In this document: positions 1 to 64,000 of the stretch, in pieces
How the letters are laid out: every line of letters starts with the position of its first letter
Numbering within the stretch: position 1 is the first letter of the stretch
Assembly: GCA_017482465.1 (NCBI GenBank)
Contig: JAFUMW010000018.1
Span: 663 to 64,662 of the forward strand
DNA length: 64,000 nucleotides
Source of the DNA: Clostridia bacterium
Lineage (GTDB): Bacteria > Bacillota > Clostridia > Oscillospirales > CAG-272
Direction of reading: 5' to 3'
Position numbers and translations under genes: made by a program
Notes under the pieces: generated by a model
What the model was told of the DNA's origin: nothing
Databases searched by the model: none
What the model saw: the letters and a program-made list of their open reading frames with translations, nothing else

Positions 1-1
1 A

Positions 2-571
2 ATCAGAAACGGCGAGTACTTCATTACAGCCGAGCTTTCGGTAACAGGCGAGCATAACATAATGAACGCACTTGCGTCGGTATGCTCGGCTGATCTGTGC
101 GGGATCGACGCTGAAAGTATCAAAAAGGGCTTAAAGAAATATAAGGGCGCGTCACGCCGCATGGAATATAAGGGTCAGCTTGATGGAAAAGCAAATATAT
201 ATGAGGATTATGCACATCATCCCACAGAAGTACGCGCGACGCTTTCGGGAGTGAAAAAGTTTGCAACCGGAGACATCTGGTGTGTATTCCAGCCTCATAC
301 TTTTACGCGTACATTCAGTCTCTTTGATGAATTTACAAAATGTTTTGACGGAGTAAAGACGATATTTGCCGATATCTACGCGGCAAGAGAAGTAAATATA
401 AGCGGCGTGAGCTCGAAGGATCTGGCTGAAAAGGTCAAGGATTCGATATACTTGGAAAGCTTTGAAAAAATAGCCGAGTACCTTAAGGAACAGGTTAAAA
501 ACGGTGATATTATTATAATTATGGGTGCCGGAGATATAAACAAGGTCTGTGCGCTTCTTGAGGAGAAATAA
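2..571 (+). CDS. murC: UDP-N-acetylmuramate--L-alanine ligase, C-terminal part (5' end lies outside the window)
   Basis: The frame is open from nt 2 to the TAA at 569-571. Track ORF 62..571 is only the part after an internal Met. Mur-ligase C-terminal signatures: GEHNIMNALA, EDYAHHPTE, FQPHTFTRT, IIIMGAGDI. Confidence 0.85.
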   Translation: MRNGEYFITAELSVTGEHNIMNALASVCSADLCGIDAESIKKGLKKYKGASRRMEYKGQLDGKANIYEDYAHHPTEVRATLSGVKKFATGDIWCVFQPHTFTRTFSLFDEFTKCFDGVKTIFADIYAAREVNISGVSSKDLAEKVKDSIYLESFEKIAEYLKEQVKNGDIIIIMGAGDINKVCALLEEK

Positions 572-1077
572 TGATAAAAAAATTAATGCCTGACAGAATG
601 TTTAACAGCTACAGAGATATAACGCCGGAAATCTTAAGCGGTCTTGGTATAAAGGCACTGCTTCTCGATATCGACAATACCCTTGTCACATACGATGACC
701 CCGATCCGACAGACGAGGTTACAGCATGGCTCAAGCAAATGAATGAAAGCGGAATACTTACGGCATTCGTTTCAAACAACAGTGATCCGTCAAGAGTGGA
801 AAGATTTAATAAAAGTCTGGGCTATTTTGCCGTCAGCCGTGCGAAAAAGCCTTTGCCAAACGGGTTTAGGCGAGCGCTTGAGTATATGAAGGTCGATGCG
901 TGCAACGCAGCTTCTGTAGGCGATCAGATATTTACAGATGTATGGGCGGCAAAAAATGTCGGAGCTTACGCGTTTCTCGTTCCTCCGATAAAAGATAAGA
1001 CGACCTTGTTCTTCAAGGCTAAAAGATTTCTTGAAAGACCGATAATAAAAAAATATAAGTCTAAAAATCAAAAATAA
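571..1077 (+). CDS. YqeG-family HAD superfamily (IIIA) phosphatase
   Basis: HAD motif I LLLDIDNTLV, motif GILTAFVSNN, motif VGDQIFTDV. About 168 aa. Its start overlaps the murC stop (TAATG). Confidence 0.8.
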   Translation: MIKKLMPDRMFNSYRDITPEILSGLGIKALLLDIDNTLVTYDDPDPTDEVTAWLKQMNESGILTAFVSNNSDPSRVERFNKSLGYFAVSRAKKPLPNGFRRALEYMKVDACNAASVGDQIFTDVWAAKNVGAYAFLVPPIKDKTTLFFKAKRFLERPIIKKYKSKNQK

Positions 1078-1108
1078 GAATTTAATCAGTAAAGAAAGGT
1101 AAAATAAT

Positions 1109-1957
1109 ATGGCAGCATTATTCGGCCCGGGCGGAAACAGCGAAAGCTTTTATGCCGACGGACATAAGCATACAACAGAAGCACCGTCCTGGTTAAAGCA
1201 AAAAGGACTTGATGCATACGAGTACCAGGCCGGCAACGGAATAACCGGAAGTGATGCGACGCTCGCGAAGATAGGAGAAGCGGCGGCAGAAGCGGGGATA
1301 AAAATGTCTATTCACGCGCCGTACTATATTTCTCTTTCCGGTATTGAGACAGAAAAGAGACTCAAGAGCATCGACTATATAAGAAAAAGTCTTCATGCGG
1401 CAAAGCTTCTGGGCGCGGACACAATAGTCATTCACGCGGGACGTGCGGCAAAGATCAGCCGAGAGGAAGCGATGTACCTCGCATCGGATACGCTTTATAA
1501 GGCGGCAGAGGAGTTTACGGGCGAAATCGTGCATTTCGGGATAGAGACAATGGGTAAGGTCAATCAGCTCGGAACGCTTGAAGAGGTAATAGAGCTTTGC
1601 AAGGTAGCTGATATATACTATCCCGTAGTTGATTTCGGTCATCTTAATTCGCGTAATATCGGCGGTTTTTACACGTCAGAGGATGACTACAAGCGAACAT
1701 TTGACCTCATAGGAGACAGGCTCGGCGACAAATATGCACAAAAGCTTCACTGTCATTTTTCAAAGATCGAGTATACAGGCTCGGGAGAAAAGAAGCACGT
1801 GCGCTTTTGTGACGACGGATTTGAGCCGCCTTTCGAACCGCTTTGCAGTTATATCGCAAAGGCAGGACTTGAGCCGAGGATCATCTGTGAATCGGCAGGA
1901 ACGATGGCGGATGACGCTCTTATGATGAAAAAATGTTACCTTGAAGCCATAAAATGA
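1109..1957 (+). CDS. Xylose-isomerase-like TIM-barrel protein, endonuclease IV-related
   Basis: 282 aa. The N-terminus FGPGGNSESFY...GLDAYEYQ and the HAPYYISL / IVIHAG / FGHLN metal-ligand-like motifs are typical of AP-endonuclease-2/TIM-barrel proteins. RBS aaaggt lies upstream. Confidence 0.55.
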   Translation: MAALFGPGGNSESFYADGHKHTTEAPSWLKQKGLDAYEYQAGNGITGSDATLAKIGEAAAEAGIKMSIHAPYYISLSGIETEKRLKSIDYIRKSLHAAKLLGADTIVIHAGRAAKISREEAMYLASDTLYKAAEEFTGEIVHFGIETMGKVNQLGTLEEVIELCKVADIYYPVVDFGHLNSRNIGGFYTSEDDYKRTFDLIGDRLGDKYAQKLHCHFSKIEYTGSGEKKHVRFCDDGFEPPFEPLCSYIAKAGLEPRIICESAGTMADDALMMKKCYLEAIK

Positions 1958-2040
1958 GGCAAAATATACTGTAAAATGTACTAAACAGAGAAAAAAACAT
2001 ATTTCTTTTTGTGTTTTTTCACTTTTTTTAGCAATAACTA

Positions 2041-2069
2041 TTGAAAAATACTGAAATATATTGTAAAAT
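2041..2069 (+). promoter_or_regulatory. Putative sigma-A promoter for efp
   Basis: TTGAAA (2041-2046), 17-nt spacer, TAAAAT (2064-2069), about 75 nt upstream of the efp start. Confidence 0.45.
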
Positions 2070-2144
2070 ATAGATAATGGAATAATGTACACGCTCAAAA
2101 TATGCGGCGATGAAGATTATTCGAAAATATTTGGAGGTTTACTC

Positions 2145-2702
2145 ATGGTAGTAGCTGGAGATTTTAAAAACGGAATAACTTTTGACATGGACGGAAATGT
2201 AATGCAGGTCGTTGAATTCCAGCATGTCAAGCCCGGAAAGGGAGCGGCGTTTGTAAGAACCAAGCTCAGAAACGTAATTTCCGGAGCGGTAATTGAAAAG
2301 ACTTTCAGCCCGACTGATAAGTTTGAAAACGCGATCGTTGAAAGAAAGAAGATGCAGTATCTCTACAGTGACGGAGAGCTTTATTACTTCATGGACAACG
2401 AAACATTCGAGCAGATCCCGCTTGATGCAAATAAGCTTGGCGACAACTTCAAGTTCGTTGCTGAAAATATGGACTGCACTATCGTATCCTACAAGGGGAA
2501 CGTATTCAGCGTAGAGCCCCCCATTTTCGTTGAGCTCGTGGTTGCAGACACTGAGCCCGGCTTCAAGGGTGATACTGCAACAGGCGCATCCAAGCCCGCA
2601 ACTCTTGAAACAGGCGCACAGATCAAGGTTCCGCTCTTTATCAACACCGGAGACGTTCTCAAAATTGATACACGTACCGGAGAATATATCGAAAGAGTAT
2701 AA
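2145..2702 (+). CDS. efp: Elongation factor P
   Basis: [43 protein letters not shown] is a canonical EF-P N-terminus. GGAGG at 2133-2137 supports the ATG at 2145 rather than the track start at 2085. Confidence 0.95.
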
Positions 2703-2719
2703 TCAAACAAAGCAAACGG

Positions 2720-2751
2720 GAAAGTTTCATTTCATTAGAGATGAAACTTTC
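2720..2751 (+). terminator. Hairpin downstream of efp (possible terminator, weak U-tract)
   Basis: 11-bp stem GAAAGTTTCAT / ATGAAACTTTC with a 10-nt loop. It is followed by ACTTATATAA rather than a clean T-run. Confidence 0.4.
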
Positions 2752-2791
2752 ACTTATATAAAGCCGCAAAAGCGGCGGATTGGAGAAAATT

Positions 2792-3259
2792 ATGACACTT
2801 ACTGAAAAGGTTGCTTACCTCAAGGGACTCATCGAAGGACTTCAGATCGACGAAAGCAAGCCCGAAAACAAGATCATCAAGGCAATGGTCGATGTTATCG
2901 ACGACCTTGCGCTTACTGTTACCGATCTTGAGGACGAGGTAGACGCACTTGACGAGTATATCGAGGAGATCGACGACGATCTCGCCGCTATCGAGGACAT
3001 CGCCTACGAGGACGACGATTACGAGGACGACGAGGATGTCGAGGACGATGAATTCGAAGAATGGGACGAAGATGACGACGAAGAAGACAGTGAGTTTTAT
3101 GAGGTAATGTGTCCTCATTGCGGTGAAGTCGTATATCTTGATGATGATATTGATCCCACTTGCGTTACATGCCCCGCATGCATCAATAAGTTTGATATCA
3201 CAGAGGACGCTTGCTCGCCTGAGGATTGCGAAGGCTGCAGCGGTTGCTCGGACAAGTAA
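2792..3259 (+). CDS. Highly acidic protein with a C-terminal CxxC...CxxC zinc ribbon (resembles proteins annotated 'CD1247 N-terminal domain-containing')
   Basis: GGAG at 2782-2785 is 6 nt before the ATG at 2792. The track start at 2780 is TTG. It has a central D/E run (EDDDYEDDEDVEDDEFEEWDEDDDEED) followed by CPHCGE...CVTCPAC. Confidence 0.7.
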   Translation: MTLTEKVAYLKGLIEGLQIDESKPENKIIKAMVDVIDDLALTVTDLEDEVDALDEYIEEIDDDLAAIEDIAYEDDDYEDDEDVEDDEFEEWDEDDDEEDSEFYEVMCPHCGEVVYLDDDIDPTCVTCPACINKFDITEDACSPEDCEGCSGCSDK

Positions 3260-3270
3260 TTAATCGAAAA

Positions 3271-3307
3271 GCAAAGCCGAAACGGTTTCCGTTTCGGCTT
3301 TTTCTTT
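3271..3307. terminator. Bidirectional intrinsic terminator between convergent genes
   Basis: Stem AAAGCCGAAACGG / CCGTTTCGGCTTT followed by TTTTCTTT on the plus strand and by an A-run (T-run on minus) upstream. It sits between the 2792..3259(+) and 3306..4016(-) genes. Confidence 0.75.
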
Positions 3308-4016
3308 ATTCCTTTGTGCCACAAATGTGCTTTTGAAGCAGGTCGGGGAAGTTTACGGTCATTCCGTCGACCTTAAGCTCACACATTTTTTTCATAAGCT
3401 CGGTGTTACTAACACCCCATGCTCTTACTCCCAGATTTTTTGATCTGAGCATTTGCATAAGTTCTTTTGTAATGTTTTCTGCCTTTGGAGCTATTTCCTC
3501 GCCGCCTATTTCGAGCAGACGCTCTACGCTTTGCTCATCCGGATTAACGATGAGCCAACCGATGCGGGCAGACTTGTCGGCGTCTTTTATGTTTTTCAGA
3601 TAATCAAAAGCAAACGAGGTGAAAGTCGTTTTTTCCATTATTCCAAATTCTTTTGTAAGCTTAAGCACGTCTGCCTCGATACCGTTGTCCTTAAGCTCAA
3701 TGGCGAAATTGATATCATATGAGGCAAAATGCTCTAAAAATTCACGGAAGGTTACGATCCTGTCATAAAATCCGATATTCGGAGTTTTGTATATCTTTAT
3801 CTGCTTCAGCTCGTGCAGAGTAAGATCATTAACGCGTGAGCTTATTTCAGCAACACGCTCAAGCGTATCGTCGTGAAACAGTATAAGCTCTCCGTCCTTG
3901 CTGCGTCTTACGTCGGTTTCTATTCCGTTAGCATTCTGGAGCAGACCGAGATAGAACGAGGAAAGTGTGTTTTCGGGTGCATATTGGCTTGCGCCGCGGT
4001 GTGCGTAGTTGATCAT
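3306..4016 (-). CDS. Glycerophosphodiester phosphodiesterase (GDPD family)
   Basis: INYAHRGAS..APENTL...ETDVRRSKDGELILFHDDTL are GDPD catalytic motifs. The start was moved to Met12 (ATG 4016, AGAGG RBS) because the longer track ORF runs through the upstream gene's terminator hairpin. Confidence 0.85.
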   Translation of the reverse strand: MINYAHRGASQYAPENTLSSFYLGLLQNANGIETDVRRSKDGELILFHDDTLERVAEISSRVNDLTLHELKQIKIYKTPNIGFYDRIVTFREFLEHFASYDINFAIELKDNGIEADVLKLTKEFGIMEKTTFTSFAFDYLKNIKDADKSARIGWLIVNPDEQSVERLLEIGGEEIAPKAENITKELMQMLRSKNLGVRAWGVSNTELMKKMCELKVDGMTVNFPDLLQKHICGTKE

Positions 4017-4029
4017 TGTGTCATACCTC

Positions 4030-4062
4030 TTAAAACAAAAGGGAGTCAAAAGACTCCCTTTT
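4030..4062 (-). terminator. Intrinsic terminator of the lipoprotein gene
   Basis: On the minus strand, AAAGGGAGTC-tttt-GACTCCCTTT is followed by TGTTTTAAG. Confidence 0.7.
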
Positions 4063-4073
4063 AATTAGAATTA

Positions 4074-5732
4074 TTATGCCATTGCGTTCGGGAAGAGAGC
4101 GTAGAACCATTCGTTGTATTTGAAAGCAAGACCTTCTTCATCCTCGAAGGAGATATACTTTGTTACAGTAGGATCAGCTCTGAGCTCTTCGATTGCTGTT
4201 GCCAGCCATGTATCAAACTGTGCATATGAAACCGAATCAAGCTCAGCGAAATATTTTTCGCTGATTTTTGCGATATCATCCATAATAGCTTCATCTACAG
4301 CATCTTCATGGAAGAAACCGAAGTAGGGGTCGTCGACGATCTCAAGGTTCTGAGCTTTGCAGTTATCCCAGATGTCGGGTGACGAGCCTTCAGGCGGGTA
4401 TGCAATAAACATGTTACCGGTATACTCAAGAGGAGTGTCGTAATCGGAGTTAAGAGTTCTTACAACTCCGTCAGCATCGAGAGTATAGTGAACATCTTTA
4501 ATGCCGTAAGCAAAGATATTACGCAGAGTCGAGTTTGTGTTAAGTGCGGTAAGCACTTCCATGGATCTTGTGATATCTTTTGTGTATGTGGATATAGCAA
4601 ACATATTTGAGTAAACGGTATTGTCAACATGAGGCTTCTGAAGAACCACTACCTCGTATTCATCCTGATACTTTTCAATGTCAGCGGCATTACCCTTTAC
4701 TATACCAACGGCAAACTCGCCGATGTCTGCTGTACCGTCGCCTAAATAACCGAGTGACTGGTACTTCTTGAGCTGCTTAATGTGGTCAACATAAGAAGTG
4801 ATAGTAAAGAGAATTCTCGGTACACCGTATGCGTCGGCGCTCTTCTGAGCGGAAGCCGCGAGCATGTTACCTACGACCGACTTTTCTCCGTCCTTTGTGA
4901 AGTACTGAATACCAATGGGGTCGAATTCGCCGAGAACGGGAACTATACCGGGTTCATTTGCCGCAACGTCCATTATGAACTCATCAGCGGTGCTGAACAG
5001 CGGGATATCAGCCGCATCATAGTAGTACTTGTCAAGAAGTGCCTTATTAAGGAGCATGTATGTATATTCGCCGATCGGCTTATTGTTGATTATACCGTAT
5101 GTAGCGTTGCCGATCTTGGAAGCTGAAAGAATATTCGGATGAATATATGTTTTCATAAGCTTGCCGGTGGAATTGAGCTCAGTGTCAAGAACCGAAAGAT
5201 GGCCTGCTTCCTGGTATTCAACAAATGTGTGGTAGTCGGGAATAAAGAAAATATCGAGCTGAGAGGGATCGGGTTCGGGATAGATCACCTCAACGATACC
5301 GATCTCGTTTATAGAAGTAAGATCCTCGGAAACTGTTTCTACCGACTCTTCCTCTTTATTGTTCTTGTAAAGCATTGCAACAGCCTTCTTCTGATCGGCT
5401 TCGGCCTGTTCAAGCTTTTTCTGATCGGCTATCTCTTCAAGACGAACTTCAAGGTTTTCCTTATATTCGTCGTATGTGAAAAGGTTGAGCTGTAAAGCTG
5501 TGTTGAATTCAGACTGTGTTACAGCGCTCATTGCTTCTTCAACAAGCGCAACGGCTTCGTCTGTAGTGTTATCGCCCTTGATACCCCAAAGAGTGACCGT
5601 CATGGCGGGCGACTCGTTCGAGCCATCGTTAAGCGTTATTGTGTCAATATCCTCTTCTCCGCCGCAAGCTGTGATAAAGCAGGTTGCGAGAAGAACCATA
5701 GCCAAAAGCAGACATTGTAATCTTTTTTTCAT
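4074..5732 (-). CDS. Large extracellular solute-binding lipoprotein (ABC-type SBP family), orphan
   Basis: Lipoprotein signal MKKRLQCLLLAMVLLATCFITAC|GG. About 550 aa, like the LplA-type sugar-binding lipoproteins of Firmicutes. No permease or ATPase genes are adjacent. Confidence 0.6.
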   Translation of the reverse strand: MKKRLQCLLLAMVLLATCFITACGGEEDIDTITLNDGSNESPAMTVTLWGIKGDNTTDEAVALVEEAMSAVTQSEFNTALQLNLFTYDEYKENLEVRLEEIADQKKLEQAEADQKKAVAMLYKNNKEEESVETVSEDLTSINEIGIVEVIYPEPDPSQLDIFFIPDYHTFVEYQEAGHLSVLDTELNSTGKLMKTYIHPNILSASKIGNATYGIINNKPIGEYTYMLLNKALLDKYYYDAADIPLFSTADEFIMDVAANEPGIVPVLGEFDPIGIQYFTKDGEKSVVGNMLAASAQKSADAYGVPRILFTITSYVDHIKQLKKYQSLGYLGDGTADIGEFAVGIVKGNAADIEKYQDEYEVVVLQKPHVDNTVYSNMFAISTYTKDITRSMEVLTALNTNSTLRNIFAYGIKDVHYTLDADGVVRTLNSDYDTPLEYTGNMFIAYPPEGSSPDIWDNCKAQNLEIVDDPYFGFFHEDAVDEAIMDDIAKISEKYFAELDSVSYAQFDTWLATAIEELRADPTVTKYISFEDEEGLAFKYNEWFYALFPNAMA

Positions 5733-6001
5733 AATTTAAAAGAAACCTCCCGGAATAAATACTTAGTATTATATTAATTATAATACTTCGTATAACTATA
5801 GAATTACTATTATATTTTACAACAAAAATATGGCAAAGTCAAGCATGAATTTTGCTTTGAAAACGATAAAAATCTCGCTTTTACATGCGCTCGGTCAAAT
5901 TGCTCAATTTACGGCGCGTCATGTTGTGCAACAATGACAATAAAACCGTCAGTATGAACATAACACGCACTTTATTTTTGTTAAAATGGTTAAAGCGGAA
6001 T

Positions 6002-7099
6002 TTATTCAAGGAAATCCTTGAGTTTTTTTGATCTTGTGGGATGTCTGAGCTTGCGAAGAGCCTTTGCTTCGATCTGACGGATACGCTCACGTGTGATCTT
6101 GAATTCCTTGCCGACCTCCTCGAGCGTACGCATTCTGCCGTCGATAAGACCGAATCTGAGCTTGAGAACAAGTGCTTCACGGGGGGTGAGCGTGTCAAGC
6201 ACGCTTTGTATTGCTTCCTTTAAGAGTGCGTGGGATGCCGCTTCGGCGGGAGCGGGCGAGTCATCATCCTGAATGAAGTCGCCGAGATGGGTGTCCTCTT
6301 CCTCACCGACAGGGGTTTCAAGAGAAACGGGATCTTGTGCGATCTTCATGATCTCTCTTACTTTATCGGGAGTGGTATTCATCTTTTCGGCGATCTCTTC
6401 GGGAGTAGCTTCGTGTCCGAGCTCCTGTAAGAGCTGTCTTGAATATCTTGAAACCTTGTGGATGGTCTCGACCATATGAACAGGTATACGGATAGTTCTT
6501 GCCTGATCTGCGATAGCACGTGTGATAGCCTGTCGTATCCACCATGTAGCATATGTCGAGAACTTGTAGCCCTTACTGTAGTCGAATTTTTCAACCGCCT
6601 TCATAAGTCCGAGATTACCCTCTTGGATAAGGTCCAAAAAGAACATGCCCTTACCGACGTATCTCTTTGCTATACTTACTACGAGTCTGAGGTTTGCTTC
6701 AACGAGCTTGTCCTTTGCCACCTCATCGCCGTGAGCCATTTTTACGGCAAGATCCTGTTCGGTGTCTGCGTCAAGCAGAGCGACCTTACCGATCTCCTTG
6801 AGATACATTCGTACAGGGTCGTCGATCGAAAGACCTTCCTGCAGAAGCATCTTTTCCATGTCCTCCGCGCTTTCGTATTGCTCAACGTCTTCGGCTATAT
6901 CTTCAAGGTCTACCGGTTCTTCGTCGAGATAATTTATCTCGATACCGTTGTTTTCGAGCTCTTCGTAAATTTTGTCGATTGTCTCAATATCAAGATTCTC
7001 CTCTGGAAAGGATTCGAGTATCTCGCTTGTTGTAAGCGAGCCCTTTGTGCGGCCTTTTTCAAGAAGTTCCTGAAGATTGATCTCCTGATGATTTTCCAT
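6002..7099 (-). CDS. rpoD: RNA polymerase primary sigma factor (sigma-70/SigA)
   Basis: Regions 1.2-4.2 are recognisable: [87 protein letters not shown]. Confidence 0.96.
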
Positions 7100-7134
7100 A
7101 AATCCTCCGTTTTTATATGTAAGAAATATTATAT

Positions 7135-8901
7135 TTATTTTTCTGTGTCCGCTCGCTTCCGTGCGAGAATTTTTTCTATGTCTGAAAGCTCTCCTGTTGA
7201 GCTGTTCTCGTTTTTAAGCTTGTTTATGCTGTCAAGCAGTATATCCTCCGAGTTGAGAGTGAGCTTTTCACGCCTTATCCGAAGCTCGGTTATTCTTCCC
7301 ATCTCGTCGGGGGAAAATTCTTCGCCGAGCATTCCAAACTCGAATTTTCCGGTCTCGTCGGTAAGGTCGAGTATTTTGGCAAAGATCTTTTTATTGAACG
7401 CGGTAAAGAAATCATCCTGCGTCAGCTTTATTTCCCCTTTTTTGACCTTTATAGTGTATTCCGGGTATAAAAGCATGAGGCCGAGAATAGTATCTTCGGC
7501 GCTTGATGCGGCTTTGTTTTTTGCGGCATCGGTATTTATCCTGTCGCCGAAGCCCGCTGTCTGCATGATGATCTTTCTCTTTGTATCACGTTCTGCTTCT
7601 TTGTTTTTTCGCCGATGGGCGCGTTCGGTGTCGGTCTTCAGACTTTCTCGGCTGACCCCGAGTTTTGCGGCGGCAGCACTGCAGGCAAGCTCTCTTTCAA
7701 CATTTGAGTATATGTCGGCAAGCATGTCGCATACCTCGGTGCTTGCCCGGAGCTTTTGATCCGGTATTGCAAGATCGTATTTTTTTAATATTGATTCGAG
7801 CCGAAAATCAAACCTTGACTCACTGTTGTCAAGAAGATGCTTGAACTTGATATTGCCCTTGTCACCGTTTTTGCGAATAAATTCATCGGGGTCCTTTGCT
7901 CCGACGACCTTCAAAACGCTTCCGTCGATGCCTACCTCATGAAGCAGAGAGAGCGCTTTGGAAGCCGCTCTTTGACCGGCTTCATCACTGTCGTATGAAA
8001 CGATGACCTTTTTTGTATATTTTGCCATAATGCGCGATTGTTCGGGGGTGATGGCAGTGCCGAGCGTGGCAACAGCATTTTCAAATCCCGCCGCGTGAAG
8101 CGCGATAACATCCATGTATCCTTCGCATAGGATCAGGCGTTCGCTTGCATTTGCTTTGGCGAAATTGAGTGCAAACAGGTTGCGGCTTTTCTTGAATACC
8201 GGCGTGTCGGACGAGTTCAGATATTTCGGAACCGAATCGTCAAGAACACGTCCTCCAAAGGCAATGACATTTCCCGAAACATCTATTATAGGAAACATTA
8301 CTCGGTTTCTGAACATGTCAAAGTTCTTTCCCGTTTTTTTGCTTACACCGCACAAAAAGCCGATCGCCATCTCCTCGTCGGTATATCCGCGTGCACGCAG
8401 ATAATCGCTCAACGCATTGAAGCTGTTCGGCGCATAGCCGAGACCGAAGCGATTTATTATAGCCTTTGAAAGGCCGCGTTTTTTATACAGGTAATCTCTT
8501 GCCGTTGCGCCTGTTTTTTCATCGTTTAATGACATATGGAAGAATTTCGCGGCGTCGCGGTTCATCGCAAGCAGTTTTTCGCGCCTTATACCCTCGCGTT
8601 CCTGTTCGGGCGAAAGCGGTATTGTGATACCCGCTCTTTTCGCAAGGAATTCAAGCGCTTCCACATATGTCAGATTTTCTGCCTTCATAATAAATGTTAT
8701 AACATCGCCGCCTGCTCCGCAACCAAAGCAATAAAAGCTTTTAGAGGCGCGGAACACGGTGAATGAAGGCGTTTTTTCGTTATGGAACGGGCACAGACCG
8801 TTATAGTTTGAGCCCGCGTGCTTTAGTGTGACGTAAGAGGCAATAACATCTTCGATGTCGCTTCTGAATTTTATTTCTTCAACAATTTCCGGTGAAATCA
8901 A
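7135..8901 (-). CDS. dnaG: DNA primase
   Basis: Zinc-ribbon [13 protein letters not shown]...[11 protein letters not shown] and TOPRIM motifs [21 protein letters not shown]. Apparent TTG start. Sits immediately upstream of rpoD. Confidence 0.95.
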
Positions 8902-8924
8902 AGCTTATGCCCCCTTTTTATACT

Positions 8925-9938
8925 TTATTTGCCGCCCGTCCAGACGTTTGGCATGAAAATTTCTTTGTAGACCTCGATAGCATGCCTGTCGGTCATTCCG
9001 GCTATGTAATCGCAAACACAGCGCTCCACCGGCTCGTTTTTCATATTTTCACGGAAAAACGCCGGCATTTTTTCGGGATACTTCACGAAGTGCTCAAAAA
9101 GCCTTGCGATAAGCTCACACGCTTTATTATCTTCCGATTTTACCATCGGGTTTGTGTATATCTTTTCAAAAAGGAAATCGCGGAGCTTGTTTGTTGCCTC
9201 GGCAACATGCGGCTCCATAGATATCTCGTTTTTGTCAAAGCTTGCAGAGATAACACTGCGTACCATATTATTGATACGCTCCGAGTGCCCGCGTCCCAAG
9301 ACCTCAAGTATATCTCGCGGAATATCGTCTATCTCGAGCACACCGGCTCGCACTGAGTCGTCTATATCATGGTTTATATAAGCTATTCTGTCGGCAAATT
9401 TTACGATTATTCCCTCAAGCGTAGAGGCCTTGTTTTTGCCCTGATGATTTACTATACCGTCGCGCACCTCCCACGTAAGGTTGAGTCCCTCGCCGTTATT
9501 TTCGAGAAACTCCACAACACGCAGGCTCTGGCGGTAATGAGTAAACTCCTTTGAATAGCATTCCTGCAACGCGGTCTCGCCTGTATGTCCGAACGGAGTG
9601 TGTCCGAGATCATGTCCGAGACATGCTGCCTCACACAGATCCTCATTTAACATCAGCGCGCGGCAAATTATGCGTCCTATCTGTGTTACTTCAAGCGTAT
9701 GAGTAAGACGTGTGCGGTAATGCTCTTCTATTGGAGAGAGAAATACTTGTGTCTTATGCATCATACGTCTGAACGCTTTACAATGGATGATCTTGTCGCG
9801 GTCGCGCTGGAACTCTGTACGTATGTCGCAAGGGACATACGGTTTGTCTCTTCCTCTCGTGTTTTCGGTGAGAAAGGCGAATTTTGAAAGATCCTCTTTT
9901 TCGCGTTCAAGTATTATATCGCGGATAGTCTTTTCCAT
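8925..9938 (-). CDS. dgt: dGTP triphosphohydrolase-like HD-domain protein
   Basis: FQRDRDKIIHCKAFRRM..KTQVF, RTRLTHTLEV, LGHDLGHTPFGHTGE (HD motif). Forms a dgt-dnaG-rpoD arrangement. Confidence 0.85.
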   Translation of the reverse strand: MEKTIRDIILEREKEDLSKFAFLTENTRGRDKPYVPCDIRTEFQRDRDKIIHCKAFRRMMHKTQVFLSPIEEHYRTRLTHTLEVTQIGRIICRALMLNEDLCEAACLGHDLGHTPFGHTGETALQECYSKEFTHYRQSLRVVEFLENNGEGLNLTWEVRDGIVNHQGKNKASTLEGIIVKFADRIAYINHDIDDSVRAGVLEIDDIPRDILEVLGRGHSERINNMVRSVISASFDKNEISMEPHVAEATNKLRDFLFEKIYTNPMVKSEDNKACELIARLFEHFVKYPEKMPAFFRENMKNEPVERCVCDYIAGMTDRHAIEVYKEIFMPNVWTGGK

Positions 9939-10028
9939 AAGGCTCCTTTTGACATATACGTTATTGATCCATTATATAAGTAAATATACGCAAAAAAATC
10001 GAAAATCACTTTTCTTTTTTCAAAAATT

Positions 10029-10691
10029 TTATCTTTTTTTCTCCGCATCGAAGCGATTGGTCAAAAAATCAGGGACAAGCCTGCCGCCCGATAGCTCGGC
10101 GATACGGCGCTTTACGCTCTCTCTTATATCGTTTTTGACCGCAAACTGCAGTGTTACCTTGTCGGTAAAATCACATTTATCGATTATTGCCGAGACGGTT
10201 TCCAGCTCAAATGATATCTTGTTGTACTCCCCGTAATCGCAGGACAGAGTAAATACCGAATACTCCTCATAGGTGACGATGTGAGCGGCTTCGAGCGCGA
10301 TACCGGCTGCTGCGGCGTATGCTCTTACAAGTCCGCCTGCACCTAAAAGTATGCCTCCGAAATATCTTGTTACCACGACAGCACAGTCGTCACATCCGCT
10401 TTTCTTTATTACTTCGAGCACGGGAGGGCCTGCTGTTCCCTGAGGCTCATTGTCATCGCTGTAGCGCGCCATTGCGCCCGAACGCAGATAATATGCGTAA
10501 ACATTGTGTGTTGCATCCGCGTGCTTTTCTTTTATCTTTTTTATGAACTCCAGCGCTTCCTCATCTGTTTTTACAGGCTTTGCGTGGCCGATAAATACAG
10601 ACTTTCTTTCTATAAGCTCGGCGCTCGCTTCGCGTTCTAAGGTCGTGTATTTTTTTACACCGGGATCAGCCGGCTTTTCATTTACAGCCAT
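10029..10691 (-). CDS. YigZ/IMPACT-family protein (UPF0029)
   Basis: ERKSVFIGHA, ATHNVYAY, DDNEPQGTAG.P, VVTRYFGGILLGAGGLVRAY. Its start overlaps the hflX stop by 10 nt. Confidence 0.8.
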   Translation of the reverse strand: MAVNEKPADPGVKKYTTLEREASAELIERKSVFIGHAKPVKTDEEALEFIKKIKEKHADATHNVYAYYLRSGAMARYSDDNEPQGTAGPPVLEVIKKSGCDDCAVVVTRYFGGILLGAGGLVRAYAAAAGIALEAAHIVTYEEYSVFTLSCDYGEYNKISFELETVSAIIDKCDFTDKVTLQFAVKNDIRESVKRRIAELSGGRLVPDFLTNRFDAEKKR

Positions 10692-11980
10692 TCTTCGTCC
10701 TCATTGTTTTTCGCAGGCTTGTCAGCCATGAATTCTTCGAACATACCGCGCGCCTTGGCGTCGGCCACTGCGCTTACGGTAACATTTTCAGCACCGTACT
10801 CAACCTCTGTGACCGTCATATGCTCATACATTCTTGAAAGAATACCCTGTTTTGCGTTGGGGATGATGAAAATTTCGTTTGATTTACCCTCGTGAATGAT
10901 CTCTTCGAGGCGCTTTACAAGAGCCTCAAGACCCATTCCCGTCTTTGCGGAAACAAAAAGGGTGTTGTTTTTGCCGCTTGTCGATATATCAAGCGCGGTA
11001 TCAAGTCCGTCGCACTTGTTAAATACAAAGAGCGTCGGCTTGCCGTCAGCACCCAACTCATGTAACAGCTTTTCACAAACCTCGGTCTTTTCTTCCTGTT
11101 CGGGGTCGGTTGCGTCAATAAGAATGATTATGATATCGGCGAACACTGCCTCGTCAAGAGTTGATTTGAATGCTTTTATAAGATGATGCGGAAGACGCCT
11201 GATAAAACCGACCGTATCGGTGAGCAGGATTTCGTCGCCGCAGGGAAGAGTGTACTTGCGTGTAGTAGGGTCAAGTGTGGCAAACAGCTTGTTTTCGGCA
11301 AGTATTCCCGCACCTGTAAGAGTATTCAAAAGCGTAGACTTTCCCGCATTAGTGTAACCGACGATCGCGATCTTTTTGATGCCCGAGCGTTCGCGTGCTT
11401 TTCTTTGAGTAAGCCTGCTCTTGTCAAGCTCGCGTATTTCGTATTCGAGCTGTTCCATTCTTCTTTTGAGGTGTCGGCGGTCGCTTTCAAGCTTGGACTC
11501 GCCCGGACCTCGTGTACCTATACCGCCTCCGAGACGTGACATCTCGCTTCCCTTGCCTGTAAGTCTGGGAGCAGTGTACTTTAACTGAGCAAGCTCCACC
11601 TGGAGCTTACCCTCGCCTGTTACGGCGTGTTTTGCGAAAATGTCAAGTATCAGCATCGACCGGTCGATAACGCGTGCGCTGTCAACCTCTTTTTCTATAT
11701 TTCTTATCTGTGCCGGGGAAAGCTCGTTGTCAAATATAACTACGTCTATGTTATTGTTGCGGCAAAGCTCCCCGAGCTCGGCAAGCTTACCGCTGCCAAA
11801 GCAGGTGCGCGGATCGGGACTTGATTTAGCCTGTACTACTCTTGCAAAAACCTCTCCGCCCGCAGTATCCAGCAGACTTTCAAGTTCATCCAGCGAGCGC
11901 TCGCACTCACCGTCCTCCATCTCGGGCAGATTTATTGCCGCAAGAACGGCTTTTTCGAATACAGTTTCATTTAATTCCAT
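10682..11980 (-). CDS. hflX: GTPase HflX
   Basis: HflX N-domain (QVELAQLKYTAPRL) and G-domain motifs GYTNAGKST, DTVGF, NKCD. The start was set at ATG 11980 (AGGAGC RBS) because the track's longer ORF runs through the rpmE terminator. Confidence 0.9.
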   Translation of the reverse strand: MELNETVFEKAVLAAINLPEMEDGECERSLDELESLLDTAGGEVFARVVQAKSSPDPRTCFGSGKLAELGELCRNNNIDVVIFDNELSPAQIRNIEKEVDSARVIDRSMLILDIFAKHAVTGEGKLQVELAQLKYTAPRLTGKGSEMSRLGGGIGTRGPGESKLESDRRHLKRRMEQLEYEIRELDKSRLTQRKARERSGIKKIAIVGYTNAGKSTLLNTLTGAGILAENKLFATLDPTTRKYTLPCGDEILLTDTVGFIRRLPHHLIKAFKSTLDEAVFADIIIILIDATDPEQEEKTEVCEKLLHELGADGKPTLFVFNKCDGLDTALDISTSGKNNTLFVSAKTGMGLEALVKRLEEIIHEGKSNEIFIIPNAKQGILSRMYEHMTVTEVEYGAENVTVSAVADAKARGMFEEFMADKPAKNNEDEEWL

Positions 11981-12030
11981 AATTGATGCTCCTTTCTCCG
12001 GGGCAAAAAGGATAAAAACGTTCAAGGTGA

Positions 12031-12082
12031 GACAAAACACAAATGGTGGGCACACGCGTTTAGACGCAGTTTGCCCACCATT
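12031..12082 (-). terminator. Intrinsic terminator of rpmE
   Basis: On the minus strand, AATGGTGGGCA ... TGCCCACCATT (11-bp stem) is followed by TTGTGTTTTGTC. Confidence 0.75.
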
Positions 12083-12120
12083 TTGTTGTGTCGTTTCCTA
12101 AAGCGGATAGCGCAAGCCTA

Positions 12121-12327
12121 TTACTTGGCAGCCTTGTTACGACGCTGATTGAATTTATCAACACGTCCGCCGCTGTCTACGAATTTCTGCTTGCCTGTGA
12201 AAAAGGGATGGCACTTGGAGCAGATATCAACTCGCATATCGCCCTTGGTAGACTTAGTTACGACAGTTTCGCCGCATGCGCATCTTACCGTAACTTCTTC
12301 ATACTTAGGATGAATTCCTTCCTTCAT
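12121..12327 (-). CDS. rpmE: 50S ribosomal protein L31
   Basis: [20 protein letters not shown]...[13 protein letters not shown] is canonical Zn-binding-type L31. Start set at Met13 of the track ORF (GAGGTG RBS). Confidence 0.95.
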
Positions 12328-12366
12328 TATTAACACCTCACTGTATACGTATTCACAATGCACTTT

Positions 12367-12395
12367 AGTATATCACAAAAAATATGATTTTGCAA
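12367..12395 (-). promoter_or_regulatory. Putative sigma-A promoter for rpmE
   Basis: On the minus strand, TTGCAA (12390-12395), 17-nt spacer, TGaTATACT (-10 at 12367-12372). TTGCAAAATC occurs twice in tandem. Confidence 0.5.
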
Positions 12396-12443
12396 GAGAT
12401 TTTGCAAAAAAAATTATAATTTTTCTGATTTTTTTAAAAAATA

Positions 12444-13160
12444 TCAGTATTTTGCCTCTAATTTGTCCTTAAGATCTGCGATTATACGCTTTTCAAGGCG
12501 CGAAATATATGACTGAGAGATGCCGAGCATGTCGGCGACCTCCTTTTGTGTACGCTCCTTTGCGCCGTTCAGTCCGAATCTTAAGGAGATTATCACACGC
12601 TCACGTTCGGTAAGCTCGAAAAGAGCGCGTCTTATAATGCGCTTGTCCTCTTCGATCTCTAAGTCTGAGAATACACTGTCGCTGTCACTGCACAGAATAT
12701 CTGAGAGCAGAAGCTCGTTTCCGTCCCAATCGACGCTCAGCGGCTCGTCTATCGACATTTCGGTGCGAAGCTGAGAGTTTTTGCGTATGAACATGAGTAT
12801 CTCATTTTCGATACATCTCGAGGCGTATGTTGCAAGCTTTATGTTTTTGTCGGCTTTGAAGGTGTTTATCGCTTTTATCAGTCCGATCGTACCTATAGAA
12901 ATGAGATCCTCGATGCCGATGCCGGTGCTTTCGAATTTTTTTGCAATAAAAACGACCAGCCTGAGATTGTGCTCTATAAGCGTCTGCCGTGCATTTTCAG
13001 GGTCATGTGCGAGTTGTTCTATAACGTCGCATTCTTCGCATGCGCTCAGAGGCGGCGGAAGTGTCTCTGAGCCGTTTATGTAGTTTACAGAGTGCGATAC
13101 CCTGAATTTTTCTATAAGACTGAATAGGCGCGCAAAAAGAGAAAAGCCTGTTTTGTTCAT
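12444..13160 (-). CDS. sigE: Sporulation sigma factor SigE (pro-sigma-E)
   Basis: YINGSETLPPPLS follows an N-terminal pro-sequence. HNLRLVVFIAKKFESTGIGIEDLISIGTIGLIKAINTF, KLATYASRCIENEILM and DWDGNELLLSDIL closely track B. subtilis SigE. Sits immediately downstream of spoIIGA. Confidence 0.9.
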   Translation of the reverse strand: MNKTGFSLFARLFSLIEKFRVSHSVNYINGSETLPPPLSACEECDVIEQLAHDPENARQTLIEHNLRLVVFIAKKFESTGIGIEDLISIGTIGLIKAINTFKADKNIKLATYASRCIENEILMFIRKNSQLRTEMSIDEPLSVDWDGNELLLSDILCSDSDSVFSDLEIEEDKRIIRRALFELTERERVIISLRFGLNGAKERTQKEVADMLGISQSYISRLEKRIIADLKDKLEAKY

Positions 13161-13179
13161 AACCGTATCCTTTCGTTTG

Positions 13180-14013
13180 TTATATTAGTGATGCCGGAAC
13201 GATAGCAAATCGGCGGGAGATGCCGTCATTGCTTTTGTCAATGGCAATTATAGCGTCAAGCTCCCGTACATTTTTGTCACTTATCATTATTTTGTCCGGT
13301 ATCACTCCGAGCATGATGCTTTTTCCGCATACAGTGGATGCGGGCAGTAACCTCAGACGTCTGTGTATTCTGTCTGTACCGATACTGTTCAGATCAGGAT
13401 CGGTATCGAGAATGTCGCTTGGTAACAGCGCACTTAGATAACGCGCGCTTACAATCACAGCGGGCTTGCCGCTTATCGGCTCTCTCAAAAAATTACCGCT
13501 GTCGCAAAAATAAGGGATGATTGCACGTTTTCCGTCGATCTCAAGCGTCAGCTCTCCGTGCGAGGTGCTTTTGCTTGATGTGACCAGTCTTTCAAAGACG
13601 AGTGCGGCAACTGTCACCGCAAACGAAAGAAGGATGAACACAGCTGTTGAAATATCGTTTTGCTGTTGCAGTTCTATACCGGCACGATTGAAAAATGAGT
13701 ATATCAGTGTAAGCGAACCGCCGATCGTTATTCCCGAGGCGAAAAGGCAGGTACACATTTTTATGTATCCGAAAAAGCTGTATGCCTTGAACGCAACGGC
13801 GCACATCAAAAAGGTGGAAGCTATTTCTACAAGCGCGACGGTCGGCGTTTTCGAAAAAAATACGGTGATGATACCCGCAAGCGCGCCCAGAGCAGCAGCG
13901 GACAGCATTTTTACGGCAGAGCTTTTAAGCTTCATTATTTTTGACGTCAGGATAAGTGAAAACCAATTAAGGCTGAGATTGACCAAAAATAAAATATCGG
14001 CGTAAACTGTCAC
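13180..14013 (-). CDS. spoIIGA: Sigma-E processing peptidase SpoIIGA
   Basis: Polytopic N-terminus (VYADILFLVNLSLNWF..) and a C-terminal aspartic-protease-like region with the CDSGN motif. GTG start with an AAAGGGG RBS. Operon partner of sigE. Confidence 0.85.
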   Translation of the reverse strand: MTVYADILFLVNLSLNWFSLILTSKIMKLKSSAVKMLSAAALGALAGIITVFFSKTPTVALVEIASTFLMCAVAFKAYSFFGYIKMCTCLFASGITIGGSLTLIYSFFNRAGIELQQQNDISTAVFILLSFAVTVAALVFERLVTSSKSTSHGELTLEIDGKRAIIPYFCDSGNFLREPISGKPAVIVSARYLSALLPSDILDTDPDLNSIGTDRIHRRLRLLPASTVCGKSIMLGVIPDKIMISDKNVRELDAIIAIDKSNDGISRRFAIVPASLI

Positions 14014-14109
14014 TTTTTTATCCCCTTTCTGCCGTTACCTAATTATATAACGGATAAAAGGAGAAAAAAGTCGTAAATTTACACCGATATTAAAATTATA
14101 TGGTTCTGT

Positions 14110-15018
14110 TTATTTAACGCCTACATTTTCACCGTCCGAAACAAAAACGATGTTTCCGTCATAGTCTGTGCGATACCATTCTATGCCAAGCTCGTCAAAT
14201 AAAGTACGTGTTTCTTTGTGAGGATGACCGTAGTTGTTGTCAAGCGCACATGATACCGCCGCGTATCTCGGAGCTACTGCCAAAACAAAGTCTTCACAGC
14301 TTGAAGTCGACGAGCCATGATGTCCGGCTTTGAGAACGTCGCATTTAAGAAAATCACTGTCAAACTTATCAAGTATCTCCTGCTCGGATAATGTTTCTGC
14401 GTCACCTGTGAGCATAAAGGAAGTGTTTTCATATTCGACCTTGAGCACGATACTGAAGTCGTTTGTTTCATCATAATCATTGCCCGCGGGAGCGAGTACT
14501 GTGAAATCGAGTTTTCCGAGGCTGAAATTATCTCCGCGCTCGGGCACGGTAACGCCGAGCCCTTTTTCTTCCATAGCATCAAGCACATTTTCAAACGCCT
14601 TTGTGGTCGCGGTGCAATCGGGCATAAGTACTGTGTCGATATCAAATGTATCTATAACGAGATCCGCGCCGCCGATATGATCCTCGTGCGGATGTGTAAG
14701 CACGAAACAATCAAGCCTGTCAACACCTGCGGAGTTTAGGTAGGATATGAGCTCGTCCTCGGCGGAATTAGGGCCTGCATCAACGAGAATGTTGTACTCA
14801 CCGCTCTGCAAAAGGATACTGTCACCTTGACCGACATCAATAACGTGCATCAGCGCACCGGTTTCGGTGACCGCGGCAAAAGAAGAGTCATCGGACTGAC
14901 CGAATATGCCGTAGTTTGCGAGAGTAGAGCGGAATTCGGGTGAAAATATGTAGAATAAAATGAGTATTATTATAAATACAGCTATTGATACAAGATTTAT
15001 TTTGTTTTTTCTTCTCAT
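14110..15018 (-). CDS. Membrane-anchored MBL-fold metallo-hydrolase (ComEC C-terminal-domain-like)
   Basis: N-terminal TM helix, then DVGQGDSILL and LTHPHEDHIGG (HxHxDH) and KAGHHGS, as in the ComEC/Rec2 beta-lactamase-like domain. Confidence 0.7.
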   Translation of the reverse strand: MRRKNKINLVSIAVFIIILILFYIFSPEFRSTLANYGIFGQSDDSSFAAVTETGALMHVIDVGQGDSILLQSGEYNILVDAGPNSAEDELISYLNSAGVDRLDCFVLTHPHEDHIGGADLVIDTFDIDTVLMPDCTATTKAFENVLDAMEEKGLGVTVPERGDNFSLGKLDFTVLAPAGNDYDETNDFSIVLKVEYENTSFMLTGDAETLSEQEILDKFDSDFLKCDVLKAGHHGSSTSSCEDFVLAVAPRYAAVSCALDNNYGHPHKETRTLFDELGIEWYRTDYDGNIVFVSDGENVGVK

Positions 15019-15145
15019 TAAGTGCCTCCGTTGTTACTGTTTAATACAGTATACCATAAAAACACCGAAAATGAAAGTATGGGACGTGATTTTCTTTTAT
15101 AATGAAGAAAATTTTGCGTAAGGGTATAATATTTGCGTAAAATTA

Positions 15146-15175
15146 TTGACATTGGGTACGAATGTTTGATATAAT
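15146..15175 (+). promoter_or_regulatory. Putative sigma-A promoter for alaS
   Basis: TTGACA (15146-15151), 18-nt spacer, extended -10 TGaTATAAT (TATAAT at 15170-15175). The leader is only about 70 nt. Confidence 0.6.
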
Positions 15176-15249
15176 ACAATAATGGAGAAAAATGTGTAAA
15201 ACGTGGTGCGCGGATAAGCGCCGCGTACTGTGAAAGGAATGATAAAATT

Positions 15250-17880
15250 ATGAAATGGACAGGCCTTAATGAGCTTCGTGAAAAGTATCTGTCGTTTTTC
15301 GAATCAAAGGATCATCTCAGACTTCCCAGTTACCCTCTTGTGCCGATAAACGATAAGTCGCTTCTTCTCATAAACTCGGGTATGGCTCCGATGAAAAAAT
15401 TCTTTACAGGTGAGGTTGAGCCTCCGCGCAAGAGAGTCACCACCTGTCAGAAGTGTATACGAACTCCCGATCTTGAAAGAGTAGGACACACCGCACGCCA
15501 CGGTACTTACTTTGAAATGCTCGGTAACTTCAGCTTCGGCGATTATTTCAAGGATGAGGCTATAGCGTGGTCGTGGGAGTTTCTCACAAAAACGCTTGAG
15601 ATACCCGGCGATCTTCTCTGGCCGTCGATCTATGAAAACGACGAGGAAGCGTATAAGATATGGACAAAGGATATCGGCGTTCCTGCTGAGCATGTTGTAA
15701 GACTCGGCAAGGAGGATAACTTCTGGGAGCACGGAACAGGTCCTTGCGGACCTTGCTCGGAGATATATTTTGATCGCGGAGAAAAGCGCGGTTGCGGTTC
15801 TCCCGACTGTAAGCCCGGATGCGACTGCGACAGATTTATGGAAATATGGAATAATGTTTTCTCGCAGTTCAATAATGACGGTAACGGCAATTATACCGAG
15901 CTTGCACAGAAGAATATAGATACAGGTATGGGTCTTGAGCGTCTTGCTTGCGTAATGCAGGATGTTGATAACATGTTCGAGGTCGATACTATCAGAAAGA
16001 TACTTGACGCTGTTTGTGCTATCGCAAACAAGACCTACGGCGATGAAGCTAAGGATGATATTTCCATCCGTGTTATTACCGACCATATCAGAAGCGCCAC
16101 CTTTATGATCTCGGACGGAGTTATACCCTCAAACGAGGGTCGCGGATACGTTCTCAGGCGTATTTTGAGACGTGCGAGCCGTCACGGTAAGCTTTTGGGT
16201 ATCGACAGAATGTTCCTGCCCGAGCTTTGCAAGGTGGTTATCGGAGAAAACAAGGCGGGATACCCCGAGCTTGAAGAAAAAATGGACTATATCCTCAAGG
16301 TCATCTCCATTGAAGAGGAGCGCTTCAATGCTACTATCGACTCGGGTCTTTCGATCCTCAACGGTATCATCGAAAAGGCAAAGGCTGACGGTGTAAAGAC
16401 CGTTTCGGGCGAGGATGCGTTCAAGCTTTACGATACATTCGGCTTCCCGATAGACCTTACACGTGAGATACTCGAGGAAAACGGTCTTGAAACAAACGAG
16501 GAAGAATTCAAAAAGCTCATGGCAGATCAGCGCGACCGCGCGAGAAGCGCAAGAGCTAACATAAGCGGCTGGAGCGATCAGTCAAAGACTCTTCTCACAG
16601 GCTTTGCCAAGACAGAGTTTACCGGATACACCGAAACCGTTACCACGGCAAAGGTGATCGGTATCATCGGAGACGATGAGGCACGCGACAGCATATCCGA
16701 GGGTGAGTTTACGCTCATTCTTGATAAGACACCTTTCTACGGAGAGGGCGGCGGTCAGGTCGGTGACACAGGTGTTATCGTAGGTGAGAACCTGAGCATA
16801 GAGGTTACCGATACAAAGAAGTCGGACGGTGTGTATATCCACATCTGTAATCTTGTAAGCGGAACGGTAAAGATCGGAGACACTGTAAGCGCTCAGATCA
16901 ACGCGGAAAGACGTGACGCCATCAAGCGTAACCATTCTGCGGCGCATCTTCTCCAGGCGGCGCTCAGACAGGTTCTCGGTACACACGTTGAGCAGGCAGG
17001 CTCGTATGTTGATGCAGAGAGAGTAAGATTTGACTTTACTCATTTTGCGGCACTTACTGCAGATGAGATCAAGCAGGTAGAAAAGCTTGTAAATACTCAT
17101 ATTCTTGCCGGAGAGGCTGTAGTAACGGCAGAGACCGATATCGACAGTGCGCGCAAGATGGGTGCTATGGCGCTGTTCGGAGAAAAGTACGGAAGCGTTG
17201 TAAGAGTTGTAAAGATGGGAGAATTCTCCACAGAGCTTTGCGGAGGAACGCATCTTGACAACACGGGCAAGGCAGGTCTTTTCAAGATCATCGCCGAAAG
17301 CTCGGTAGCGGCAGGCGTTCGCCGTATCGAGGGTATAACCGGTACAGGTGTGCTTGATTATATAAGCGAAAAGGATACACTTATAGCTGATACTGCAAAA
17401 GAGCTTAAGGTATCAAAGATCGGTGATATCGCACTTCATGCTGCTCACCTTCAGGATGAGCTCAAGCATTTAAAGAGCGAGATCGAAAGTCTCAATTCCA
17501 AGATCGCGGCATCCAAGACTGCCGACATCATGAGCGGAGCAAAAGCGGTAGGCTCTGTACGAATAGTTACGGCGATGACCGACGCTATGGCACCCGATGC
17601 GGCGAGAAGCGTATGCGATGACCTCAAAGCAAATAATCCCGATATCGTAGTTGTTATCGGAACAAGCTTTGAGGGCAAGCTTAATTTTGTTGCGGCGTGC
17701 GGTAAGGACGCAGTTGCGGCAGGCGCTCACGCCGGTAAGCTTCTTTCGCAGATAAGCGCGATCGCAGGCGGCAAGGGCGGCGGACGTCCGGACAACGCAA
17801 TGTCCGGCGCGGCGGATGCATCGAAGATGAACGATGCTCTCGAGGCGGCTGCTGATGTGCTTGCGGGTCTGGTAAAGTAA
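15250..17880 (+). CDS. alaS: Alanine--tRNA ligase
   Basis: 876 aa. FFESKDH..PS.PLVP, GMAPMK, NFWE..GPCGPCSEI, editing-domain HSAAHLL and C-terminal DHHA1-like region. Confidence 0.97.
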   Translation: MKWTGLNELREKYLSFFESKDHLRLPSYPLVPINDKSLLLINSGMAPMKKFFTGEVEPPRKRVTTCQKCIRTPDLERVGHTARHGTYFEMLGNFSFGDYFKDEAIAWSWEFLTKTLEIPGDLLWPSIYENDEEAYKIWTKDIGVPAEHVVRLGKEDNFWEHGTGPCGPCSEIYFDRGEKRGCGSPDCKPGCDCDRFMEIWNNVFSQFNNDGNGNYTELAQKNIDTGMGLERLACVMQDVDNMFEVDTIRKILDAVCAIANKTYGDEAKDDISIRVITDHIRSATFMISDGVIPSNEGRGYVLRRILRRASRHGKLLGIDRMFLPELCKVVIGENKAGYPELEEKMDYILKVISIEEERFNATIDSGLSILNGIIEKAKADGVKTVSGEDAFKLYDTFGFPIDLTREILEENGLETNEEEFKKLMADQRDRARSARANISGWSDQSKTLLTGFAKTEFTGYTETVTTAKVIGIIGDDEARDSISEGEFTLILDKTPFYGEGGGQVGDTGVIVGENLSIEVTDTKKSDGVYIHICNLVSGTVKIGDTVSAQINAERRDAIKRNHSAAHLLQAALRQVLGTHVEQAGSYVDAERVRFDFTHFAALTADEIKQVEKLVNTHILAGEAVVTAETDIDSARKMGAMALFGEKYGSVVRVVKMGEFSTELCGGTHLDNTGKAGLFKIIAESSVAAGVRRIEGITGTGVLDYISEKDTLIADTAKELKVSKIGDIALHAAHLQDELKHLKSEIESLNSKIAASKTADIMSGAKAVGSVRIVTAMTDAMAPDAARSVCDDLKANNPDIVVVIGTSFEGKLNFVAACGKDAVAAGAHAGKLLSQISAIAGGKGGGRPDNAMSGAADASKMNDALEAAADVLAGLVK

Positions 17881-17934
17881 GAGTAAGCAGTGTGTGTGAA
17901 ATTTTGCTCGTACACTGATATTATGGAATATACG

Positions 17935-17975
17935 GGTTGCCCCCTGTCTGTGTGGACAAGGGGCAACCGTTTTTT
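17935..17975 (+). terminator. Intrinsic terminator of alaS
   Basis: GGTTGCCCCT ... AGGGGCAACC (10-bp GC-rich stem) followed by GTTTTTT. Confidence 0.8.
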
Positions 17976-18185
17976 ATCTGAAAATATCATACCCGAAATT
18001 CCCCAAACATGAGAAGGAGAGGGGCTTTTATGCTTCTTGCCACACCCAAAACGCTTTCGCAGATCACATATGAATGAGTTTTTTCTCTCAAAGCTGTTTT
18101 AACTATGCCTTTAAGCGAACAACGGGATGCACTCCCAAGCAATAAACAAAAAGGTATACAGGCGTTATGAAAAATCAAACGAAAA

Positions 18186-18220
18186 TGAATGAAGGAGCGC
18201 ATAAGGCGCTCCTTCATTCG
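18186..18220 (-). terminator. Intrinsic terminator of the CDF transporter gene (overlaps its stop codon)
   Basis: On the minus strand, GAATGAAGGAGCGC-cttat-GCGCTCCTTCATTC is followed by ATTTTCGTTTGATTTTT. Confidence 0.6.
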
Positions 18221-19419
18221 GATATATTCTGATGTAAGATTGAAGTTGTATAATTCCTGTCTACGTTTATTACTGTGTTATATTCGGGTGAGATTTTTTT
18301 GAGCTCACTTTCTATCATATCACATATGATCCGGCTGTCGGTCTTGCAGGAATTATTTATGAGAATATCAAAAATCAGATTTGTGTGAGTCTGACCGAAT
18401 ACTACTCTGAAGTCGTGCATCGATATCGGCTCGTGAAGTCTGTGAGTAAGCTCGGCGATGATCTCGCTTGTTGCTTTTTTTAACTCGGTCACGCGGGGAT
18501 CGTCGGTAACAACAGGGTCAATGTGTATAACAAGCTGTATTCCCTCATTACGCAAAAAATCAAATTCGATATTGTCAATGATATCGTGGCTTTTGAGAAT
18601 ATCCTCGCTTGCAGGTACTTCACAGTGGACCGAGGCGAAGCAACGACTCTTTCCGTAATTGTGTATTATAAGGTCGTGTATTCCGAGAACGCCGTCATAG
18701 GACATTATTTTTTCGCTTATTGCATTTATAAGCTCGTCGTCCGGTGCTGAACCGAGAATAGGGTCGGCAGTTTCGATTATAAGCTTTATTCCCGAATAGA
18801 TTATGAAAATGGCGATGAGCAGTCCAAGATATCCGTCGATGTTTATTTCAAACAAGCGCGAAACTACAGCTCCGGCTAAAACCGCGCAGGTCGAGATGAC
18901 ATCATTACGGCTGTCTGCGGCTGTCGCAATAAGCGAGCTTGACTCAATATGTTTGCCAACCGATTTGTAAAATGACGCCTGCCACAGCTTTACAAGTACA
19001 GCGATCACAAGAATTATTATTGAAGCAATGCTGTATTCGGTCACGGTATTTTCGATTATCGCCGAGATCGAGTCCTTGAAAAACTGCACGCCGAGAACGG
19101 CTATGATAAGCGAAACGATGAAACCGCTCAGATATTCTATGCGCGCGTGTCCGTACGGGTGTTCGTCGTCTGCCGGCTTTTCCGAAAGCTTAAAGCCGAT
19201 AAGCGTTATTACCGCAGAACCCGCGTCGGTGATGTTGTTGACAGCGTCAGCCATTATAGATATGCTTGATGACGCGATGCCGATGATAAGCTTTACAACA
19301 AAAAGAAGAATGTTAGAAGCTATACCGATAATTCCGGCGGCTTTTCCGCATTTTTGTCTGACCGATGCAGTATTGTCATCAATGTTTTTAACAAACAGGG
19401 ACAGAAATTTCAGATTCAA
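18214..19419 (-). CDS. Cation diffusion facilitator (CDF) family transporter
   Basis: Six predicted TM segments with MADAVNNITD and a HPYGHARIEY-type motif, plus a cytoplasmic C-terminal domain (HDLIIHNYG...HID). Confidence 0.8.
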   Translation of the reverse strand: MNLKFLSLFVKNIDDNTASVRQKCGKAAGIIGIASNILLFVVKLIIGIASSSISIMADAVNNITDAGSAVITLIGFKLSEKPADDEHPYGHARIEYLSGFIVSLIIAVLGVQFFKDSISAIIENTVTEYSIASIIILVIAVLVKLWQASFYKSVGKHIESSSLIATAADSRNDVISTCAVLAGAVVSRLFEINIDGYLGLLIAIFIIYSGIKLIIETADPILGSAPDDELINAISEKIMSYDGVLGIHDLIIHNYGKSRCFASVHCEVPASEDILKSHDIIDNIEFDFLRNEGIQLVIHIDPVVTDDPRVTELKKATSEIIAELTHRLHEPISMHDFRVVFGQTHTNLIFDILINNSCKTDSRIICDMIESELKKISPEYNTVINVDRNYTTSILHQNISE

Positions 19420-19588
19420 TTTTGATCACCTCAAAGAATATTCTATTACTATTATTATACGGGGGAAACGCTTTTAGGCGTTTCCCCCGCTAATTTTGAT
19501 ATATACTTAATGCGAAAGTGCAAACAAGCACTTTTGCACGGTGATTGCTTTTAAGCTATATATATCTATAAATCCCTGGCCGAGAAAA

Positions 19589-21145
19589 TTACTTTGCGTA
19601 ATCAATAGCTCGACTTTCGCGTATCAGATGTACCTTGATCTGACCGGGATATTGCAGTTCGCTTTCGATCTTACTAACAATGTCTCTTGCAATAACGATC
19701 ATCTGTTCGTCATTGACTTCCTCAGGCTTGACAGCTATGCGTACTTCGCGTCCTGCCTGAATAGCAAATGATTTTTCAACGCCGCTGAAGCTGTTTGTGA
19801 TCTCCTCGAGCTTCTGCAGACGCTTGATGTAGTTTTCAAGATCCTCACGGCGAGCTCCGGGACGTGCAGCCGAAATAGCATCAGCCGCCTGAACGATGAT
19901 CGCTGTGATGGTTGTCGGCTCAACGTCACCGTGATGAGCCTCGATAGCGTGGATGATTTCCTTGTTTTCTTTGTACTTTTTGGCGATATCAACACCGAGC
20001 TGTACGTGAGAGCCTTCGATCTCCTGTGTAAGAGCTTTACCGATATCGTGAAGAAGACCTGCTCGCTTAGCGGGCATACTGTCCACTCCAAGCTCGTCCG
20101 CGATCATACCCGAGAGTATTGATACCTCAATTGAATGGTTAAGTACGTTCTGACCGTAGCTTGTACGGTATTTAAGTCTTCCGAGAAGCTTGATAAGCTC
20201 AGGGTTAAGACCGTGAATACCGGTTTCGTAAGTAGCCTGTTCACCGGCTTGCTTGATAACTGCGTCGACCTCGCGGCGAGCGCGTTCAACCGTTTCCTCA
20301 ATGCGTGCGGGATGGATACGTCCGTCTCCGATAAGCTTTTCGAGAGCGATCCTTGCGACCTCTCTTCTGATGGGATCGAAGCTTGAAAGGGTTATAGCCT
20401 CGGGTGTGTCGTCGATTATGAGGTCGACACCCGTCATTGCCTCGATAGCGTGGATATTACGTCCCTCGCGGCCGATGATACGACCCTTCATTTCGTCGCC
20501 GGGGAGATTAACTACGGAAACCGTAGCCTCGGTAACAAGATCAGCCGCACACCTCTGGATTGAAAGGGCGAGAATATTCTTTGCCTTTTCGTCAGCCTCG
20601 TCCTTGAACTGCTGCTCATACTCTGCAAGACGCATTGCCTTTTCATGCTTGATCTCTTCGTCAAGTCTTGCAATGATCTCTGCCTTAGCCTGTTCGCTTG
20701 TGAGTCCGGAGAGCTTTTCAAGTGTTTGCATTTCGCTTTCCTTGAGCTTGGCGATCTCTGCTGACGCGTCTTCGTTTTCCTTGATCTTTGCGGAAAGGAT
20801 CTCTTCCTTCTTTTCAAGGCTTTCGATCTTGCGTTCGAGAGTTTCTTCTCTCTTGGCAACACGGGATTCCTGCTTGGAAAGCTCGCTTCTGCGCTCTTTT
20901 ATCTCGCGTTCGGATTCATTCTTCTGCTTGAGAATTTCTTCCTTGGCTTCCAAAAGTGCTTCTTTTTTCAGCGTTTCAGCTTCCTTGAAGCCGTCATCGA
21001 CTATTCTTTTAGCCTGTTCCTCTGCAGAGCCTATTTCTGCTTCAGCTACCTTTTTGCGATAGATTATACCGCCCAAAAATCCGAGACCCAGACCGACTAC
21101 GACAGCGATGACTGCAACAATTGCAGACATAATATTAAATTCCAC
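19589..21145 (-). CDS. rny: Ribonuclease Y
   Basis: N-terminal TM helix, a long K/E coiled region, KH domain ([11 protein letters not shown]) and HD domain ([11 protein letters not shown]). GTG start 8 nt after AGGAGG. Confidence 0.95.
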
Positions 21146-21231
21146 TATTTACACCTCCTTAAGATGAATTTTAATTTATGTAACAGTAAAAAACGAAACA
21201 CTATCCGCATTTTACATTTACACATACTATA

Positions 21232-21260
21232 ATTGTAACTAAAAATAAGCGTTTTGTCAA
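21232..21260 (-). promoter_or_regulatory. Putative sigma-A promoter for rny
   Basis: On the minus strand, TTGACA (21255-21260), 17-nt spacer, TACAAT (21232-21237). Confidence 0.55.
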
Positions 21261-21301
21261 TAGTTTCTTTGTGCTTACGGCGATAAAACCGAATATTTTT
21301 G

Positions 21302-22477
21302 TTATTCAGGCTTTATATCTACCGTATACATCGTGGCAAAAGCCTCGTCCGCAAGTTCTTTGAAGTTGAGCTTGTTTTCCTGTTCGAGCACCTTGTCAAG
21401 CTCGGGCTTTGTACGCGGATGTCGGGGAGTGAATACGGTACAGCAATCCTCGAAGGGCAGTATCGACGTATCGAATGTGCCTATCTTGCGCGCAGTCTGT
21501 ATGATCTCTTCCTTATCCAAGCCGATTGCGGGACGGAACACCGGAATGCTTGAAGCGTTGTCGGTGACCGCTATTGCCTGCATCGTCTGGCTTGCGACCT
21601 GTGCAAGACTTTCACCGGTTATGAGTGCTCTGCAGTTGTACTGCTTTGCAACTCTGTCGGCAAGATGCATCATGTATCTGCGAAGCAAGAGCGTGAAATA
21701 ATCCTCTTCGCAATTGTTTTTCAGCTCCTCTTGGATATGTGTGAGCGAAATGATGTGTACTTTTATGCCGGATGTGTAATCCGCGAGTATGCGCGCAAGC
21801 TCGAGTACCTTTTCACGCGCTCTTTCGCTTGTGTAGGGGAAACTTTCAAAATGAAGTGCCTCTATCTCAACTCCGCGCTTTGCCATCATATAGCCTGCGA
21901 CAGGGCTGTCGATGCCGCCCGAAAGCAGAAGCAGACCGCGTCCGCTCGAGCCTGCCGGCATACCGCCCGCCCCCTTGAATTTGCCTGCGTGAACATAAGC
22001 CGCCTTTTCGCGGATCTCGACCATTACGACGATGTCGGGCTTGTTTACATCTACCTTTATACCGGGAACGCATGAAAGCACCGCACCGCCGACCTCGGCG
22101 GATATCTGAGGCGATTTATAAGGAAAGCTCTTGTCGCTTCTTCTTGCGTCTGCCTTAAAGGACCTGCATCCGCGCAGGTATTCCGGAATATAGTCTTTTA
22201 CAGTGGCGAGAATGGTGTCCATATTCTTTTCGCAGACTGCGGCACGGCATATAGAAACTATGCCGAATATTTTCAAGCATGCCGTGAGCGCACCGTCTAT
22301 ATCTGCAAGCTCGTCTGTAGGTTCAACGAACACCGTGCTCTGTGCTTTGCTGACCTCAAAGCTTCCGAAGGGAGCAACCTTTCGTCTGATATCGCGAAGC
22401 ATTGTGTTTTCAAAGACGTTCTTGTTCGCGCCCTTGAGTATCAGCTCGCCGTATTTCAGTAATAACACTTCTTTCAT
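21302..22477 (-). CDS. thiI: tRNA 4-thiouridine(8) synthase ThiI
   Basis: LKYGELILKGANK (ferredoxin-like/THUMP N-terminus) and PP-loop LLLSGGIDSPVAG. The AAGGA RBS is placed 8 nt before Met4 (ATG 22477), so that start is preferred over 22486. Confidence 0.9.
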   Translation of the reverse strand: MKEVLLLKYGELILKGANKNVFENTMLRDIRRKVAPFGSFEVSKAQSTVFVEPTDELADIDGALTACLKIFGIVSICRAAVCEKNMDTILATVKDYIPEYLRGCRSFKADARRSDKSFPYKSPQISAEVGGAVLSCVPGIKVDVNKPDIVVMVEIREKAAYVHAGKFKGAGGMPAGSSGRGLLLLSGGIDSPVAGYMMAKRGVEIEALHFESFPYTSERAREKVLELARILADYTSGIKVHIISLTHIQEELKNNCEEDYFTLLLRRYMMHLADRVAKQYNCRALITGESLAQVASQTMQAIAVTDNASSIPVFRPAIGLDKEEIIQTARKIGTFDTSILPFEDCCTVFTPRHPRTKPELDKVLEQENKLNFKELADEAFATMYTVDIKPE

Positions 22478-22492
22478 TTTTATCATCCTTTA

Positions 22493-23860
22493 TCAGGCAT
22501 TTAAAGCCTGTTTTTCAAAAATCATAAATCCTTTTTCGGCACTGTAAGCGGCGATCCTGCCGCGGGATACCGGGGAGATATAGTCAAAAAGCATTGGAAG
22601 AATCTCATTTCCCTCGGTGTCGTATAGACCGAAGCTTCCGTCTTTTGAAACTACAGCCAGACCCTCATAGTACGGCTCGATGCTGTCGTATACAGGCTGG
22701 AGCATCCAACGCTCATTCGCACCGAACACACCGTATTTTCCGTTTTTTTCAACGACTACCGCACCGTCGGCGGCGCTTACGCAGGTGTAATCGCCGGGAA
22801 CTGCAAGCTTGCTTCCATCGGCGCGTACGGCTGTGCATGTGTCGGAAATGGTGTTTTCCTTGTAAACGTAGTCGACAGTCTTTTCTCTTATAAGTACGAT
22901 TCCGTTGTCAAAATAGAGAAAGCCTACGGATTCCGGACCCATCGTGTCAGGCACTGCGTATACACGGTCAACATGTCGGTCGGAGGTGTTTCTGTATGTG
23001 TCTCGTCCTTCGAAAACTACTTTTCCGCTTTTATCAATGTATGAGATACTTCCATCGGGCAACAGTGCCGCGGCAAGTCCTTCTGAAAACGCATATATGC
23101 GCGTGTACTCATAGTTTGTGAGCAGGTTGCCGTCTGCATCTGAAAGCGCGACAAGAGTACCGTCTTCTCCGGTCTGCGAGATTGCGCTCAAGCCGTCATT
23201 TTCATTTGCAAGCTCGGGTGTATTCTCATACGCTATCACTCTCTCAAGCGAATGAGGTGCATAGTCGACCTGAACAAATGTGTTATCCTTTATCGCAAAG
23301 TAAGCGTTTTTGTCAGTGTACAGCGCATTTCCGTCCACATCGCGCAAGAATGTCGGAGCAAGTGTGAAGTTATCCGAAATAAGCTCTCCACTGTCCGAAT
23401 AAAGCTCAAGCTTTTCTCCGCGGTCGAGGATTATATTTCCGTCATAAAGCTCGATCTGTATTCGCTCAAGCTCTTTGTCCTCAAACACTGTCGAATAAGT
23501 GCCGAATACCTCGTCCGGGATACGGACAGGAACGCTGACCGTTTTTGTCGAAAGCGAAAAGCTCTGAGAAAGCGCATATTTTGAAGTATCGCTCAAAGCA
23601 AGGCACATTGAGCTCTTGTCAAATGTGTCCGTAACTCTGGAGCCGGAAAAAACGGGGATGCTTTTCAAAAAAAGCTCAAGCTCGCTTTCGCTTTCGGTGT
23701 TGTCGGTCGTTTCCGTAACCGGTCGGTCATCGGTCACGGGCTTGTTTGTCTGCTCAAGCAAAACAAGAGTTCCCGAAACGTATTTACAGATGAAAAGCAG
23801 TGCTAAAGCAAACAGTATGATTGCGGCTATATTGCGAAATACAGTGCCGATCTTGCTCAT
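22493..23860 (-). CDS. Membrane-anchored WG/KWG-repeat protein
   Basis: N-terminal TM helix, then repeated units of the type NGKYGVF.....L.P.YD.I..Y.EGLA.V..DG..G..D..G. The start is likely Met6 (GAGG RBS 6 nt upstream of ATG 23860). Confidence 0.6.
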   Translation of the reverse strand: MSKIGTVFRNIAAIILFALALLFICKYVSGTLVLLEQTNKPVTDDRPVTETTDNTESESELELFLKSIPVFSGSRVTDTFDKSSMCLALSDTSKYALSQSFSLSTKTVSVPVRIPDEVFGTYSTVFEDKELERIQIELYDGNIILDRGEKLELYSDSGELISDNFTLAPTFLRDVDGNALYTDKNAYFAIKDNTFVQVDYAPHSLERVIAYENTPELANENDGLSAISQTGEDGTLVALSDADGNLLTNYEYTRIYAFSEGLAAALLPDGSISYIDKSGKVVFEGRDTYRNTSDRHVDRVYAVPDTMGPESVGFLYFDNGIVLIREKTVDYVYKENTISDTCTAVRADGSKLAVPGDYTCVSAADGAVVVEKNGKYGVFGANERWMLQPVYDSIEPYYEGLAVVSKDGSFGLYDTEGNEILPMLFDYISPVSRGRIAAYSAEKGFMIFEKQALNA

Positions 23861-23890
23861 TCGAAACCTCGCCATTAATAGAATTTGTGT

Positions 23891-24370
23891 TTATTTGTGG
23901 TATTTTCCTCCGCCGATGATGTTGTATGCGCGGTAGACCTGCTCAAGCAGTATCACGCGCATCATCCGATGCGGGAAGGTCATCATTGATATCGACATGC
24001 GTTTGTCGCAGGCGGATTTTACCTCATCGGCAAGACCGAACGAGCCTCCGATAACAAAACTTACCTCCGAGTAGCCGCTTGTTGCAGCCGTATCAAGAAG
24101 AGAAGCGAAATCTTCGCTTTTCATCTGCTTTCCCTCAACGCACATGGCTATCTTATACGAACGCGGGGGTATGGCCGCAAGAATGCGTTCCCCCTCTTTT
24201 CTTAACGCGGTGGCGATCTCGGCGTCCGACGGTCTGTCCGAGAGGCGCTCGTCCTTTATGAGGATGTTGTTTATCTTGCAGTATGCGCCGAGTCTTTTTT
24301 CATATTCTGCGACAGCCTCTGCAAAAAAGCTTTCTTTAAGACTGCCGACAAATATTACGTTTACTGTCAT
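23891..24370 (-). CDS. rlmH: 23S rRNA (pseudouridine1915-N3)-methyltransferase RlmH
   Basis: 159 aa SPOUT fold. YEKRL, FVIGGSFG, LSISMMTFPH.MMRVILLEQVYRA are typical of RlmH. Confidence 0.92.
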   Translation of the reverse strand: MTVNVIFVGSLKESFFAEAVAEYEKRLGAYCKINNILIKDERLSDRPSDAEIATALRKEGERILAAIPPRSYKIAMCVEGKQMKSEDFASLLDTAATSGYSEVSFVIGGSFGLADEVKSACDKRMSISMMTFPHRMMRVILLEQVYRAYNIIGGGKYHK

Positions 24371-24383
24371 ATTTTGTCTCCGT

Positions 24384-25166
24384 TTATATTAGCCTTGTAG
24401 GCAAAGCGGTTTCAGCGACCGCAAGCGTGATCCCGCGCGATCTGATGTTGCCGAGCGCGCAGTATACTGCGCCGAATGCCGCCTCGGGATCGTTGTTCTG
24501 CTCGGAAAGATGCGCGAGCAGAAAATGCTTTGTTCCGTTTTCGGCAAGATATGCCGCGAACTCTGCCGCGTCATCGTTTGACAGATGCCCGAAGCGCGAA
24601 AGTATACGTTTTTTCAAGAAGACAGGATAGTTTCCCTCTTCAAGCATCGTTATATCATGATTGGCTTCGAGTATGACCGCGTCGACACCGGTAAGACTGT
24701 CTCTTACCGTATCGGAAACATATCCGATATCGGTCGCAAATCCAAGCGTGAGCTCCGGAGATCTTATGATATATCCGACAGACGCGTTACTGTCATGCGG
24801 TGTTGCAAACGACGATATTTTTAATTCACCTGTACTTTCCGTGTACAAAAGCGGATGGACGCAGAGCCTTTTTTCGAGATTAGGCGTGAGAGACGTGATC
24901 ACAGCATCTGCCGAGCGTTCGGTCATGTGTACAGTGACATCATATTTAGCGCATATTGCCTCAAGGCCGCGGGTGTGGTCGCTGTGATCATGCGTAATGA
25001 AAATATCGGTTATATTTTCAAGAGATGTCCCGAGACTTTTAAGAGAAGCCTCTATCGAGCGCGGACCCATTCCTGCGTCTATTAATATCTGTGTTTTTTC
25101 GCCGGATACAAAGGTACAATTTCCCTTTGAACCCGAAAAAAGTGTGTATACAGAGAAATTTGACAT
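24384..25166 (-). CDS. MBL-fold metallo-hydrolase (YycJ/WalJ-like)
   Basis: SGSKGNC..V, ILIDAG, FITHDHSDH (HxHxDH), LEANHD, GHLSN. Confidence 0.75.
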   Translation of the reverse strand: MSNFSVYTLFSGSKGNCTFVSGEKTQILIDAGMGPRSIEASLKSLGTSLENITDIFITHDHSDHTRGLEAICAKYDVTVHMTERSADAVITSLTPNLEKRLCVHPLLYTESTGELKISSFATPHDSNASVGYIIRSPELTLGFATDIGYVSDTVRDSLTGVDAVILEANHDITMLEEGNYPVFLKKRILSRFGHLSNDDAAEFAAYLAENGTKHFLLAHLSEQNNDPEAAFGAVYCALGNIRSRGITLAVAETALPTRLI

Positions 25167-25176
25167 GTTTACCGCC

Positions 25177-25626
25177 TTATTTTACAAGCGCTTTGATGTT
25201 GTTTAATATATCTGTGAAAAAGTCGCCCCACAGCAGAAAGAGTATGTCTGCAAACAGTGTGAATGTCAGCGGAATTATAAAGAAAAGTAACGGCTTTGCG
25301 ATCTTTTTGCACCTTGTTATTATCGCGATGGTCCTTTCCGCCTTTTCTCGCGGCACACTGTTATCGAACATCTCGGGAGTAGGTACGCCCTTTGATAATC
25401 CGCCGTTGAGAATGAAAAACGCCAACAGCAGTGCCGCATCGGTGTACGCATACACCTGCATAATGATGCTGTTCTTAAAACCGTTTGCCGCCTCGTAGCC
25501 GATGACTGCGAAATAAACGGCGGCAAACAGTATACAAAGCGCGATTATGGCGATCAACTTGTACGAGTTTTTCTTTCGACGATTAAGTTCTGCAGTGTTT
25601 TCCTGAATTTTTTCGTTGTTCTTCAT
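25177..25626 (-). CDS. Hypothetical small membrane protein (about 3-4 TM)
   Basis: 149-aa ORF with hydrophobic segments. Its ATG overlaps the upstream kinase stop by 1 nt (TGATG), suggesting co-translation. No recognisable motif. Confidence 0.45.
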   Translation of the reverse strand: MKNNEKIQENTAELNRRKKNSYKLIAIIALCILFAAVYFAVIGYEAANGFKNSIIMQVYAYTDAALLLAFFILNGGLSKGVPTPEMFDNSVPREKAERTIAIITRCKKIAKPLLFFIIPLTFTLFADILFLLWGDFFTDILNNIKALVK

Positions 25627-26906
25627 CAGGAGATCTTGATCGCACCGTAAGGACGAACCTTAAGAACGGTCGTTGCGCCCTTGCCGAATGCGCCGTCAAG
25701 TACCTTAGTGAAATCGGCGATGTCTTCATTCTTTATAAATGCCTGAATAGTTCCGGCAAAACCGCCGCCGTGTACGCGCCAAGCCGCATTGCGTCCTGTA
25801 AGTACCTTTTCAGCGAGGCAGAGCGCGAGTGAAAGCCCTTGTTCTGAAACATTCTTTGTCGTGTATACGTTCTGAAGGTACTTGAAGCTTGAGCTTCCCG
25901 ATTCATGAACGCCCTTGAAGAAGGTTGCAAGATCGTTTTTTCGAAGCGCCTCGGTCTGGTATGTAACGCGTTTGTTTTCTTCCTTGAAGTGAAGCGCTCT
26001 CATGATAGCGCGGTCACCGAATTTTTCGCGCAGGGCGGGGATAGCTGCGATGATCTCGTCCTCGCATACCTCTCTGAGAACTTCCTTTCCGAAATATGCG
26101 GCAATAGCCTTCATTTCAGCCGGAACGGAAGCATAGTCATCGTTAAGATCGGCGTGGTTTCCGCCTGTGTTTACGATGCAGAGCGAGTAGCCGGCGCCTG
26201 TAAGGTCAAAGTCGAGCTTTTCGATGATCGGGTTCTTGGGGTCCTTGAAGTCGATCGCTACAAAGCCGCCGACAGCGCAGGCGGTCTGATCCATAAGACC
26301 GCAGGGCTTGCCGAAGAACACGTTTTCCGCATACTGAGCGATCTTTGCGATCTCAGGGTTTTCGACCTTGCCGTCATTATAGAAGTAGTTTAAGATATTT
26401 CCGACCATGTCTTCAAAAGCCGCACTTGAGGAAAGTCCGCTTCCCTTAAATACGTTTGACGTTGTATAAGCGTCATAGCCGCCTATAGAATATCCGTTGT
26501 TCAGAAATCCGCGTGCCATACCCGAGATGATCGAGTTGGACTTAAAGAAATTCTTTTCATCGGGACGGGGATCGGTGACATCCACTTTGTCGATAGGGAA
26601 GCCCTCACTCTTGATGTTTATCTGCATATCGTCGCGCTTTGAAGCAACGGCGATGATATCAAGGTCGATGGACGCCGCGATAACCTTACCGTAGTTGTGG
26701 TCGGTGTGGTTGCCCGAGATCTCGCTTCTGCCAGCAACCGAGAAGAGCTCAAGGTCTCTGCCTTCGCCGAATTCTTTTTCGAATTCGTCAACAGCTTTTA
26801 TGTAACGTGCGTTGGCTGCGTCAAGGTTTTCTTTGCCGTAAAGTGTGGTGAAGATTTCGGAATAACCGTTTTCTCCGATCTTTTTCTTAAGTTCAAGTGC
26901 TTTCAT
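25626..26906 (-). CDS. Galactokinase-family GHMP kinase
   Basis: RSEISGNHTDHN (galactokinase signature-like), GHMP motif GSGLSSSAAF, C-terminal HGGGFAGTIQAF. Start at ATG 26906 (GGAGGAC RBS). The longer track ORF would overlap cinA. Confidence 0.75.
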   Translation of the reverse strand: MKALELKKKIGENGYSEIFTTLYGKENLDAANARYIKAVDEFEKEFGEGRDLELFSVAGRSEISGNHTDHNYGKVIAASIDLDIIAVASKRDDMQINIKSEGFPIDKVDVTDPRPDEKNFFKSNSIISGMARGFLNNGYSIGGYDAYTTSNVFKGSGLSSSAAFEDMVGNILNYFYNDGKVENPEIAKIAQYAENVFFGKPCGLMDQTACAVGGFVAIDFKDPKNPIIEKLDFDLTGAGYSLCIVNTGGNHADLNDDYASVPAEMKAIAAYFGKEVLREVCEDEIIAAIPALREKFGDRAIMRALHFKEENKRVTYQTEALRKNDLATFFKGVHESGSSSFKYLQNVYTTKNVSEQGLSLALCLAEKVLTGRNAAWRVHGGGFAGTIQAFIKNEDIADFTKVLDGAFGKGATTVLKVRPYGAIKIS

Positions 26907-26949
26907 TTTTGTCCTCCAAAATGATGTATGATTAATTAATTTATTATTA

Positions 26950-28221
26950 TCAAAGCTTTTCTGCTTCTTTTCTTGCAAGAGAGAGTGCGTTTGATGCTGC
27001 AAGATAGCGTACATATTCGCGGGCGCTTCTGCCGGGAGCGATATTCAATTTAGTCACGCTTTCGCCGTTTTTGGACGATACCGCGACATATACAAGTCCG
27101 ACAGGCTTTTCATCCGTGCCTCCGAGCGGGCCTGCTATACCTGTGGTGCTGACCGCAAGGTCGACTCCGAGCCTGTCGCGTACACCGCGTGCCATATAAA
27201 CGGCTGTTTCGGGAGATACCGCGCCATGCTTTTTCAGTGTTTCGTGCGGTACTCCGAGCAGATTTTCCTTTATCTCGTTGGCGTACGAGATGATGCTTCC
27301 GAGATAGACCTCAGAAGCCCCGGACAGGTCTGTGATGCGTTTGCCGATGAGTCCTCCGGTACAGCTTTCGGCGCTTGCAAATGTGAGTTTCTTTTCACGC
27401 AGAACACACAAGAGCGCATTTTCAAGCGATCCCGCGTCTATTCCGTAAACAAATTTGCCGACCTCTGTTTTACAGATCTTATCTATCGTTTCGTCGCAGA
27501 GCTTTTCGCATTCCTCATGTGTTTTTGCCCGTGCGGTCACGCGCAGTCTTACCTCCCCCGTGTTTACATACGGAGCAACTGTCGGGTTCGTCGAGCTTTC
27601 CATGAGTCCGCGAAGACACTCTTCCACCGTTGATTCTCCCATGCCGAAAATGTTGATGTTCTTGCTTACGAGCACACTGTCGGTAAACTTCATAAGATAT
27701 GGCATTACACAGCTACTGAACATCGGTTCAAGCTCTCTGGGCGGACCGGGCAGCATTACTATGATTTTGTTGTTTTCAAAGTCCTCGATGCCGATACCGG
27801 GTGCTGTGCCGTACAGGTTCTTGAAAACCACCGAGCCGTCCGGCACAAGCGCTTGCTTTGCGTTATTCGGGCTCATGACGCGTCCGGTCTTTTCAAAATA
27901 AGTCTTTATAGCATCAAGGCTTTCCTTATCTGTATGCATATTGCGGCCCATGAGCTTTGCCGCGGTTTCCTTTGTGAGATCGTCATATGTCGGACCGAGA
28001 CCGCCGCTGGTTATAACAAGATCCGAGCGTTCGAGCGCGGTCTTTAGTGCTTGTGTCAGTCTTTCGGGATTGTCTCCGACGACGCTTTGATGATACTGGC
28101 TTATTCCCATCTCGGCAAGCCGTGAGGAGATATAAGCCGCGTTGGTGTTTACAATGTCGCCGATAAGAAGCTCGGTACCAACGCAAAGTATCTCTGCTGT
28201 ATTGATCTTCGTAAATATCAC
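26950..28221 (-). CDS. cinA: Competence/damage-inducible protein CinA (MoCF-binding domain plus nicotinamide-nucleotide amidase PncC domain)
   Basis: AEILCVGTELLIGDIVNTNA, ITSGGLGPTYDDLT, C-terminal AESCTGGL...TGIAGP. GTG start overlapping the nth stop (GTGA). Confidence 0.88.
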   Translation of the reverse strand: MIFTKINTAEILCVGTELLIGDIVNTNAAYISSRLAEMGISQYHQSVVGDNPERLTQALKTALERSDLVITSGGLGPTYDDLTKETAAKLMGRNMHTDKESLDAIKTYFEKTGRVMSPNNAKQALVPDGSVVFKNLYGTAPGIGIEDFENNKIIVMLPGPPRELEPMFSSCVMPYLMKFTDSVLVSKNINIFGMGESTVEECLRGLMESSTNPTVAPYVNTGEVRLRVTARAKTHEECEKLCDETIDKICKTEVGKFVYGIDAGSLENALLCVLREKKLTFASAESCTGGLIGKRITDLSGASEVYLGSIISYANEIKENLLGVPHETLKKHGAVSPETAVYMARGVRDRLGVDLAVSTTGIAGPLGGTDEKPVGLVYVAVSSKNGESVTKLNIAPGRSAREYVRYLAASNALSLARKEAEKL

Positions 28222-28880
28222 CTCTTGTTATTGTTGTGAGCGCACAAATGCGACAGCGGACACGCGTTGCATTTCGGCGAGCGTGCCGAACAGGTGTCGC
28301 GTCCGAACTGTACTATGCGATGGCAGAAATCGGTCTGAAACTCGGGCAAAACAAGAGCGGAAAGTATCTTTTCCACTTTCGCGGGGTCGGATAAGCTCTC
28401 ATCGTACATGCCGAGTCTTCCGCAGATGCGTATACAGTGTGTGTCGGCAACGATTGCCGGCTTGCCGTAAATATCGCCGAGAAGGAGATTTGCGATCTTT
28501 CTTCCCACGCCGGGTAAGCTTAACAGCTCTTCCATAGTGTCCGGTAGAATACCGCCGAATTCATCTATGAGCATGCGGCAGGAATCTTTTATGTTTTTTG
28601 CCTTAGTGTTGAAAAGACCGCAAGGCTTAACTATTCTTGCGATATCCTCAAGCTCGGCGTTTGCAACAGCTTCAAGCGTCGGATAGACTCTGAAAAGCTC
28701 TTTGCATACTATATTCACCCTTGCATCGGTGCATTGTGCCGAAAGTCTGCCCATAATGAGAAGCTTCCAGGGCTCTCCGCCGTATCTGAGTGCACATTCC
28801 GCGCTCGGGTATACGCCTTCAAGCACACGTGCCGCTTTGTTTATGTTTATTTTTTTCTGTTTTTCGGATAGCTTTTTCAT
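28218..28880 (-). CDS. nth: Endonuclease III
   Basis: HhH-GPD motif LPGVGRKIANLLL, catalytic DTH, C-terminal Fe-S cluster CSARSPKCNACPLSHLC. Confidence 0.9.
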   Translation of the reverse strand: MKKLSEKQKKININKAARVLEGVYPSAECALRYGGEPWKLLIMGRLSAQCTDARVNIVCKELFRVYPTLEAVANAELEDIARIVKPCGLFNTKAKNIKDSCRMLIDEFGGILPDTMEELLSLPGVGRKIANLLLGDIYGKPAIVADTHCIRICGRLGMYDESLSDPAKVEKILSALVLPEFQTDFCHRIVQFGRDTCSARSPKCNACPLSHLCAHNNNKR

Positions 28881-28890
28881 AAATTTACCG

Positions 28891-29481
28891 TTACTTTTTT
28901 ATTTGCTCAAGCACATTGCAGCCGAATTCGTCTGCAAGTACGGTACACAGCTTTTCAAGCGGCAGACCAACCACATTGTAATAGTCGCCGTCGATCTTTT
29001 CGACAAATATTCCGCCGAGATCCTGTATTCCGTATGCTCCCGCCTTGTCAAGCGGCTCGCCCGTGGCGACATAAGCGTCTATCTCGCGCTGTGATATCAC
29101 CCGCATTTTTACGGAGGTAACCGCGTGAGTGCGTACGGTCTTGCTTCCGTCCGTGACGCAAAGCCCCGAATACACCTGATGCACAGAGCCCGAAAGCTCA
29201 CAAAGCATGCGCTTTGCTTCATCTGCGTCTGTCGGCTTGGTGAGTATCTTACCGTCTTTGTATACGATAGTATCAGAGCCGATAACTATATTACCTGAGC
29301 CGCACTTGTCTACGATTGCACGCGCTTTTCTCTCCGACAATGTTTCTACTGTGCCGTCGGGTGTGTCGGGAAGACCGTTTACCTCGTCAACGTCTGCGTT
29401 GATGGCGGTATATTCAAGCCCGATGTGCGAGAGTATCTCGCGTCGGCGGGCTGACGCCGAGGCAAGTATAAGCTTTCTCAT
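28891..29481 (-). CDS. maf: Maf-family nucleoside triphosphate pyrophosphatase
   Basis: MRKLILASASARRREIL, IGSDTIV, GKP.D...A, AGAYGIQ. Start set at Met19 of the track ORF, directly after the dut stop. Confidence 0.88.
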   Translation of the reverse strand: MRKLILASASARRREILSHIGLEYTAINADVDEVNGLPDTPDGTVETLSERKARAIVDKCGSGNIVIGSDTIVYKDGKILTKPTDADEAKRMLCELSGSVHQVYSGLCVTDGSKTVRTHAVTSVKMRVISQREIDAYVATGEPLDKAGAYGIQDLGGIFVEKIDGDYYNVVGLPLEKLCTVLADEFGCNVLEQIKK

Positions 29482-29482
29482 T

Positions 29483-29929
29483 TTATTTAACACCCGTTGA
29501 TCCGAAGCCACCGACACCACGCTCTGTCGAGTCAAGCTCGTCGCACTCTGTAAGCTTTGCTGTGAGAACAGGCATGAACATGAGCTGAGCTACACGGTCG
29601 CCCGGTTCTACGGTGAAGTCTGTGTCGGAATTGTTTATAAGAGAAACGAGTATTTCTCCTCTGTAGTCGCTGTCTATAACACCGATGCCGTTTGCAAGAG
29701 CGATACCGTGCTTGGTCGAAAGCCCGCTTCTTGCACATACTATCGAGACCACCGAAGCGTCGTTCGGTGCGACGGCTATGCCTGTGGGAACAGCGGCGCG
29801 TGAGCGTGCGGGGATGATTACAGGCTCGTCTGCGGCGCATCGCAGATCAAGAGCGGCAGAGCCCGAAGTTGCGTATTCGGGTATCACTGCGTTCTCTCTC
29901 AGCTTTTTGATCTTAACATCTATTTGCAT
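29483..29929 (-). CDS. dut: dUTP diphosphatase
   Basis: ATSGSAALDL, ARSGLS.KHGI, GVIDSDYRGEI, TERG.GGFGSTG. Start at Met27 of the track ORF. Confidence 0.92.
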   Translation of the reverse strand: MQIDVKIKKLRENAVIPEYATSGSAALDLRCAADEPVIIPARSRAAVPTGIAVAPNDASVVSIVCARSGLSTKHGIALANGIGVIDSDYRGEILVSLINNSDTDFTVEPGDRVAQLMFMPVLTAKLTECDELDSTERGVGGFGSTGVK

Positions 29930-30087
29930 ATTTGTTTCCCTTCGTGCTATTATACTGAAAGTTTGTGTTGACTTTGCTTGTCCGTTAGGGTATAATATTA
30001 AAAGCAATAGTATAACAGTATAATTATACTTTATAATTGTAAATATTGCAAGACCAATTACAAAAAAATCGGAGCGAATGTCTGTAA

Positions 30088-32106
30088 ATGAGTGAAAAAA
30101 ATATTAAAAAGCCCGAGCTTTTGGCTCCCGCGGGCAGTGCCGAGGCGCTTGATGCGGCAATAGCGGGCGGTGCCGATGCTGTATATTTCGGTGCTTCGGC
30201 TTTTAACGCGAGAATGAATGCGGCAAATTTCGGGCAGGACGATATACGTCGTGCAATAGAAAAGTGCCGTAATTTCGGCGTGCGCTCGAATATTACCTTC
30301 AATACGCTCATATATGACAGAGAACGCGACGATGCGCTTCGTGAGATCGAGTTTCTTTACAAGTGCGGTGCGGACGCTCTTATAATCGCCGATCTCGGAC
30401 TTGCGCTCGATGTCAGACACCGCTTTCCCGACATTGAGCTTCATGCAAGCACACAGATGTCGGTACACAATACCGACGGCGCGCAGTTTCTTGCCGAGCG
30501 GGGCTTTGACCGTGTGGTCGTTGCACGCGAGCTTGACCGCGATTCGATCAGGTACTTGTGTGAAAACTCGCCTGTCGAGACAGAGATATTTATTCACGGC
30601 GCACTCTGTGTTTCTCATTCGGGACAGTGCTTGTTCAGCTCTCTTGTCGGAGGCAGAAGCGGAAACCGAGGCGAGTGCGCGCAACCCTGCAGACTTCCGT
30701 ATTCGGGCTCGTATCCGTTAAGCTTGAAGGATAATTGTCTTGCTCCGCATTTTTCCGATCTTTTAACGCTGAAAGCGGCTTCGCTGAAGATAGAGGGAAG
30801 AATGAAGTCGCCGGCGTATGTGTATGGGGTTACTTCAATATACAGACGGCTCATTGATGAGCAGCGTAACGCTACAGTACAGGAAATGGAGGAGCTTGCC
30901 GCTTTATTTTCAAGAAGCGGATTTACAGACGGGTATTATACAAAAAATATCACACCGTCGATGAACGGAATAAGGACGGAAAATGACAAAGCGCTGGCAA
31001 AAAATGAAGCAGATTTTGATATAAAGGACGGCCGACGCGAACTTTGTGCGAAAGCAAGCTTTAAGCTCGGAGAGCCCTCAAGTCTTACTCTTACGCTTGA
31101 CGGTATAAGTGTGAGTGCCTGCGGAGATACCCCTGTCCCTGCATTGAACGCACCTCTTACACATGAAGCGGTAAAAAAGAATATTCTTAAGTTCGGATCA
31201 TCCGATTTTACCTGCACGGACGTTGAGCTTGAGCTTGATGAGGGCGTTATAGTTCCGGTGTCGAAGATAAACGCGCTCAGACGCGATGCTTTGGCGGCGC
31301 TTGTAGAAAAGCTTGCTCCGAAACGCAGAATAAACCAAGAAGCACGTGAAGAAGCACAGATATTGAGCTTGTACCCGCCTCGCAAAAGCGCGCGGTTTAT
31401 GAGCGCCGCACAGATAAGCGATGAGGCAAAAAAATACTTCGATATCATATATCTGCCCGTTGAAAAATACAGCGGGGAGGCAAACGGTGTTATTCTTCCG
31501 CCGGTTATATTTGATCGTGAGACGGGATATGTCAGGGAGATGTTACGCTCGGCAAAAGAAAAAGGCGCTGTACACGCGCTTGTAGGTAACATCGGGCAAA
31601 TTGCACTTGCTAAGGAACTTGGCTTTGAGTGCCACGGTGACTTCAGGCTGAATGTGACAAATCAACGCAGTGTGAAAGCTCTTCTTGAAGCAGGTCTTGC
31701 CGACGTGATACCCTCTCCCGAGCTTACCCTTGTAAGGATCGCGGATCTTGGAGAAAGAGCATCGTGTAATACGGTGGTATATGGGCGCATACCTATGATG
31801 TTGCTTGAAAAATGTGTTATCAAGCAGATCTCGGGATGCGATAAGTGCGCGCAGAACAAGGGTGTGCTTACCGACAGAATGGGAGAAAGCTTTCCTGTTT
31901 ACCGTGAGCTCGGGCACAGAAACGTCGTTTACAACAGCCGCGTGACCTATATGGCTGACAGAAAGCGTGAGCTGGAAAGTGCGAAGATACTCGGCGGACA
32001 CTTTATTTTTACCGACGAGGGCGCAAAAGAGGTCGATCGTATCATAAACGCATACACAAAATGTCTGCCGCATGACAAAAACGTACGCCGAATAGCGAAA
32101 AAGTGA
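30088..32106 (+). CDS. U32-family peptidase, long form with C-terminal extension (E. coli YdcP/RlhA-like architecture)
   Basis: PELLAPAGS.EAL.AAI.GGADAVYFG, U32 signature region E.FIHGALCVSHSGQCLFS and RSGNRGECAQPCR. 672 aa. Confidence 0.8.
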   Translation: MSEKNIKKPELLAPAGSAEALDAAIAGGADAVYFGASAFNARMNAANFGQDDIRRAIEKCRNFGVRSNITFNTLIYDRERDDALREIEFLYKCGADALIIADLGLALDVRHRFPDIELHASTQMSVHNTDGAQFLAERGFDRVVVARELDRDSIRYLCENSPVETEIFIHGALCVSHSGQCLFSSLVGGRSGNRGECAQPCRLPYSGSYPLSLKDNCLAPHFSDLLTLKAASLKIEGRMKSPAYVYGVTSIYRRLIDEQRNATVQEMEELAALFSRSGFTDGYYTKNITPSMNGIRTENDKALAKNEADFDIKDGRRELCAKASFKLGEPSSLTLTLDGISVSACGDTPVPALNAPLTHEAVKKNILKFGSSDFTCTDVELELDEGVIVPVSKINALRRDALAALVEKLAPKRRINQEAREEAQILSLYPPRKSARFMSAAQISDEAKKYFDIIYLPVEKYSGEANGVILPPVIFDRETGYVREMLRSAKEKGAVHALVGNIGQIALAKELGFECHGDFRLNVTNQRSVKALLEAGLADVIPSPELTLVRIADLGERASCNTVVYGRIPMMLLEKCVIKQISGCDKCAQNKGVLTDRMGESFPVYRELGHRNVVYNSRVTYMADRKRELESAKILGGHFIFTDEGAKEVDRIINAYTKCLPHDKNVRRIAKK

Positions 32107-32112
32107 GGCTGC

Positions 32113-32757
32113 ATGAAATATAAATATATTGTCTGGGACTTTAACGGAACGATAGTTGACGATGTCAGGATCGGTATCGACAGTGTTAATCCGCTGCTTG
32201 CCGCTCGTGGGCTTAAAACGATCGACAGCGTTGAAGAATACAGGAAAAAGTTTGGTTTTCCGATAAAGGAATATTACAGAAGTCTCGGCTTTGATTTTGA
32301 CGCAGAGCCGTACGAGGTCATCGCACACGAATGGGTGAGAAACTACAAGGCTCTTGAGCCGACGGTCGAGACAGTACCCGGGGTGCGTGAGCTTATCGAC
32401 TGCCTGACAGATATGGGGGTCGGGCAGATGATACTGTCAGCGTCCGAGCGGGAAATGCTTGAAGAGAAGCTTGAAAAGCTCGGTCTGTTTGACAAATTTT
32501 CGCATATACTTGCGCTTGACAATATATACGCGCACAGTAAGCTCGATATAGCAAAAGCTTATTTCAAGGACAAGAACAAGGAAGAGTATCTTATGATCGG
32601 GGATACCTCTCATGATGCACAGGTCGCACGCGAAGTAGGCATCGACGCAGTTCTTGTTGAGTGCGGACATCACGCAAAAGAGAGACTTATAAGTACCGGA
32701 TATCCGGTGTTTGATGACATGAAGCAGCTGCTTGAGCATATAAAAAGCGGTGATTGA
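32113..32757 (+). CDS. HAD-family hydrolase (phosphoglycolate phosphatase-like)
   Basis: HAD motif I IVWDFNGTIVDD, motif II ILSAS, motif IV IGDTSHD. Confidence 0.7.
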   Translation: MKYKYIVWDFNGTIVDDVRIGIDSVNPLLAARGLKTIDSVEEYRKKFGFPIKEYYRSLGFDFDAEPYEVIAHEWVRNYKALEPTVETVPGVRELIDCLTDMGVGQMILSASEREMLEEKLEKLGLFDKFSHILALDNIYAHSKLDIAKAYFKDKNKEEYLMIGDTSHDAQVAREVGIDAVLVECGHHAKERLISTGYPVFDDMKQLLEHIKSGD

Positions 32758-32770
32758 GGAGAAAGGGAAA

Positions 32771-33550
32771 ATGAAGAGACGTGAAGCGCCTATAGCGGTC
32801 ATAGACTCGGGTGTCGGAGGAATATCCGTGCTTGCCGAGCTCGTACGGGTAATGCCGTATGAAAACTTCATATACTTCGGCGACTCCGCCAATGCACCCT
32901 ACGGAACAAAAACACGCGATCGAGTGCGTGAGATCACACTTGAAAACACAGAGCGCTTGCTTGAAATGGGTGTAAAGGCTATAGTAGTTGCCTGTAACAC
33001 AGCTACAAGCGCGGCGGTAAGGGTGATGAGGGAAAAGTATCCCGAAATACCGATCGTTGGCATCGAGCCTGCGATAAAGCCCGCACTTGAGGTGTGTGAG
33101 CACCCGACGGTCGCGGTCATGGCAACACCGCTCACTCTCGCCGAGGAGAAGTTTTTAAAGCTCAAAGAGCGTTTTTCGGCTGACGAAGACGTAATAGCGT
33201 TGCCGTGTCCCGGACTTATGGAGCTTATAGAGGCAGGACACACTGAAGGCGAGCTTATAAACGCGTACATAAGAGATGTTTTCGCCCCCTTGGAGGGAAA
33301 ACGCATCGACGCGATCGTGCTCGGATGTACGCATTATCCATTCATTAAAGAAGCCGTACGCGCGTATTTCGGCGGTACTGCCGCCGTGCTTGACGGCGGA
33401 GCGGGAACGGCGCGAGAGGCAAAACGGCGTATAACCGAGGCGGGGCTTGAGAATCTCGGAACGGGCTTGGGTACTGTCAGATACATAAGCACGGACGGTG
33501 ATGAAAGCAAGACCGAATTATACAAAAGATTTATGAAAGAATACCGCTGA
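32771..33550 (+). CDS. murI: Glutamate racemase
   Basis: PIAVIDSGVGGISV, YFGDSANAPYG, VVACNTAT, LGCTHYP. ATG 32771 is preceded by GAGGAGAAAGGG. The track start at 32750 is GTG. Confidence 0.9.
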   Translation: MKRREAPIAVIDSGVGGISVLAELVRVMPYENFIYFGDSANAPYGTKTRDRVREITLENTERLLEMGVKAIVVACNTATSAAVRVMREKYPEIPIVGIEPAIKPALEVCEHPTVAVMATPLTLAEEKFLKLKERFSADEDVIALPCPGLMELIEAGHTEGELINAYIRDVFAPLEGKRIDAIVLGCTHYPFIKEAVRAYFGGTAAVLDGGAGTAREAKRRITEAGLENLGTGLGTVRYISTDGDESKTELYKRFMKEYR

Positions 33551-33582
33551 GCATAAATAAAAACGCTGAAAGGAGGGCGCAG

Positions 33583-35757
33583 ATGAAAAAAGGAGAGATA
33601 ATATCCGTAAGAACACCTGTTGATGTTATCCCTGGAATAAGTACTGTCAGAAAGAAATCGTTTGACGCTCTCGGTGCGAACGATCTCGGCGGACTTGCAG
33701 ATCATTTTCCGAGAGGATATCAGAACAGAAAGAATATTTGTAAGCTTGCAGATGCGCCGATCGGAACACCCGTTTCTCTCATCCTGACGGTGGGAACAGA
33801 CCCGAAAAGCGTTAAGCTTCGCGGAAATCTTTCGCTCACTAAATTTAAGGCTTTTGATGACAGTGGAAGCTGTGAGATCGTTTTTTACAATCGTACATAT
33901 GCAGATAAAAGCTATCCCAGAGGCTCGACGCATCGCTTTTACGGCAGACTTACGTGTGATAAAAACGTCTTAAGGCTTAATTCGCCCGAAACCGAACCGT
34001 ACTATGACGGCGCGAAGCTGTTGCCGATGGTGCCGATATACCCGCTTACAGCGGGACTTTCTCAGAAGATCGTCATGAATTCTGTAAGACGTGCGCTCGA
34101 CCTTCTTTATTCCAAGGAAAGCGAGCTTGCCGCATACACTTCGATACCGCCGGCAGACCCGATACCCTCAGAGGTGAGAAAAAAATATAATCTGTGTGCG
34201 CGTGCGTATGCGTACGAAAATATACATTTTCCGAGTGATGAGGAAACGCTTAAACAGGCGGGTGACAGGCTCGCTTTTGAAGAATTGTTTTTGCTCTCGG
34301 TAAAATTGAATTATACAAAAAGGACGCAAAAGCGAGAGATCGCGCCTCGGATGACGGATACTGAGCTGAACGGATTTTTAAGTATGCTTCCGTACGAGCT
34401 GACGGGAGCGCAGAAAAAGGTATGTGCGGCTATTTGCGAGGATATGGCAGTAAATGTACCCATGAGCCGTCTTGTGGCGGGTGATGTGGGAAGCGGTAAA
34501 ACTGTTTGTGCCGCGGCAGGCGCGTATATAGCCATGAAAAACGGATACCAGGCGGCGATGATGGCGCCGACCGAAATACTTGCACGCCAGCATTACAATG
34601 ATATGTCCGAGCTTTTTAACAAGCTTGGGTACAAAGTGGAATTACTTATAGGCGCGACAAAAGCGTCCGAAAAAAAACGCATACTCGAAGCCTTGAAAGA
34701 GGGAAAAGTCGATTTTATAATAGGCACACACTCGCTTATCGGTGACAAGGTTGAGTTTAAGGCGGCGGGACTTGTGATAACAGACGAACAGCACCGCTTC
34801 GGTGTCAGACAACGTGCCGCGCTCGGCGAAAAAGCGCGCGGGGTTCATGTGCTTGTCATGAGTGCGACCCCGATACCGCGTACGCTTGCACTGATACTTT
34901 ACGGCGATCTTGATATTTCGCAGATAAACGAAATGCCGCCCGGACGGCAGAAGGTCGACACATTCGTTGTTAACGAAAGCTACCGCGACCGTCTTAATGG
35001 CTTCATACGCAAGCAGGTCGACGCGGGACATAGGGTGTATATCGTTTGTCCCACGGTTGAGGAAGCACAAACAGAGGCAGATGATGAGACCGATGTGAGT
35101 CTGTCGGATTTCTTTGAATTTTTTGAAAAGGAAGAAAAGCCTGCGCTCAAATCGACGCTTGAGTATGCAAGAAAGCTGCGCGAGGAGATATTCCCTGATC
35201 TCGGTGTCGGATATATACACGGCAAGATGAAGAGCGCGGAAAAGGAAGCCGCAATGAATGCTTTTGTAAACGGAGAAACGCAGATACTCGTATCGACAAC
35301 GGTCATCGAGGTCGGCGTAAATGTACCCGAGGCTACGCTGATGATAGTCGAAAACGCCGAAAGATTCGGTCTTTCACAGCTTCATCAGCTGAGGGGGCGT
35401 GTCGGGCGAGGCAAGGAGAAGTCATACTGTGTACTCGTATCCGATGCAAAAGCAGGTACAAGCAGTGCAAAAAGGCTTGAGGTCATGCGTATGACCTCTG
35501 ACGGATATGCTATCGCAGAGCGCGATCTTGAGCAGCGCGGACCCGGAGATTTTATTTCAAGCGGCGGCGATATAAGACAGCACGGCAAGCTAAAGCTCAG
35601 GCTTGCGTCATTTACAGACGCGGCGCTCATAATGGACGCGTCCGAGGCCGCGGCAAGCGTGATCTCAAAAGACCCCGAGCTGTCACTTCCCGAGCATGCA
35701 GGACTTAAACAGGCACTGGGAGAGCTTGCTGACGCGAACGCTTCTTTTGCAAACTAA
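33583..35757 (+). CDS. recG: ATP-dependent DNA helicase RecG
   Basis: OB-fold wedge N-terminus, LPYELTGAQ, Walker A GDVGSGKT, DEQHRFG, SATPIPRT, QLHQLRGRVGRG. Confidence 0.93.
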   Translation: MKKGEIISVRTPVDVIPGISTVRKKSFDALGANDLGGLADHFPRGYQNRKNICKLADAPIGTPVSLILTVGTDPKSVKLRGNLSLTKFKAFDDSGSCEIVFYNRTYADKSYPRGSTHRFYGRLTCDKNVLRLNSPETEPYYDGAKLLPMVPIYPLTAGLSQKIVMNSVRRALDLLYSKESELAAYTSIPPADPIPSEVRKKYNLCARAYAYENIHFPSDEETLKQAGDRLAFEELFLLSVKLNYTKRTQKREIAPRMTDTELNGFLSMLPYELTGAQKKVCAAICEDMAVNVPMSRLVAGDVGSGKTVCAAAGAYIAMKNGYQAAMMAPTEILARQHYNDMSELFNKLGYKVELLIGATKASEKKRILEALKEGKVDFIIGTHSLIGDKVEFKAAGLVITDEQHRFGVRQRAALGEKARGVHVLVMSATPIPRTLALILYGDLDISQINEMPPGRQKVDTFVVNESYRDRLNGFIRKQVDAGHRVYIVCPTVEEAQTEADDETDVSLSDFFEFFEKEEKPALKSTLEYARKLREEIFPDLGVGYIHGKMKSAEKEAAMNAFVNGETQILVSTTVIEVGVNVPEATLMIVENAERFGLSQLHQLRGRVGRGKEKSYCVLVSDAKAGTSSAKRLEVMRMTSDGYAIAERDLEQRGPGDFISSGGDIRQHGKLKLRLASFTDAALIMDASEAAASVISKDPELSLPEHAGLKQALGELADANASFAN

Positions 35758-35790
35758 CATATATCATCTTTCTGAAAGGAAATAAAGGCT

Positions 35791-37023
35791 ATGGCAGTCA
35801 GACCAATGGCGGACATCATCCGCCCGAAGGATTTTGACGAAATGATAGGTCAGGAAAAGCTTGTCGGCAAAAACGGTGTTCTTCGCCGTATGGTCGAGTC
35901 CGGACATATCACAAATATGATATTTTTCGGTCCTCCCGGCACAGGTAAGACCACGGCGGCAAAGATAATAGCCGAAAAATCGGGAATGGAGCTTCGCGAG
36001 CTCAACGCTACAACCGCTTCACTGTCCGACATCAAGGCTGTTATATCGGAGACCTCAACGATGATGGGCTCGTCGGGAATACTTCTTTACCTTGATGAGA
36101 TACAATACTTCAACAAAAAGCAACAGCAGTCACTTCTTGAGTTTATCGAGGACGGGCGTATCACGCTGATAGCCTCGACCACCGAAAACCCGTATTTTTA
36201 TGTTTACAACGCGATAATCTCACGGTCTGCGGTCTTTGAATTTAAGCCGGTCACACCTGCGGAGACTGCCAAGGCATTAAGGCGCGCGTTTGATATAATG
36301 AACGAGCGAGAGGGGCAGTCAAAGACGGTGTCCGATGAAACGCTGTTACATATAGCATCGCTCGGAGCAGGCGATGTGCGTCGTTCGGTAGGTATTGTGG
36401 AGAATGCGTACTGGGCGTCGGATGATGAGATAACCACGGAAACGGTGTCGCTGTTTGCCGACCGAAATATAGGAAACTTCGACCGAGACGGCGATGTGCA
36501 TTACGATCTTTTGTCAGCGCTTCAGAAGTCGATACGTGGATCAGACCCCGATGCGGCGGTGTTCTACCTTGCGAAATTGCTTGAGGGCGGCGACATAATC
36601 TCGGCATGCCGACGGCTTCTCGTTATCGCAAATGAGGATGTCGGACTTGCCTATCCTCTTGCGGCGGTGGTGACAAAGGCTTGCTGTGACACTGCGAGAG
36701 AGCTCGGTATGCCCGAGGCAAGGCTTGCTCTTGCAAACGCGGCTGTTTTACTTGCGACCGCGCCGAAATCGAACACGGCACACAATGCGATCATAGCGGC
36801 GTGTGAGGATGTTGCGAACGGCAAGGGACAAAACGTGCCGACGATACTTCAAAGCCCTTGCTTCAAGGGATACAAGTACCCGCATGATTACAAAAATCAT
36901 TACGTCAAGCAGACGTATCTGCCCGATGACCTTGTCGGCAAGGTGTATTATGAGTACGGCGATAACCGTACCGAGCAGGCGGCAAAGGCGTATTGGGAAC
37001 AAATAAAGGAAGACAAGAGATAA
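35791..37023 (+). CDS. rarA: Replication-associated recombination protein A (AAA+ ATPase RarA/MgsA)
   Basis: RP..FDE.IGQ, Walker A GPPGTGKTT, LYLDEIQYFNK, GDVRR, SIRGSDPDAA.FYLA, YKYPHD. Confidence 0.9.
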   Translation: MAVRPMADIIRPKDFDEMIGQEKLVGKNGVLRRMVESGHITNMIFFGPPGTGKTTAAKIIAEKSGMELRELNATTASLSDIKAVISETSTMMGSSGILLYLDEIQYFNKKQQQSLLEFIEDGRITLIASTTENPYFYVYNAIISRSAVFEFKPVTPAETAKALRRAFDIMNEREGQSKTVSDETLLHIASLGAGDVRRSVGIVENAYWASDDEITTETVSLFADRNIGNFDRDGDVHYDLLSALQKSIRGSDPDAAVFYLAKLLEGGDIISACRRLLVIANEDVGLAYPLAAVVTKACCDTARELGMPEARLALANAAVLLATAPKSNTAHNAIIAACEDVANGKGQNVPTILQSPCFKGYKYPHDYKNHYVKQTYLPDDLVGKVYYEYGDNRTEQAAKAYWEQIKEDKR

Positions 37024-37102
37024 TGAAAGGATAAATAAAATCTCAAATTGCTTTTATAACGCGGAGATACTTCTCCCTAAATTCAAAGAAGATAAAGAAA
37101 AG

Positions 37103-38308
37103 ATGAAAAAATGGTCGACCATCGCGTGTGACCAATACACGAGCGAGGCTGGCTATTGGAGCGAGGTCGAAGCTCTTGTTGGGGAATCAGAGTCTGCACT
37201 CCGTGTTACTCTGCCCGAGATATACCTCGAAGGAGAAACGGCAGAGCGCATCATAAATATCAACAAGACGATGCACGAGTATACGGCAAACACGCTTGAC
37301 TGCTTTAAGGATTGCGAGATATATCTTGAGCGTACACTTGCCGACGGCCGCGTAAGACACGGACTTATAGGTAAGATAGACCTTGAAAAATACGATTACA
37401 CAAAGGGCGCGCAAACTCTTGTCCGCGCGACCGAGGGAACAGTGCTTTCGCGTATTCCTCCGAGAGTAGAGATACGCCGCGGCGCAGAGATCGAGCTTCC
37501 GCACGTGATGATGCTTATAGACGACCGTGACAACAGCGTTATGGGTGCGCTTGAGGAAGGAAAGCCCCTCTTTGAAACGGCTTACGACTTTGAGCTTATG
37601 CAGAACGGCGGCTCGGTCAAGGGGTATTTTGTTGACGCCGCTACGCAGAAAAAGGTCAATGCCGCGCTTGAAGCGCTCTGCGACATTGACGCGTATAATA
37701 AAAAGTACGGCGTAAATGAAAAAGCGCCCATGCTTTTTGCTGTGGGCGACGGAAATCATTCGCTTGCGAGCGCAAAGGCGTTGTACGAGGAAATAAAGGC
37801 AAAGCTCGGCGAAGCGGCAAAGGATCATCCCGCGAGATACGCGCTTGTAGAGATCGTGAATATCCACGACGCGGCGCTTGAGTTCGAGCCGATCTATCGT
37901 GTAGTGTTCGATACCGATACAAATAAGATCATGAGTGAGCTTAAGGCGTACGCAGAGGCTGATAAGGGCGGCGAGAACGCGTTTGAGATCGAGTGTATTG
38001 GTAAGAGAGTAAACGAAAGGATCGTTATTAAAAATTCAAAGGATGAGCTTGCGGTCGGCGCGCTTCAGGCGTTCTTGGATGCCTACCTTGAAAAGAACGC
38101 AGGCAAGATCGACTACATACACGGAATCGAGTCGACAAAAACGCTTGCCGATGCCGATAACGCAATAGGCTTTATTTTCGAGGGCATGAGCAAGAACGCG
38201 CTGTTCAAGAGCGTAATTGTCGGTGGCTCGCTTCCCAGAAAGACTTTCTCAATGGGAGAAGCAAACGACAAGAGATATTATCTTGAAGCAAGAAAGATCG
38301 TCGAGTGA
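37103..38308 (+). CDS. DUF1015-family protein
   Basis: About 400 aa. ACDQYTSE, LIGKIDLE, FAVGDGNHS motifs match my recollection of DUF1015. Confidence 0.65.
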   Translation: MKKWSTIACDQYTSEAGYWSEVEALVGESESALRVTLPEIYLEGETAERIININKTMHEYTANTLDCFKDCEIYLERTLADGRVRHGLIGKIDLEKYDYTKGAQTLVRATEGTVLSRIPPRVEIRRGAEIELPHVMMLIDDRDNSVMGALEEGKPLFETAYDFELMQNGGSVKGYFVDAATQKKVNAALEALCDIDAYNKKYGVNEKAPMLFAVGDGNHSLASAKALYEEIKAKLGEAAKDHPARYALVEIVNIHDAALEFEPIYRVVFDTDTNKIMSELKAYAEADKGGENAFEIECIGKRVNERIVIKNSKDELAVGALQAFLDAYLEKNAGKIDYIHGIESTKTLADADNAIGFIFEGMSKNALFKSVIVGGSLPRKTFSMGEANDKRYYLEARKIVE

Positions 38309-38310
38309 GA

Positions 38311-38365
38311 AAGAAATAAAACAAACCGGGGAGCTTAAAATACTTCCCGGTTTGTTATTCTTGTA
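38311..38365. terminator. Bidirectional intrinsic terminator at the left edge of the AT-rich island
   Basis: ACAAACCGGGGAG (38321-38333) pairs with CTTCCCGGTTTGT (38343-38355), 13 bp with one mismatch. T-rich tails follow on both strands (plus TTATTCTTGT, minus TTTTATTTCTTTC). The right arm encodes the last codons of the JAB gene. Confidence 0.75.
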
Positions 38366-38757
38366 TCTTGTTTTATTACGTTGTTTTTAGTAACAGAATA
38401 TAGAGTGAGTGTTTTCTTTGGTGTTAGAACAATCCCGAGTAGTATTTGTGACAGATTGTTTGTGGAAATTATTTGTCGCATGTAATATATATCCTCGCTT
38501 GAGGGCTCGATGTTTTGGTGATGGCTGTGTACTATACCGGCAAAAATTATATTATATTCTCTCCATATTTCAATAGTTTTTTCAAGCATTTTGCAGTTTG
38601 GAGAATATGACCTTGGCGAACAAACAGACGGTGTAATATCTAATTCAAAAAAAGATATTACACCGTTTTTGGTGCCTATAATTCCGCCTTGCTCAAATTT
38701 AGGCGAAACTAACAAATTAACAACATTTTTGTAAGTTTTTTGGGAAATCAAAAGCAC
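38335..38757 (-). CDS. JAB/MPN-family (Prok-JAB-like) zinc metalloprotease
   Basis: 140 aa. Conserved Glu context FEQGGIIG, then GIVHSHHQNIEPSSED, which fits the JAMM motif HxH-x6-SxxD. GTG start directly after the upstream TAA, with GGGAG 9 nt upstream. Confidence 0.7.
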   Translation of the reverse strand: MLLISQKTYKNVVNLLVSPKFEQGGIIGTKNGVISFFELDITPSVCSPRSYSPNCKMLEKTIEIWREYNIIFAGIVHSHHQNIEPSSEDIYYMRQIISTNNLSQILLGIVLTPKKTLTLYSVTKNNVIKQDTRITNREVF

Positions 38758-38958
38758 TTATCGCTTCTCCCAACTTGAACATGATGTGTTTGTTTGAGGA
38801 TTTCGGTATGTAGATTTTTCTTTACACCAAAAATAAACGGGTGTATCTTTGGTCGGCCGAGAATAATCGAGATAGCGACATTCTCCGCATAGAGTTGTTT
38901 CGCAAAATTTTCCTTTAGGAATTATAATGTCTTTCATGTTTTTTTCTTTACTTATCAT
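38758..38958 (-). CDS. Small Cys-rich protein (59-66 aa; start ambiguous, ATG 38958 or 38937)
   Basis: Track ORF 38758..39006, shortened because its 5' part overlaps the zinc-finger gene. Contains FCETTLCGECRYLDY...YFWCKEK...SCSSWE (5 Cys). Its stop abuts the JAB start codon. Confidence 0.4.
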   Translation of the reverse strand: MISKEKNMKDIIIPKGKFCETTLCGECRYLDYSRPTKDTPVYFWCKEKSTYRNPQTNTSCSSWEKR

Positions 38959-39127
38959 ATGGATTTTTTCCGCTACCAAGGCATGCGGCGCATTCTTTGC
39001 GACCATCGCCGTTACAGTAACCGCACTTTTTTTCAGTATTTCTGGGATCTTTTCCGGATCCTTTACAAACGGGGCAAATGATTTTTCCGTTTCCGTTACA
39101 TTCTCTGCAAGTTGACATAACTTTCAT
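38948..39127 (-). CDS. Mini-protein made of four DnaJ-type CxxCxGxG zinc-finger motifs (56-59 aa); not in the ORF track
   Basis: My minus-strand translation: M(KVM)STCRECNGNGKIICPVCKGSGKDPRNTEKKCGYCNGDGRKECAACLGSGKNPYDK*. It has four perfect CxxCxGxG repeats. AAGGAAAGGA RBS. Start ATG 39127 or 39118. Confidence 0.6.
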   Translation of the reverse strand: MKVMSTCRECNGNGKIICPVCKGSGKDPRNTEKKCGYCNGDGRKECAACLGSGKNPYDK

Positions 39128-39136
39128 TCCTTTCCT

Positions 39137-39250
39137 TCAGTTTTCCTCAAATTCAGGACATGCAATGTTTTCGGGACGTACATGCTCATCCTTTATCTCG
39201 CAGTAGTTTTCCCTTGAGCAATGTTTGCAATCAGCACACGTTTCTTTCAT
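39137..39250 (-). CDS. 37-aa Cys-rich micro-protein; not in the ORF track
   Basis: My translation: MKETCADCKHCSRENYCEIKDEHVRPENIACPEFEEN*. GGAGG lies 8 nt upstream. Its ATG overlaps the upstream gene's TGA (ATGA at 39247-39250). Confidence 0.5.
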   Translation of the reverse strand: MKETCADCKHCSRENYCEIKDEHVRPENIACPEFEEN

Positions 39251-40329
39251 TTTATTTCCTCCTGTTTTGTTAATTGTTCTACTTTTTCTTTGAGCAAATT
39301 GGAATTCTCATAACACAAATCGGTTGAAAGAATTTTACACGCAACTAGTACAGCAATAGCGTCGCGATATTTGGGTGAATTATAATTGTTTTCTTCTAAT
39401 ATTGTTGGAACAAGTTTTGTGTAAAAGTCGATTTGTTCTTTATCAAGTCTTTTTAATTCATCACTGGAGTTATAAATTGCTTTGTCAAAATTAGATGCTG
39501 CTGAATATATGTTTTGTAAAGCTTGAAGCTTTTCTTTGTCTGGATAATCTTCGCTGTTTATGTAATCGATTTGTTTATTGCTTTTGTTGATAAATTCCGT
39601 TAGTTTTTCGAAGTTTTCTAAAGTTGGAATACGGAAAAACATTTCGTGTTCTACTAATATATCAAAACAAATTGAATACATGGTCAAAGAAGATTTTACA
39701 GCGTCAGTTTTTAACATGTCCATGTACTTTTTGTATGTGTCAGAAGCTTGTTTAATAAGGGTTTCATTTTGTCTATTATGATTTTGATGTGTTAAAGTTT
39801 CGGGAGGAGACACACTGAATTCTATTTCTGTAGATTCACAACCAAATGTTTCAGGTACTTTTTGCCCCTTAGCTACTTCAACTGATATGCTGCTACCATA
39901 TTGAAACGAACGTATCCATGGTATGCTTGCAAGTGCTTGATTTATAGCAAAAGTTAAAGCCTTTATTTGCATATGAGATAACGGGTTTAATCCTAATTGA
40001 AGAAAATTCACAATTAATTCTTCATGACCTTTATCGCCATCGGGGCTTGAGAAACGTTTTTCGAGAACCGAAACTGATGTAGAGGTCAATTCAATGTAAA
40101 ACGGGCGCCCGATTCTTAAAAACCGAATCCAAATCCCATCCATTTTCATTATGCTCTTTACGATACCTTCAACGAGTGCAACGTTTTTATAATCGGAGTA
40201 AAAGCCTTTTAGATAGTTTTGAAAATCTTCTGATTCTTTTTCCGCGTTCGCTTTGTCTTTTTTCTTGACAAAATGATAAATTATTATTCCTACTATTATG
40301 ATTAAAATTAAATTTCCCATATCAAACAT
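39247..40329 (-). CDS. Hypothetical membrane-anchored protein (360 aa, N-terminal TM helix, no recognisable domain)
   Basis: Long ORF in AT-rich DNA. N-terminus MFDMGNLILIIIVGIIIYHFVKKKDK (TM plus positive-inside). The remainder is predicted soluble, with a helical C-terminal half. First gene of the island operon. Confidence 0.6.
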   Translation of the reverse strand: MFDMGNLILIIIVGIIIYHFVKKKDKANAEKESEDFQNYLKGFYSDYKNVALVEGIVKSIMKMDGIWIRFLRIGRPFYIELTSTSVSVLEKRFSSPDGDKGHEELIVNFLQLGLNPLSHMQIKALTFAINQALASIPWIRSFQYGSSISVEVAKGQKVPETFGCESTEIEFSVSPPETLTHQNHNRQNETLIKQASDTYKKYMDMLKTDAVKSSLTMYSICFDILVEHEMFFRIPTLENFEKLTEFINKSNKQIDYINSEDYPDKEKLQALQNIYSAASNFDKAIYNSSDELKRLDKEQIDFYTKLVPTILEENNYNSPKYRDAIAVLVACKILSTDLCYENSNLLKEKVEQLTKQEEIK

Positions 40330-40345
40330 ACGATATCAAACATAC
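40318..40345. repeat. Tandem 14-bp duplication across the start of the 360-aa ORF
   Basis: ATATCAAACATAC occurs at 40319-40331 and again at 40333-40345 (period 14). On the coding strand this is GTATGTTTGATAT x2, so the ATG-TTT-GAT start context is duplicated. Confidence 0.8.
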
Positions 40346-40389
40346 CGAATTTGTTCCTTTCTTGTTATATTGGGTGTGGTTGCCAGATT

Positions 40390-40408
40390 ATGTAACAAAT
40401 CGTTACAT
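40390..40408. promoter_or_regulatory. Palindromic operator O1 in the divergent control region
   Basis: ATGTAAC-AAATC-GTTACAT, a perfect 7-5-7 inverted repeat. Confidence 0.6.
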
Positions 40409-40412
40409 AATT

Positions 40413-40433
40413 ATTGTAACACAATGTTACAAT
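40413..40433. promoter_or_regulatory. Palindromic operator O2 in the divergent control region
   Basis: ATTGTAAC-ACAAT-GTTACAAT, a perfect 8-5-8 inverted repeat sharing the TGTAAC-N5-GTTACA core with O1. The centres are 24 bp apart. TACAAT-like -10 hexamers are embedded on both strands. Confidence 0.6.
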
Positions 40434-40465
40434 AATGTCAAGATATTTTTTGGAGATTTTGGTTT

Positions 40466-40684
40466 ATGAAAATGGAAGGCTTGAAAAGAATACGTAAGGC
40501 AAAAGGCTACAATCAACTCAAGGTAGCGTTTGCCTTGAATATAAGCCGTGAAGCATTGTCGTATTATGAAAACGGCAAACGTAGCCCGGATATAGATATG
40601 CTTTTGAAAATGTCCGAGTATTTTGATGTGTCTATACATTATTTGGTCACGGGAAAAGAATTCGAATCCAAATACAAAAATTAA
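40466..40684 (+). CDS. XRE/Cro-CI-family helix-turn-helix transcriptional regulator
   Basis: 72 aa. LKRIRKAKGYNQLKVAFALNISREALSYYENGKRSPDIDMLLKMSEYFDVSIHYLV is a textbook HTH_3 domain. GGAG RBS at 40448-40451. Confidence 0.85.
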   Translation: MKMEGLKRIRKAKGYNQLKVAFALNISREALSYYENGKRSPDIDMLLKMSEYFDVSIHYLVTGKEFESKYKN

Positions 40685-40718
40685 AACAGGACTGTTCCGT
40701 TTTGGAAACAGTCCTGTT
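40685..40718. terminator. Bidirectional intrinsic terminator at the right edge of the island
   Basis: AACAGGACTGTTCC ... GGAAACAGTCCTGTT stem (one bulge). T-rich tails on both strands (minus TTTTAATTTTT, plus GTATTATTTCTT). Sits between the XRE gene (+) and metI (-). Confidence 0.75.
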
Positions 40719-40721
40719 GTA

Positions 40722-41426
40722 TTATTTCTTAAGTCTTTTATCCGACTTTGCCGCAAGGCGTGTGCCGATGCTCTGGAATATCTGCACCATTACAATAAGC
40801 AATATCACCGCTATCAGCATAACAAGGTACTTGTATCTGTAATAGCCGTAGTTTATCGCTATCTTACCAAGTCCGCCGCCGCCGATGATTCCGCTCATCG
40901 CGCTGTAACCGAGTATCGTTATCACCGCTGTTGTTGCGTTTGTTATAAGCGAGGGCACGCTTTCGGGTATCATCACCTTCGTGATTATTTGAAAGGGTGT
41001 CGCGCCCATGCTTTGTGCCGCTTCGATTATGTTTGGGCTGACTTCGCGTAAGCTTGATTCAACAAGTCTCGCCACAAATGGGAACGCCGCTATTACAAGC
41101 GGGACTATCGACGCTACCGTGCCGACTGCAGTTCCCACGATCAGGCGTGTGAGAGGGAAAACAAGTATCATAAGTATCAAAAACGGTACCGAACGCAGAA
41201 GATTTATTACCACGTTAAGTATCTGCATCAACCATGTGGGCAGAGGCAGAACACCGTTTTTCTCTCCGGCGACCAGAAGTACACCGAGCGGAAGTCCGAG
41301 AACTATCGCAAATGCCGTGGACAGAACGGTCACGTAAAGAGTTTCCCACACTGCGGTAGGAAATTCGGAAACAAGTATCGCCAATGCTTCTTGGAATGCC
41401 TCATAAGAAAACACCTTATCAAACAT
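40722..41426 (-). CDS. metI: Methionine ABC transporter permease
   Basis: 234 aa, five TM segments, MetI-type EAA-loop region (EAAQSMGATPFQII). Operon with metN and metQ. Confidence 0.88.
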   Translation of the reverse strand: MFDKVFSYEAFQEALAILVSEFPTAVWETLYVTVLSTAFAIVLGLPLGVLLVAGEKNGVLPLPTWLMQILNVVINLLRSVPFLILMILVFPLTRLIVGTAVGTVASIVPLVIAAFPFVARLVESSLREVSPNIIEAAQSMGATPFQIITKVMIPESVPSLITNATTAVITILGYSAMSGIIGGGGLGKIAINYGYYRYKYLVMLIAVILLIVMVQIFQSIGTRLAAKSDKRLKK

Positions 41427-42423
41427 TTGCGCTCACCTCCTCGACGTGAATATCTGCAGTTTGCTCGAGATATTCTTTGACACGCTTCGCGCTATCGGTA
41501 TCCGGAACGCCGAGCAACATATTTCCGTACGCTTTGTCTCCGATGCTCTTCGTAGACGCGGAAAGAATATTCGCGCAAATGCCGGTGTCTACAGCCATTT
41601 TTGTTATTATGGGAGCGTTTGTGGCGGGTGCGCCGTTGAATACCACTCTGAGCTTCTTTTCATCTGTATCGGCAATACTTTCGCCAATACCGTCGGGGAA
41701 AACGAGCTTTTTTGCCGCGTTTGACTGCGGCTTGGAGAATACGGCTGAAACAGTGCCCTCTTCAACGACCGAGCCGCCGTCAAGTATGGCAACGCGGTTG
41801 CATATCTCCTCCACAACACTCATCTGGTGAGTGATGATTATCACGGTGATACCCAGACGCTCGTTTATCTCTCGGATAAGCGAAAGAATGGAGTGTGTCG
41901 TATTCGGGTCGAGCGCGCTTGTCGCCTCGTCGCAAAGCAGTATCTCAGGGTCTGTCGCAAGCGCACGCGCGATCGCTATACGCTGTTGCTGACCGCCCGA
42001 AAGCTGTGCCGGATAGGCGTTTGCTTTATCGGGAAGTCCGACTATCTCAAGAAGCTCAAGAGCACGCTCGCGTGCCGCTTTTTTGTCGACACCCGCAAGC
42101 TCAAGCGGAAAGCATATATTTTTAAGACAGGTCCTCTGCATCAGCAGATTGAAGCCCTGGAATATCATCGTTACCTTGCGGCGTACACTTATAAGCTCTT
42201 TTTCGGAAAGCGAGCCGATGTCAACGCCGTCGATGAGAACATTGCCCTCGCTCGGCCGCTCAAGCATATTTATGCATCTCACGAGCGTGCTTTTACCTGC
42301 GCCGCTCATACCGATAATGCCGTATATATCTCCGTTGTTTATTGTAAGCGAGACGTCCTTGAGTGCGTGTACCGTACCCCCGGAAACCGCAAACGATTTT
42401 GATAGGTTCTGTATTTCGATCAT
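41419..42423 (-). CDS. metN: Methionine ABC transporter ATP-binding protein
   Basis: Walker A GMSGAGKST, signature LSGGQQQRIAIARAL, Walker B ILLCDEATSALD, C-terminal NIL domain. ATG 42423 with GGAG 6 nt upstream is preferred over the TTG at 42444. Confidence 0.92.
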   Translation of the reverse strand: MIEIQNLSKSFAVSGGTVHALKDVSLTINNGDIYGIIGMSGAGKSTLVRCINMLERPSEGNVLIDGVDIGSLSEKELISVRRKVTMIFQGFNLLMQRTCLKNICFPLELAGVDKKAARERALELLEIVGLPDKANAYPAQLSGGQQQRIAIARALATDPEILLCDEATSALDPNTTHSILSLIREINERLGITVIIITHQMSVVEEICNRVAILDGGSVVEEGTVSAVFSKPQSNAAKKLVFPDGIGESIADTDEKKLRVVFNGAPATNAPIITKMAVDTGICANILSASTKSIGDKAYGNMLLGVPDTDSAKRVKEYLEQTADIHVEEVSANV

Positions 42424-42510
42424 TGTTATCTCCGCGCCGTTCAAAGCGGCCTTTCGGTAAAGTCGGTTACCGCAGAGGGATTCTCTGCGGTAACATTTTT
42501 GTTTACTTGA

Positions 42511-43362
42511 TTATTTAAGTGCGTCAAGGGTTGTCTGCTTGCCGCCGTAGAGACCGAGGGGTTCAACGTGGATAGCAGCCGCGGAAACAATGTGAGTTCC
42601 GTTTTCTGCATTGAAGTCGTCAAGGTAGGGTGTGTGCTGGAAGTAGTTAGCGTCGATCTCGCCGCTTTCAACAACGTTGTTGGGCTGTACATAGTCGGTA
42701 AACTCAATGATATCAAGTGTGATATTCTTTTCGGCAAGGATACCCTTTGCGACAGCAAGGATCTCTGCGTGAGGAGCGGGAGAAGCCGCAACCGATATTG
42801 TTTCGCCGTCAAGCGCCGCGTAGTCAACGTCTGCCGCGTATCCGTCGCCGGGCTCTTCAACAACGCTTACAACGGCGCCTGCATATGTTTCGGTGATATA
42901 ATCTGCAACAGCCTTGCTTTCAAGAGCTGCTACGAGTGCCTTGATCTTGTCTGTGTTCTCATTTCCTTCCTTAACAGCTACGATGTTGCTGTAAGCGGAG
43001 GAGGAGCCTTCCATTTCAAGAGCGTCTTCAATGGGGTTCATTTCAGCGGCGATCGCATAGTTGGAGTTGATTATAGCATAGTCAACATCCTGAAGGATGT
43101 TGGGAAGCTGAGCCGCTTCGACTTCCTTGAATTCAATGTTCTTGGGATTGTTTTCGATGTCGAGGATAGTAGCCGTGATGCCTGCGTCTTCTTTAAGAGT
43201 GATATAGCCGAGAGATTCGAGAAGAAGAAGAGCGCGGGCTTCGTTTGTGGTATCGTTGGGAACAGCAATAGTAAGTGCGCTGTCATTTGAGCAAGAGGAA
43301 AGTGCAAAAGCGGATGTAAGTAAAAGAATTGTTGCGAGAATAAAAGATAATGCCTTTTTCAT
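42511..43362 (-). CDS. metQ: MetQ/NlpA-family methionine-binding lipoprotein
   Basis: Lipobox LSSC after MKKALSFILATILLLTSAFA. NlpA-family body (..DANYFQHTPYL..). Confidence 0.88.
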   Translation of the reverse strand: MKKALSFILATILLLTSAFALSSCSNDSALTIAVPNDTTNEARALLLLESLGYITLKEDAGITATILDIENNPKNIEFKEVEAAQLPNILQDVDYAIINSNYAIAAEMNPIEDALEMEGSSSAYSNIVAVKEGNENTDKIKALVAALESKAVADYITETYAGAVVSVVEEPGDGYAADVDYAALDGETISVAASPAPHAEILAVAKGILAEKNITLDIIEFTDYVQPNNVVESGEIDANYFQHTPYLDDFNAENGTHIVSAAAIHVEPLGLYGGKQTTLDALK

Positions 43363-43437
43363 GATTGTTTCTCCTTTAATATATGAAAATTAATTAGGGA
43401 ACGATTTTGAGTCGGAGCTGCAGCGTACGCAAAAGCG

Positions 43438-43474
43438 AAATCAAATAAGGGAAGCCTCCGATGAAGCTTCCCCC
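43438..43474 (-). terminator. Intrinsic terminator/attenuator in the metQNI leader
   Basis: On the minus strand, GGGAAGC-ttcatcggag-GCTTCCC is followed by TTATTTGATTT. It lies about 25 nt after the leader-ORF stop and about 75 nt before the metQ ATG. Confidence 0.55.
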
Positions 43475-43496
43475 GAAATTTCGTTATCGTACAGTT

Positions 43497-43610
43497 TTAT
43501 TCTGCGCGATCTGTGACAGAAAGCATACCGGAATTATCAGCATAGAAAAACTTGCACATGCTGCACATGTACATTTCTGTCATATTCATCATAGTCTGCT
43601 GCTTCTTCAT
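43497..43610 (-). CDS. Putative Met-rich leader peptide (37 aa) of the metQNI operon
   Basis: AAAGGAG is 8 nt before ATG 43610. The peptide is MKKQQTMMNMTEMYMCSMCKFFYADNSGMLSVTDRAE*, with 8 Met and 2 Cys, and 6 of residues 7-18 are Met. This is the internal part of track ORF 43497..43730. Confidence 0.45.
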   Translation of the reverse strand: MKKQQTMMNMTEMYMCSMCKFFYADNSGMLSVTDRAE

Positions 43611-43668
43611 GATGCTTTCTCCTTTCGCCAAAACTGCTTTTGTGCACGGAGTATCTCCGCTTGCCGAC

Positions 43669-43697
43669 ATTATATCACGTAAAAACGCATATGTCAA
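43669..43697 (-). promoter_or_regulatory. Consensus sigma-A promoter of the met leader/metQNI operon
   Basis: On the minus strand, TTGACA (43692-43697), 17-nt spacer, TGaTATAAT (TATAAT at 43669-43674). Both hexamers match consensus perfectly and there is an extended -10. Confidence 0.65.
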
Positions 43698-43716
43698 TAG
43701 GTGAAAGAAAAAATTT

Positions 43717-44175
43717 TTATTCAACTTCAAGATCGGGTATGACAGAGGAATTGCTCTTTACCGATTTGAGTACAAAATGAGTTCTTGTAGACTGTACGCC
43801 CGACACGCTCTTGATCTTTCTGTGAAGCTTTTCAAGGCTGTCTGACGAGTCTGTGAAGATTTTGAGCATAAAGTCATATTCGCCGGTGAGATAATAGCAG
43901 GACTGTATGCTTTCGGTCTCTCTTACCATTTCAGCGAAAACATCGTAGAATTTGGGGTGCTCAAGGCTTACCTCCATAAGTGCGATGAGATCGTTGCCGA
44001 GCTGTTTCTGGTTGAGAGTGATGGTGTATCTTTCGATCGTATTGTTCGCTTCAAGCTTTTTTATGCGTTCGATAACAGCTGAGACAGACAAATTGATCTT
44101 TTTGCTTATATCAGAGGCTTTCATTCGCGCGTTGTCTTTGAGACAGGAGAGTATTTCGAGATCGATTTTATCCAT
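43717..44175 (-). CDS. Lrp/AsnC-family transcriptional regulator
   Basis: 152 aa. N-terminal HTH (LDKIDLEILSCLKDNARMKASDISKKINLSVSAVIERIKKLE) and a C-terminal RAM/AsnC ligand-binding domain. Confidence 0.85.
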   Translation of the reverse strand: MDKIDLEILSCLKDNARMKASDISKKINLSVSAVIERIKKLEANNTIERYTITLNQKQLGNDLIALMEVSLEHPKFYDVFAEMVRETESIQSCYYLTGEYDFMLKIFTDSSDSLEKLHRKIKSVSGVQSTRTHFVLKSVKSNSSVIPDLEVE

Positions 44176-44344
44176 GATGTTGCTCCTTTTGCGGTATTCG
44201 CCGTATTAATTTTATTATCATTTCCATTATACCAAAATAATTTCGGCATGTCAAGGCTAATCGCGTGAAATTGTTGAAAAGTGACGTATTTTGTCGTTAA
44301 AATGTCAAAAAATCATAAAAAAGCGAAAATATTTTCCAAATCTA

Positions 44345-44373
44345 TTGCACAAACGTGTACTTTTGTGTATAAT
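44345..44373 (+). promoter_or_regulatory. Putative sigma-A promoter for the phosphoribosyltransferase gene
   Basis: TTGCAC (44345-44350), 17-nt spacer, TGtgTATAAT region (TATAAT at 44368-44373). Confidence 0.55.
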
Positions 44374-44415
44374 TCAATAGGATACAATTATTTTTTACAT
44401 AATGAGGTATTTATC

Positions 44416-44976
44416 ATGAAAGAATACTATCGCATAAACGTGGCGGGCGTTGAACGAGATCTCAAGCTGTTTCCTGTAAGCGACACGCTTTCGATAGCCG
44501 CATTTATTTTGTTCGGAGACGTTGAGCTTACCTGCGCCAGCGCAAGCGCGCTTGCTAAGATCGCTCCCGAGCATGATATCCTTGTGACCGCCGAGGCAAA
44601 GAGCATCCCGCTTATCCATGAGATGGCAAGGCAGCTTGGCGAGAACGAATACGTTGTCGCGAGAAAGGGCCCCAAGGTCTATATGGAAGATATCGTCACT
44701 GTGACGGTAAATTCGATCACTACCAAAAACGAACAGACTCTTTGCGTAGGTAAAAGAGAGGCTGATCTTATGCGCGGCAAGCGTGTGCTTATCATTGACG
44801 ATGTAATAAGCACGGGTGAATCGCTTAAAGCGTTAGAAGAACTCGTTATAGCTACAGGCGGTCATATAGTAGGCAGAATGGCGGTGCTTGCCGAAGGCGA
44901 AGCAAGCAAACGCGAGGATATAACCGTGCTTGCCCCCCTTCCCCTGTTCGACTCAGACGGAGAGCCGCTCAACTGA
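44416..44976 (+). CDS. Phosphoribosyltransferase-family protein (adenine/purine PRT-like)
   Basis: PRPP-binding motif VLIIDDVISTGES. Start at ATG 44416 (TGAGGT RBS). The track ORF's 45 extra N-terminal residues cover the promoter. Confidence 0.7.
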   Translation: MKEYYRINVAGVERDLKLFPVSDTLSIAAFILFGDVELTCASASALAKIAPEHDILVTAEAKSIPLIHEMARQLGENEYVVARKGPKVYMEDIVTVTVNSITTKNEQTLCVGKREADLMRGKRVLIIDDVISTGESLKALEELVIATGGHIVGRMAVLAEGEASKREDITVLAPLPLFDSDGEPLN

Positions 44977-45077
44977 TATTTTGATAAACATAACAAAACC
45001 GGTCTTTTTCACGCTTGGAAAAGACCGGTCGTTTACGTCAAAAATTTTTTGCTTTGTAAGAAGGACCGGTCACAAAA

Positions 45078-46184
45078 GTGAGGATTTTACTCGAATTTGT
45101 AAAAAAGAATACTGTGTTTACGATAGCAGTTATCGCGGCTGTTGTAACATCTTTCATAATACCGCCGGACAAGGAATATATCGGGTATTTTGATTTCAAG
45201 GTCTTAAGCTGCCTGTTTTCGGTGCTCGCTGTTGTGTGTGCGCTGAGAAGCATGAGATTCTTCTATTCTACCGCACAGAAGATAGTGAAACGCTTTGACA
45301 CCGCGCGCAACTGTGTTATCGCGCTTGTGTATATAACATTTATCGGTTCGATGCTGATCGCAAACGATATGGCGCTTATAACATTCCTGCCGCTCGGATA
45401 CTACGTGTTAAAGTCGACCGATAGCCGCAAATATATGGCATTTCTGTTTATAATGCAGAATATTGCCGCGAACCTCGGCGGAATGCTGACACCGTTCGGA
45501 AACCCGCAGAACCTGTATCTTTACACGAAGTTCCACATACCCACGGGCGAGTTTGTTGAGATAATGTTTGCGCCGTTTATTCTTTCGGTTGTTCTTATGA
45601 CCGTCTGCTGTTTTATTTTTGTCGGAAACGAGCATCTTAAAATAACTGTAGAGGAAAATCCGCTTGACCCGAAGCGAGTAGCGCTCTATCTTGTGCTTTT
45701 TGCGATATCGGTCATAATGGTGTTCAGAGTTCTTCCCTATTACATAGGACTTATCGTTATATTTGTTGTACTGATATTTGAAAATCCCAAAGCACTCAAA
45801 AAGGTGGATTATCCGCTTCTCGGTACATTCGCGGCGTTCTTTATATTCTCGGGTAACATGGCGCGTATAGACGCAGTAAAAGAGCTGTTTGCATACCTGC
45901 TTGATAAGAGCACGCTTTTGTTCAGTATACTTTCGTGTCAGGTAATAAGTAATGTTCCCTCGGCGATACTGCTCTCGCAGTTTACCGAAAACTACCGCGA
46001 CCTGCTCGTCGGTGTGAATATCGGCGGTGTCGGAACGCTCATCTCCTCGCTGGCCAGCCTTATCACATTTAGGGAGTACACAAAGCATAACCCCGGCAAG
46101 GGCGGCAAGTATTTACTTATGTTCTCGGCATTCAATTTCTTGTTTTTGATAATACTGACAGTATTCATGATACTAATAAAATAA
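45078..46184 (+). CDS. Polytopic permease, ArsB/NhaD/citrate-transporter-like superfamily
   Basis: 368 aa, about 10 hydrophobic segments. GNPQNLYLY-type motif as in CitMHS/ArsB-like anion permeases. GTG start is the only in-frame option near the 5' end. Confidence 0.55.
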   Translation: MRILLEFVKKNTVFTIAVIAAVVTSFIIPPDKEYIGYFDFKVLSCLFSVLAVVCALRSMRFFYSTAQKIVKRFDTARNCVIALVYITFIGSMLIANDMALITFLPLGYYVLKSTDSRKYMAFLFIMQNIAANLGGMLTPFGNPQNLYLYTKFHIPTGEFVEIMFAPFILSVVLMTVCCFIFVGNEHLKITVEENPLDPKRVALYLVLFAISVIMVFRVLPYYIGLIVIFVVLIFENPKALKKVDYPLLGTFAAFFIFSGNMARIDAVKELFAYLLDKSTLLFSILSCQVISNVPSAILLSQFTENYRDLLVGVNIGGVGTLISSLASLITFREYTKHNPGKGGKYLLMFSAFNFLFLIILTVFMILIK

Positions 46185-46188
46185 CCAA

Positions 46189-46225
46189 CGGGCGGTGCAA
46201 AATGCACCGCCTGTCACTTTTATTT
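46189..46225. terminator. Bidirectional terminator between the permease gene and S8 peptidase A
   Basis: GGCGGTGCA-aaa-TGCACCGCC followed by TGTCACTTTTATTTT on the plus strand and a T-rich tail on the minus strand. Confidence 0.7.
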
Positions 46226-49200
46226 TCCCATATCTATTCTTATAACGCTCTTATTAAACGAGATGTCTTCGGTCTCGATATAAATGTACTGACCTGCTGA
46301 CTTGGTTATATCAAAGGTGACCGTGTACTCTCCGCCAATGCCGTTAGCGGTCATTTCTTCATCCGTTAGGATATTGTTGTCAGACGGCGCTTCTTTGCCG
46401 TTGAACGCATAGGCGTGCACAGCTTTTACAAAGCTGTTGTCGCTTACGGTTATATCGAGATATTTATATCCGTCATCTTCGCGTACCTCATGCGAAATAT
46501 ACTGCGGCTTTTCGCCGTCAAGCATAAATTCAAGCTCTTTTACAAACTCCCGACCGGAAGCGTCGATACCTGTAAGTCTGCACATGTAGCTTCCGTCATC
46601 GTATATATACTTGTAATTATCATTGTCCCTGCAGTCCCACAGCTTGAGCGAATAAGAATTGGTTGCAGAGGCTTTTTCGCCGAGATATGCTTTTTTCAGA
46701 CTGTTTAGTTCTTTTGTGGGGATCACTTTTTCGCCGTCAGAACCGAGAATGTCTATCTTCAGCTTTTTCAGATTGCGTAAAAGATTAAACCTCAGATATA
46801 CCGCGCAGTCAGAGCCCTCGACTGCGGGCGAGAGCACGGAAAGCTCTCTTGACAAGGAGAGATATGTATTGCTGTCGTCTGTCTCATCCGATGTGCCGAG
46901 GAAAACTGTTGAATCGGTGAAATCATCGGCAAAGTAGGTGTAAAGATATAAACCGCCGAATATACCGCCCTTGTCATAAAGGCTTGAATCGAACGGGTCG
47001 GCGGCGTAAAAGTCGCCGTAAAAGCCGAGAAACGGGATCGAGTATTTTGCAGCCGCATCTTCAAGACTTTCAAGAAAAACAAACCCCTCGATATACATTC
47101 CGTTTTCGAAAATACCTTTGAGCAACCTGATCTCTTTACTGTCAAGCGTGACGTTCAGTGTAATATCGCGTTTTTCGCCCGGAGCAAGTGTGATCGCAGT
47201 GCCGGAGTAAGCATCAGTTCCCTTGTTTATATCAACGCCGTTGTATGCGACCGATGCGTTGTTAAATTCGAGGATGTGATCTCCGGTAAAGCTGATCTCG
47301 TCATCTTCATTTGCACCAAGATACTCATACATCAAAGCACCGTATTGCTTGGTGAAAGAATCTTTTTCATCGCACAGCTCCGAGTATGAGAGCGTTTCAA
47401 AGCTTTCCGTACCTATTACAGCCGATAATTCATAAGTATGGGTTCGATTTGTGAGATTTTCAACCGTAAAGCTCATTTCGAAGCTGTCCGACAGATCATT
47501 TCCCAAAACGATCTTGCCTTGGGTATCGTACGATACAAGAAGATCTGCCTCTCGTGCCGCGCTCGGGGATATATGCCCCGCACCCTGCAATGTTACGCTG
47601 TAATACTCGTTGTCGGGCGTTGACATTGGAGTTGCTGTGTTCATGAGTATGGTCTTTATGAGCTCGCTTTTGTTTTTGCCCTCGGGCAGATCAAGTTTTG
47701 CGGCAACGCTCGCGGCAACACCGGCGGTGTACGCCGCTGCCACGGATGTGCCCGACATCGTTATGTACGAACCGTTTGCCGACACGACGGTCACATCGTT
47801 TCCCGCGGCGGCAAGCTCGGGCTTTATGTCAAGTGAGGGAGACGGTCCGCGAGAGCTGTATTCTGATATTGACGGAGTTATCCCCGCGTCGGTTATATAC
47901 ATTACGTAAGGGTCAACGAAAACAGCTTTGTTTTGCGCTTTAAGCATAGTTTCCCCGTCAGCTTTTGAGATGAAGATCGCCGGTATCATCGCACCGTCGA
48001 GCTGCATTGCTGTACGAATCGAAGGTGTGTCGCCCTGTTCGTTGTCGTAAACGATAACAGCGACCGCGCCCCTTTCGGCGGCATTGTTTACCTTTTCAAC
48101 AAAGGATAATTCTCCTCTTTTGATAAGCGCGATCTTGCCGGTGAGATCTGTCGGAGAGCCGTTGACAATAAAGTCTTCAGGTCTGCCTAAACCGACTATC
48201 GGCACATATTCAAGTGTTTTGGAAGAAAAGTGTGAACCGAAGCTCTTTGAACCGGTCTCTTCAATGTCTGCGTTCGTGTCGCTGTACGGTATATATATAT
48301 CTGTGCCGGCAAGCATAAAAGCGTGTGCTCTTGTGAGAAAGGTGTCAGCGCTTGCCGTTGACAGTGCCTCGGGTACTGTCGAGGGAGCGTTTACCGTTCC
48401 GCTGTCGGGAATGCTTGTAAGCGGTTCGTAATATCCGTAATGTCTGTCAAAGATCGAGCCCGCGCCGAGAGCGGATTCGTTTCCGGCGGCACATACGACC
48501 GTAACGCCGAGACTGCTTACTTTTTTTATTGCTTCTTCGACGAAAGTGTCATACAGTCCTGTTTCGGAAAAGCCGCAGGGCGAACCGAGGCTTAGGCACA
48601 CCGAGTCTGCTCCGAGAATGTAAGCGTCTTCAAGCGCCGCGACTATCGCACTTGCTTTTGCCGTGCGAGATTTATCCTCATAGACCTTCATCGCAAATGC
48701 CTGTGCCGCAGGGACGGCACTTGACAGAGCTTGATCCGGAGCGTTGCCGACAGCGATGCTTAACATAGCAGTACCGTGATTTGAGATCGGTGAAACATCG
48801 GTGTCGCGGTCGCCGTAGTCAAAGGCAAACGGTATTTTTTCGCTTTTATATACTTTTTTTGTGCTTGTGTAAGGATACAGACGGTATGCCTTTGTGAAAT
48901 GCAGATTGTTTTTTATGTCATCATATATGAGCTTGATGCTTGTGTCGTCGCTAAGCGAAAAAGCCTTGTGACGCAGATAAAATCCGTCATCAAGTACAGC
49001 GACGACCGAGCCCGCGCCTCGCGACGGATCGGTATCGGGCTCAATGCTCGGAGCGTATACGATCTTGTACTCGCTTTCATCAGATGACAGTGTCTGATAT
49101 TCGGTGTCGGCATATACAGCGTATACCGACGGCATTGCCTTAAGCTGCTCGAGAGCAACTCGGTCTACATCTGCGGAAAATCCGTTGATAAGCACCGAAT

Positions 49201-49393
49201 ATTCGTTTTTTATCTCGATGCCGCCGATCGCCGACACGGTTTTCGATACAGTCGCACCGTCGCAAAGACTGACGATAACGCTTGTGTATTCGGCTTTGTT
49301 GGTATACGGTATTATTGCCGATGCCTGTGAAGTCAGTATCCCGAATATGAGTATTACGGCGCAGATAAAGCGCGCCGATCTTTTAATTATCAT
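46220..49393 (-). CDS. Secreted S8-family (subtilisin-like) serine peptidase with PA-domain insert, paralogue A
   Basis: Signal peptide (..ILTSQASA|II). Catalytic Asp VVAVLDDGF, His NHGTAM, Ser MSGTSVAAAY. PA-domain segment LTGKIALIKRGELSFVEKVNNAAERGAVAVIVYDN. 1057 aa. Confidence 0.85.
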   Translation of the reverse strand: MIIKRSARFICAVILIFGILTSQASAIIPYTNKAEYTSVIVSLCDGATVSKTVSAIGGIEIKNEYSVLINGFSADVDRVALEQLKAMPSVYAVYADTEYQTLSSDESEYKIVYAPSIEPDTDPSRGAGSVVAVLDDGFYLRHKAFSLSDDTSIKLIYDDIKNNLHFTKAYRLYPYTSTKKVYKSEKIPFAFDYGDRDTDVSPISNHGTAMLSIAVGNAPDQALSSAVPAAQAFAMKVYEDKSRTAKASAIVAALEDAYILGADSVCLSLGSPCGFSETGLYDTFVEEAIKKVSSLGVTVVCAAGNESALGAGSIFDRHYGYYEPLTSIPDSGTVNAPSTVPEALSTASADTFLTRAHAFMLAGTDIYIPYSDTNADIEETGSKSFGSHFSSKTLEYVPIVGLGRPEDFIVNGSPTDLTGKIALIKRGELSFVEKVNNAAERGAVAVIVYDNEQGDTPSIRTAMQLDGAMIPAIFISKADGETMLKAQNKAVFVDPYVMYITDAGITPSISEYSSRGPSPSLDIKPELAAAGNDVTVVSANGSYITMSGTSVAAAYTAGVAASVAAKLDLPEGKNKSELIKTILMNTATPMSTPDNEYYSVTLQGAGHISPSAAREADLLVSYDTQGKIVLGNDLSDSFEMSFTVENLTNRTHTYELSAVIGTESFETLSYSELCDEKDSFTKQYGALMYEYLGANEDDEISFTGDHILEFNNASVAYNGVDINKGTDAYSGTAITLAPGEKRDITLNVTLDSKEIRLLKGIFENGMYIEGFVFLESLEDAAAKYSIPFLGFYGDFYAADPFDSSLYDKGGIFGGLYLYTYFADDFTDSTVFLGTSDETDDSNTYLSLSRELSVLSPAVEGSDCAVYLRFNLLRNLKKLKIDILGSDGEKVIPTKELNSLKKAYLGEKASATNSYSLKLWDCRDNDNYKYIYDDGSYMCRLTGIDASGREFVKELEFMLDGEKPQYISHEVREDDGYKYLDITVSDNSFVKAVHAYAFNGKEAPSDNNILTDEEMTANGIGGEYTVTFDITKSAGQYIYIETEDISFNKSVIRIDMGK

Positions 49394-49415
49394 TATTTTA
49401 CCTTTCTGTCGGGGA

Positions 49416-52400
49416 TCACGGAATGCGGATCTTGACCGTTTTTGTGTTCATGGCATAATCGGTGATGTCAGCCCAGATATGGTCTTCTGTGATGTGTGAT
49501 ACATCATAGGTAAGGGTTGTTACACGGTCTGTTGCGGGAAGAGCATCGGATGTTGTGAGCTCTACGGTCTGCTTTGCGTTGTTGTAAAATTCTATGGACT
49601 TTACCGCATGATTGTCTTTTATCGCAAGTGTGACCGTCTTTACACCGTTTTTGTTATCCGAGGATTCGAGCCAGTACTTGGGTGCAGAGGTGTCGATAAC
49701 AAAGTCAAGCGAGAGCATCTGAGAGGTCTTTTGACCGCCTTGGTACGCGGTTATTTTTGCCGTGTATCTTCCGTCGGGAAAAATGAAATCATCATATAAT
49801 CCGTCGCTTCCGTCCCATAACGGTATTACATCGTTGCGTTCTATTCCGCCCTTTGTCATGGGAGTATTTGTGTAGCTTTCGGAGAACAGGAGTTCGCCTG
49901 CTTCTGAAATGATGTCAACACTGAGTCCGCTTACATTACGTAACAGCGATGGAGAAAAGCTGAGGGTGTCAAAAACTCCGTCACCGTTCGGAGAAAAGGC
50001 GGCGAGCGCTTCAACAGCACCGTTTACGGTTCCGTCGGGACTTCCGAGAATAGAGTAACTTTCATCTTCATTCTGAGAAGTGAGTGCGTTTCCCGTAAAG
50101 AACGGGAGCGTTTCTTCGTAAACGGTGGTATCGAAAATGTCCGCTTCGTCAAAGTTGCCCGAAAAACCGGTAAACGGGATTGAACTTACTGCGTTTTCTG
50201 TGTGGGCGTAGATAAAGCCGTCAACAAAATATCCGTCTTCGAAGACTTCGTTTCCGTCAAGCTCTTCGTTGTCGAGCGTGATATACAGCTTGGCGGTAAG
50301 CTTTTCTTCTGCCCCGAGGGTGTATGTGTACGCATTGCTTCCGGTCGCTTTAAGCCCGCTGTTTTCTTCGGGTGTTACAGTGCTTTTGTACAGCTTTCTT
50401 GATGTAAGCGTGTTGAAGATATATGTCTGTTCTTTGCCGTTTATCTCCACGGGTACGGTTGCGTATTCGTCGCAAAGCGTACTTGTGTTGATCGTGAGTG
50501 TAAGCTCTTTGTCGGTGAGATTTTCGGCTGTAAATTCAAACGAGTATTTATTGTTGTCCTCCTTTTTGAGTATGAGAGAGGGAGAACCGTCAAGGTCGGT
50601 AAGCAGTACCTCGGCCGAAAGCGCTTTTTTGACATCGGCAAGTCCCGCTCCCTGCTGTCTGGGTGAAAATTCAGCATCTGTATCTGTGTTTATAAGAGGA
50701 AGAGCGCTGTTCATGATGATGTTTTTTATATGAGACGGACGCTTTGAAAGGATGTACTTACTTTCCTCACGGTCAAGCTTTTCGTTTAACAGAGCGGCGA
50801 TGCCCGAAATGAACGGTGTTGCCATGGAAGTGCCTGAAAGAGAGGTGTATGTACCTCCGGCGGCTGCCGAATATACGCTTTCGCCGACACTGGTGATATC
50901 CGGCTTTAGCTCAAACTCCGGCGTGACTCCCCATGAGGAGAAGTCGGACATGCGGTAAGCATATTCGTTTTCGACAAGCTCGCTGAGCGCGCTGTCAAAG
51001 GACAGTACCTTGTTTGATGCGTTTGTGAGATACTCGCCGTCTTCTTTTGAAATGAATACCGCGGGTATGTTACAGCCGGTAAGCTCCATGTACACCTCGT
51101 CGCCGTCAACATTATCGTATATTACGGCGGCAATGGCGCCTGCTGCAGCCGCGGCATTTACCTTGTCGATAAATGTGGTGATACCGCGTTCTATAAGTGC
51201 GATCTTTCCCGTAAGATCAAGCCCGTCGTAATCTTTTGCTTCACCGAGTCCGGGGATTGGCACGTATTCAAGCTCCTGCTTGTCAAAATGCTTGGTGAAG
51301 GTCTTTTTGATGATGCCGAGATTGGCATTCGTGTCGGTGTATTTGATTCGGTACAGCTCACCATACCCGTTTATATGTACAAGAGTGTCATACGCAACGT
51401 GTGTGTTCTGTGCGCTTGCGACAGCTATGTAGTCTTTGATTACCGCGGGATGGTTTACTGTTCCGTAGTCGGGAGTTTTCGCAAGCGGATAAGGAAGCTC
51501 AAGATAGCTTGCATAGGAGCTTGCATCACCCGCACTGCCGTCATTTCCCGCGGCACATACTACGGTGATGCCCGCGTTTGTCAGATGCTCTGCCATACGG
51601 TCCATGCTTGAATATTTTTTAGCTTGTGACGAGCCCGAATAAGACCCGATACTGAGGTTTATCACGTCAGCGCCGAGAGCTATCGCGTCTTCGAGCGCCG
51701 ATACGACATACTGCTCTGACGCATTTGACGTGTTCTGGTCAAAGACCTTCATAAACAGGAGCTGACATTCGGGGGCGACGCCGCTAACAGCTTTGCTGTT
51801 TCCGCCGATTATTGCCGAAACGTGCGTTCCGTGACTGTCAAGCGTTGATACGTCTGATGATCTTGCCGCGTAATTGAAGGCAAACGGGATCTTGTCGCTG
51901 ACAAATATGCCATCAAGACTTGCGGCGCCGTCTACATTCAGCTGACCGTCGGATATAAGCCTGTCAACATCCGCTTTTGTTATCGACGGGTTTTCGGGAA
52001 GCTTTGCAAAAGCTTCGTGCGTAATATCAAAACCGTTGTCGATCACGGCAACTACAGTGCCGCTTCCCAGATGACCCGATTCATGTGCGGGGGTGATGCC
52101 CATCATTTCGGACGCGTATGCAGAAGCTGTGTCATACTTACGCTCCTCAAACGAGAGAGGGGCGAAATATCCGCTTTCATGTGCGTCAAAGTACTTACTG
52201 CTGTCGATCACTTCAATGTAGCTTTGAGGTACACGGGCGGAAAAGCCGAACAGTGCGAGTGAATATGTGTCTGTTATCTCAATGTTACCTTTCGTGAGCC
52301 GCTCAAGATATTCGCGCGCCGAGGTTGTGTCCGAAAAATAATTCTCATCCGCATAGATCATTATGTCACAAGGCTCTTTTTCTGCAGAGAGAGCTGAGGA

Positions 52401-52472
52401 CGGAATGACCGCGGACGCTAATATGATACCGGCGGTGATGGCGGAAAGTGCTTTTAATAATAATTTTTTCAT
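49416..52472 (-). CDS. Secreted S8-family (subtilisin-like) serine peptidase with PA-domain insert, paralogue B
   Basis: Start at ATG 52472 (AGGAG RBS). Signal peptide MKKLLLKALSAITAGIILASA. Asp VVAVIDNGF, His HGTHVSA, Ser LSGTSMATPFISG. PA segment LTGKIALIERGITTFIDKVNAAAAAGAIAAVIYDN. C-terminal AFSPNGDGVFD Ig-like module. Confidence 0.85.
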   Translation of the reverse strand: MKKLLLKALSAITAGIILASAVIPSSALSAEKEPCDIMIYADENYFSDTTSAREYLERLTKGNIEITDTYSLALFGFSARVPQSYIEVIDSSKYFDAHESGYFAPLSFEERKYDTASAYASEMMGITPAHESGHLGSGTVVAVIDNGFDITHEAFAKLPENPSITKADVDRLISDGQLNVDGAASLDGIFVSDKIPFAFNYAARSSDVSTLDSHGTHVSAIIGGNSKAVSGVAPECQLLFMKVFDQNTSNASEQYVVSALEDAIALGADVINLSIGSYSGSSQAKKYSSMDRMAEHLTNAGITVVCAAGNDGSAGDASSYASYLELPYPLAKTPDYGTVNHPAVIKDYIAVASAQNTHVAYDTLVHINGYGELYRIKYTDTNANLGIIKKTFTKHFDKQELEYVPIPGLGEAKDYDGLDLTGKIALIERGITTFIDKVNAAAAAGAIAAVIYDNVDGDEVYMELTGCNIPAVFISKEDGEYLTNASNKVLSFDSALSELVENEYAYRMSDFSSWGVTPEFELKPDITSVGESVYSAAAGGTYTSLSGTSMATPFISGIAALLNEKLDREESKYILSKRPSHIKNIIMNSALPLINTDTDAEFSPRQQGAGLADVKKALSAEVLLTDLDGSPSLILKKEDNNKYSFEFTAENLTDKELTLTINTSTLCDEYATVPVEINGKEQTYIFNTLTSRKLYKSTVTPEENSGLKATGSNAYTYTLGAEEKLTAKLYITLDNEELDGNEVFEDGYFVDGFIYAHTENAVSSIPFTGFSGNFDEADIFDTTVYEETLPFFTGNALTSQNEDESYSILGSPDGTVNGAVEALAAFSPNGDGVFDTLSFSPSLLRNVSGLSVDIISEAGELLFSESYTNTPMTKGGIERNDVIPLWDGSDGLYDDFIFPDGRYTAKITAYQGGQKTSQMLSLDFVIDTSAPKYWLESSDNKNGVKTVTLAIKDNHAVKSIEFYNNAKQTVELTTSDALPATDRVTTLTYDVSHITEDHIWADITDYAMNTKTVKIRIP

Positions 52473-52636
52473 TTTATCTCCTGAACATTTATATAGTTTT
52501 GCGTAAAATTGTACAGTTGACTCTATTATATCAAACAACCGTACGCTATTCAATACATATTTTTGAATTTTTAACATGAATGGGGGTAATAATGTATTAT
52601 CGGAAAATTTTTATGCATATGGAAAGGATAAACAAA

Positions 52637-53302
52637 ATGAAGCATGACATATTTTTAAGGAGATATATAAGCTTTTTGCTTGCGGCTTTTATGCTTATGT
52701 ACACTTCGTCCGCATACATGCCGGTAAACGGTGAAGAGGCGATATATTCAAAGATATTGAGACTTCACGTTATCGCAAATTCAGACAGTGATTATGACCA
52801 GGATATGAAGCTTGCGGTACGCGATGCGGTACTTGCAGAGCTAGCTTGCCTGTACAGCGAAAACGGCGTCTCTTCGCTTCGGGAAGCAAAAAAAGCGGTT
52901 GATGATAACAGAGAAAGGCTTGTGTCTGCAGCAAAAAAAGCCGTTTTTGACTACGGAGGCGCATATGATGTGACCCTTGAGCTCGGCCGTGAGCTATATC
53001 CGACTAAAAGCTATGATAACGTAACTCTTCCCGCAGGCGAGTATGAATCGTTGAAAATAAGGATAGGCAATGCCGAGGGCAAAAATTGGTGGTGTGTTCT
53101 TTTTCCCACGCTTTGTCTTGTCCAAGCATCGCGAGATGAAAGTGCCGACACGTACGTTTATGAGGAGAACGGGGAAAAATTTATTGCCGCCGGATTTACG
53201 CCCGAGGAGATACGGATCATAACCGAAGCCGAAAGCGATGAGATCAAGGTGAAGTTCAGATTTCTTGAGATATTCGGGTCATTATTTGCACAGACAGATT
53301 AA
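52637..53302 (+). CDS. spoIIR: Stage II sporulation protein R
   Basis: ILRLHVIANSDSDYDQ..KLAVRDAVL, NWWCVLFP.LC motifs are typical of SpoIIR. N-terminal signal/TM. Start chosen at Met20 (AGGA RBS), moderately uncertain. Confidence 0.8.
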   Translation: MKHDIFLRRYISFLLAAFMLMYTSSAYMPVNGEEAIYSKILRLHVIANSDSDYDQDMKLAVRDAVLAELACLYSENGVSSLREAKKAVDDNRERLVSAAKKAVFDYGGAYDVTLELGRELYPTKSYDNVTLPAGEYESLKIRIGNAEGKNWWCVLFPTLCLVQASRDESADTYVYEENGEKFIAAGFTPEEIRIITEAESDEIKVKFRFLEIFGSLFAQTD

Positions 53303-53403
53303 ATTTTCCGAAAAATACTTGATTATCGCGGCCATTTATTATATAATTGATAAGATAAAGATAAAAAGGAGGGGTATTTACGGAAACAAAAGCGCAAAAG
53401 CTG

Positions 53404-54928
53404 ATGAAAAGCGCCGTGTTTATGGTGATAGCGACTGTTATGGCGAAAGCGCTCGGGCTGGTCCGCGATATGTTGATCGCGGCACATTACGGTACGACGG
53501 TCGAGGCAGTGGCGTATGATGCCGCTTCAAGGCTTCCCATACTTCTCTTTGATTTTGTTATAGGCGGTGTCGTCACAGCCGCGTTTATACCGATATTCAA
53601 TGAATTACTGGTTAAAAAAGGGCGGGACGAGGCTTTTAAGTTCGCCGATCATTATGTTACGCTTATATTGCTCGTAACCGTTATAATTGCGCTTATAGGC
53701 GTGCTTTTTGCCGCACCGCTTGTGGAGTTTCTGATCCCTGATGCCGCTGATGAAGCAAAGATTATGGCGGTGGAGCTTACTCGGATAATGTTCCCGATGA
53801 TAATCTTTACCGGGCTTGCGTTTGCCTTTGTCGGCGTACTTCTGTCGCTCGGGGAATTCAGGATTCCCGCGATAATCAGCCTTGTTTCCAACGGGGTCAT
53901 GGTGATCTATCTGTTTTCACTTGACCGTGTGTTCGGAGTTATAGGACTTTCGGTGTCGATGTTGATCGGCTGGCTTTTGCAGGCAATCGTGCAGATACCG
54001 CGGCTTAACTCGCTCGGCTACAGATACCGTATGCGTTTAAGCCTTGGCTCGCCTTACATAAAACAGGCGGCAAAGGGGGCTTTGCCGATACTATTGGGCA
54101 CATGGACAGGCCCTGTGTGCTCGCTTATAAACACACGCTTTGCCTCGGGTATCGAGGCGGGACGTGCTGTTACCGCTCTTGGATACGCGAACAGATTTTA
54201 CACCATCCTTATCGGCGTTTTTTCATATGTGGCGACAAATCTTCTCTTTCCGTACATTTCAAAGGCGACAGCCGGAGGTGAAAAAGAGGAGGCAAACAAG
54301 CTCATGCTTTCGTCGATCCGTATACTTATGCTTGTGATAATGCCGATAACCGCCGGACTTATGGTGCTTTCCGAGCCGCTTGTGTCGATCGTTTACCAGC
54401 GAGGTGAGTTCAACGCTCAGGACGTTGCGATGACGGCCGAGGCGCTTGGTTTCTATACGGTCGGAATGGTCTTTGCCGCCGCAAATGAGGTGCTGACAAA
54501 GGCGTTTTTCGCACGAAAGGAATTCAAGATACCGATGTACGCGTCTATATGCGCGATGGGTGTGAATTTTGCACTTGTATTCTTCTTTGCGAAAAGCTTC
54601 GGCGTCGGAGGGATCGCACTATCCTCGGGTATCGCGGTCGCTGCCGGCTGTATCTTCAATTATATCGCGCTGTTAAAGCGTGACAAGGTGCTTTTTGTAT
54701 GGTCCGATGTAAAGAACCTGTTGAAAATGGCGGTATCATCCCTGGTAATGGCGGTGTCGGTGTATTTTGTTAGCTCTGCGGTGAGCGGTAATCTGGCGAA
54801 GCTGATACTCGGGGTCTTGACAGGTGTCGGCGTCTACTTTATCATGTGCGTGATACTGAAGGTCGAGGAGATCGGATATCTTATGAACGCGTTGCGTTCC
54901 AAATTTTTGTCGAAAAACGGTGGATCAG

Positions 54929-54936
<8 letters not shown>
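53404..54936 (+). CDS. murJ: Lipid II flippase MurJ
   Basis: 510 aa, about 14 TM. N-terminus KSAVFMVIATVMAKALGLVRDMLIAAHYG and the MOP/MVF family pattern. Confidence 0.9.
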
Positions 54937-58047
<3,111 letters not shown>

Positions 58048-58071
58048 CGACAGTGTAAGGAGATGATATAA

Positions 58072-59352
<1,281 letters not shown>

Positions 59353-59665
59353 GTCGGATATGACTGTTAAAACTGCATAAAAATAAGAGCCCGGATTTTT
59401 GAAAACATCAAAAATTCGTGCTTTTTTTGACCGAAAATCAGCTCATACGTGAGGAAAATGCATAAATTTTCAAAAAAATTAACAAAAATGAAGAAAATCC
59501 AGAAAAAAGTTCGAAAAAACTATGGATTTTTTCTTTAATATATAGTATAATGTAATGGTAAATGCGCCGAAAGCGGAAAAGGTCTGCCTTTGTCGAAAAT
59601 TTAACAATCTTTTGCGCCGACGGCTAAACATTTCAATGAAATTTTATTAGGAGGATGAATTTCAA

Positions 59666-60163
59666 ATGAAGAAGAATTTGACCACGGTTGCTTTCGCAGG
59701 AACCAAGGAGCAGGAAGCACAGCTTGACGCTCTCATTGCGAAGCACAAGGATTCGAAGGGTGCGCTCATGCCTATCCTTCAGGGTGCCCAGGGCATCTAC
59801 GGTTATCTCCCGATCGAGGTACAGAAGCACATTGCGCTTGCGATGGGTGTATCTCTCGCAGAGGTATACGGAGTAGCTACATTCTACTCTCAGTTCGTGC
59901 TCAATCCCAAGGGCGAGGTTGCTGTTGCTGTCTGTCTCGGAACAGCATGTTACGTTAAGGGCTCGGGAGATATCATTGAGAAGATCTCCGAAAAGCTTGG
60001 CGTAGGCGTAGGCGAAACAAGCTCGGACGGAAAGTACAGCATCGACGCTACACGTTGCATCGGCGCGTGCGGTCTTGCTCCCGTTCTTACCATCAATGAT
60101 GAGGTGTACGGAAGACTTGTTACCGCTGATGTTGACAAGATTCTCGCACCTTATATTAACTGA
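59666..60163 (+). CDS. NuoE/HydC-like thioredoxin-fold [2Fe-2S] ferredoxin subunit
   Basis: ALMPILQ.AQ...GYLP, CLGTACYVKG and CIGACGLAPV (four-Cys 2Fe-2S ligands). AGGAGG RBS. Confidence 0.85.
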   Translation: MKKNLTTVAFAGTKEQEAQLDALIAKHKDSKGALMPILQGAQGIYGYLPIEVQKHIALAMGVSLAEVYGVATFYSQFVLNPKGEVAVAVCLGTACYVKGSGDIIEKISEKLGVGVGETSSDGKYSIDATRCIGACGLAPVLTINDEVYGRLVTADVDKILAPYIN

Positions 60164-60220
60164 AGTTCAGAACGTTAATTCAGAATTAGTAAAAGCCGCA
60201 TATGCGGCATGGAGATTCTT

Positions 60221-60571
60221 ATGAAAATGTCCGAAATTGCATCTTTGCTCGGTGCGCGCGTGCTTTGCTGTGAAGAGCTTATAAATCACGAGGTACATTC
60301 AGCTTGCGGAAGTGACATGATGAGCGACGTGCTTGCTTTTGTTAAGGATCAGGCAGTGTTGCTTACAGGTCTTGTAAATCCGCAGGTGATAAGAACCGCC
60401 GAAATGATGGATATGCGTTGTATCGTTTTTGTCAGAAACAAAATGCCAAGTGACGATATGATAGCTCTTGCTGCTGATGCGGGGATAGTGATAATGGCTT
60501 CCCCCATGCGTATGTTCGAAGCGTGCGGACGTCTTTATACCGGCGGACTTATGCCGCAGGAGGTAGAGTGA
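60221..60571 (+). CDS. DRTGG-domain protein (copy 1)
   Basis: About 116 aa. ACGSDMMSDVL.....AVLLTGL.N.QVIRTAEMMD is typical of DRTGG. GGAG is 6 nt before ATG 60221. Confidence 0.7.
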   Translation: MKMSEIASLLGARVLCCEELINHEVHSACGSDMMSDVLAFVKDQAVLLTGLVNPQVIRTAEMMDMRCIVFVRNKMPSDDMIALAADAGIVIMASPMRMFEACGRLYTGGLMPQEVE

Positions 60572-60999
60572 TGGACAACTCTGCTCCTCTTGAATTCCAT
60601 TTTGTTGTTGACGGAAACGACTTTACTTCAGCCGGAGAGGCTTCGGTCGAGGTGAAGAAGATACTCAGACGAATCGGACTTGATTCCGAAGTGATAAGAA
60701 GAGTGTCGATAGCGATGTATGAGGCGGAGATAAACATGGTCATCCACGCCGGAGGCGGTGAGGCTGACGTGTCTGTCACGACCGACAGGATAACACTTGT
60801 AATGACCGACAAGGGTCCCGGCATCGCCGACATAGAGCTTGCTATGCGTGAGGGTTATTCGACAGCCCCCGACAACATACGTTCTCTCGGCTTCGGAGCG
60901 GGCATGGGACTTCCCAATATAAAGCGTTACACGGATGAGTTACATATCGAAAGCGAAGTTGGTAAAGGAACAAAAATTACAATGTCAGTAAACATATGA
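60571..60999 (+). CDS. HATPase_c-type ATP-binding protein (RsbW/SpoIIAB-like serine kinase / anti-sigma-regulatory-factor family)
   Basis: EAEINMVIHA (N-box-like), DKGPGI (G1), GFGAGMGLPNI (G2). The ATG overlaps the upstream TGA (TGATG). Confidence 0.75.
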   Translation: MDNSAPLEFHFVVDGNDFTSAGEASVEVKKILRRIGLDSEVIRRVSIAMYEAEINMVIHAGGGEADVSVTTDRITLVMTDKGPGIADIELAMREGYSTAPDNIRSLGFGAGMGLPNIKRYTDELHIESEVGKGTKITMSVNI

Positions 61000-61008
61000 G
61001 GTGATTAA

Positions 61009-62280
61009 ATGGCCCCCTACAAGCATTCTGTTGCTCTTGACACCGAAAAGTGTAAAGGCTGCATTACCTGCTTGAAACGTTGTCCGACCGAGGCTATACG
61101 CATAAGGGACGGACACGCGGTTATTAACTCCGACCGATGTATTGACTGCGGTGAATGTATAAGGCAGTGTCAGCATAAAGCCAAGCGCGCTGTTGCCGAT
61201 AAGCTTGCGGATCTGCCCTTTGGCAAAAAATTTGTGATCGCACTTCCGCCGCCATCCCTTTACGGACAGTTTGAAAATCTCGATGATGCCGATTACATAT
61301 TGCAGGGACTGCTCGATATCGGCTTTGACTACGTATACGAGGTCGCTCGCTCGGCTGAGCTTGTGACCGAGTACACACGGCAATACTTAAAACGGGATGA
61401 TATACGTCGCCCCGTTATAAGCTCGGCTTGCCCGGTCGTTACAAGACTTATTTCTCTCAGATTTCCATATCTGTGCGATAACCTTGTTCCGATAATGCCG
61501 CCGATGGAGATAGCCGCCGCAAAAGCCCGCGAAGAGGCAATGGCGAAAAATCCGGAGCTGAAAAGCGAGGACATTGTAACGGTGTTTATTGCGCCGTGTC
61601 CGGCAAAGGTAAGCTCGGTCAAGAATGATTTTACCGGATACGACAGTCATGTCGACTACGTCGTTGCAGTGAATGAGGTCTATTTTGAGCTTCTCGGAGC
61701 GATGAGCAAGATCAAAACACCGTCGCCTATATCAAAGACCGGTATGGTCGGAATGAGTTGGGCGGTCAGCGGAGGAGAGGCGTCCGCGCTTCTTAATGAC
61801 CGCTATCTTGCCGCAGACGGCATCGAAAACATAATAAAAGTGCTTGATGAGCTTGAAACGGCAAGCTTTCCGTTTCTTGACTATATTGAACTTAATGCCT
61901 GCAGCTCCGGCTGTGTAGGCGGAGTTATGACTGTCGGCAATCCATATCTTACAAAGGTGAAGATACAGAATCTCAAGCGCTATCTGCCGGTGATGCAGAA
62001 CAGACCGTCTGTTGAAGAGGCAAAGCACATACCCGAAAAATTCGAGTACAGGCAACAGGAATATGAACCGGTGTCAAGACTTGATTCCGACAGAAAGACT
62101 GCTATGAGTCTGATGAAGGAGATCTTAGCACTTGACGAAAGGCTTCCCGGATTTGACTGCGGGGCATGCGGTTCTCCGACCTGCCGTGCGTTTGCCGAGG
62201 ACGTTATAAAAAAGAAAGCCGAGCTTGAGGACTGTGCGTTTCTTGAGCGAGGAAATAAAAAGAAAAAATCCCAAGAGTGA
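61009..62280 (+). CDS. [FeFe]-hydrogenase-like protein, putative sensory (HydS/group-C-like): 2x[4Fe-4S] ferredoxin domain, H-cluster domain and C-terminal 4-Cys motif
   Basis: CKGCITCLKRCP and CIDCGECIRQC. H-cluster-like motifs SSACP, APCPAK, ELNACSSGCVGG. C-terminal CGACGSPTCRAFAEDV...C. Confidence 0.8.
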   Translation: MAPYKHSVALDTEKCKGCITCLKRCPTEAIRIRDGHAVINSDRCIDCGECIRQCQHKAKRAVADKLADLPFGKKFVIALPPPSLYGQFENLDDADYILQGLLDIGFDYVYEVARSAELVTEYTRQYLKRDDIRRPVISSACPVVTRLISLRFPYLCDNLVPIMPPMEIAAAKAREEAMAKNPELKSEDIVTVFIAPCPAKVSSVKNDFTGYDSHVDYVVAVNEVYFELLGAMSKIKTPSPISKTGMVGMSWAVSGGEASALLNDRYLAADGIENIIKVLDELETASFPFLDYIELNACSSGCVGGVMTVGNPYLTKVKIQNLKRYLPVMQNRPSVEEAKHIPEKFEYRQQEYEPVSRLDSDRKTAMSLMKEILALDERLPGFDCGACGSPTCRAFAEDVIKKKAELEDCAFLERGNKKKKSQE

Positions 62281-62290
62281 GAAAAAGTAT

Positions 62291-62617
62291 ATGACAGTAA
62301 ATTCTGTTTGCGAAAAGCTTGGGCTCGGTGTGTGTAATCTCGCCGACGGCGAAAGAGAGGTAGACGGCGTTTATGCCGGAGATCTTTTGAGCTGGGTGAT
62401 GGGACATGCCGAATGCTCGAATGTGCTTGTAACGATAATGTCGAATATAAACACACTTGCAGTCGCGTCGCTTCTCGATCTGTCTTGCGTGATCCTATCC
62501 GAATCGGTCAAGCCCGATAAGGAATTTGCCGATACGGCAAAGGAAAAAGAGATCAATGTATTCACTTCGAGCCTCACGACCTACGAGCTTTGTGCAAAGC
62601 TTTCGGAAATACTTTAA
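62291..62617 (+). CDS. DRTGG-domain protein (copy 2)
   Basis: About 108 aa. VYAGDLLSWVMGHAECSNVLVTIMSNINTLAVA resembles copy 1. Start at ATG 62291. Confidence 0.65.
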   Translation: MTVNSVCEKLGLGVCNLADGEREVDGVYAGDLLSWVMGHAECSNVLVTIMSNINTLAVASLLDLSCVILSESVKPDKEFADTAKEKEINVFTSSLTTYELCAKLSEIL

Positions 62618-62618
62618 A

Positions 62619-63383
62619 ATGAACAGATACTATTACGATCTTCATATACATTCCTGCCTGTCGCCCTGCGGCGATGACGATATGACACCCGCAAATATTT
62701 GCGGTATGGCGGCGCTGAAAGGACTTCATATAGTTGCACTGACAGACCATAACACCTGCGGCAACTGCAGAAGCTTTTTGAAAGCGGCATCGGCAAACGG
62801 TCTTATCGGTATCGCGGGAATGGAGCTTACCACAAGCGAAGATGTGCACATTGTCTGCTTGTTTGAGTTTCTTGATGACGCGCTTGAGTTTTCAAAAGCG
62901 GTCGAAGCATACAGAACCCCCTTTCCCAACAGAGAGGATATCTACGGGAAGCAGATGTATCTTGATGAAAACGATGAGGTGATCGGAGTCGAGGAAAATT
63001 TCCTGCCGATAGCAACATCGCTTTCAATCGACGATGCGTATGAGCTTGCGCTTTCGTACAATGCGCTCGTTTACCCCGCGCATATAGACCGCATGGCAAA
63101 CGGGATCGTGGCAACGCTCGGTACACTGCCGGATACACCCGATTTCGGGTGCGTTGAGTACAAGGACAGCTCATGTATAGAAGAGCTTACTGAGAAGATT
63201 CCGTCTCTAAAAGGAAAGAAACGGGTGGTCAATTCGGATGCTCACTATTTATGGGATATAAACGAAGCGGAAAATTATATCGAGCTTGACGATGAGCCGT
63301 ACAGCAGCGCTTACGTAAGAAAGCAGTTGTTTATGTACCTCAGAGGACAGGGTAGATATGCAGATACGGAAGGCACGGTTTAG
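62619..63383 (+). CDS. PHP-domain phosphoesterase
   Basis: YYYDLHIHSCLSPCGD (HxH), ALTDHNT, GMELTT, PAHID, DAH, the PHP metal-ligand pattern. Start at ATG 62619. Confidence 0.75.
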   Translation: MNRYYYDLHIHSCLSPCGDDDMTPANICGMAALKGLHIVALTDHNTCGNCRSFLKAASANGLIGIAGMELTTSEDVHIVCLFEFLDDALEFSKAVEAYRTPFPNREDIYGKQMYLDENDEVIGVEENFLPIATSLSIDDAYELALSYNALVYPAHIDRMANGIVATLGTLPDTPDFGCVEYKDSSCIEELTEKIPSLKGKKRVVNSDAHYLWDINEAENYIELDDEPYSSAYVRKQLFMYLRGQGRYADTEGTV

Positions 63384-63388
63384 TAATA

Positions 63389-63943
63389 ATGAAGGAATTA
63401 TCGCTGAACATACTTGATATCGCGCAGAATTCCATAACCGCCCGTTCGACGCTGATAAATATCGGAATAGTCGAAAGGGATAACACTTTTACGCTTACGA
63501 TATCGGACGACGGATGCGGAATGAGCGCGGAGATGGTAAAAAATGTAACAGATCCGTTTTGCACGACGAGAAAGACTCGAAAGGTCGGACTTGGAATACC
63601 GTTTTTGAAAATGCAGGCAGAGATGACAGGCGGAAGTTTTTCGATAAGCTCGAAAAGCGAAGCCGAGTTCCCGGATGACCACGGAACTATCACAACTGCA
63701 ATGTTTTATAAAGATCACATTGATTTTACTCCGCTCGGAGATATTATATCTACGGTCTGTACTCTTATTCACGGTGCGGGCGGCATAGATATCATGTTTA
63801 CGCATGAGTCGGAGATCTTTGATGTAAAGCTTGACACGAGAGAATTAAAAGAGGTGCTCGGTGCGGATATAAGCCTGAGCGAGCCTGAGATACTTTCGTG
63901 GATAGAACAATATTTAAGTGAACAATATAATTCATATAAATGA
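63389..63943 (+). CDS. Histidine-kinase-like ATPase (HATPase_c-only protein)
   Basis: N-box NILDIAQNS, G1 DDGCGM, G2 GLGIPF. No DHp/His-phosphotransfer domain is visible. Confidence 0.7.
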   Translation: MKELSLNILDIAQNSITARSTLINIGIVERDNTFTLTISDDGCGMSAEMVKNVTDPFCTTRKTRKVGLGIPFLKMQAEMTGGSFSISSKSEAEFPDDHGTITTAMFYKDHIDFTPLGDIISTVCTLIHGAGGIDIMFTHESEIFDVKLDTRELKEVLGADISLSEPEILSWIEQYLSEQYNSYK

Positions 63944-63960
63944 AAGAGAGGAACCCAAGA

Positions 63961-64000
63961 TGAAAAGTTTAGCTGAACTTGCTGCCATCAGAGAAAAGAT
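63961..64000 (+). CDS. 5' end of the next gene (truncated by the window), possibly a NuoE/NuoF-type hydrogenase subunit
   Basis: AGAGAGGAA RBS, then ATG AAA AGT TTA GCT GAA CTT GCT GCC ATC AGA GAA AAG (MKSLAELAAIREK). Only 13 codons are visible. Confidence 0.3.

Follow-up and report, generated by a model that had tools for sequence, protein, structure and literature searches.

An AT-rich islet between DUF1015 and metI in a Clostridia bacterium as a candidate acquired, self-regulated accessory operon

We analyzed a 64,000-nucleotide stretch of DNA from a Clostridia bacterium (GCA_017482465.1 JAFUMW010000018.1:663-64662), referred to here as the window, and found that the spacer between the convergent genes for DUF1015 and a MetI-type permease holds an AT-rich islet of six genes. 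These are a divergent XRE-family repressor gene and a five-gene operon, TM360-p37-ZnF59-p60-JAB. The reading that we favor, with somewhat better than even confidence, is that positions ~38357-40684 are an acquired 2.3-kb, self-regulated accessory operon that represents a rare, undescribed cassette family of gut Clostridia. That family is very rare and centers on a small, putatively zinc-binding protein and a JAB metalloprotease, with interchangeable membrane proteins as cargo. Circumstantial evidence from gene context indicates that the islet is probably a conflict or defense module, and the functional roles proposed for its genes below are read from the same context.

The first-pass annotation had described an AT-rich island of about 2.4 kb with six open reading frames (ORFs), bracketed by two bidirectional terminators, and our analysis bore out each of these elements. 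The islet (38357-40684) has a G+C content of 34% versus 47% elsewhere in the window, and the broader stretch 38309-40721 has 34.4% versus 47.2% in the remaining window. When G+C was computed in 2.4-kb sliding windows (mean 0.468, s.d. 0.028), the islet formed the minimum (0.344 at 38351). The tetranucleotide distance between the islet and the remaining window (0.537; z = 6.6) was the window maximum, and GC3 of the six islet genes ranged from 0.27 to 0.42, as compared with 0.49-0.58 for RecG, RarA, DUF1015 and MetINQ. The shift in composition is sharp and matches gene boundaries, and all six ORFs are real genes. On the left, the islet is bounded by the bidirectional terminator of DUF1015 (38309-38368, both strands; inverted repeat I2), which folds at -23.9 kcal/mol on the plus strand and -20.6 kcal/mol on the minus strand with U-rich tails. 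Its stem pairs ~38319-38333 with 38343-38356, and the host-islet junction on this side presumably lies at about 38357. On the right, a bidirectional terminator common to the HTH gene and metI (40685-40718, both strands) has a 14-pair stem ahead of a T-run, with folding energies of -20.8 and -21.2 kcal/mol and U-rich tails, and is followed by the metI stop at 40722. The terminator scan reported the right hairpin only, because the loop of the left one is 9 nt long. As had also been noticed in the first pass, the 3' end of the JAB gene lies inside the DUF1015 hairpin: the terminal codons (..I-T-N-R-E-V-F-stop) lie in its right arm and loop, with the stop codon (38335-38337) in the loop, and the host hairpin encodes the last 5-6 codons. 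Relative to its closest homologues, the JAB of the window carries 4-5 extra residues, in keeping with an ORF that runs out of the insert into the host terminator. We propose that the JAB ORF may have lost its own 3' end, so that it would now read into, and stop at, this host element.

The XRE-family HTH repressor (72 aa; 40466-40684, plus strand) is encoded divergently from the operon. It matched HTH_3 (1.8e-17), the PADLOC models HTH_VI, RmrA and capH (8.6e-5), RstR-like proteins, and phrog_8 and phrog_3, and it is 64% identical to the HTH proteins of two related loci, L084 and L096. The control region (40391-40441), identified by the promoter scan and repeat D15, contains a strong operon promoter, which the repressor gene faces, with a -35 element TTGACA at 40441-40436 and a TG-extended -10 element TACAAT at 40418-40413 (scan score 11/12 with the TG). 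Overlapping the promoter -10 are two putative palindromic operators of the form TGTAAC-N5-GTTACA (40391-40407 and 40415-40431), a pattern with two matches where 0.10 were expected. The control region and its twin operators are kept in four loci (the window, L084, L096 and L085) despite a TM360 identity of just 27-30%. An XRE repressor with predicted palindromic operators over an operon promoter is a feature of CapH/CapP-type systems. In the mechanism that we propose, the repressor would keep both the operon and its own gene off, and a stress or phage signal would lead to derepression.

The first gene of the operon, TM360 (39247-40329, minus strand; alignment A2), is exchangeable cargo. Its product has a membrane anchor near the N terminus (residues about 5-22), which a Lys-rich linker joins to a cytoplasmic alpha/beta domain; a helical domain forms the C-terminal part. 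Four relatives were found among 1.84 billion (1.84e9) cluster representatives, and the counterpart in locus L087 is split into two separate genes. No consistent match to TM360 emerged from the Pfam, PHROG, NCBIfam, PADLOC and PDB profiles, the word-indexed homology search returned the query protein alone, and a single-sequence AlphaFold prediction (pLDDT 35) yielded no usable structure. A TM360-family profile showed no homology to the partner proteins TM161 of L099 and p403 of L088; the cargo modules are therefore truly different. The start codon of p37, a 37-aa Cys-rich protein (CxxCxxC...C...CP; 39137-39250, minus strand) taken from the ORF list, overlaps the TM360 stop (ATGA). In L086 both halves of p37 are kept but frameshifted, and in L084 the gene is absent. 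ZnF59 (59 aa; 38948-39127, minus strand) is a stand-alone DnaJ-type cysteine-rich domain in which the four CxxCxGxG repeats are visible. It scored 31.9 bits against the Pfam family BSD2_CRD (cut-off 27) and 30.6 bits, below the 32.7 cut-off, against DnaJ_CXXCXGXG. It also matched phrog_3931 and has homologues in L084 and L086.

The last two genes of the operon form a pair. p60 (38758-38937, minus strand) encodes a 59-aa Cys4 protein (CxxC...C...C) whose cysteines C18, C21, C39 and C54 are invariant in alignment A4, and its stop abuts the JAB start. It adjoins JAB in the window and in L084, L086, L088-L097, L099, L100, L102 and L104-L108, and is thus the invariant partner of the islet-type JAB subfamily. 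Five of eight p60 members weakly matched DUF7140; a p60 profile search of the PDB returned noise only, and our literature searches turned up no account of a p60-JAB or DUF7140 module. JAB (140 aa; 38335-38757, minus strand) is predicted to be a catalytically complete JAB/JAMM (MPN+) zinc metalloprotease. Its motif residues E22, H77-S-H79, S86 and D89 are invariant in 10 subfamily members, with a spacing of 6 after HxH versus 7 in the pattern E ... H-x-H-x(7)-S-x-x-D. The AlphaFold model (pLDDT 94, pTM 0.88) has the MPN fold, and the top Foldseek match was PfJAMM1 (5lda; TMq 0.81, TMt 0.86, rmsd 1.9 A), followed by Cap3 (9ild), with AMSH, Rpn11, BRCC36 and BubCD (9ea4) among the other matches; the match probability was 1.00 for PfJAMM1, Cap3, AMSH, Rpn11 and BRCC36. 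At the level of sequence the protein belongs to a divergent JAB/JAMM subfamily. Pfam Prok-JAB was matched at 16 bits (E = 0.011), below the gathering cut-off of 25, PADLOC gave weak JAB matches, the best being to Cap3-type models, and the JAB sequence matched the PDB at noise level only. The word-indexed search again returned the query alone, and the subfamily amounts to ten clusters among 5.8 billion. A perfect 14-bp hairpin (I15; 38628-38666, minus strand) lies within the JAB ORF over the codons for NGVISFFELDITP, and folds and synonymous-resampling z-scores indicated that its structure is kept in the closest homologues. We know of no JAMM peptidase that cleaves a repressor.

A different lineage of gut Clostridia carries the same cassette between GH2 and rplQ (L084, L086 and L096). 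There too it is AT-rich, with G+C of 0.34 and 0.31 versus about 0.45 and 0.43 in the flanks, or about 11 points under its flanks. Comparison of L084 and L096, which come from near-identical strains, revealed an exchange of cargo: sequence identity is 98% and 93% in the parts that flank a non-homologous segment in which TM373+ZnF has been exchanged for an unrelated membrane protein, TM248. In a second lineage, what sets L092 apart from L104 is a clean 3062-bp indel that comprises an HTH-AAA_28-CYTH/191/235 module directly upstream of p62. The point of cargo exchange is the same in both lineages, just upstream of p60 (p62 in L092/L104). Because of this swap and this indel, we conclude that the constant chassis of the cassette is p60-JAB, in most cases together with an HTH regulator, and that whatever genes lie from the promoter to p60 can be exchanged. 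A further HTH / p60 / JAB / TM mini-island occurs in L099 (G+C 0.28 versus 0.43). Conflict-type genes neighbor several of the loci, namely TIR in L088, SIR2 + Macro + Metallophos + Lon in L092 and L104, and a HerA ATPase in L097 and L100. None of the TIR, SIR2 and Macro neighbors accompanies the TM360 type; they are limited to a more distant p62-JAB clade. In PADLOC-DB v2 the islet proteins gave generic HTH and weak JAB matches only, and TM360, p37, p60 and ZnF59 gave none. PADLOC and PHROG searches of the neighbors in L088, L092, L097 and L104 found no recognized defense system or phage module, except for HerA/mad8-like and weak PDC matches.

Several known systems share parts of this architecture. 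A repressor-metalloprotease mechanism has been described for CapH/CapP (bioRxiv 10.1101/2022.04.27.489752). The CapH/CapP, ImmR/ImmA and DdrO/IrrE switches of CBASS and other defense or mobile-element operons likewise combine a small XRE repressor, palindromic promoter sites (putative in the islet) and a zinc metalloprotease in the locus. In contrast to CapH/CapP, the islet protease has a JAB/JAMM fold and not that of M78/COG2856, is distal in the regulated operon and is always accompanied by a Cys4 mini-protein. No ImmA/IrrE (M78 / COG2856) domain was found in the islet, where JAB is the sole protease. That this JAB might cleave the repressor we infer purely by analogy with these switches. 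The JABs of Cap3 (type II CBASS) and of Bil/Bub are also minimal stand-alone JAMM proteins, encoded by the 3'-most gene of a conflict operon. Unlike in those systems, neither the window nor the related loci contain a CD-NTase, E1/E2 (Cap2), Ubl or effector of these systems, and no adjacent beta-grasp Ubl with E1/E2 was found in the islet or the related loci. The closest solved structure, PfJAMM1 (the SAMP2 deconjugase of Pyrococcus furiosus), has the same minimal size and the same E...HxH...S..D site, but the islet JAB is only ~20% identical to it, has the post-HxH spacing of 6 instead of 7 and has no SAMP/ThiS/MoaD-like beta-grasp partner; its partner p60 is a Cys4 protein with no Gly-Gly C-terminus. 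ZnF59 resembles anti-TRAP/RtpA (weak anti-TRAP matches) and BSD2 in being a stand-alone four-repeat domain, whereas it is swapped along with TM360 and has no TRAP or Rubisco context. Small islets and defense-hotspot cassettes without mobility genes are similar in foreign composition, compactness and location between convergent core genes at terminators, and they too occupy different sites across lineages, with cargo replaced between conserved ends. In contrast to the hotspot cassettes, however, the conserved "flanks" here are not host core genes: one consists of the cassette's own HTH gene and promoter, the other of its p60-JAB pair.

In the accessory-operon reading, the p60-JAB pair would act as a proteolytic switch that is independent of ubiquitin-like conjugation, and, if CapH/CapP and ImmR/ImmA are a guide, its role may be cleavage of the repressor or processing of the cargo. 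TM360 and its ZnF partner would supply the effector activity of a conflict system at the membrane, whether for abortive-infection defense or for addiction. More speculatively, and with well under even confidence, we suggest that the Cys4 mini-protein and the minimal JAMM could form an unrecognized ubiquitin-independent proteolytic switch and serve as the portable core of a new modular family of conflict/defense cassettes. Effector modules (membrane proteins, a HerA ATPase, HTH-AAA-CYTH sensors) would plug in just upstream of p60, and the hairpin in the mRNA of the JAB ORF may tune protease dosage.

In a rival reading, p60-JAB is a type-II-like toxin-antitoxin or addiction pair at operon 3' ends, with a small zinc-binding antitoxin, an overlapping protease toxin and TM and HTH genes as unrelated passengers. 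In its favor, the pair stands on its own at the end of a SIR2/Macro operon in L104-L108, and elsewhere it follows different upstream modules. Both genes are small, overlap or abut in antitoxin-toxin order, are patchy in distribution and AT-rich, and have no mobility gene; XRE-metalloprotease toxin-antitoxin pairs are a known theme. Most p60-JAB loci, however, also carry an HTH gene or have an HTH domain fused in, and it is the cargo, not p60, that has the operators upstream of it. Neither p60 nor JAB matches a known toxin or antitoxin family, only the separate HTH protein resembles antitoxins, and L097 and L100 show the opposite order, JAB preceding p69. We consider such a pair unlikely.

The first-pass annotation had found neither a mobility gene nor convincing flanking repeats, and our searches agree. 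Domain and profile searches identified no integrase or transposase in any islet ORF, the window holds no tRNA gene, and there was no Rfam match between 36000 and 46000. The junctions share no direct repeat of at least 8 nt, the sole shared 7-mer (TAAAACA) being at chance level, as were all matches to terminal inverted repeats or a target-site duplication. Of the marks of a genomic island, the islet thus has the DNA composition and not the integrase/transposase, tRNA target or direct repeats. A decayed prophage or integrative-element remnant, consisting of a lysogeny-module repressor and moron genes, might be suspected from the HTH matches to phage repressor families and from the match of ZnF59 to phrog_3931. 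A large serine recombinase lies 1.3 kb upstream in L097, and the IMG/VR contig L103 carries a distant JAB beside multi-TM, holin-like and ParB-like proteins. That contig was the one locus at which scans of viral contigs (IMG/VR) found JAB; they did not find p60, and the mobile-element collections gave one weak phage match (GenBank) and none in plasmids. The islet has no other phage gene, and cassettes of the TM360 type have equal compact size and gene ends at two unrelated sites, which makes a phage remnant rather improbable. For the acquired operon, arrival and cargo swapping would probably have occurred by recombination via the conserved ends of the cassette or flanking DNA.

The three small Cys-rich ORFs, the protease and the membrane protein in one operon, along with an HTH regulator, would also be compatible with a ribosomal-peptide or bacteriocin-like locus, in which p37, ZnF59 and p60 are precursors, JAB processes them and TM360 confers immunity, and two TM360-family members gave faint YxzE-like bacteriocin matches (E about 0.1). 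We regard this as very improbable: the islet lacks a modification enzyme and an exporter and has neither leader/core architecture nor a secretion signal, JAMM enzymes act as isopeptidases in the cytoplasm, and the canonical four-repeat DnaJ zinc finger of ZnF59 and the invariant Cys4 zinc-site pattern of p60 make both look like folded intracellular proteins. Hardly credible, finally, is a native or ancestral locus made AT-rich by fast evolution, or a chimera of two mis-joined contigs: the sample's ENA scaffolds do both end in the JAB gene (38708 and 38723), a Logan contig ends at 38674, and no relative keeps the DUF1015 synteny that would make the "interruption" of the core genes plain, but the JAB ORF runs unbroken over the contig ends and aligns full length with homologues, the Logan contig and scaffold_1080 share a 50-nt overlap, the NCBI MAG contig covers the whole region, both host-islet junctions lie well inside contigs and are each backed by assemblies made independently from the same sample (L081, L082, L083), and the sharply bounded cassette recurs at other loci.

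Acquisition, which the first-pass annotation had proposed from composition, is supported by the computed composition and, more strongly, by the presence of the same AT-rich cassette at an unrelated chromosomal site, GH2 / rplQ, in another lineage. A scan of GTDB for DUF1015 returned 80 loci (best 56% identical), none with RecG-RarA-DUF1015-MetI synteny and none with islet genes nearby, and exact-protein look-ups of DUF1015 and MetI gave matches from the same sample only. The islet has probably interrupted a DUF1015-metI core context.

The islet offers a clean natural case of cargo exchange within a 2-kb cassette that does not carry any mobility gene itself. Its parts are testable: a repressor whose putative operators are defined, a candidate membrane effector without known family and its zinc-finger partner, and a protease module of two genes. 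It also holds a lesson for annotation, in that a tiny AT-rich islet between core genes can carry a complete regulated system that is missed by every current family library. If the proposed roles are true, the cassette would represent a JAB-protease regulatory core without ubiquitin-like conjugation machinery, and would give JAMM proteins a wider part in bacterial immunity than is known from Cap3, Bil and Bub.

The AT-rich dip that the first-pass annotation had reported between DUF1015 and metI was borne out by computed composition, with a G+C content of 34.4% over 38309-40721 and 47.2% in the remaining window. In a sliding-window profile, G+C fell from 0.47-0.55 in recG, rarA and DUF1015 to 0.28-0.40 at ~38250-40800 and rose again in metI. 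No other 2.4 kb window was as low (mean G+C over such windows 0.468, sd 0.028), tetranucleotide usage in the islet was the most deviant in the window (z = 6.6), and GC3 lay at 0.27-0.42 in the six island genes versus 0.49-0.58 in six flanking genes. All six ORFs claimed for the island were present in the ORF listing. The islet fills the spacer of two convergent host genes, with a host terminator at each end. These boundary hairpins had been described as bidirectional, and indeed folding of each strand gave about -21 to -24 kcal/mol for both, with U-rich tracts following. As had also been proposed, the JAB metalloprotease gene ends inside the left hairpin, with its stop codon in the loop and its last codons (I-T-N-R-E-V-F) in the right arm. 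The reported absence of a mobility gene and of flanking repeats held up: domain searches of the island proteins found no integrase or transposase domain, and no direct repeat above chance level spanned the junctions. Scans for tRNAs and Rfam families around the islet gave no match. Both the observation and the interpretation of the islet made in that annotation stand. A second, milder low-GC stretch (0.32-0.44) was seen at 43200-44450. It surrounds the gene of an AsnC/MarR-type regulator and lies upstream of metQ, where a search at E <= 0.1 gave neither a riboswitch nor a T-box.

The assembly across the islet is sound. Three independent contigs from the same sample, two ENA scaffolds and one Logan contig, end within 50 nt of one another inside JAB (38674-38723). 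This break is bridged by the Logan contig with a 50 nt overlap, the NCBI MAG contig covers the whole region, and the JAB ORF is unbroken and its homologues align to it from end to end. The three contig ends adjoin a hairpin within the JAB coding sequence, and a coverage drop, strain heterogeneity or an effect of the hairpin could be the cause. The hairpin is a perfect 14-bp stem (ACGGTGTAATATCT / AGATATTACACCGT, loop 11) at 38628-38666. The equivalent position folds with 13 bp in two related contigs, L084 (about 4148-4212) and L096. In a third, L086 (about 1230-1275), the stem has 21 bp, among them two G.U pairs and three positions at which double changes are compensatory and non-synonymous; a fourth, L087 (about 110-180), also folds, but the register differs. 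When synonymous codons were resampled, z was -2.5 for the window, -4.4 for L086 and -3.3 for L087, and about 0 in the distant JAB clades. The hairpin is more stable on the sense strand, which suggests an mRNA element.

The islet carries an XRE-type HTH gene (40466-40684, + strand; HTH_3, 1.8e-17), divergent from a five-gene operon. Between the two, 136 nt of intergenic sequence contain a near-consensus operon promoter (TTGACA, 17 nt, TG-TACAAT) overlapped by two palindromes, TGTAAC-N5-GTTACA, a pattern matched twice in the window versus 0.10 times expected. The first operon product, TM360, has a hydrophobic anchor at its N-terminus and then a Lys-rich stretch, an arrangement suggesting that most of the protein is cytoplasmic. 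Next comes the Cys-rich p37 (39137-39250), whose ATG overlaps the TM360 stop codon. It matched no family in profile searches; its cysteines, C-x2-C-x2-C ... C ... C-P, are arranged similarly to the ligands of a mini-ferredoxin with a single [4Fe-4S] cluster. ZnF59 contains four CxxCxGxG repeats and scores above the BSD2_CRD cut-off, and p60 is a 59-aa protein whose CxxC...C...C motif is invariant among aligned members. By sequence, assignment of the 140-aa JAB was weak (Prok-JAB 16 bits, cut-off 25; PADLOC JAB model 2e-5). The assignment is settled by the invariance of E22, H77, H79, S86 and D89 across ten homologues, together with the matches of its structure model (pLDDT 94), the best being P. 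furiosus JAMM1 (TMq 0.81, TMt 0.86), Cap3, AMSH/Sst2 and Rpn11.

The island proteins are near-orphans. When 5.8 billion clusters were searched by word index with TM360 and JAB, the query proteins alone came back, exhaustive phmmer found four TM360 relatives among 1.84 billion representatives, and a JAB profile search found ten clusters. In another Clostridia lineage, the same cassette lies between a GH2 gene and rplQ (L084, L086 and L096). There HTH76 diverges from TM373-ZnF-p58-JAB, in the L084-type order, and cassette G+C is 0.31-0.34 versus 0.43-0.45 in the flanks. The promoter and operator block is kept between this site and the window, with TM360 identity of just ~27-30%. The L084 ZnF gene (3744-3901) and the L086 p37 homologue (659-770) are frameshifted, yet both halves are conserved as protein; the frameshifts may reflect assembly errors at low coverage (2.8x in L084) or pseudogenes in the making. 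Elsewhere, an AT-rich mini-island on contig L099 combines HTH, p60 and JAB with an anchored protein of a different kind, and L087 has JAB followed by TM360 as two split genes. An IMG/VR viral contig (L103, 6536-8411) has a distant JAB with canonical HSHP-x7-S-xx-D spacing and a G+C of 0.29 versus 0.43, placed directly after a multi-pass membrane protein of 485 aa; it lies between genes for small holin-like TM proteins and a ParB-like one, and p60 is absent. Three contigs (L022, L036 and L068) encode an Oscillospiraceae-like DUF1015 at 50-52% identity under Alistipes or Escherichia coli MAG names, and are probably mis-binned.

L084 and L096 are 98% identical across GH2, the HTH gene and the promoter, and 93% across p58, JAB and rplQ. 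Between these conserved ends, L084 carries TM373 and ZnF; L096 lacks ZnF and has an unrelated membrane protein, multi-pass and 248 aa long. The pair shows a swap of the cargo, that is, the exchangeable genes between operon promoter and p60. In a more distant clade, the partners of p62-JAB are an HTH-AAA_28-CYTH protein plus one or two unknown proteins, near TIR, SIR2, Macro, Metallophos and Lon genes. Here a clean 3062-bp indel separates L092 (4719-7780) from L104 (9757-9780), with 94-95% identity on either side. It comprises the HTH-AAA_28-CYTH / 191-aa / 235-aa module, leaves 57 bp before the p62 start codon and sits between a SIR2-Macro operon and p62-JAB. That long upstream operon (a Lon-like AAA, six unknown proteins, Metallophos, SIR2 and Macro) had no counterpart among PADLOC systems or PHROG structural modules. 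Modules come and go just upstream of p60 in two independent lineages. A further cassette, 97.6% identical in two human-gut contigs (L097 and L100), comprises HTH73, JAB145, the p60-like p69, DUF1292, a zinc-ribbon-TM230 and a HerA-like 840-aa ATPase. A large serine recombinase (L097 81-1196) lies 1.3 kb upstream, and the L100 homology begins right after ppdK; this cassette may belong to a larger mobile element. Profile comparison detected no homology of the partner modules to one another. Gene content across the related loci indicates that p60-JAB is the constant part, usually with an HTH regulator, and the islet belongs to a rare family of HTH / p60-JAB cassettes that is modular and previously undescribed.

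The window JAB exceeds its closest homologues by 4-5 residues, and the extra codons are the hairpin arm. On the simplest reading, the right-hand end of the insert would lie at ~38357, and the JAB ORF would now read into the host terminator. No recombinase, att-like repeat or tRNA was found at the islet, and no empty site was retrieved, since the closest genomes are too remote and lack synteny. Recombination via the conserved cassette ends would account for cargo swapping, but it does not explain the first arrival. We infer the route of acquisition, as we do the function.

The islet family shares four features with typical defence and addiction modules. A repressor is encoded beside a strong promoter overlain by candidate operators; the first gene of the operon specifies a membrane protein; the cargo evolves fast and can be exchanged; and the distribution is patchy and AT-rich, with conflict-type domains near distant relatives. 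In mechanism, the nearest precedents are the CapH/CapP, ImmR/ImmA and DdrO/IrrE switches, where a stress signal leads a metalloprotease to inactivate an XRE repressor (for CapH/CapP, bioRxiv 10.1101/2022.04.27.489752). The protease role of a CapP-like switch would here be taken by a JAMM enzyme with a Cys4 partner. Caution on function is warranted because the islet matched no PADLOC family beyond generic HTH and JAB models and the neighbours at related loci mostly matched none, phage and plasmid collections hardly contain the cassette, and no JAB substrate was evident in our analysis. That the constant p60-JAB pair is a TA-like unit is unlikely, and a prophage remnant, to be set beside that near absence from phage collections, is slightly less probable still. 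A peptide locus is very improbable, and equally so a native or chimeric locus, given here alongside the deviant composition and the sound assembly. We rate the islet as falling within a known kind, the repressor-controlled accessory conflict cassettes, and its parts are well defined and open to direct testing.

Follow-up and report, generated by a model that had tools for sequence, protein, structure and literature searches.

The window analysed here is a stretch of 64,000 nucleotides from a Clostridia bacterium, within which lies an island of 2.4 kb with a GC content of 29-39%, as compared with about 50% in the flanks. The island consists of five operon genes and one divergent helix-turn-helix (HTH) gene only (table 1). 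The operon genes, which overlap or abut, encode, in this order, a 360-aa membrane-anchored protein, a 37-aa Cys protein, a zinc-finger mini-protein, a 59-aa Cys protein and a JAB peptidase, the zinc-finger gene being the third of the five. From its sequence, the operon is predicted to be driven by a strong, palindrome-bearing promoter, and the two palindromes, ATTATTGTAACA-ttg-TGTTACAATAAT and ATTATGTAAC-gattt-GTTACATAAT, are probably operators. The regulator encoded on the opposite strand, named helix-turn-helix transcriptional regulator at NCBI, also matches RstR-type proteins (E 1.8e-13) and phrog_8 (E 3e-18). No direct repeats that would mark an insertion site were found flanking the island, and Rfam and tRNA scans of the 64-kb window returned nothing.

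Table 1. Features of the island and of the mini-protein gene (positions are those of the 64,000-nt window).
Feature	Position	Strand	Remarks
Hairpin terminator, JAB end	38308..38368	.	island boundary with the 401-aa gene 37103..38308
JAB/JAMM metallopeptidase, 140 aa	38335..38757	-	PADLOC JAB, E 2.3e-5; Glu, HxH, Ser and Asp conserved
59-aa Cys-rich ORF (MKDIIIPKGKFCETTLCGECRYLD...SCSSWEKR), unannotated	38758..38937	-	abuts JAB start codon; pN/pS 0.49
Antisense 62-aa ORF, artefact	38927..39115	+	pN/pS 1.50, versus 0.18-0.45 in the sense frame
Zinc-finger mini-protein CDS	38948..39127	-	59 aa from ATG 39127, or 56 aa from ATG 39118
Motif 4, CAACLGSG	38969..38992	-	motif scan and homologue alignment
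Motif 3, CGYCNGDG	39002..39025	-	motif scan and homologue alignment
Hairpin-tip linker KDPRNTEKK	39026..39052	-	family signature; K26, D27, P28 and R29 invariant in six close homologues
Motif 2, CPVCKGSG	39053..39076	-	predicted zinc site 2, common with motif 3; CPVC invariant in the family
Motif 1, CRECNGNG	39086..39109	-	predicted zinc site 1, common with motif 4; pairing from model bridge pattern
Ribosome-binding site AAGGAAAGGA	39128..39137	-	between 37-aa ORF stop codon and mini-protein start codon
37-aa Cys-rich ORF (MKETCADCKHCSRENYCEIKDEHVRPENIACPEFEEN), unannotated	39137..39250	-	ATG overlaps stop codon of 360-aa gene; pN/pS 0.26-0.68
First operon gene, 360 aa	39247..40329	-	N-terminal transmembrane helix, then KKKDK; no family match
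Promoter TTGACA-17-(TG)TACAAT	40387..40441	-	overlapped by two tandem perfect palindromes
Divergent XRE-family HTH regulator, 72 aa	40466..40684	+	PADLOC HTH_VI, E 2.8e-14
Hairpin terminator after HTH gene	40676..40727	.	island boundary with methionine ABC-transporter permease gene

The minus-strand ORF of the mini-protein encodes MKVMSTCRECNGNGKIICPVCKGSGKDPRNTEKKCGYCNGDGRKECAACLGSGKNPYDK followed by a stop codon, a translation identical to the peptide given in a preliminary description of this DNA. The four cysteine motifs listed there are all present in the translated ORF, the sequence AAGGAAAGGA does lie immediately 5' of its first ATG, and an ORF reported on the opposite strand exists as well. 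In a six-frame scan of the 64-kb window, CxxCxGxG was matched four times, on each occasion in the mini-protein frame and within 141 nt, whereas composition-matched shuffled controls (n=100) gave on average 0.39 matches per window and never more than 3. The stop codon follows six residues past motif 4. As a refinement drawn from the sequence, the second ATG (39118), from which a 56-aa protein beginning MSTCREC would be made, fits better as start codon than the first, because of its better spacing from the second AGGA and the match to the N-termini of homologues, whose first Cys is preceded by two or three residues (MTCREC, MSRCKEC, MAKCREC).

Comparison with six homologues gives pN/pS values of 0.18-0.45 in the sense frame, indicative of purifying selection, and an average of 1.50 in the antisense frame over the same set; variable codon positions amount to 52 of 55 for the third position versus 33 for position 1 and 27 for position 2. 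The four motifs and the linker are all kept, at 54-70% identity, in six genomes, and several assemblies have homologues annotated as genes. On this evidence, the mini-protein ORF is a genuine protein-coding gene, and of the two overlapping frames only the one proposed in the preliminary description is under purifying selection. In the NCBI record of the metagenome-assembled genome, the JAB gene is IJ391_01165 and the upstream gene, in a 357-aa form, IJ391_01170; these are consecutive PGAP tags, so that no annotated gene lies between them, which indirectly supports the view that the mini-protein gene is unannotated there. Standard annotation has thus plainly overlooked real small genes in the island: three conserved ORFs of 37-59 aa, one after the other, are missing from the annotation between two called genes.

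With regard to the other operon products, homologues of the 37-aa ORF adjoin the zinc-finger gene at two further loci, L011 (C-terminus ...ACPEFEEN) and L023, and a homologue of the 59-aa ORF is found at the equivalent position in locus L002 (E 7e-19). Residues 33-160 of the 360-aa protein weakly resemble the N-terminus of a 574-aa protein of L002, with an E value of 0.002 that refers to a small database. PADLOC, NCBIfam and PHROGs gave no system-level or informative match for the 360-aa, 37-aa and 59-aa proteins. In the JAB peptidase, E22, H77, H79, S86 and D89 are invariant across four cassette JABs, and a profile built from these four sequences matches the archaeal Rpn11-like 6FJV over its full length (E 1.4e-4), as well as JAMM1; the single-sequence score against Pfam Prok-JAB is 16, under the cut-off of 25. 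Among the defence systems of PADLOC-DB v2, matches are confined to generic models of JAB and HTH, and the mini-protein reaches an E value of 0.18 at best. A ubiquitin-like/JAB or CBASS/Bil-type system was rejected, as no E1/E2-like, beta-grasp or cyclase match was found among the island proteins with Pfam, NCBIfam and PADLOC.

As judged from sequence matches, the mini-protein is a stand-alone CR-type (DnaJ/BSD2-type) zinc-finger protein. It scores 31.9 bits (E 1.6e-7) against Pfam PF25436, BSD2_CRD, above the gathering cut-off of 27, and 30.6 bits (E 4.1e-7) against PF00684, DnaJ_CXXCXGXG, narrowly under the cut-off of 32.7; its best PDB sequence match in a profile search is the Cys-rich domain of Escherichia coli DnaJ, 1EXK (E 8.8e-5). 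A search for a J domain in the mini-protein ORF and the neighbouring ORFs gave no match (TIGR02349, 15 bits versus a cut-off of 377). The earlier assignment to a DnaJ-type domain standing alone, without J or C-terminal domains, is borne out in this way, although PF00684, the Pfam family then named for it, stays just sub-threshold while BSD2_CRD passes. For the identical protein P0001, precomputed tables give PF00684.

The AlphaFold model of the mini-protein (pLDDT 85, metal-free) has no helix beyond residues 56-58, and its bridge pattern (6/54, 15-17/43-45, 26/34) implies a hairpin. Foldseek matches the model to BSD2 (6EKC/6EKB) with a TM score of 0.70-0.73 and a probability of 1.00, over 56 columns at 25-28% identity, whereas the TM score to the DnaJ domain is 0.40. 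Thus, the V-shaped two-zinc fold that had been anticipated is replaced, in the predicted structure, by the compact hairpin of BSD2. According to the model, motifs 1 and 4 (C7, C10, C46 and C49) would bind one zinc and motifs 2 and 3 (C18, C21, C35 and C38) a second one, with the chain turning back at the conserved KDPRN tip to form a rigid, crescent-like hairpin that would carry no enzymatic site. The tip linker is a probable partner-contact loop.

The closest likeness is, therefore, to BSD2/ZnJ2 (PF25436; 6EKB, 6EKC), the Rubisco-assembly factor of plant and algal chloroplasts, which is the best structural match and likewise a small, stand-alone protein made essentially of four CxxCxGxG motifs. 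BSD2/ZnJ2 works by binding another protein, RbcL, for which it serves as a holding or assembly chaperone. The spacing of 3 residues between motifs 1 and 2 and between motifs 3 and 4 is shared, as is the hairpin loop between motifs 2 and 3, but the tip of the latter measures 9 residues (KDPRNxxKx) in the window protein and about 16 in BSD2. Furthermore, BSD2 belongs to a photosynthetic organism and acts on the Rubisco large subunit, whereas the window protein is found in a non-photosynthetic gut Clostridia bacterium, where, unlike that of BSD2, its gene is part of a mobile island of low GC content controlled by an XRE repressor; no Rubisco gene is present in the island or its flanks. A functional BSD2 orthologue was thus rejected: the compact hairpin is found in the metal-free model and the Rubisco context is not, and the low identity, the shorter tip and the mobile island also imply that the mini-protein is not a BSD2 orthologue and that its partner must differ. 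To our knowledge, the compact two-zinc BSD2 fold was previously known from chloroplast Rubisco assembly; it now appears to form a stand-alone family in non-photosynthetic gut bacteria as well.

Type I DnaJ/Hsp40 proteins carry the same motif in their CR domain (PF00684; 1EXK), also in four copies, from which a two-zinc interleaved topology is expected for the window protein too; the latter, however, lacks the J domain (HPD), the G/F region, the C-terminal substrate-binding domains (CTD I/II) and the dimerization region, together with the long beta-hairpin that gives the DnaJ domain its V shape. Anti-TRAP of Bacillus (RtpA; 2BX9, 3LCZ) is, like the mini-protein, a bacterial stand-alone protein of small size (~53 aa) with CxxCxGxG zinc knuckles, and acts purely through binding and blocking another protein. 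It has two motifs, one zinc site and a C-terminal oligomerization helix, as opposed to four motifs in the window protein, and the matches to it are weak (Pfam E 0.023; NCBIfam RtpA, NF058604, E 0.0047; Foldseek TM 0.48 over 35 columns). The Foldseek matches include solved structures of the complexes that BSD2 forms with RbcL and anti-TRAP with TRAP. Finally, small phage CR-type zinc fingers (phrog_3931, E 1e-6; BFVD entries of 46-90 aa, also matched) are the same stand-alone domain in mobile genomes, but they were not seen to carry the xDPRx signature and no close relative of the mini-protein was found among phages.

A profile search of 1.84 billion representatives gave 26 matches at E <= 1e-10, the top ones being proteins of 52-87 aa in which the xDPRx linker is present; DPR is carried by 19 of the 33 small relatives fetched. 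By sequence, the mini-protein falls into a rare family whose members are 52-87 aa long and have xDPRx at the hairpin tip. The protein itself is nothing unusual within its domain class, which is a known one, and its function is one that we infer. Six IMG/VR matches, viral proteins of 250-570 aa with long CxxCxGxG arrays, were rejected as family members, and several lower-ranked metagenome matches were set aside as true DnaJ or secreted multi-motif proteins. With the mini-protein as query, tblastn found no match in 50,697 INPHARED phage records or in PLSDB plasmids, searches in which the low-complexity filter may have hurt the query.

In independent genomes and at different chromosomal sites, the zinc-finger gene recurs with a divergent HTH gene, a protein of ~153 aa (A153), the C53/C37 proteins and small zinc ribbons, and some of these cassettes adjoin type IV secretion, recombinase or primase genes. 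The mini-protein gene had been placed in the middle of a JAB operon, which holds in this window but not for the family as a whole: of 10 related contexts that could be assessed, 4 have JAB, which is, therefore, an optional neighbour with a facultative link to the zinc-finger family. JAB relatives were located through synteny, as a word-index homologue search with the window JAB returned that protein alone. Steadier neighbours elsewhere are A153 and the small Cys proteins. A153 is absent from the window cassette, yet it is the most constant large neighbour at other loci, so that the proposed partner of the mini-protein differs between loci; conversely, locus L053 has A153 and JAB without the zinc finger, which is thus not obligatory in every version of the cassette. 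The A153 family comprises 56 clusters. Pfam gave nothing for A153, for the 574-aa protein of L002 or for the other accessory proteins, the predicted A153 structure had no significant counterpart in the PDB by fold search (best E 0.012, TM 0.34, weak START/Bet v 1-like noise), and neither INPHARED phages nor PLSDB plasmids gave a tblastn match to A153. In gut Clostridia, the cassette is an accessory module that moves horizontally; that it serves a conflict or mobile-element function is probable and is the least certain step of the explanation. No account of it turned up in a search of the literature on small CxxCxGxG bacterial proteins, on a DnaJ-like zinc finger together with JAB, or on JAB together with a zinc ribbon in conjugative elements. 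The zinc-finger family is a marker for this recurrent and undescribed cassette, which moves among sites on chromosomes and conjugative elements.

By analogy with its characterized relatives, the mini-protein is most likely a zinc-stabilized, protein-binding subunit of this mobile accessory cassette. It would act, like BSD2/ZnJ2 and anti-TRAP, by binding other proteins, and would hold, assemble or restrain a cassette-encoded partner by means of its hairpin tip, which is invariant, and its acidic-aromatic C-terminal tail; this partner would be the 360-aa protein in the window and A153 in most relatives, and the mini-protein would work together with the other small zinc-binding proteins of the cassette. 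The XRE protein would keep the cassette repressed. JAB, where present, probably has as its substrate or partner the small zinc protein whose gene lies just upstream, which in the window would be the 59-aa protein rather than the zinc-finger mini-protein. Taken as a whole, this explanation, a two-zinc hairpin mini-protein with a binding role within an XRE-repressed mobile cassette, is given a probability of about 0.55.

Other readings can be considered in the light of the same observations. A bolder proposal, put forward tentatively and with perhaps one chance in four, is that the mini-protein is the signature subunit of a new XRE-repressed mobile conflict system of gut Clostridia (defence, anti-defence or toxin-antitoxin-chaperone-like), in which a BSD2-like mini-chaperone would restrain an effector until a trigger or the peptidase frees it. 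Such a cassette would be made almost wholly of tiny zinc-binding proteins (the zinc finger, C37/C53, one or two zinc ribbons and a 59-64-aa Cys protein), with a novel ~153-aa or a membrane-anchored protein and, optionally, JAB as further parts; should its role prove to lie in defence, anti-defence or addiction, the module would be of a new type, centred on mini zinc proteins.

That the mini-protein is a specific inhibitor which, in the manner of anti-TRAP, inactivates one regulator, such as the adjacent XRE repressor, is improbable. Anti-TRAP does provide the precedent of a 53-aa bacterial protein with the same motif type and weak matches to the mini-protein, a divergent XRE gene is present with most cassettes, and the invariance of the tip loop suggests a single conserved target; however, this same loop is invariant while the XRE proteins of different cassettes vary in length (72 to 116 aa) and architecture, and locus L007 has a different small regulator, Arc/CopG-like, in its place. 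Moreover, the NCBIfam RtpA score is 17 bits, under the equivalog cut-off of 65, and the two motifs and single zinc site of anti-TRAP contrast with four motifs and two predicted zinc sites in the mini-protein.

A redox role, as a thiol-disulfide protein with the activity that the preliminary description mentions for the DnaJ domain or as a zinc/redox sensor, may draw on the eight cysteines in 56 residues and the in vitro reductase and oxidase activity reported for the DnaJ Cys-rich domain (cited in PMC5818400), but is judged quite unlikely. The closest characterized stand-alone relative, ZnJ2/BSD2, is a holding chaperone without reductase or oxidase activity (PMC5818400). The cytoplasm of the host, a gut anaerobe, is reducing, the island has no thioredoxin-like or redox gene, the Gly residues conserved in every CxxCxGxG fit structural zinc knuckles, and nothing in the present analysis suggests thiol-disulfide activity.

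Even less likely, the small Cys-rich ORFs could be precursors of ribosomally made, post-translationally modified peptides with JAB as the processing peptidase, as might be thought from the presence of several tiny Cys-rich ORFs beside one peptidase and from the radical-SAM/SPASM genes that adjoin the cassette in two related loci, L051, where a PqqD-like protein is also encoded, and L052, where a 35-aa ORF has a GG-Cys-rich core. However, a modifying enzyme is absent from the window island and from most cassettes, 6 of the 10 contexts are without JAB, and the mini-protein, which matches Pfam and is confidently predicted to fold as a zinc finger, is conserved over its full length, with no leader/core division.

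The view that the mini-protein ORF is a chance ORF, a decayed dnaJ fragment or the shadow of the antisense ORF may draw on its shortness, its missing NCBI annotation and the choice of the antisense frame by one assembly's gene caller, but is effectively refuted by selection confined to the mini-protein frame, by the motifs and linker conserved in six genomes, and by a ribosome-binding site and placement within an operon. A dnaJ pseudogene fragment was rejected, as the flanks hold no J-domain or DnaJ C-terminal sequence, and the average pN/pS rules out the antisense ORF as a real gene. The latter is annotated as a gene, instead of the mini-protein, in one ENA assembly (P0216); it stays open because, across from the Cys and Gly codons, its own codons specify Ala, Thr, Ser and Pro.

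The minus-strand open reading frame at 39127..38948, the translation of which agrees exactly with that given in the preliminary description, encodes a mini-protein with four CxxCxGxG motifs (hereafter, the zinc finger), and is directly preceded by AAGGAAAGGA, as had been stated. In a six-frame scan these four were the only CxxCxGxG matches in the whole 64-kb window, all in the same frame and within 141 nt; since composition-matched shuffles of the window contain a mean of 0.39 matches, the four-motif pattern is far beyond chance. The start codon is ambiguous (59 versus 56 aa), because an alternative in-frame ATG at 39118, giving a 56-aa product beginning MSTCREC, has a better spacing from the second AGGA than the first ATG and agrees with the homologues, in which two or three residues precede the first Cys.

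The zinc-finger frame is a real gene. The identical protein and three relatives were found in an index of 5.8 billion proteins, and pattern scans of genomes and metagenomes yielded further homologues. Across six full-length homologues from different assemblies (54-70% identity), invariance extends to all eight Cys, CPVC, the K-D-P-R linker and most of the Gly residues in the motifs. In codon alignments pN/pS is 0.18-0.45 in all 15 pairs, and 52 of 55 third codon positions are variable, along with 33 first and 27 second positions. The opposite-strand frame (38927..39115, 62 aa), also present as described, has a mean pN/pS of 1.50; thus, neither is the sense frame broken, nor are the motifs lost while the opposite strand is kept. 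The sole reason that this antisense frame lacks stops is that codons for Cys and Gly reverse to Ala, Thr, Ser and Pro. A similar one is also open in several homologous loci, and one ENA metagenome assembly annotates that of the window (38927-39115, plus strand) as protein-coding (protein record P0216), so that such antisense frames are a systematic pitfall in the calling of Cys/Gly-rich genes. The NCBI record of the genome gives the tag IJ391_01165 to JAB and IJ391_01170 to the 357-aa gene upstream of it; the tags being consecutive, the zinc finger and its two small neighbours are indeed unannotated, and the zinc finger of a related locus, L049, is likewise missing from annotation.

The protein belongs to a known class, that of the stand-alone CR-type zinc-finger mini-proteins, with a predicted BSD2-like fold. 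It passes the Pfam BSD2_CRD cut-off (31.9 bits; cut-off 27), and the spacing between motifs (3 residues, a 9-residue tip, 3 residues) is the BSD2 pattern, not that of DnaJ. The AlphaFold model built from four input sequences (pLDDT 85) bridges residues 6/54, 15-17/43-45 and 26/34, so that the chain doubles back at KDPRN and the zinc sites would be formed by motifs 1+4 and 2+3, as in DnaJ and BSD2. The top Foldseek matches are BSD2 structures (6EKC, 6EKB, 8ILB; TM 0.70-0.73). Nevertheless, the zinc finger is not a BSD2 orthologue, because its host is non-photosynthetic, a Rubisco context is absent and identity is only 25-28%. As for DnaJ, the family profile matches the Cys-rich domain of the E. 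coli protein (1EXK, E 8.8e-5), and similarity to the proposed DnaJ_CXXCXGXG profile is scored, but at 30.6 bits, under the cut-off of 32.7; the expected V-shaped DnaJ fold is disfavoured by the model (TM 0.40 versus 0.70-0.73 for BSD2), full DnaJ models in Pfam and NCBIfam score far under their cut-offs. The protein is not a DnaJ, because, as had been noted, both the J and the C-terminal domains are absent. Nor is it an anti-TRAP, given a score far under the cut-off and four motifs instead of two; the TM to anti-TRAP is 0.48 over 35 columns.

When 1.84 billion cluster representatives were searched with a profile, 1050 proteins matched at E <= 1e-3, of which only 26 reach E <= 1e-10; the best matches are stand-alone proteins of 52-87 aa. 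The DPR linker occurs in 19 of the 33 small relatives fetched, and many carry an acidic-aromatic C-terminal tail (DPYD, DPFD, VPDDFxNL, DDDDYRR[TAS]). The xDPRx proteins, including the zinc finger, are a distinct subfamily of the class. Phages also carry stand-alone CR-type mini-proteins (phrog_3931, E 1e-6; BFVD entries), none of them, in PHROGs, BFVD, IMG/VR and sequenced phages, a close relative. IMG/VR also holds viral proteins of 250-570 aa with long tandem CxxCxGxG arrays (L018 6735-8459, with more than a dozen motifs; L016 1508-2386; L020 7701-8525), which were rejected as family members, only the motif being in common.

The gene lies in a five-gene operon on an acquired 2.4-kb island of 29-39% GC (versus about 50% for the genome), flanked by a 401-aa gene and by methionine ABC-transporter genes, with a palindrome-bearing promoter and an adjoining divergent XRE gene (see table). 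The palindromes look like operators of the XRE regulator. The 37-aa and 59-aa (D59) frames are under purifying selection (pN/pS 0.26-0.68 and 0.49, respectively) and have homologues adjoining zinc-finger genes in other genomes, with zero matches in Pfam, NCBIfam, PHROG and PADLOC. A four-member JAB profile matches the archaeal Rpn11-like structure 6FJV (E 1.4e-4). No tRNA genes or Rfam families at gathering threshold were found in window 1-64000, including at about 43360-43500, ahead of the operon for the methionine ABC transporter, a place where one might have looked for a regulatory RNA.

Features of the window island and of related loci
Feature	Position	Strand	Remarks
Hairpin terminator	38308-38368		island end
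Five-gene operon		-	genes overlapping or abutting
Gene 1, 360-aa protein		-	N-terminal transmembrane helix, then KKKDK
Gene 2, 37-aa Cys-rich protein	39137-39250	-	unannotated
Gene 3, zinc finger	39127..38948	-	
Gene 4, 59-aa Cys-rich protein (D59)	38758-38937	-	unannotated
Gene 5, JAB/JAMM peptidase, 140 aa		-	Glu, HxH, Ser, Asp conserved
Promoter	40441..40413	-	TTGACA-17-TGtTACAAT, near-consensus
Two tandem perfect palindromes over promoter	40387-40441 region	-	half-site TTAT(T)GTAAC; 1, ATTATTGTAACA-ttg-TGTTACAATAAT; 2, ATTATGTAAC-gattt-GTTACATAAT
XRE-family HTH gene	40466..40684		divergent from operon
Second hairpin terminator	40676-40727		
A153 genes	L013 7515-7976; L014 4696-5157; L022 5534-5995; L049 5001-5468; others		
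[IV]x[IL]Pxx(x)F, D59	38937-38905		MKDIIIPKGKF
Small zinc protein with [IV]x[IL]Pxx(x)F, L002	3837-4031		CINLPEGTF
Small zinc protein with [IV]x[IL]Pxx(x)F, L007 zinc finger	2383-2613		MRKMIIPKGRF
Small zinc protein with [IV]x[IL]Pxx(x)F, L047 zinc ribbon	5483-5653		VVIPTLKF

Component-by-component HMMs scanned over 18 non-redundant loci reveal that the cassette is modular, the zinc finger being recurrently syntenic with other tiny zinc-binding proteins. The commonest form (L013, L014, L022, L023, L049) combines a divergent XRE HTH gene, a protein of about 153 aa (A153), the zinc finger, a 53-aa Cys protein (C53) with a pattern related to that of the window 37-aa protein, and a small zinc ribbon; optional extras elsewhere are a 47-59-aa helical protein, a second zinc-ribbon type, a 59-64-aa Cys protein and JAB. 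A153 is the most constant large neighbour in other genomes and is absent from the window. Its family (56 clusters at 90% identity) has zero Pfam domains, and its confident model (pLDDT 86) matches no PDB fold significantly. The window 360-aa protein weakly resembles (E 0.002) the N-terminal portion of an L002 protein of 574 aa, the C-terminus of which is an A153 domain. Chromosomal sites differ (e.g. beside ribosomal protein operons, pyrimidine genes or a patatin gene), and some cassettes adjoin type IV secretion genes, a serine recombinase or a primase.

The placement in the middle of a JAB operon holds for the window, but where the flank suffices, four contexts have JAB (window, L002, L007, L047) and six lack it (L014, L022, L025, L026, L049, L051), while L053 has A153, zinc ribbon and JAB without the zinc finger; JAB is therefore not its defining association. 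In each of four loci, the gene immediately ahead of JAB encodes a small zinc protein with the N-terminal motif [IV]x[IL]Pxx(x)F; these proteins represent three different families, and the motif may be a JAB-docking strand. It suggests that JAB works with the small zinc protein that has this extension, which in the window is D59 and not the zinc finger.

With no catalytic features, and a size that would allow just a rigid zinc-stabilized surface, a protein-binding role is proposed for the zinc finger, since binding to another protein is how its characterized structural relatives, BSD2/ZnJ2 and anti-TRAP, work. Of these, ZnJ2 acts as a holding chaperone and lacks reductase activity (PMC5818400). 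The zinc finger would serve as a subunit for holding, assembling or restraining a partner encoded in the cassette, the invariant KDPR tip and the conserved acidic-aromatic tail being the likely contact elements; the other mini zinc proteins would act together with it on the partner, and repression of the operon would fall to the XRE protein. For the cassette as a whole an accessory conflict or mobile-element function is favoured, this being the weakest step of the proposal, and its reading as a conflict cassette of a new kind, made of mini zinc proteins, is doubtful, at roughly one chance in four. No known defence system was matched by its components in PADLOC, the zinc finger and A153 have no match by tblastn in sequenced phages or plasmids (INPHARED and PLSDB), and the cassette was not found described in the literature.

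Some loci show further associations. L051 continues after the zinc finger and A153 with PqqD-like, radical-SAM/SPASM, Sel1-repeat and Hsp70-family genes (4500-5919, 8043-8462). In L052 (4520-4627, 2445-3518) a 35-aa frame with a GG-CDHIKCKLCQY core, which looks like a modified-peptide precursor, adjoins a radical-SAM gene and A153. A C-terminal domain starting GCY[IL][AT]T[SA]..., with zero family matches in the searches run, is fused to a C53-like Cys-rich domain in L025 (51-530) and L052 (1661-2116), and also ends a 337-aa Sel1-like protein of L002 (4423-5436).

Follow-up and report, generated by a model that had tools for sequence, protein, structure and literature searches.

The metQNI operon of the window, by which we mean the whole 64-kb stretch of DNA analysed here, is preceded by a leader that carries a short ORF rich in Met and Cys codons and an intrinsic terminator. 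This leader is probably (at roughly 60%) a ribosome-dependent, trp-type transcription attenuator of metQNI, which would read the level of charged Met-tRNA and possibly also that of Cys-tRNA. Leader-peptide attenuation had been put forward in an earlier reading made from the letters of the DNA (hereafter the sequence-only reading), and it is supported by conservation of the ORF together with its Met run and terminator, by the lack of matches to known riboswitches, and by an RNA pairing architecture found across a family of related leaders.

The leader ahead of metQNI

The features of the locus are collected in Table 1. Several of them had been described in the sequence-only reading and were all recovered: a TTGACA-17-TGaTATAAT promoter on the minus strand, which scored 12/12 in a promoter scan, TG extension included; a strong Shine-Dalgarno sequence (SD), AAAGGAG; an ORF of 37 codons with eight Met, six of them among residues 7–18, and two Cys; and a terminator between the stop codon of this ORF and metQ. 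Judging from promoter spacing alone, the leader transcript would start near position 43662. The hairpin at its 5′ end is frequent at the same position among related leaders, in which its sequence differs (CCAACCUACC...GGUAGG-type), and these also carry a GGAG-type SD at comparable spacing. The ORF ends 135 nt from metQ. The terminator begins 22 nt past its stop codon and ends about 75–85 nt before the metQ ATG; its stem has 12 pairs (−19.9 kcal/mol) and is followed by the tail ATTTGATTTC.

Table 1. Coordinates of the metQNI operon and of its leader in the window.
Feature	Coordinates	Strand	Details
metI	40722..41426	−	ABC permease (BPD_transp_1), 234 aa
metN	41419..42444	−	ABC ATPase with C-terminal NIL domain (ABC_tran+NIL); longest ORF
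metQ	42511..43362	−	NlpA/Lipoprotein_9 substrate-binding lipoprotein, 283 aa; Pfam PF03180, 3.8e-81; own SD AAAGGAG at 43377-43371, ATG at 43362
Intrinsic terminator	43437..43474	−	Stem 43474-43447: segment 3, GGGGGAAGCUUC, 43474-43463; loop AUCG; segment 4, GAGGCUUCCCUU, 43458-43447; interrupted U tail, AUUUGAUUUC, 43446-43437
Leader ORF	43497..43610	−	37 codons + TAA, MKKQQTMMNMTEMYMCSMCKFFYADNSGMLSVTDRAE (translation); Met at residues 1, 7, 8, 10, 13, 15, 18 and 29, Cys at 16 and 19
Segment 2 (anti-SD)	43518..43526	−	AUGCUUUCU, codons 29-31; 3′ strand of P1, candidate 5′ strand of an antiterminator
Hairpin P2	43553..43573	−	UGUACAUGU GCA GCAUGUGCA, then AGUUUUUCUA; built by Met/Cys codons; flagged terminator-like
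Regulatory codon run	43557..43592	−	Codons 7-18: six Met (7, 8, 10, 13, 15, 18), one Cys (16); second Cys codon (19) just past the run
Segment 1	43612..43620	−	AGAAAGCAU, 3′ part of SD + spacer to start codon; 5′ strand of P1
Leader ORF SD	43619..43625	−	AAAGGAG, 8 nt ahead of ATG
5′-end transcript hairpin	43646..43660	−	GCGGAG AUA CUCCGU (fold)
Leader promoter	43669..43697	−	Sigma-70-type; TTGACA 43697-43692, 17-nt spacer, TGATATAAT 43677-43669 (extended −10)

A total of 547 relatives of metQ were confirmed. Where metN was found, it followed metQ in the same orientation (76/76 loci), and metI was found in 69 loci. The start of metN in the window lies at 42444 by the longest ORF and at 42423 (334 aa) in the predictions of gene callers on an identical contig. 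An Lrp/AsnC gene precedes the leader, its stop codon 19 nt before the −35 element. The suggestion of the sequence-only reading that this regulator might add a second layer of control was dropped, since the gene is adjacent to the leader solely in the closest relative (L001) and is no conserved partner.

Covariance models bore out the sequence-only reading in its failure to find an S-box or T-box. With Rfam models at gathering scores there was no match in the whole 64-kb window, and at E ≤ 10 nothing meaningful was detected in positions 43300–43800, where no SAM family appeared (SAM-I/S-box, SAM-II to SAM-VI, SAM/SAH). Likewise, no known RNA family was found upstream of metQ in 20 related leader-bearing loci. 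The T-box model RF00230 gave no match in the window; at the orthologous position of a sibling metQ locus (L017) it revealed a T-box with 104.9 bits and AUG at the specifier position. The detection of this T-box indicated that the search was sensitive enough to reveal one in the window, and its AUG specifier indicated that sensing of tRNA-Met is in use at metQ.

Occurrence and coding signals in related leaders

The comparison set consisted of 80 metQ loci from other species plus the window (538 kb, 9635 small ORFs), and an ORF was taken as Met-dense when it held at least five Met per 12-residue window. Only 28 of the 9635 small ORFs in the 538 kb were Met-dense; 26 of these share the strand of metQ and precede it by 75–283 nt, and the ORF of the window is one more, which puts the leader ORF beyond chance. 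Homologues of the Met/Cys-rich leader ORF were found in 30 other species, gut and rumen Clostridia, each with a terminator after it; these species are kin, and metQ may travel horizontally together with its leader, so the test statistics given below overstate independence. The sequence-only reading had named conservation in relatives as one of its checks, and the ORF, the Met run and the terminator are kept in all 30; the terminator lies 14–45 nt after the ORF stop in 31/31 leaders.

The same leader type was also found ahead of three kinds of operon containing Cys_Met_Meta_PP genes of the sulfhydrylase type: Cys_Met_Meta_PP with metQNI, Cys_Met_Meta_PP with PALP and ECF-S, and Cys_Met_Meta_PP with polar-amino-acid ABC genes. 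Since it precedes Cys_Met_Meta_PP operons as well, the leader behaves like a regulon element. In three operon types it always lies immediately ahead of genes for the synthesis or transport of sulfur amino acids and shares their strand, a position that bears on another explanation. An ORF bracketed by a consensus promoter and a complete terminator might constitute a separate small gene or a dual-function sRNA, a unit of ~220 nt whose product acts in trans, read-through into metQ being incidental or constitutive. A profile built from 30 leader peptides retrieved 38 unnamed small proteins predicted by gene callers in public assemblies, a point in favour of such a gene, and Sinorhizobium offers trans-acting precedents for a terminated attenuator RNA and a leader peptide in rnTrpL and peTrpL. 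The constant position of the element speaks against this explanation, as does the peptide itself, which is poorly conserved beyond Met and Cys and whose tail is explained by RNA pairing (see below). In addition, the promoter scan of the window gave no further promoter-like site on this strand in the interval from the terminator to metQ. We therefore regard a separate unit as improbable. A RiPP precursor or stand-alone micropeptide was rejected on similar grounds: the neighbours are always sulfur-amino-acid genes, the Pfam search of the leader peptide gave no family match, and RNA pairing accounts for the tail. Three matches to CGAATGTG elsewhere in the window were considered chance occurrences.

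Leader peptides of the family contain 20.8% Met and 9.5% Cys, versus 0.5% and 0.57% in MetQ of the same loci; the Met-poor composition of MetQ is as expected if this protein is made during Met shortage. Relative to the start codon, ATGs of the family leaders fall in the three frames as 223/16/1, indels ahead of the Met run in aligned leaders have lengths divisible by three, and none of the 31 leaders has an in-frame stop inside the ORF. These coding signals count against a switch that works independently of translation. In that case the terminator, helix P1 and the AUG-rich hairpin would together make up a riboswitch not described before, or a leader bound by a protein or a tRNA, and the ORF would be incidental. 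Such a switch would be a new one, given that the SAM and T-box models found no match, and it would suit the strong structure of the leader (z −3.8 for 300 nt), the lineage-specific complementarity of P1 and the stability of the Met-run hairpin relative to codon-order shuffles. Yet the ATGs hold the frame of the SD-preceded start, and neither a conserved multi-helix core nor unpaired conserved nucleotides of a ligand pocket were seen in the leaders, so that we hold this possibility to be very unlikely.

Across 30 aligned leader peptides there are two invariant columns, both of them Met, and conservation is limited to Met and Cys positions, the other positions varying freely. Runs differ between species (MMNMTEMYMCSMC, WMMSGMMRMMRTMGMRM, SMAMCMRMMRT), while closer relatives share MMMEMCM. 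The free variation at non-Met positions argues for codon sensing over a specific peptide, and it also weighs against an arrest-peptide sensor, in which the Met/Cys-rich nascent peptide would stall on free methionine, SAM or a similar molecule, much as TnaC does on tryptophan, and so set the terminator decision. Arrest peptides of the kind of TnaC, SecM, ErmCL and SpeFL depend on specific sequence; here, the run positions other than Met and Cys vary widely across species, and enrichment of cognate codons is the signature of sensors of tRNA charging. A sensor of this kind would gain from an MMMEMCM..MCM-like core that recurs in many family members, and would escape the difficulty that initiation, too, is limited when Met is short. 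A second ORF, clearly conserved as a peptide (..FEKLVRANFRFGRM; ..FRFGRM-stop), accompanies the leader in many loci, and peptide-level leaders may thus operate at these operons. Taken together, an arrest peptide appears unlikely. It would share its RNA parts with the attenuator model and differ in the sensed signal alone. A structural constraint on the choice of Cys codons was considered and discarded (TGC:TGT of 76:26 in leaders versus 39:9 in metQ).

RNA pairing within the leader

The leader RNA is strongly structured and, in the minimum free energy (MFE) fold of the window, segment 1 pairs with segment 2 as helix P1, with nine Watson-Crick pairs (43620-43612 with 43526-43518). RNAalifold on a MAFFT alignment of 30 leaders returned no consensus pairs. 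On fixed alignment columns, 56% of cells were paired and the covariation score was matched by 14/500 shuffles, a marginal result attributable to a helix register that varies between lineages, as seen in a second alignment; for example, the window pairs AGAAAGCAU and locus L005 pairs GGAGAACU. P1 complementarity was therefore assessed by alignment-free tests, in which duplexes formed within a locus were compared with those formed between loci. The own-locus duplex came to −17.3 kcal/mol versus −14.8 kcal/mol for cross-locus duplexes, and none of 20000 permutations was as good; with the spacer alone, 12/50000 permutations were as good. Compensatory pairs can be read directly from the sequences: AGAAAGCAU/AUGCUUUCU in the window, GGAGAACU/AGUUCUCC in L005, GGAGAACGC/GCGUUCUCC in L073, GGAGAGCA/UGCUCUCC in L067 and GAAAAUCAG/CUGAUUUUC in L084. 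The complementarity of P1 is thus lineage-specific, and an RNA layer is conserved on top of the coding one. The conserved peptide tail (..LSV/..FSV) is accounted for by the pairing of segment 2 RNA with the non-coding SD spacer. A long-range pairing of the 5′ UTR of the window with the region after the terminator is strong and was set aside, having no clear conservation across loci.

The Met and Cys codons themselves form hairpin P2. In 37 leaders its mean stability was −10.5 kcal/mol, higher than that of codon-order shuffles (mean z −0.89, p 5e-7), and the 10 nt after it are enriched in T. It is tempting to speculate that P2 acts as an RNA polymerase pause element.

Pairing of segment 2 with segment 3, the 5′ arm of the terminator, would provide an antiterminator. 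The sequence-only reading had doubted that a convincing antiterminator exists in the window, and this doubt was well placed: the 2:3 duplex amounts there to −8.7 kcal/mol with seven pairs (three of them G-U), versus −19.9 kcal/mol for the terminator, and constrained MFE folds of the window do not contain it. A local hairpin of CGAUAACGAAAUUUC with GAAGCUUCAUCG was tried in its place and rejected as too weak, at about −5 kcal/mol. Across the family, segments 2 and 3 are complementary. SD-like purine runs (GGRAG) were recognised by eye in 27/31 terminator 5′ arms, and in 19/30 leaders, the window included, this arm finds its best 12-nt partner in a stretch that overlaps the anti-SD (5.7 expected, P<5e-6). 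Real terminator arms paired with the anti-SD more strongly than shuffled versions did (mean z −1.36, p 2e-7), and in constrained folds with segment 1 and the run masked the arm pairs with the anti-SD region in ~20/30 leaders. The swap test on this pairing gave −7.4 kcal/mol for own versus −7.2 kcal/mol for cross duplexes (p 0.31), with no lineage-specific covariation, and the complementarity could consequently follow from base composition, rich in purines on one side and in pyrimidines on the other; support for the pairing comes from the positional and shuffle tests.

Proposed mechanism and related leaders

The RNA architecture of the family fits an alternative pairing set by the position of the ribosome. 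In the model that we propose, transcription from the consensus promoter would produce a leader with a well-initiated ORF of 37 codons, in which six of codons 7–18 are AUG, and with four segments: the leader SD and its spacer (1), the anti-SD, rich in pyrimidines and close to the 3′ end of the ORF (2), and the two arms of the terminator (3 and 4). When Met is plentiful, the ribosome would reach the stop codon and cover segment 2, so that 3:4 would fold and transcription would halt before metQ. If no ribosome has loaded, segments 1 and 2 would pair as P1 and the terminator would form again. When Met-tRNA is scarce, the ribosome is expected to stall in the Met run, between segments 1 and 2; it would presumably hinder P1 and leave segment 2 free to pair with segment 3, and this pairing would have to suffice against the terminator for metQNI to be transcribed. 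Hairpin P2 may help to synchronise polymerase and ribosome. A ribosome stalled in the run leaves the SD physically uncovered, and the failure of P1 to form is an assumption of the model. An objection to any Met attenuator is that methionine shortage should limit initiation too. In Bacillus subtilis, transcription is reported to proceed uncoupled from translation; if this also holds in Clostridia, leader-peptide attenuation would be difficult.

Among the closest parallels are the classical attenuators of Proteobacteria (trpL, hisL, pheL, thrL, leuL and ilvL), which like the leader of the window consist of a short SD-preceded ORF, cognate codons and a terminator before the first gene. In them, the position of the ribosome selects among 1:2, 2:3 and 3:4 pairings, the scheme proposed here. 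The Clostridia leader differs in its proposed signal, Met (with Cys), in the importer operon that it precedes and in its host; moreover, its segment 1 is its own SD plus spacer, the loop enclosed by segments 1 and 2 contains its codon run, and the codons form a hairpin.

Control of this type had been called not classically known for methionine in the sequence-only reading. This has to be qualified, since Met leader peptides have already been predicted in Campylobacter jejuni and Streptomyces lividans; all of these are predictions only. In C. jejuni, the predictions comprise MetL, ahead of metBA, and CJsORF19 (MMYQMR), ahead of a MetQ-like gene, and translation of the Met leader ORFs was detected by initiation-site profiling (PMC3847290; bioRxiv 10.1101/2022.11.09.515450). 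In S. lividans, metL (..GARCMCRRMCAF), with Met plus Cys, was predicted upstream of metNIQ, and no clear terminator was reported (PMC8079986). Like the Clostridia leader, these are small ORFs with Met codons before methionine genes and were proposed as attenuators; unlike it, they belong to other phyla, are much shorter or leaderless and have only three Met codons, and neither a conserved scheme of RNA pairing nor a distribution across a family is described in the papers. To our knowledge, there is no experimentally tested methionine leader-peptide attenuator.

Runs of sulfur-amino-acid codons in uORFs before genes of sulfur metabolism also occur in Actinobacteria. Polycysteine leaderless uORF attenuators of mycobacteria are reported to be cysteine-responsive (bioRxiv 10.1101/834739), and leader peptides with Cys runs have also been described (PMC1262725). 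They differ from the Clostridia leader in carrying Cys only, in being leaderless and in having no obvious intrinsic terminator (Seliverstov 2005). A histidine leader peptide upstream of hisS/hisZ paralogs was predicted computationally in bacilli (PMC2965389); it resembles the Clostridia leader as a ‘regular’ leader-peptide attenuator of Firmicutes where relatives use a T-box, and differs in amino acid, genes and clade. The S-box and the Met T-box share with the Clostridia leader the leader-plus-terminator position and the physiological target; they sense through an aptamer or a tRNA-binding RNA, whereas in our model the translating ribosome is the sensor.

Textbook control of methionine genes in Firmicutes is by S-box and T-box, and leader-peptide attenuation is viewed as mainly proteobacterial and actinobacterial. 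Neither a Met leader of Clostridia nor the peptide motifs turned up in the literature searched. A broader reading, which we offer tentatively, is that the leader represents an undescribed and widespread regulon control of gut and rumen Clostridia, in which the SD region would serve as anti-antiterminator, together with the codon hairpin and often the second ORF, in place of S-box and T-box. If so, one ribosome would sense the charging of both Met and Cys tRNAs, and the coupling of transcription to translation would be tight enough in a Firmicutes lineage to permit classical attenuation.

Present in at least 30 Clostridia species and ahead of both uptake and synthesis operons, such an attenuator would add a missing amino acid to those sensed by ribosomes and would show little-studied gut and rumen bacteria handling sulfur amino acids by a different logic. 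It would also supply a compact natural Met-responsive switch and offer a test case both for an attenuator whose sensed amino acid serves initiation and for coupling in Firmicutes. For annotation, it would account for a set of ‘hypothetical’ proteins of 30–45 residues in metagenome catalogues.

Leader anatomy and known RNA families

The finding upstream of metQ-metN-metI is real, and the sequence-only reading of it as methionine leader-peptide attenuation is supported by strong comparative evidence, from which we infer the mechanism. The promoter, SD, ORF, terminator and gene order were accurate in every detail as first described (Table). The leader ORF stop and the terminator hairpin are separated by 22 nt, and a promoter scan of the interval between terminator and metQ revealed no further promoter-like site. 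Pfam analysis identified MetQ as NlpA/Lipoprotein_9, MetN as ABC_tran+NIL, MetI as BPD_transp_1, and the gene upstream of the leader promoter as an Lrp/AsnC regulator. This regulator, suggested earlier as a second regulatory layer, does not belong to the element, as only the window and L001, the closest relative, have the Lrp gene next to it. A perfect 12/12 consensus promoter with TG extension occurs twice within 560 nt on the minus strand, once (44226-44254) ahead of the Lrp/AsnC gene and once (43669-43697) ahead of the leader. No terminator-like site was found between the Lrp gene and the leader promoter, so read-through from that gene into the leader is possible. A 5'-terminal hairpin of the CCAACCUACC-NNNN-GGUAGG type recurs just downstream of the -10 box, ~25-45 nt before the leader ATG, in L005, L024, L029, L033, L059, L073, L083, L085, L087 and L089, and a hairpin of other sequence (GCGGAG-AUA-CUCCGU, 43660-43646) occupies the same place in the window; such a 5' hairpin may stabilise the mRNA 5' end or offer a binding site.

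Table. Positions of leader features in the window and of leaders and second ORFs at related loci
Feature	Locus	Position	Strand	Remarks
Promoter	window	-35 TTGACA 43697-43692; extended -10 TGATATAAT 43677-43669	minus	perfect -35; 17-nt spacer
Leader SD, AAAGGAG	window	43625-43619	minus	~50 nt downstream of promoter
Leader ORF	window	43610-43497	minus	37 codons; product MKKQQTMMNMTEMYMCSMCKFFYADNSGMLSVTDRAE
P1	window	AGAAAGCAU 43620-43612 with AUGCUUUCU 43526-43518	minus	
P2	window	43573-43553	minus	
Terminator	window	43474-43447	minus	12-pair G+C-rich hairpin, then AUUUGAUUUC; -19.9 kcal/mol
metQ	window	43362	minus	~85 nt past terminator; then metN, metI
Leader with P1, terminator, second ORF	L083; L085; L087; L089	4001-4129; 579-704; 1933-2067; 4001-4132		second ORF after terminator
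Second ORF	L005; L007; L011; L013; L024	2829-2915 region; 2873-2941; 401-457; 849-929; 2756-2890		
Second ORF, further loci	L060; L065; L066; L070	2805-2885; 2817-2885; 2804-2878; 2718-2795		

The reported absence of S-box and T-box was borne out by covariance-model searches. Rfam 15 gave no match at gathering scores in the whole 64-kb window and only noise at E<=10 in 43300-43800, the best being the terminator hairpin against the Listeria sRNA sbrA (20.5 bits, cut-off 45). No known RNA family was found upstream of metQ in 20 related loci with the same kind of leader, and no S-box in the 40 loci screened. The search had the power to find a T-box, since it scored one at 104.9 bits, AUG occupying the specifier position, at an orthologous metQ locus (L017, 2707-2956), a case of sensors having been swapped at one gene. 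L047 has a cobalamin riboswitch (109 bits) at 5800-5997, ~2 kb downstream of the metQ start and past metN and metI.

Conservation and codon-level reading of the leader ORF

Scanning one genome per species yielded 80 metQ loci, mostly from Clostridia metagenome-assembled genomes. The ORF and its Met run are conserved: 30 of these loci carry a small Met/Cys-rich ORF 75-283 nt upstream of metQ (e.g. MDNRFAMMDMTGMYMCSMCM.., MKKLSA..MMGMCMCSMCMFC.. and MKKLNSTAMMMEMCMFSMRMCMCM..). Of 9635 small ORFs in 538 kb of sequence, only 28 contained >=5 Met per 12 residues; 26 were located upstream of metQ and one was the window's own ORF. A profile built on the 30 peptides retrieved 38 further small proteins from public assemblies, none of them named.

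Within the leader ORFs, 223 ATG triplets share the start codon's frame, against 16 in frame +1 and one in frame +2; distances from start codon to Met run differ by multiples of three, and aligned leaders have a GGAG-type SD. This conserved reading frame makes an RNA switch working independently of translation very improbable. Outside Met and Cys the peptides show free variation, so that codons sensed by way of tRNA charging are a better fit than a specific arrest peptide; given such variable sequences, we consider sensing by an arrest peptide unlikely. Leaders contain 20.8 % Met and 9.5 % Cys, against 0.5 % and 0.57 % in the MetQ proteins of the same loci (30 orthologues). The window MetQ (42511-43362; loci compared L001-L077) has three Met and one Cys, the lipobox cysteine, in 283 residues. 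This sulfur-sparing composition fits a protein made while methionine is scarce. Cys codon choice did not differ between leaders and metQ (TGC:TGT 76:26 and 39:9).

The leader also precedes operons of related function but different organisation: metQNI (L081, L084), Cys_Met_Meta_PP+metQNI (L085/86), Cys_Met_Meta_PP+PALP+ECF-S (L087/88) and Cys_Met_Meta_PP with a polar-amino-acid ABC transporter (L083). Operons at L083, L085, L087 and L089 start with a 427-428-aa Cys_Met_Meta_PP enzyme of the O-acetylhomoserine sulfhydrylase / cystathionine synthase type, and some also hold a PALP enzyme, an ECF S-component or a polar-amino-acid ABC transporter. Being common to these operons and metQNI, the leader marks a sulfur-amino-acid regulon, and by its genomic distribution it behaves like a cis-regulatory signal of that regulon. 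Its invariable cis linkage to three operon types and the lack of a second promoter argue against a stand-alone small gene or dual-function RNA, to which we give little credence.

RNA pairing and proposed mechanism

An intrinsic terminator lies 14-45 nt past the ORF stop in 31/31 leaders. The SD/spacer region (segment 1) pairs with a pyrimidine-rich segment near the ORF 3' end (segment 2, anti-SD), forming helix P1. The spacer differs among species and its partner changes along (L005, GGAGAACU/AGUUCUCC; L073, GGAGAACGC/GCGUUCUCC; L067, GGAGAGCA/UGCUCUCC; L084, GAAAAUCAG/CUGAUUUUC). RNAalifold found no structure on the leader alignment, and fixed-column counting gave 56 % paired; sequence alignments understate P1 because its register shifts between lineages. 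In an alignment-free test, own-locus duplexes averaged -17.3 kcal/mol and cross-locus ones -14.8 (0/20000 permutations as good; 12/50000 for the 9-nt spacer alone). Pairing of segment 2 with the non-coding SD/spacer explains the conserved ..SD.LSV peptide tail. P1 continues further in the window MFE fold, where the 5' UTR immediately before the SD (CAGUUUUGGCGA) pairs with the stop-codon region (CGC..AAAACUG; 43488-43506 with 43625-43636, minus strand), so that a single long, imperfect hairpin encloses the whole ORF with its stop.

Hairpin P2 is folded from the Met run's second half, with AUG-UGC-AUG in both arms. Its mean energy in 37 leaders is -10.5 kcal/mol, its stability exceeds that of codon-order shuffles (p 5e-7), and the sequence after it is T-enriched.

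With the terminator arms as segments 3 and 4, segment 1 resembles 3 and 2 resembles 4, a hallmark of a trp-type attenuator. By eye, the terminator 5' arm is SD-like (GGRAG) in 27/31 leaders. When its best 12-nt partner was sought anywhere from codon 2 to the terminator, this overlapped the anti-SD in 19/30 leaders, including the window (5.7 expected; P<5e-6), and arm/anti-SD duplexes were more stable than those formed by shuffled arms (mean z -1.36, p 2e-7). In folds constrained to keep the SD region and Met run unavailable, the arm paired with the anti-SD region in ~20/30 leaders. This 2:3 pairing was absent from the constrained MFE folds of the window, where it is modest (GCUUUCU with GGGAAGC, -8.7 kcal/mol). 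In L001, which has one more 2:3 pair, it does appear. A weak antiterminator is not in itself a reason to reject the model, given that the one of E. coli trp also falls far short of its terminator in stability.

In most leaders segment 2 ends 2-26 nt before the end of the ORF. A ribosome at the stop codon would cover segment 2 and the terminator would form; without translation, P1 would form and termination would also follow. If a ribosome halts in the Met codons, which separate segments 1 and 2, we infer that segment 2 would be exposed and P1 hindered, and that 2:3 pairing could pre-empt the terminator. Such a ribosome would leave the SD itself physically uncovered, and the model must therefore invoke queued ribosomes or steric hindrance. 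Speculatively, P2 with the U-rich tail behind it may act as an RNA polymerase pause site, released once the ribosome melts P2, and this would supply the synchronisation needed by classical attenuators.

The first 28 nt of the window's inferred transcript (43662-43635, minus) can pair with 29 nt past the terminator tail (43437-43409; -26.8 kcal/mol, shuffles -12.7 +/- 3.0, 0/500). This duplex, not clearly conserved at other loci (own -14.7, cross -13.5 kcal/mol; 471/20000), would close the whole attenuator into one domain in read-through transcripts.

Described leader peptides and a second leader ORF

Methionine leader peptides have been proposed in Campylobacter jejuni, with MetL upstream of metBA and MMYQMR upstream of a MetQ-like gene (PMC3847290; bioRxiv 10.1101/2022.11.09.515450), and in Streptomyces lividans, with metL (..RCMCRRMCAF) upstream of metNIQ (PMC8079986). 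These came from transcriptome or ribosome-profiling annotation, and no regulatory test is reported therein. In mycobacteria, uORFs with Cys runs are cysteine-responsive attenuators (bioRxiv 10.1101/834739; see also PMC1262725), and a His leader of bacilli was put forward as the first regular leader peptide of the Firmicutes (PMC2965389). Literature searches covering open-access papers and preprints turned up no description of the present family, its peptide motifs or a Clostridia Met leader. Compared with known attenuators, the novelty lies in which amino acid is presumably sensed, in the clade, in an SD-as-segment-1 design, in regulatory codons doubling as a hairpin and in regulon-wide use.

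A second conserved leader ORF, absent at the window's metQ and for which no description was found in the literature, occurs between terminator and first gene, or alone (Table). Its consensus is M..YFEKLVRANFRFGRM, then stop or Cys codons, and this peptide-level conservation suggests a putative arrest-type leader. At the nucleotide level its end is always CGA-AUG-UG(A/C), an 8-mer present <=260 nt upstream of metQ in 29/80 loci, compared with 10 matches in 949 kb elsewhere. The motif is the 5' strand of a hairpin whose CACAUUC-like 3' strand follows 30-60 nt later, immediately ahead of the SD of the gene.
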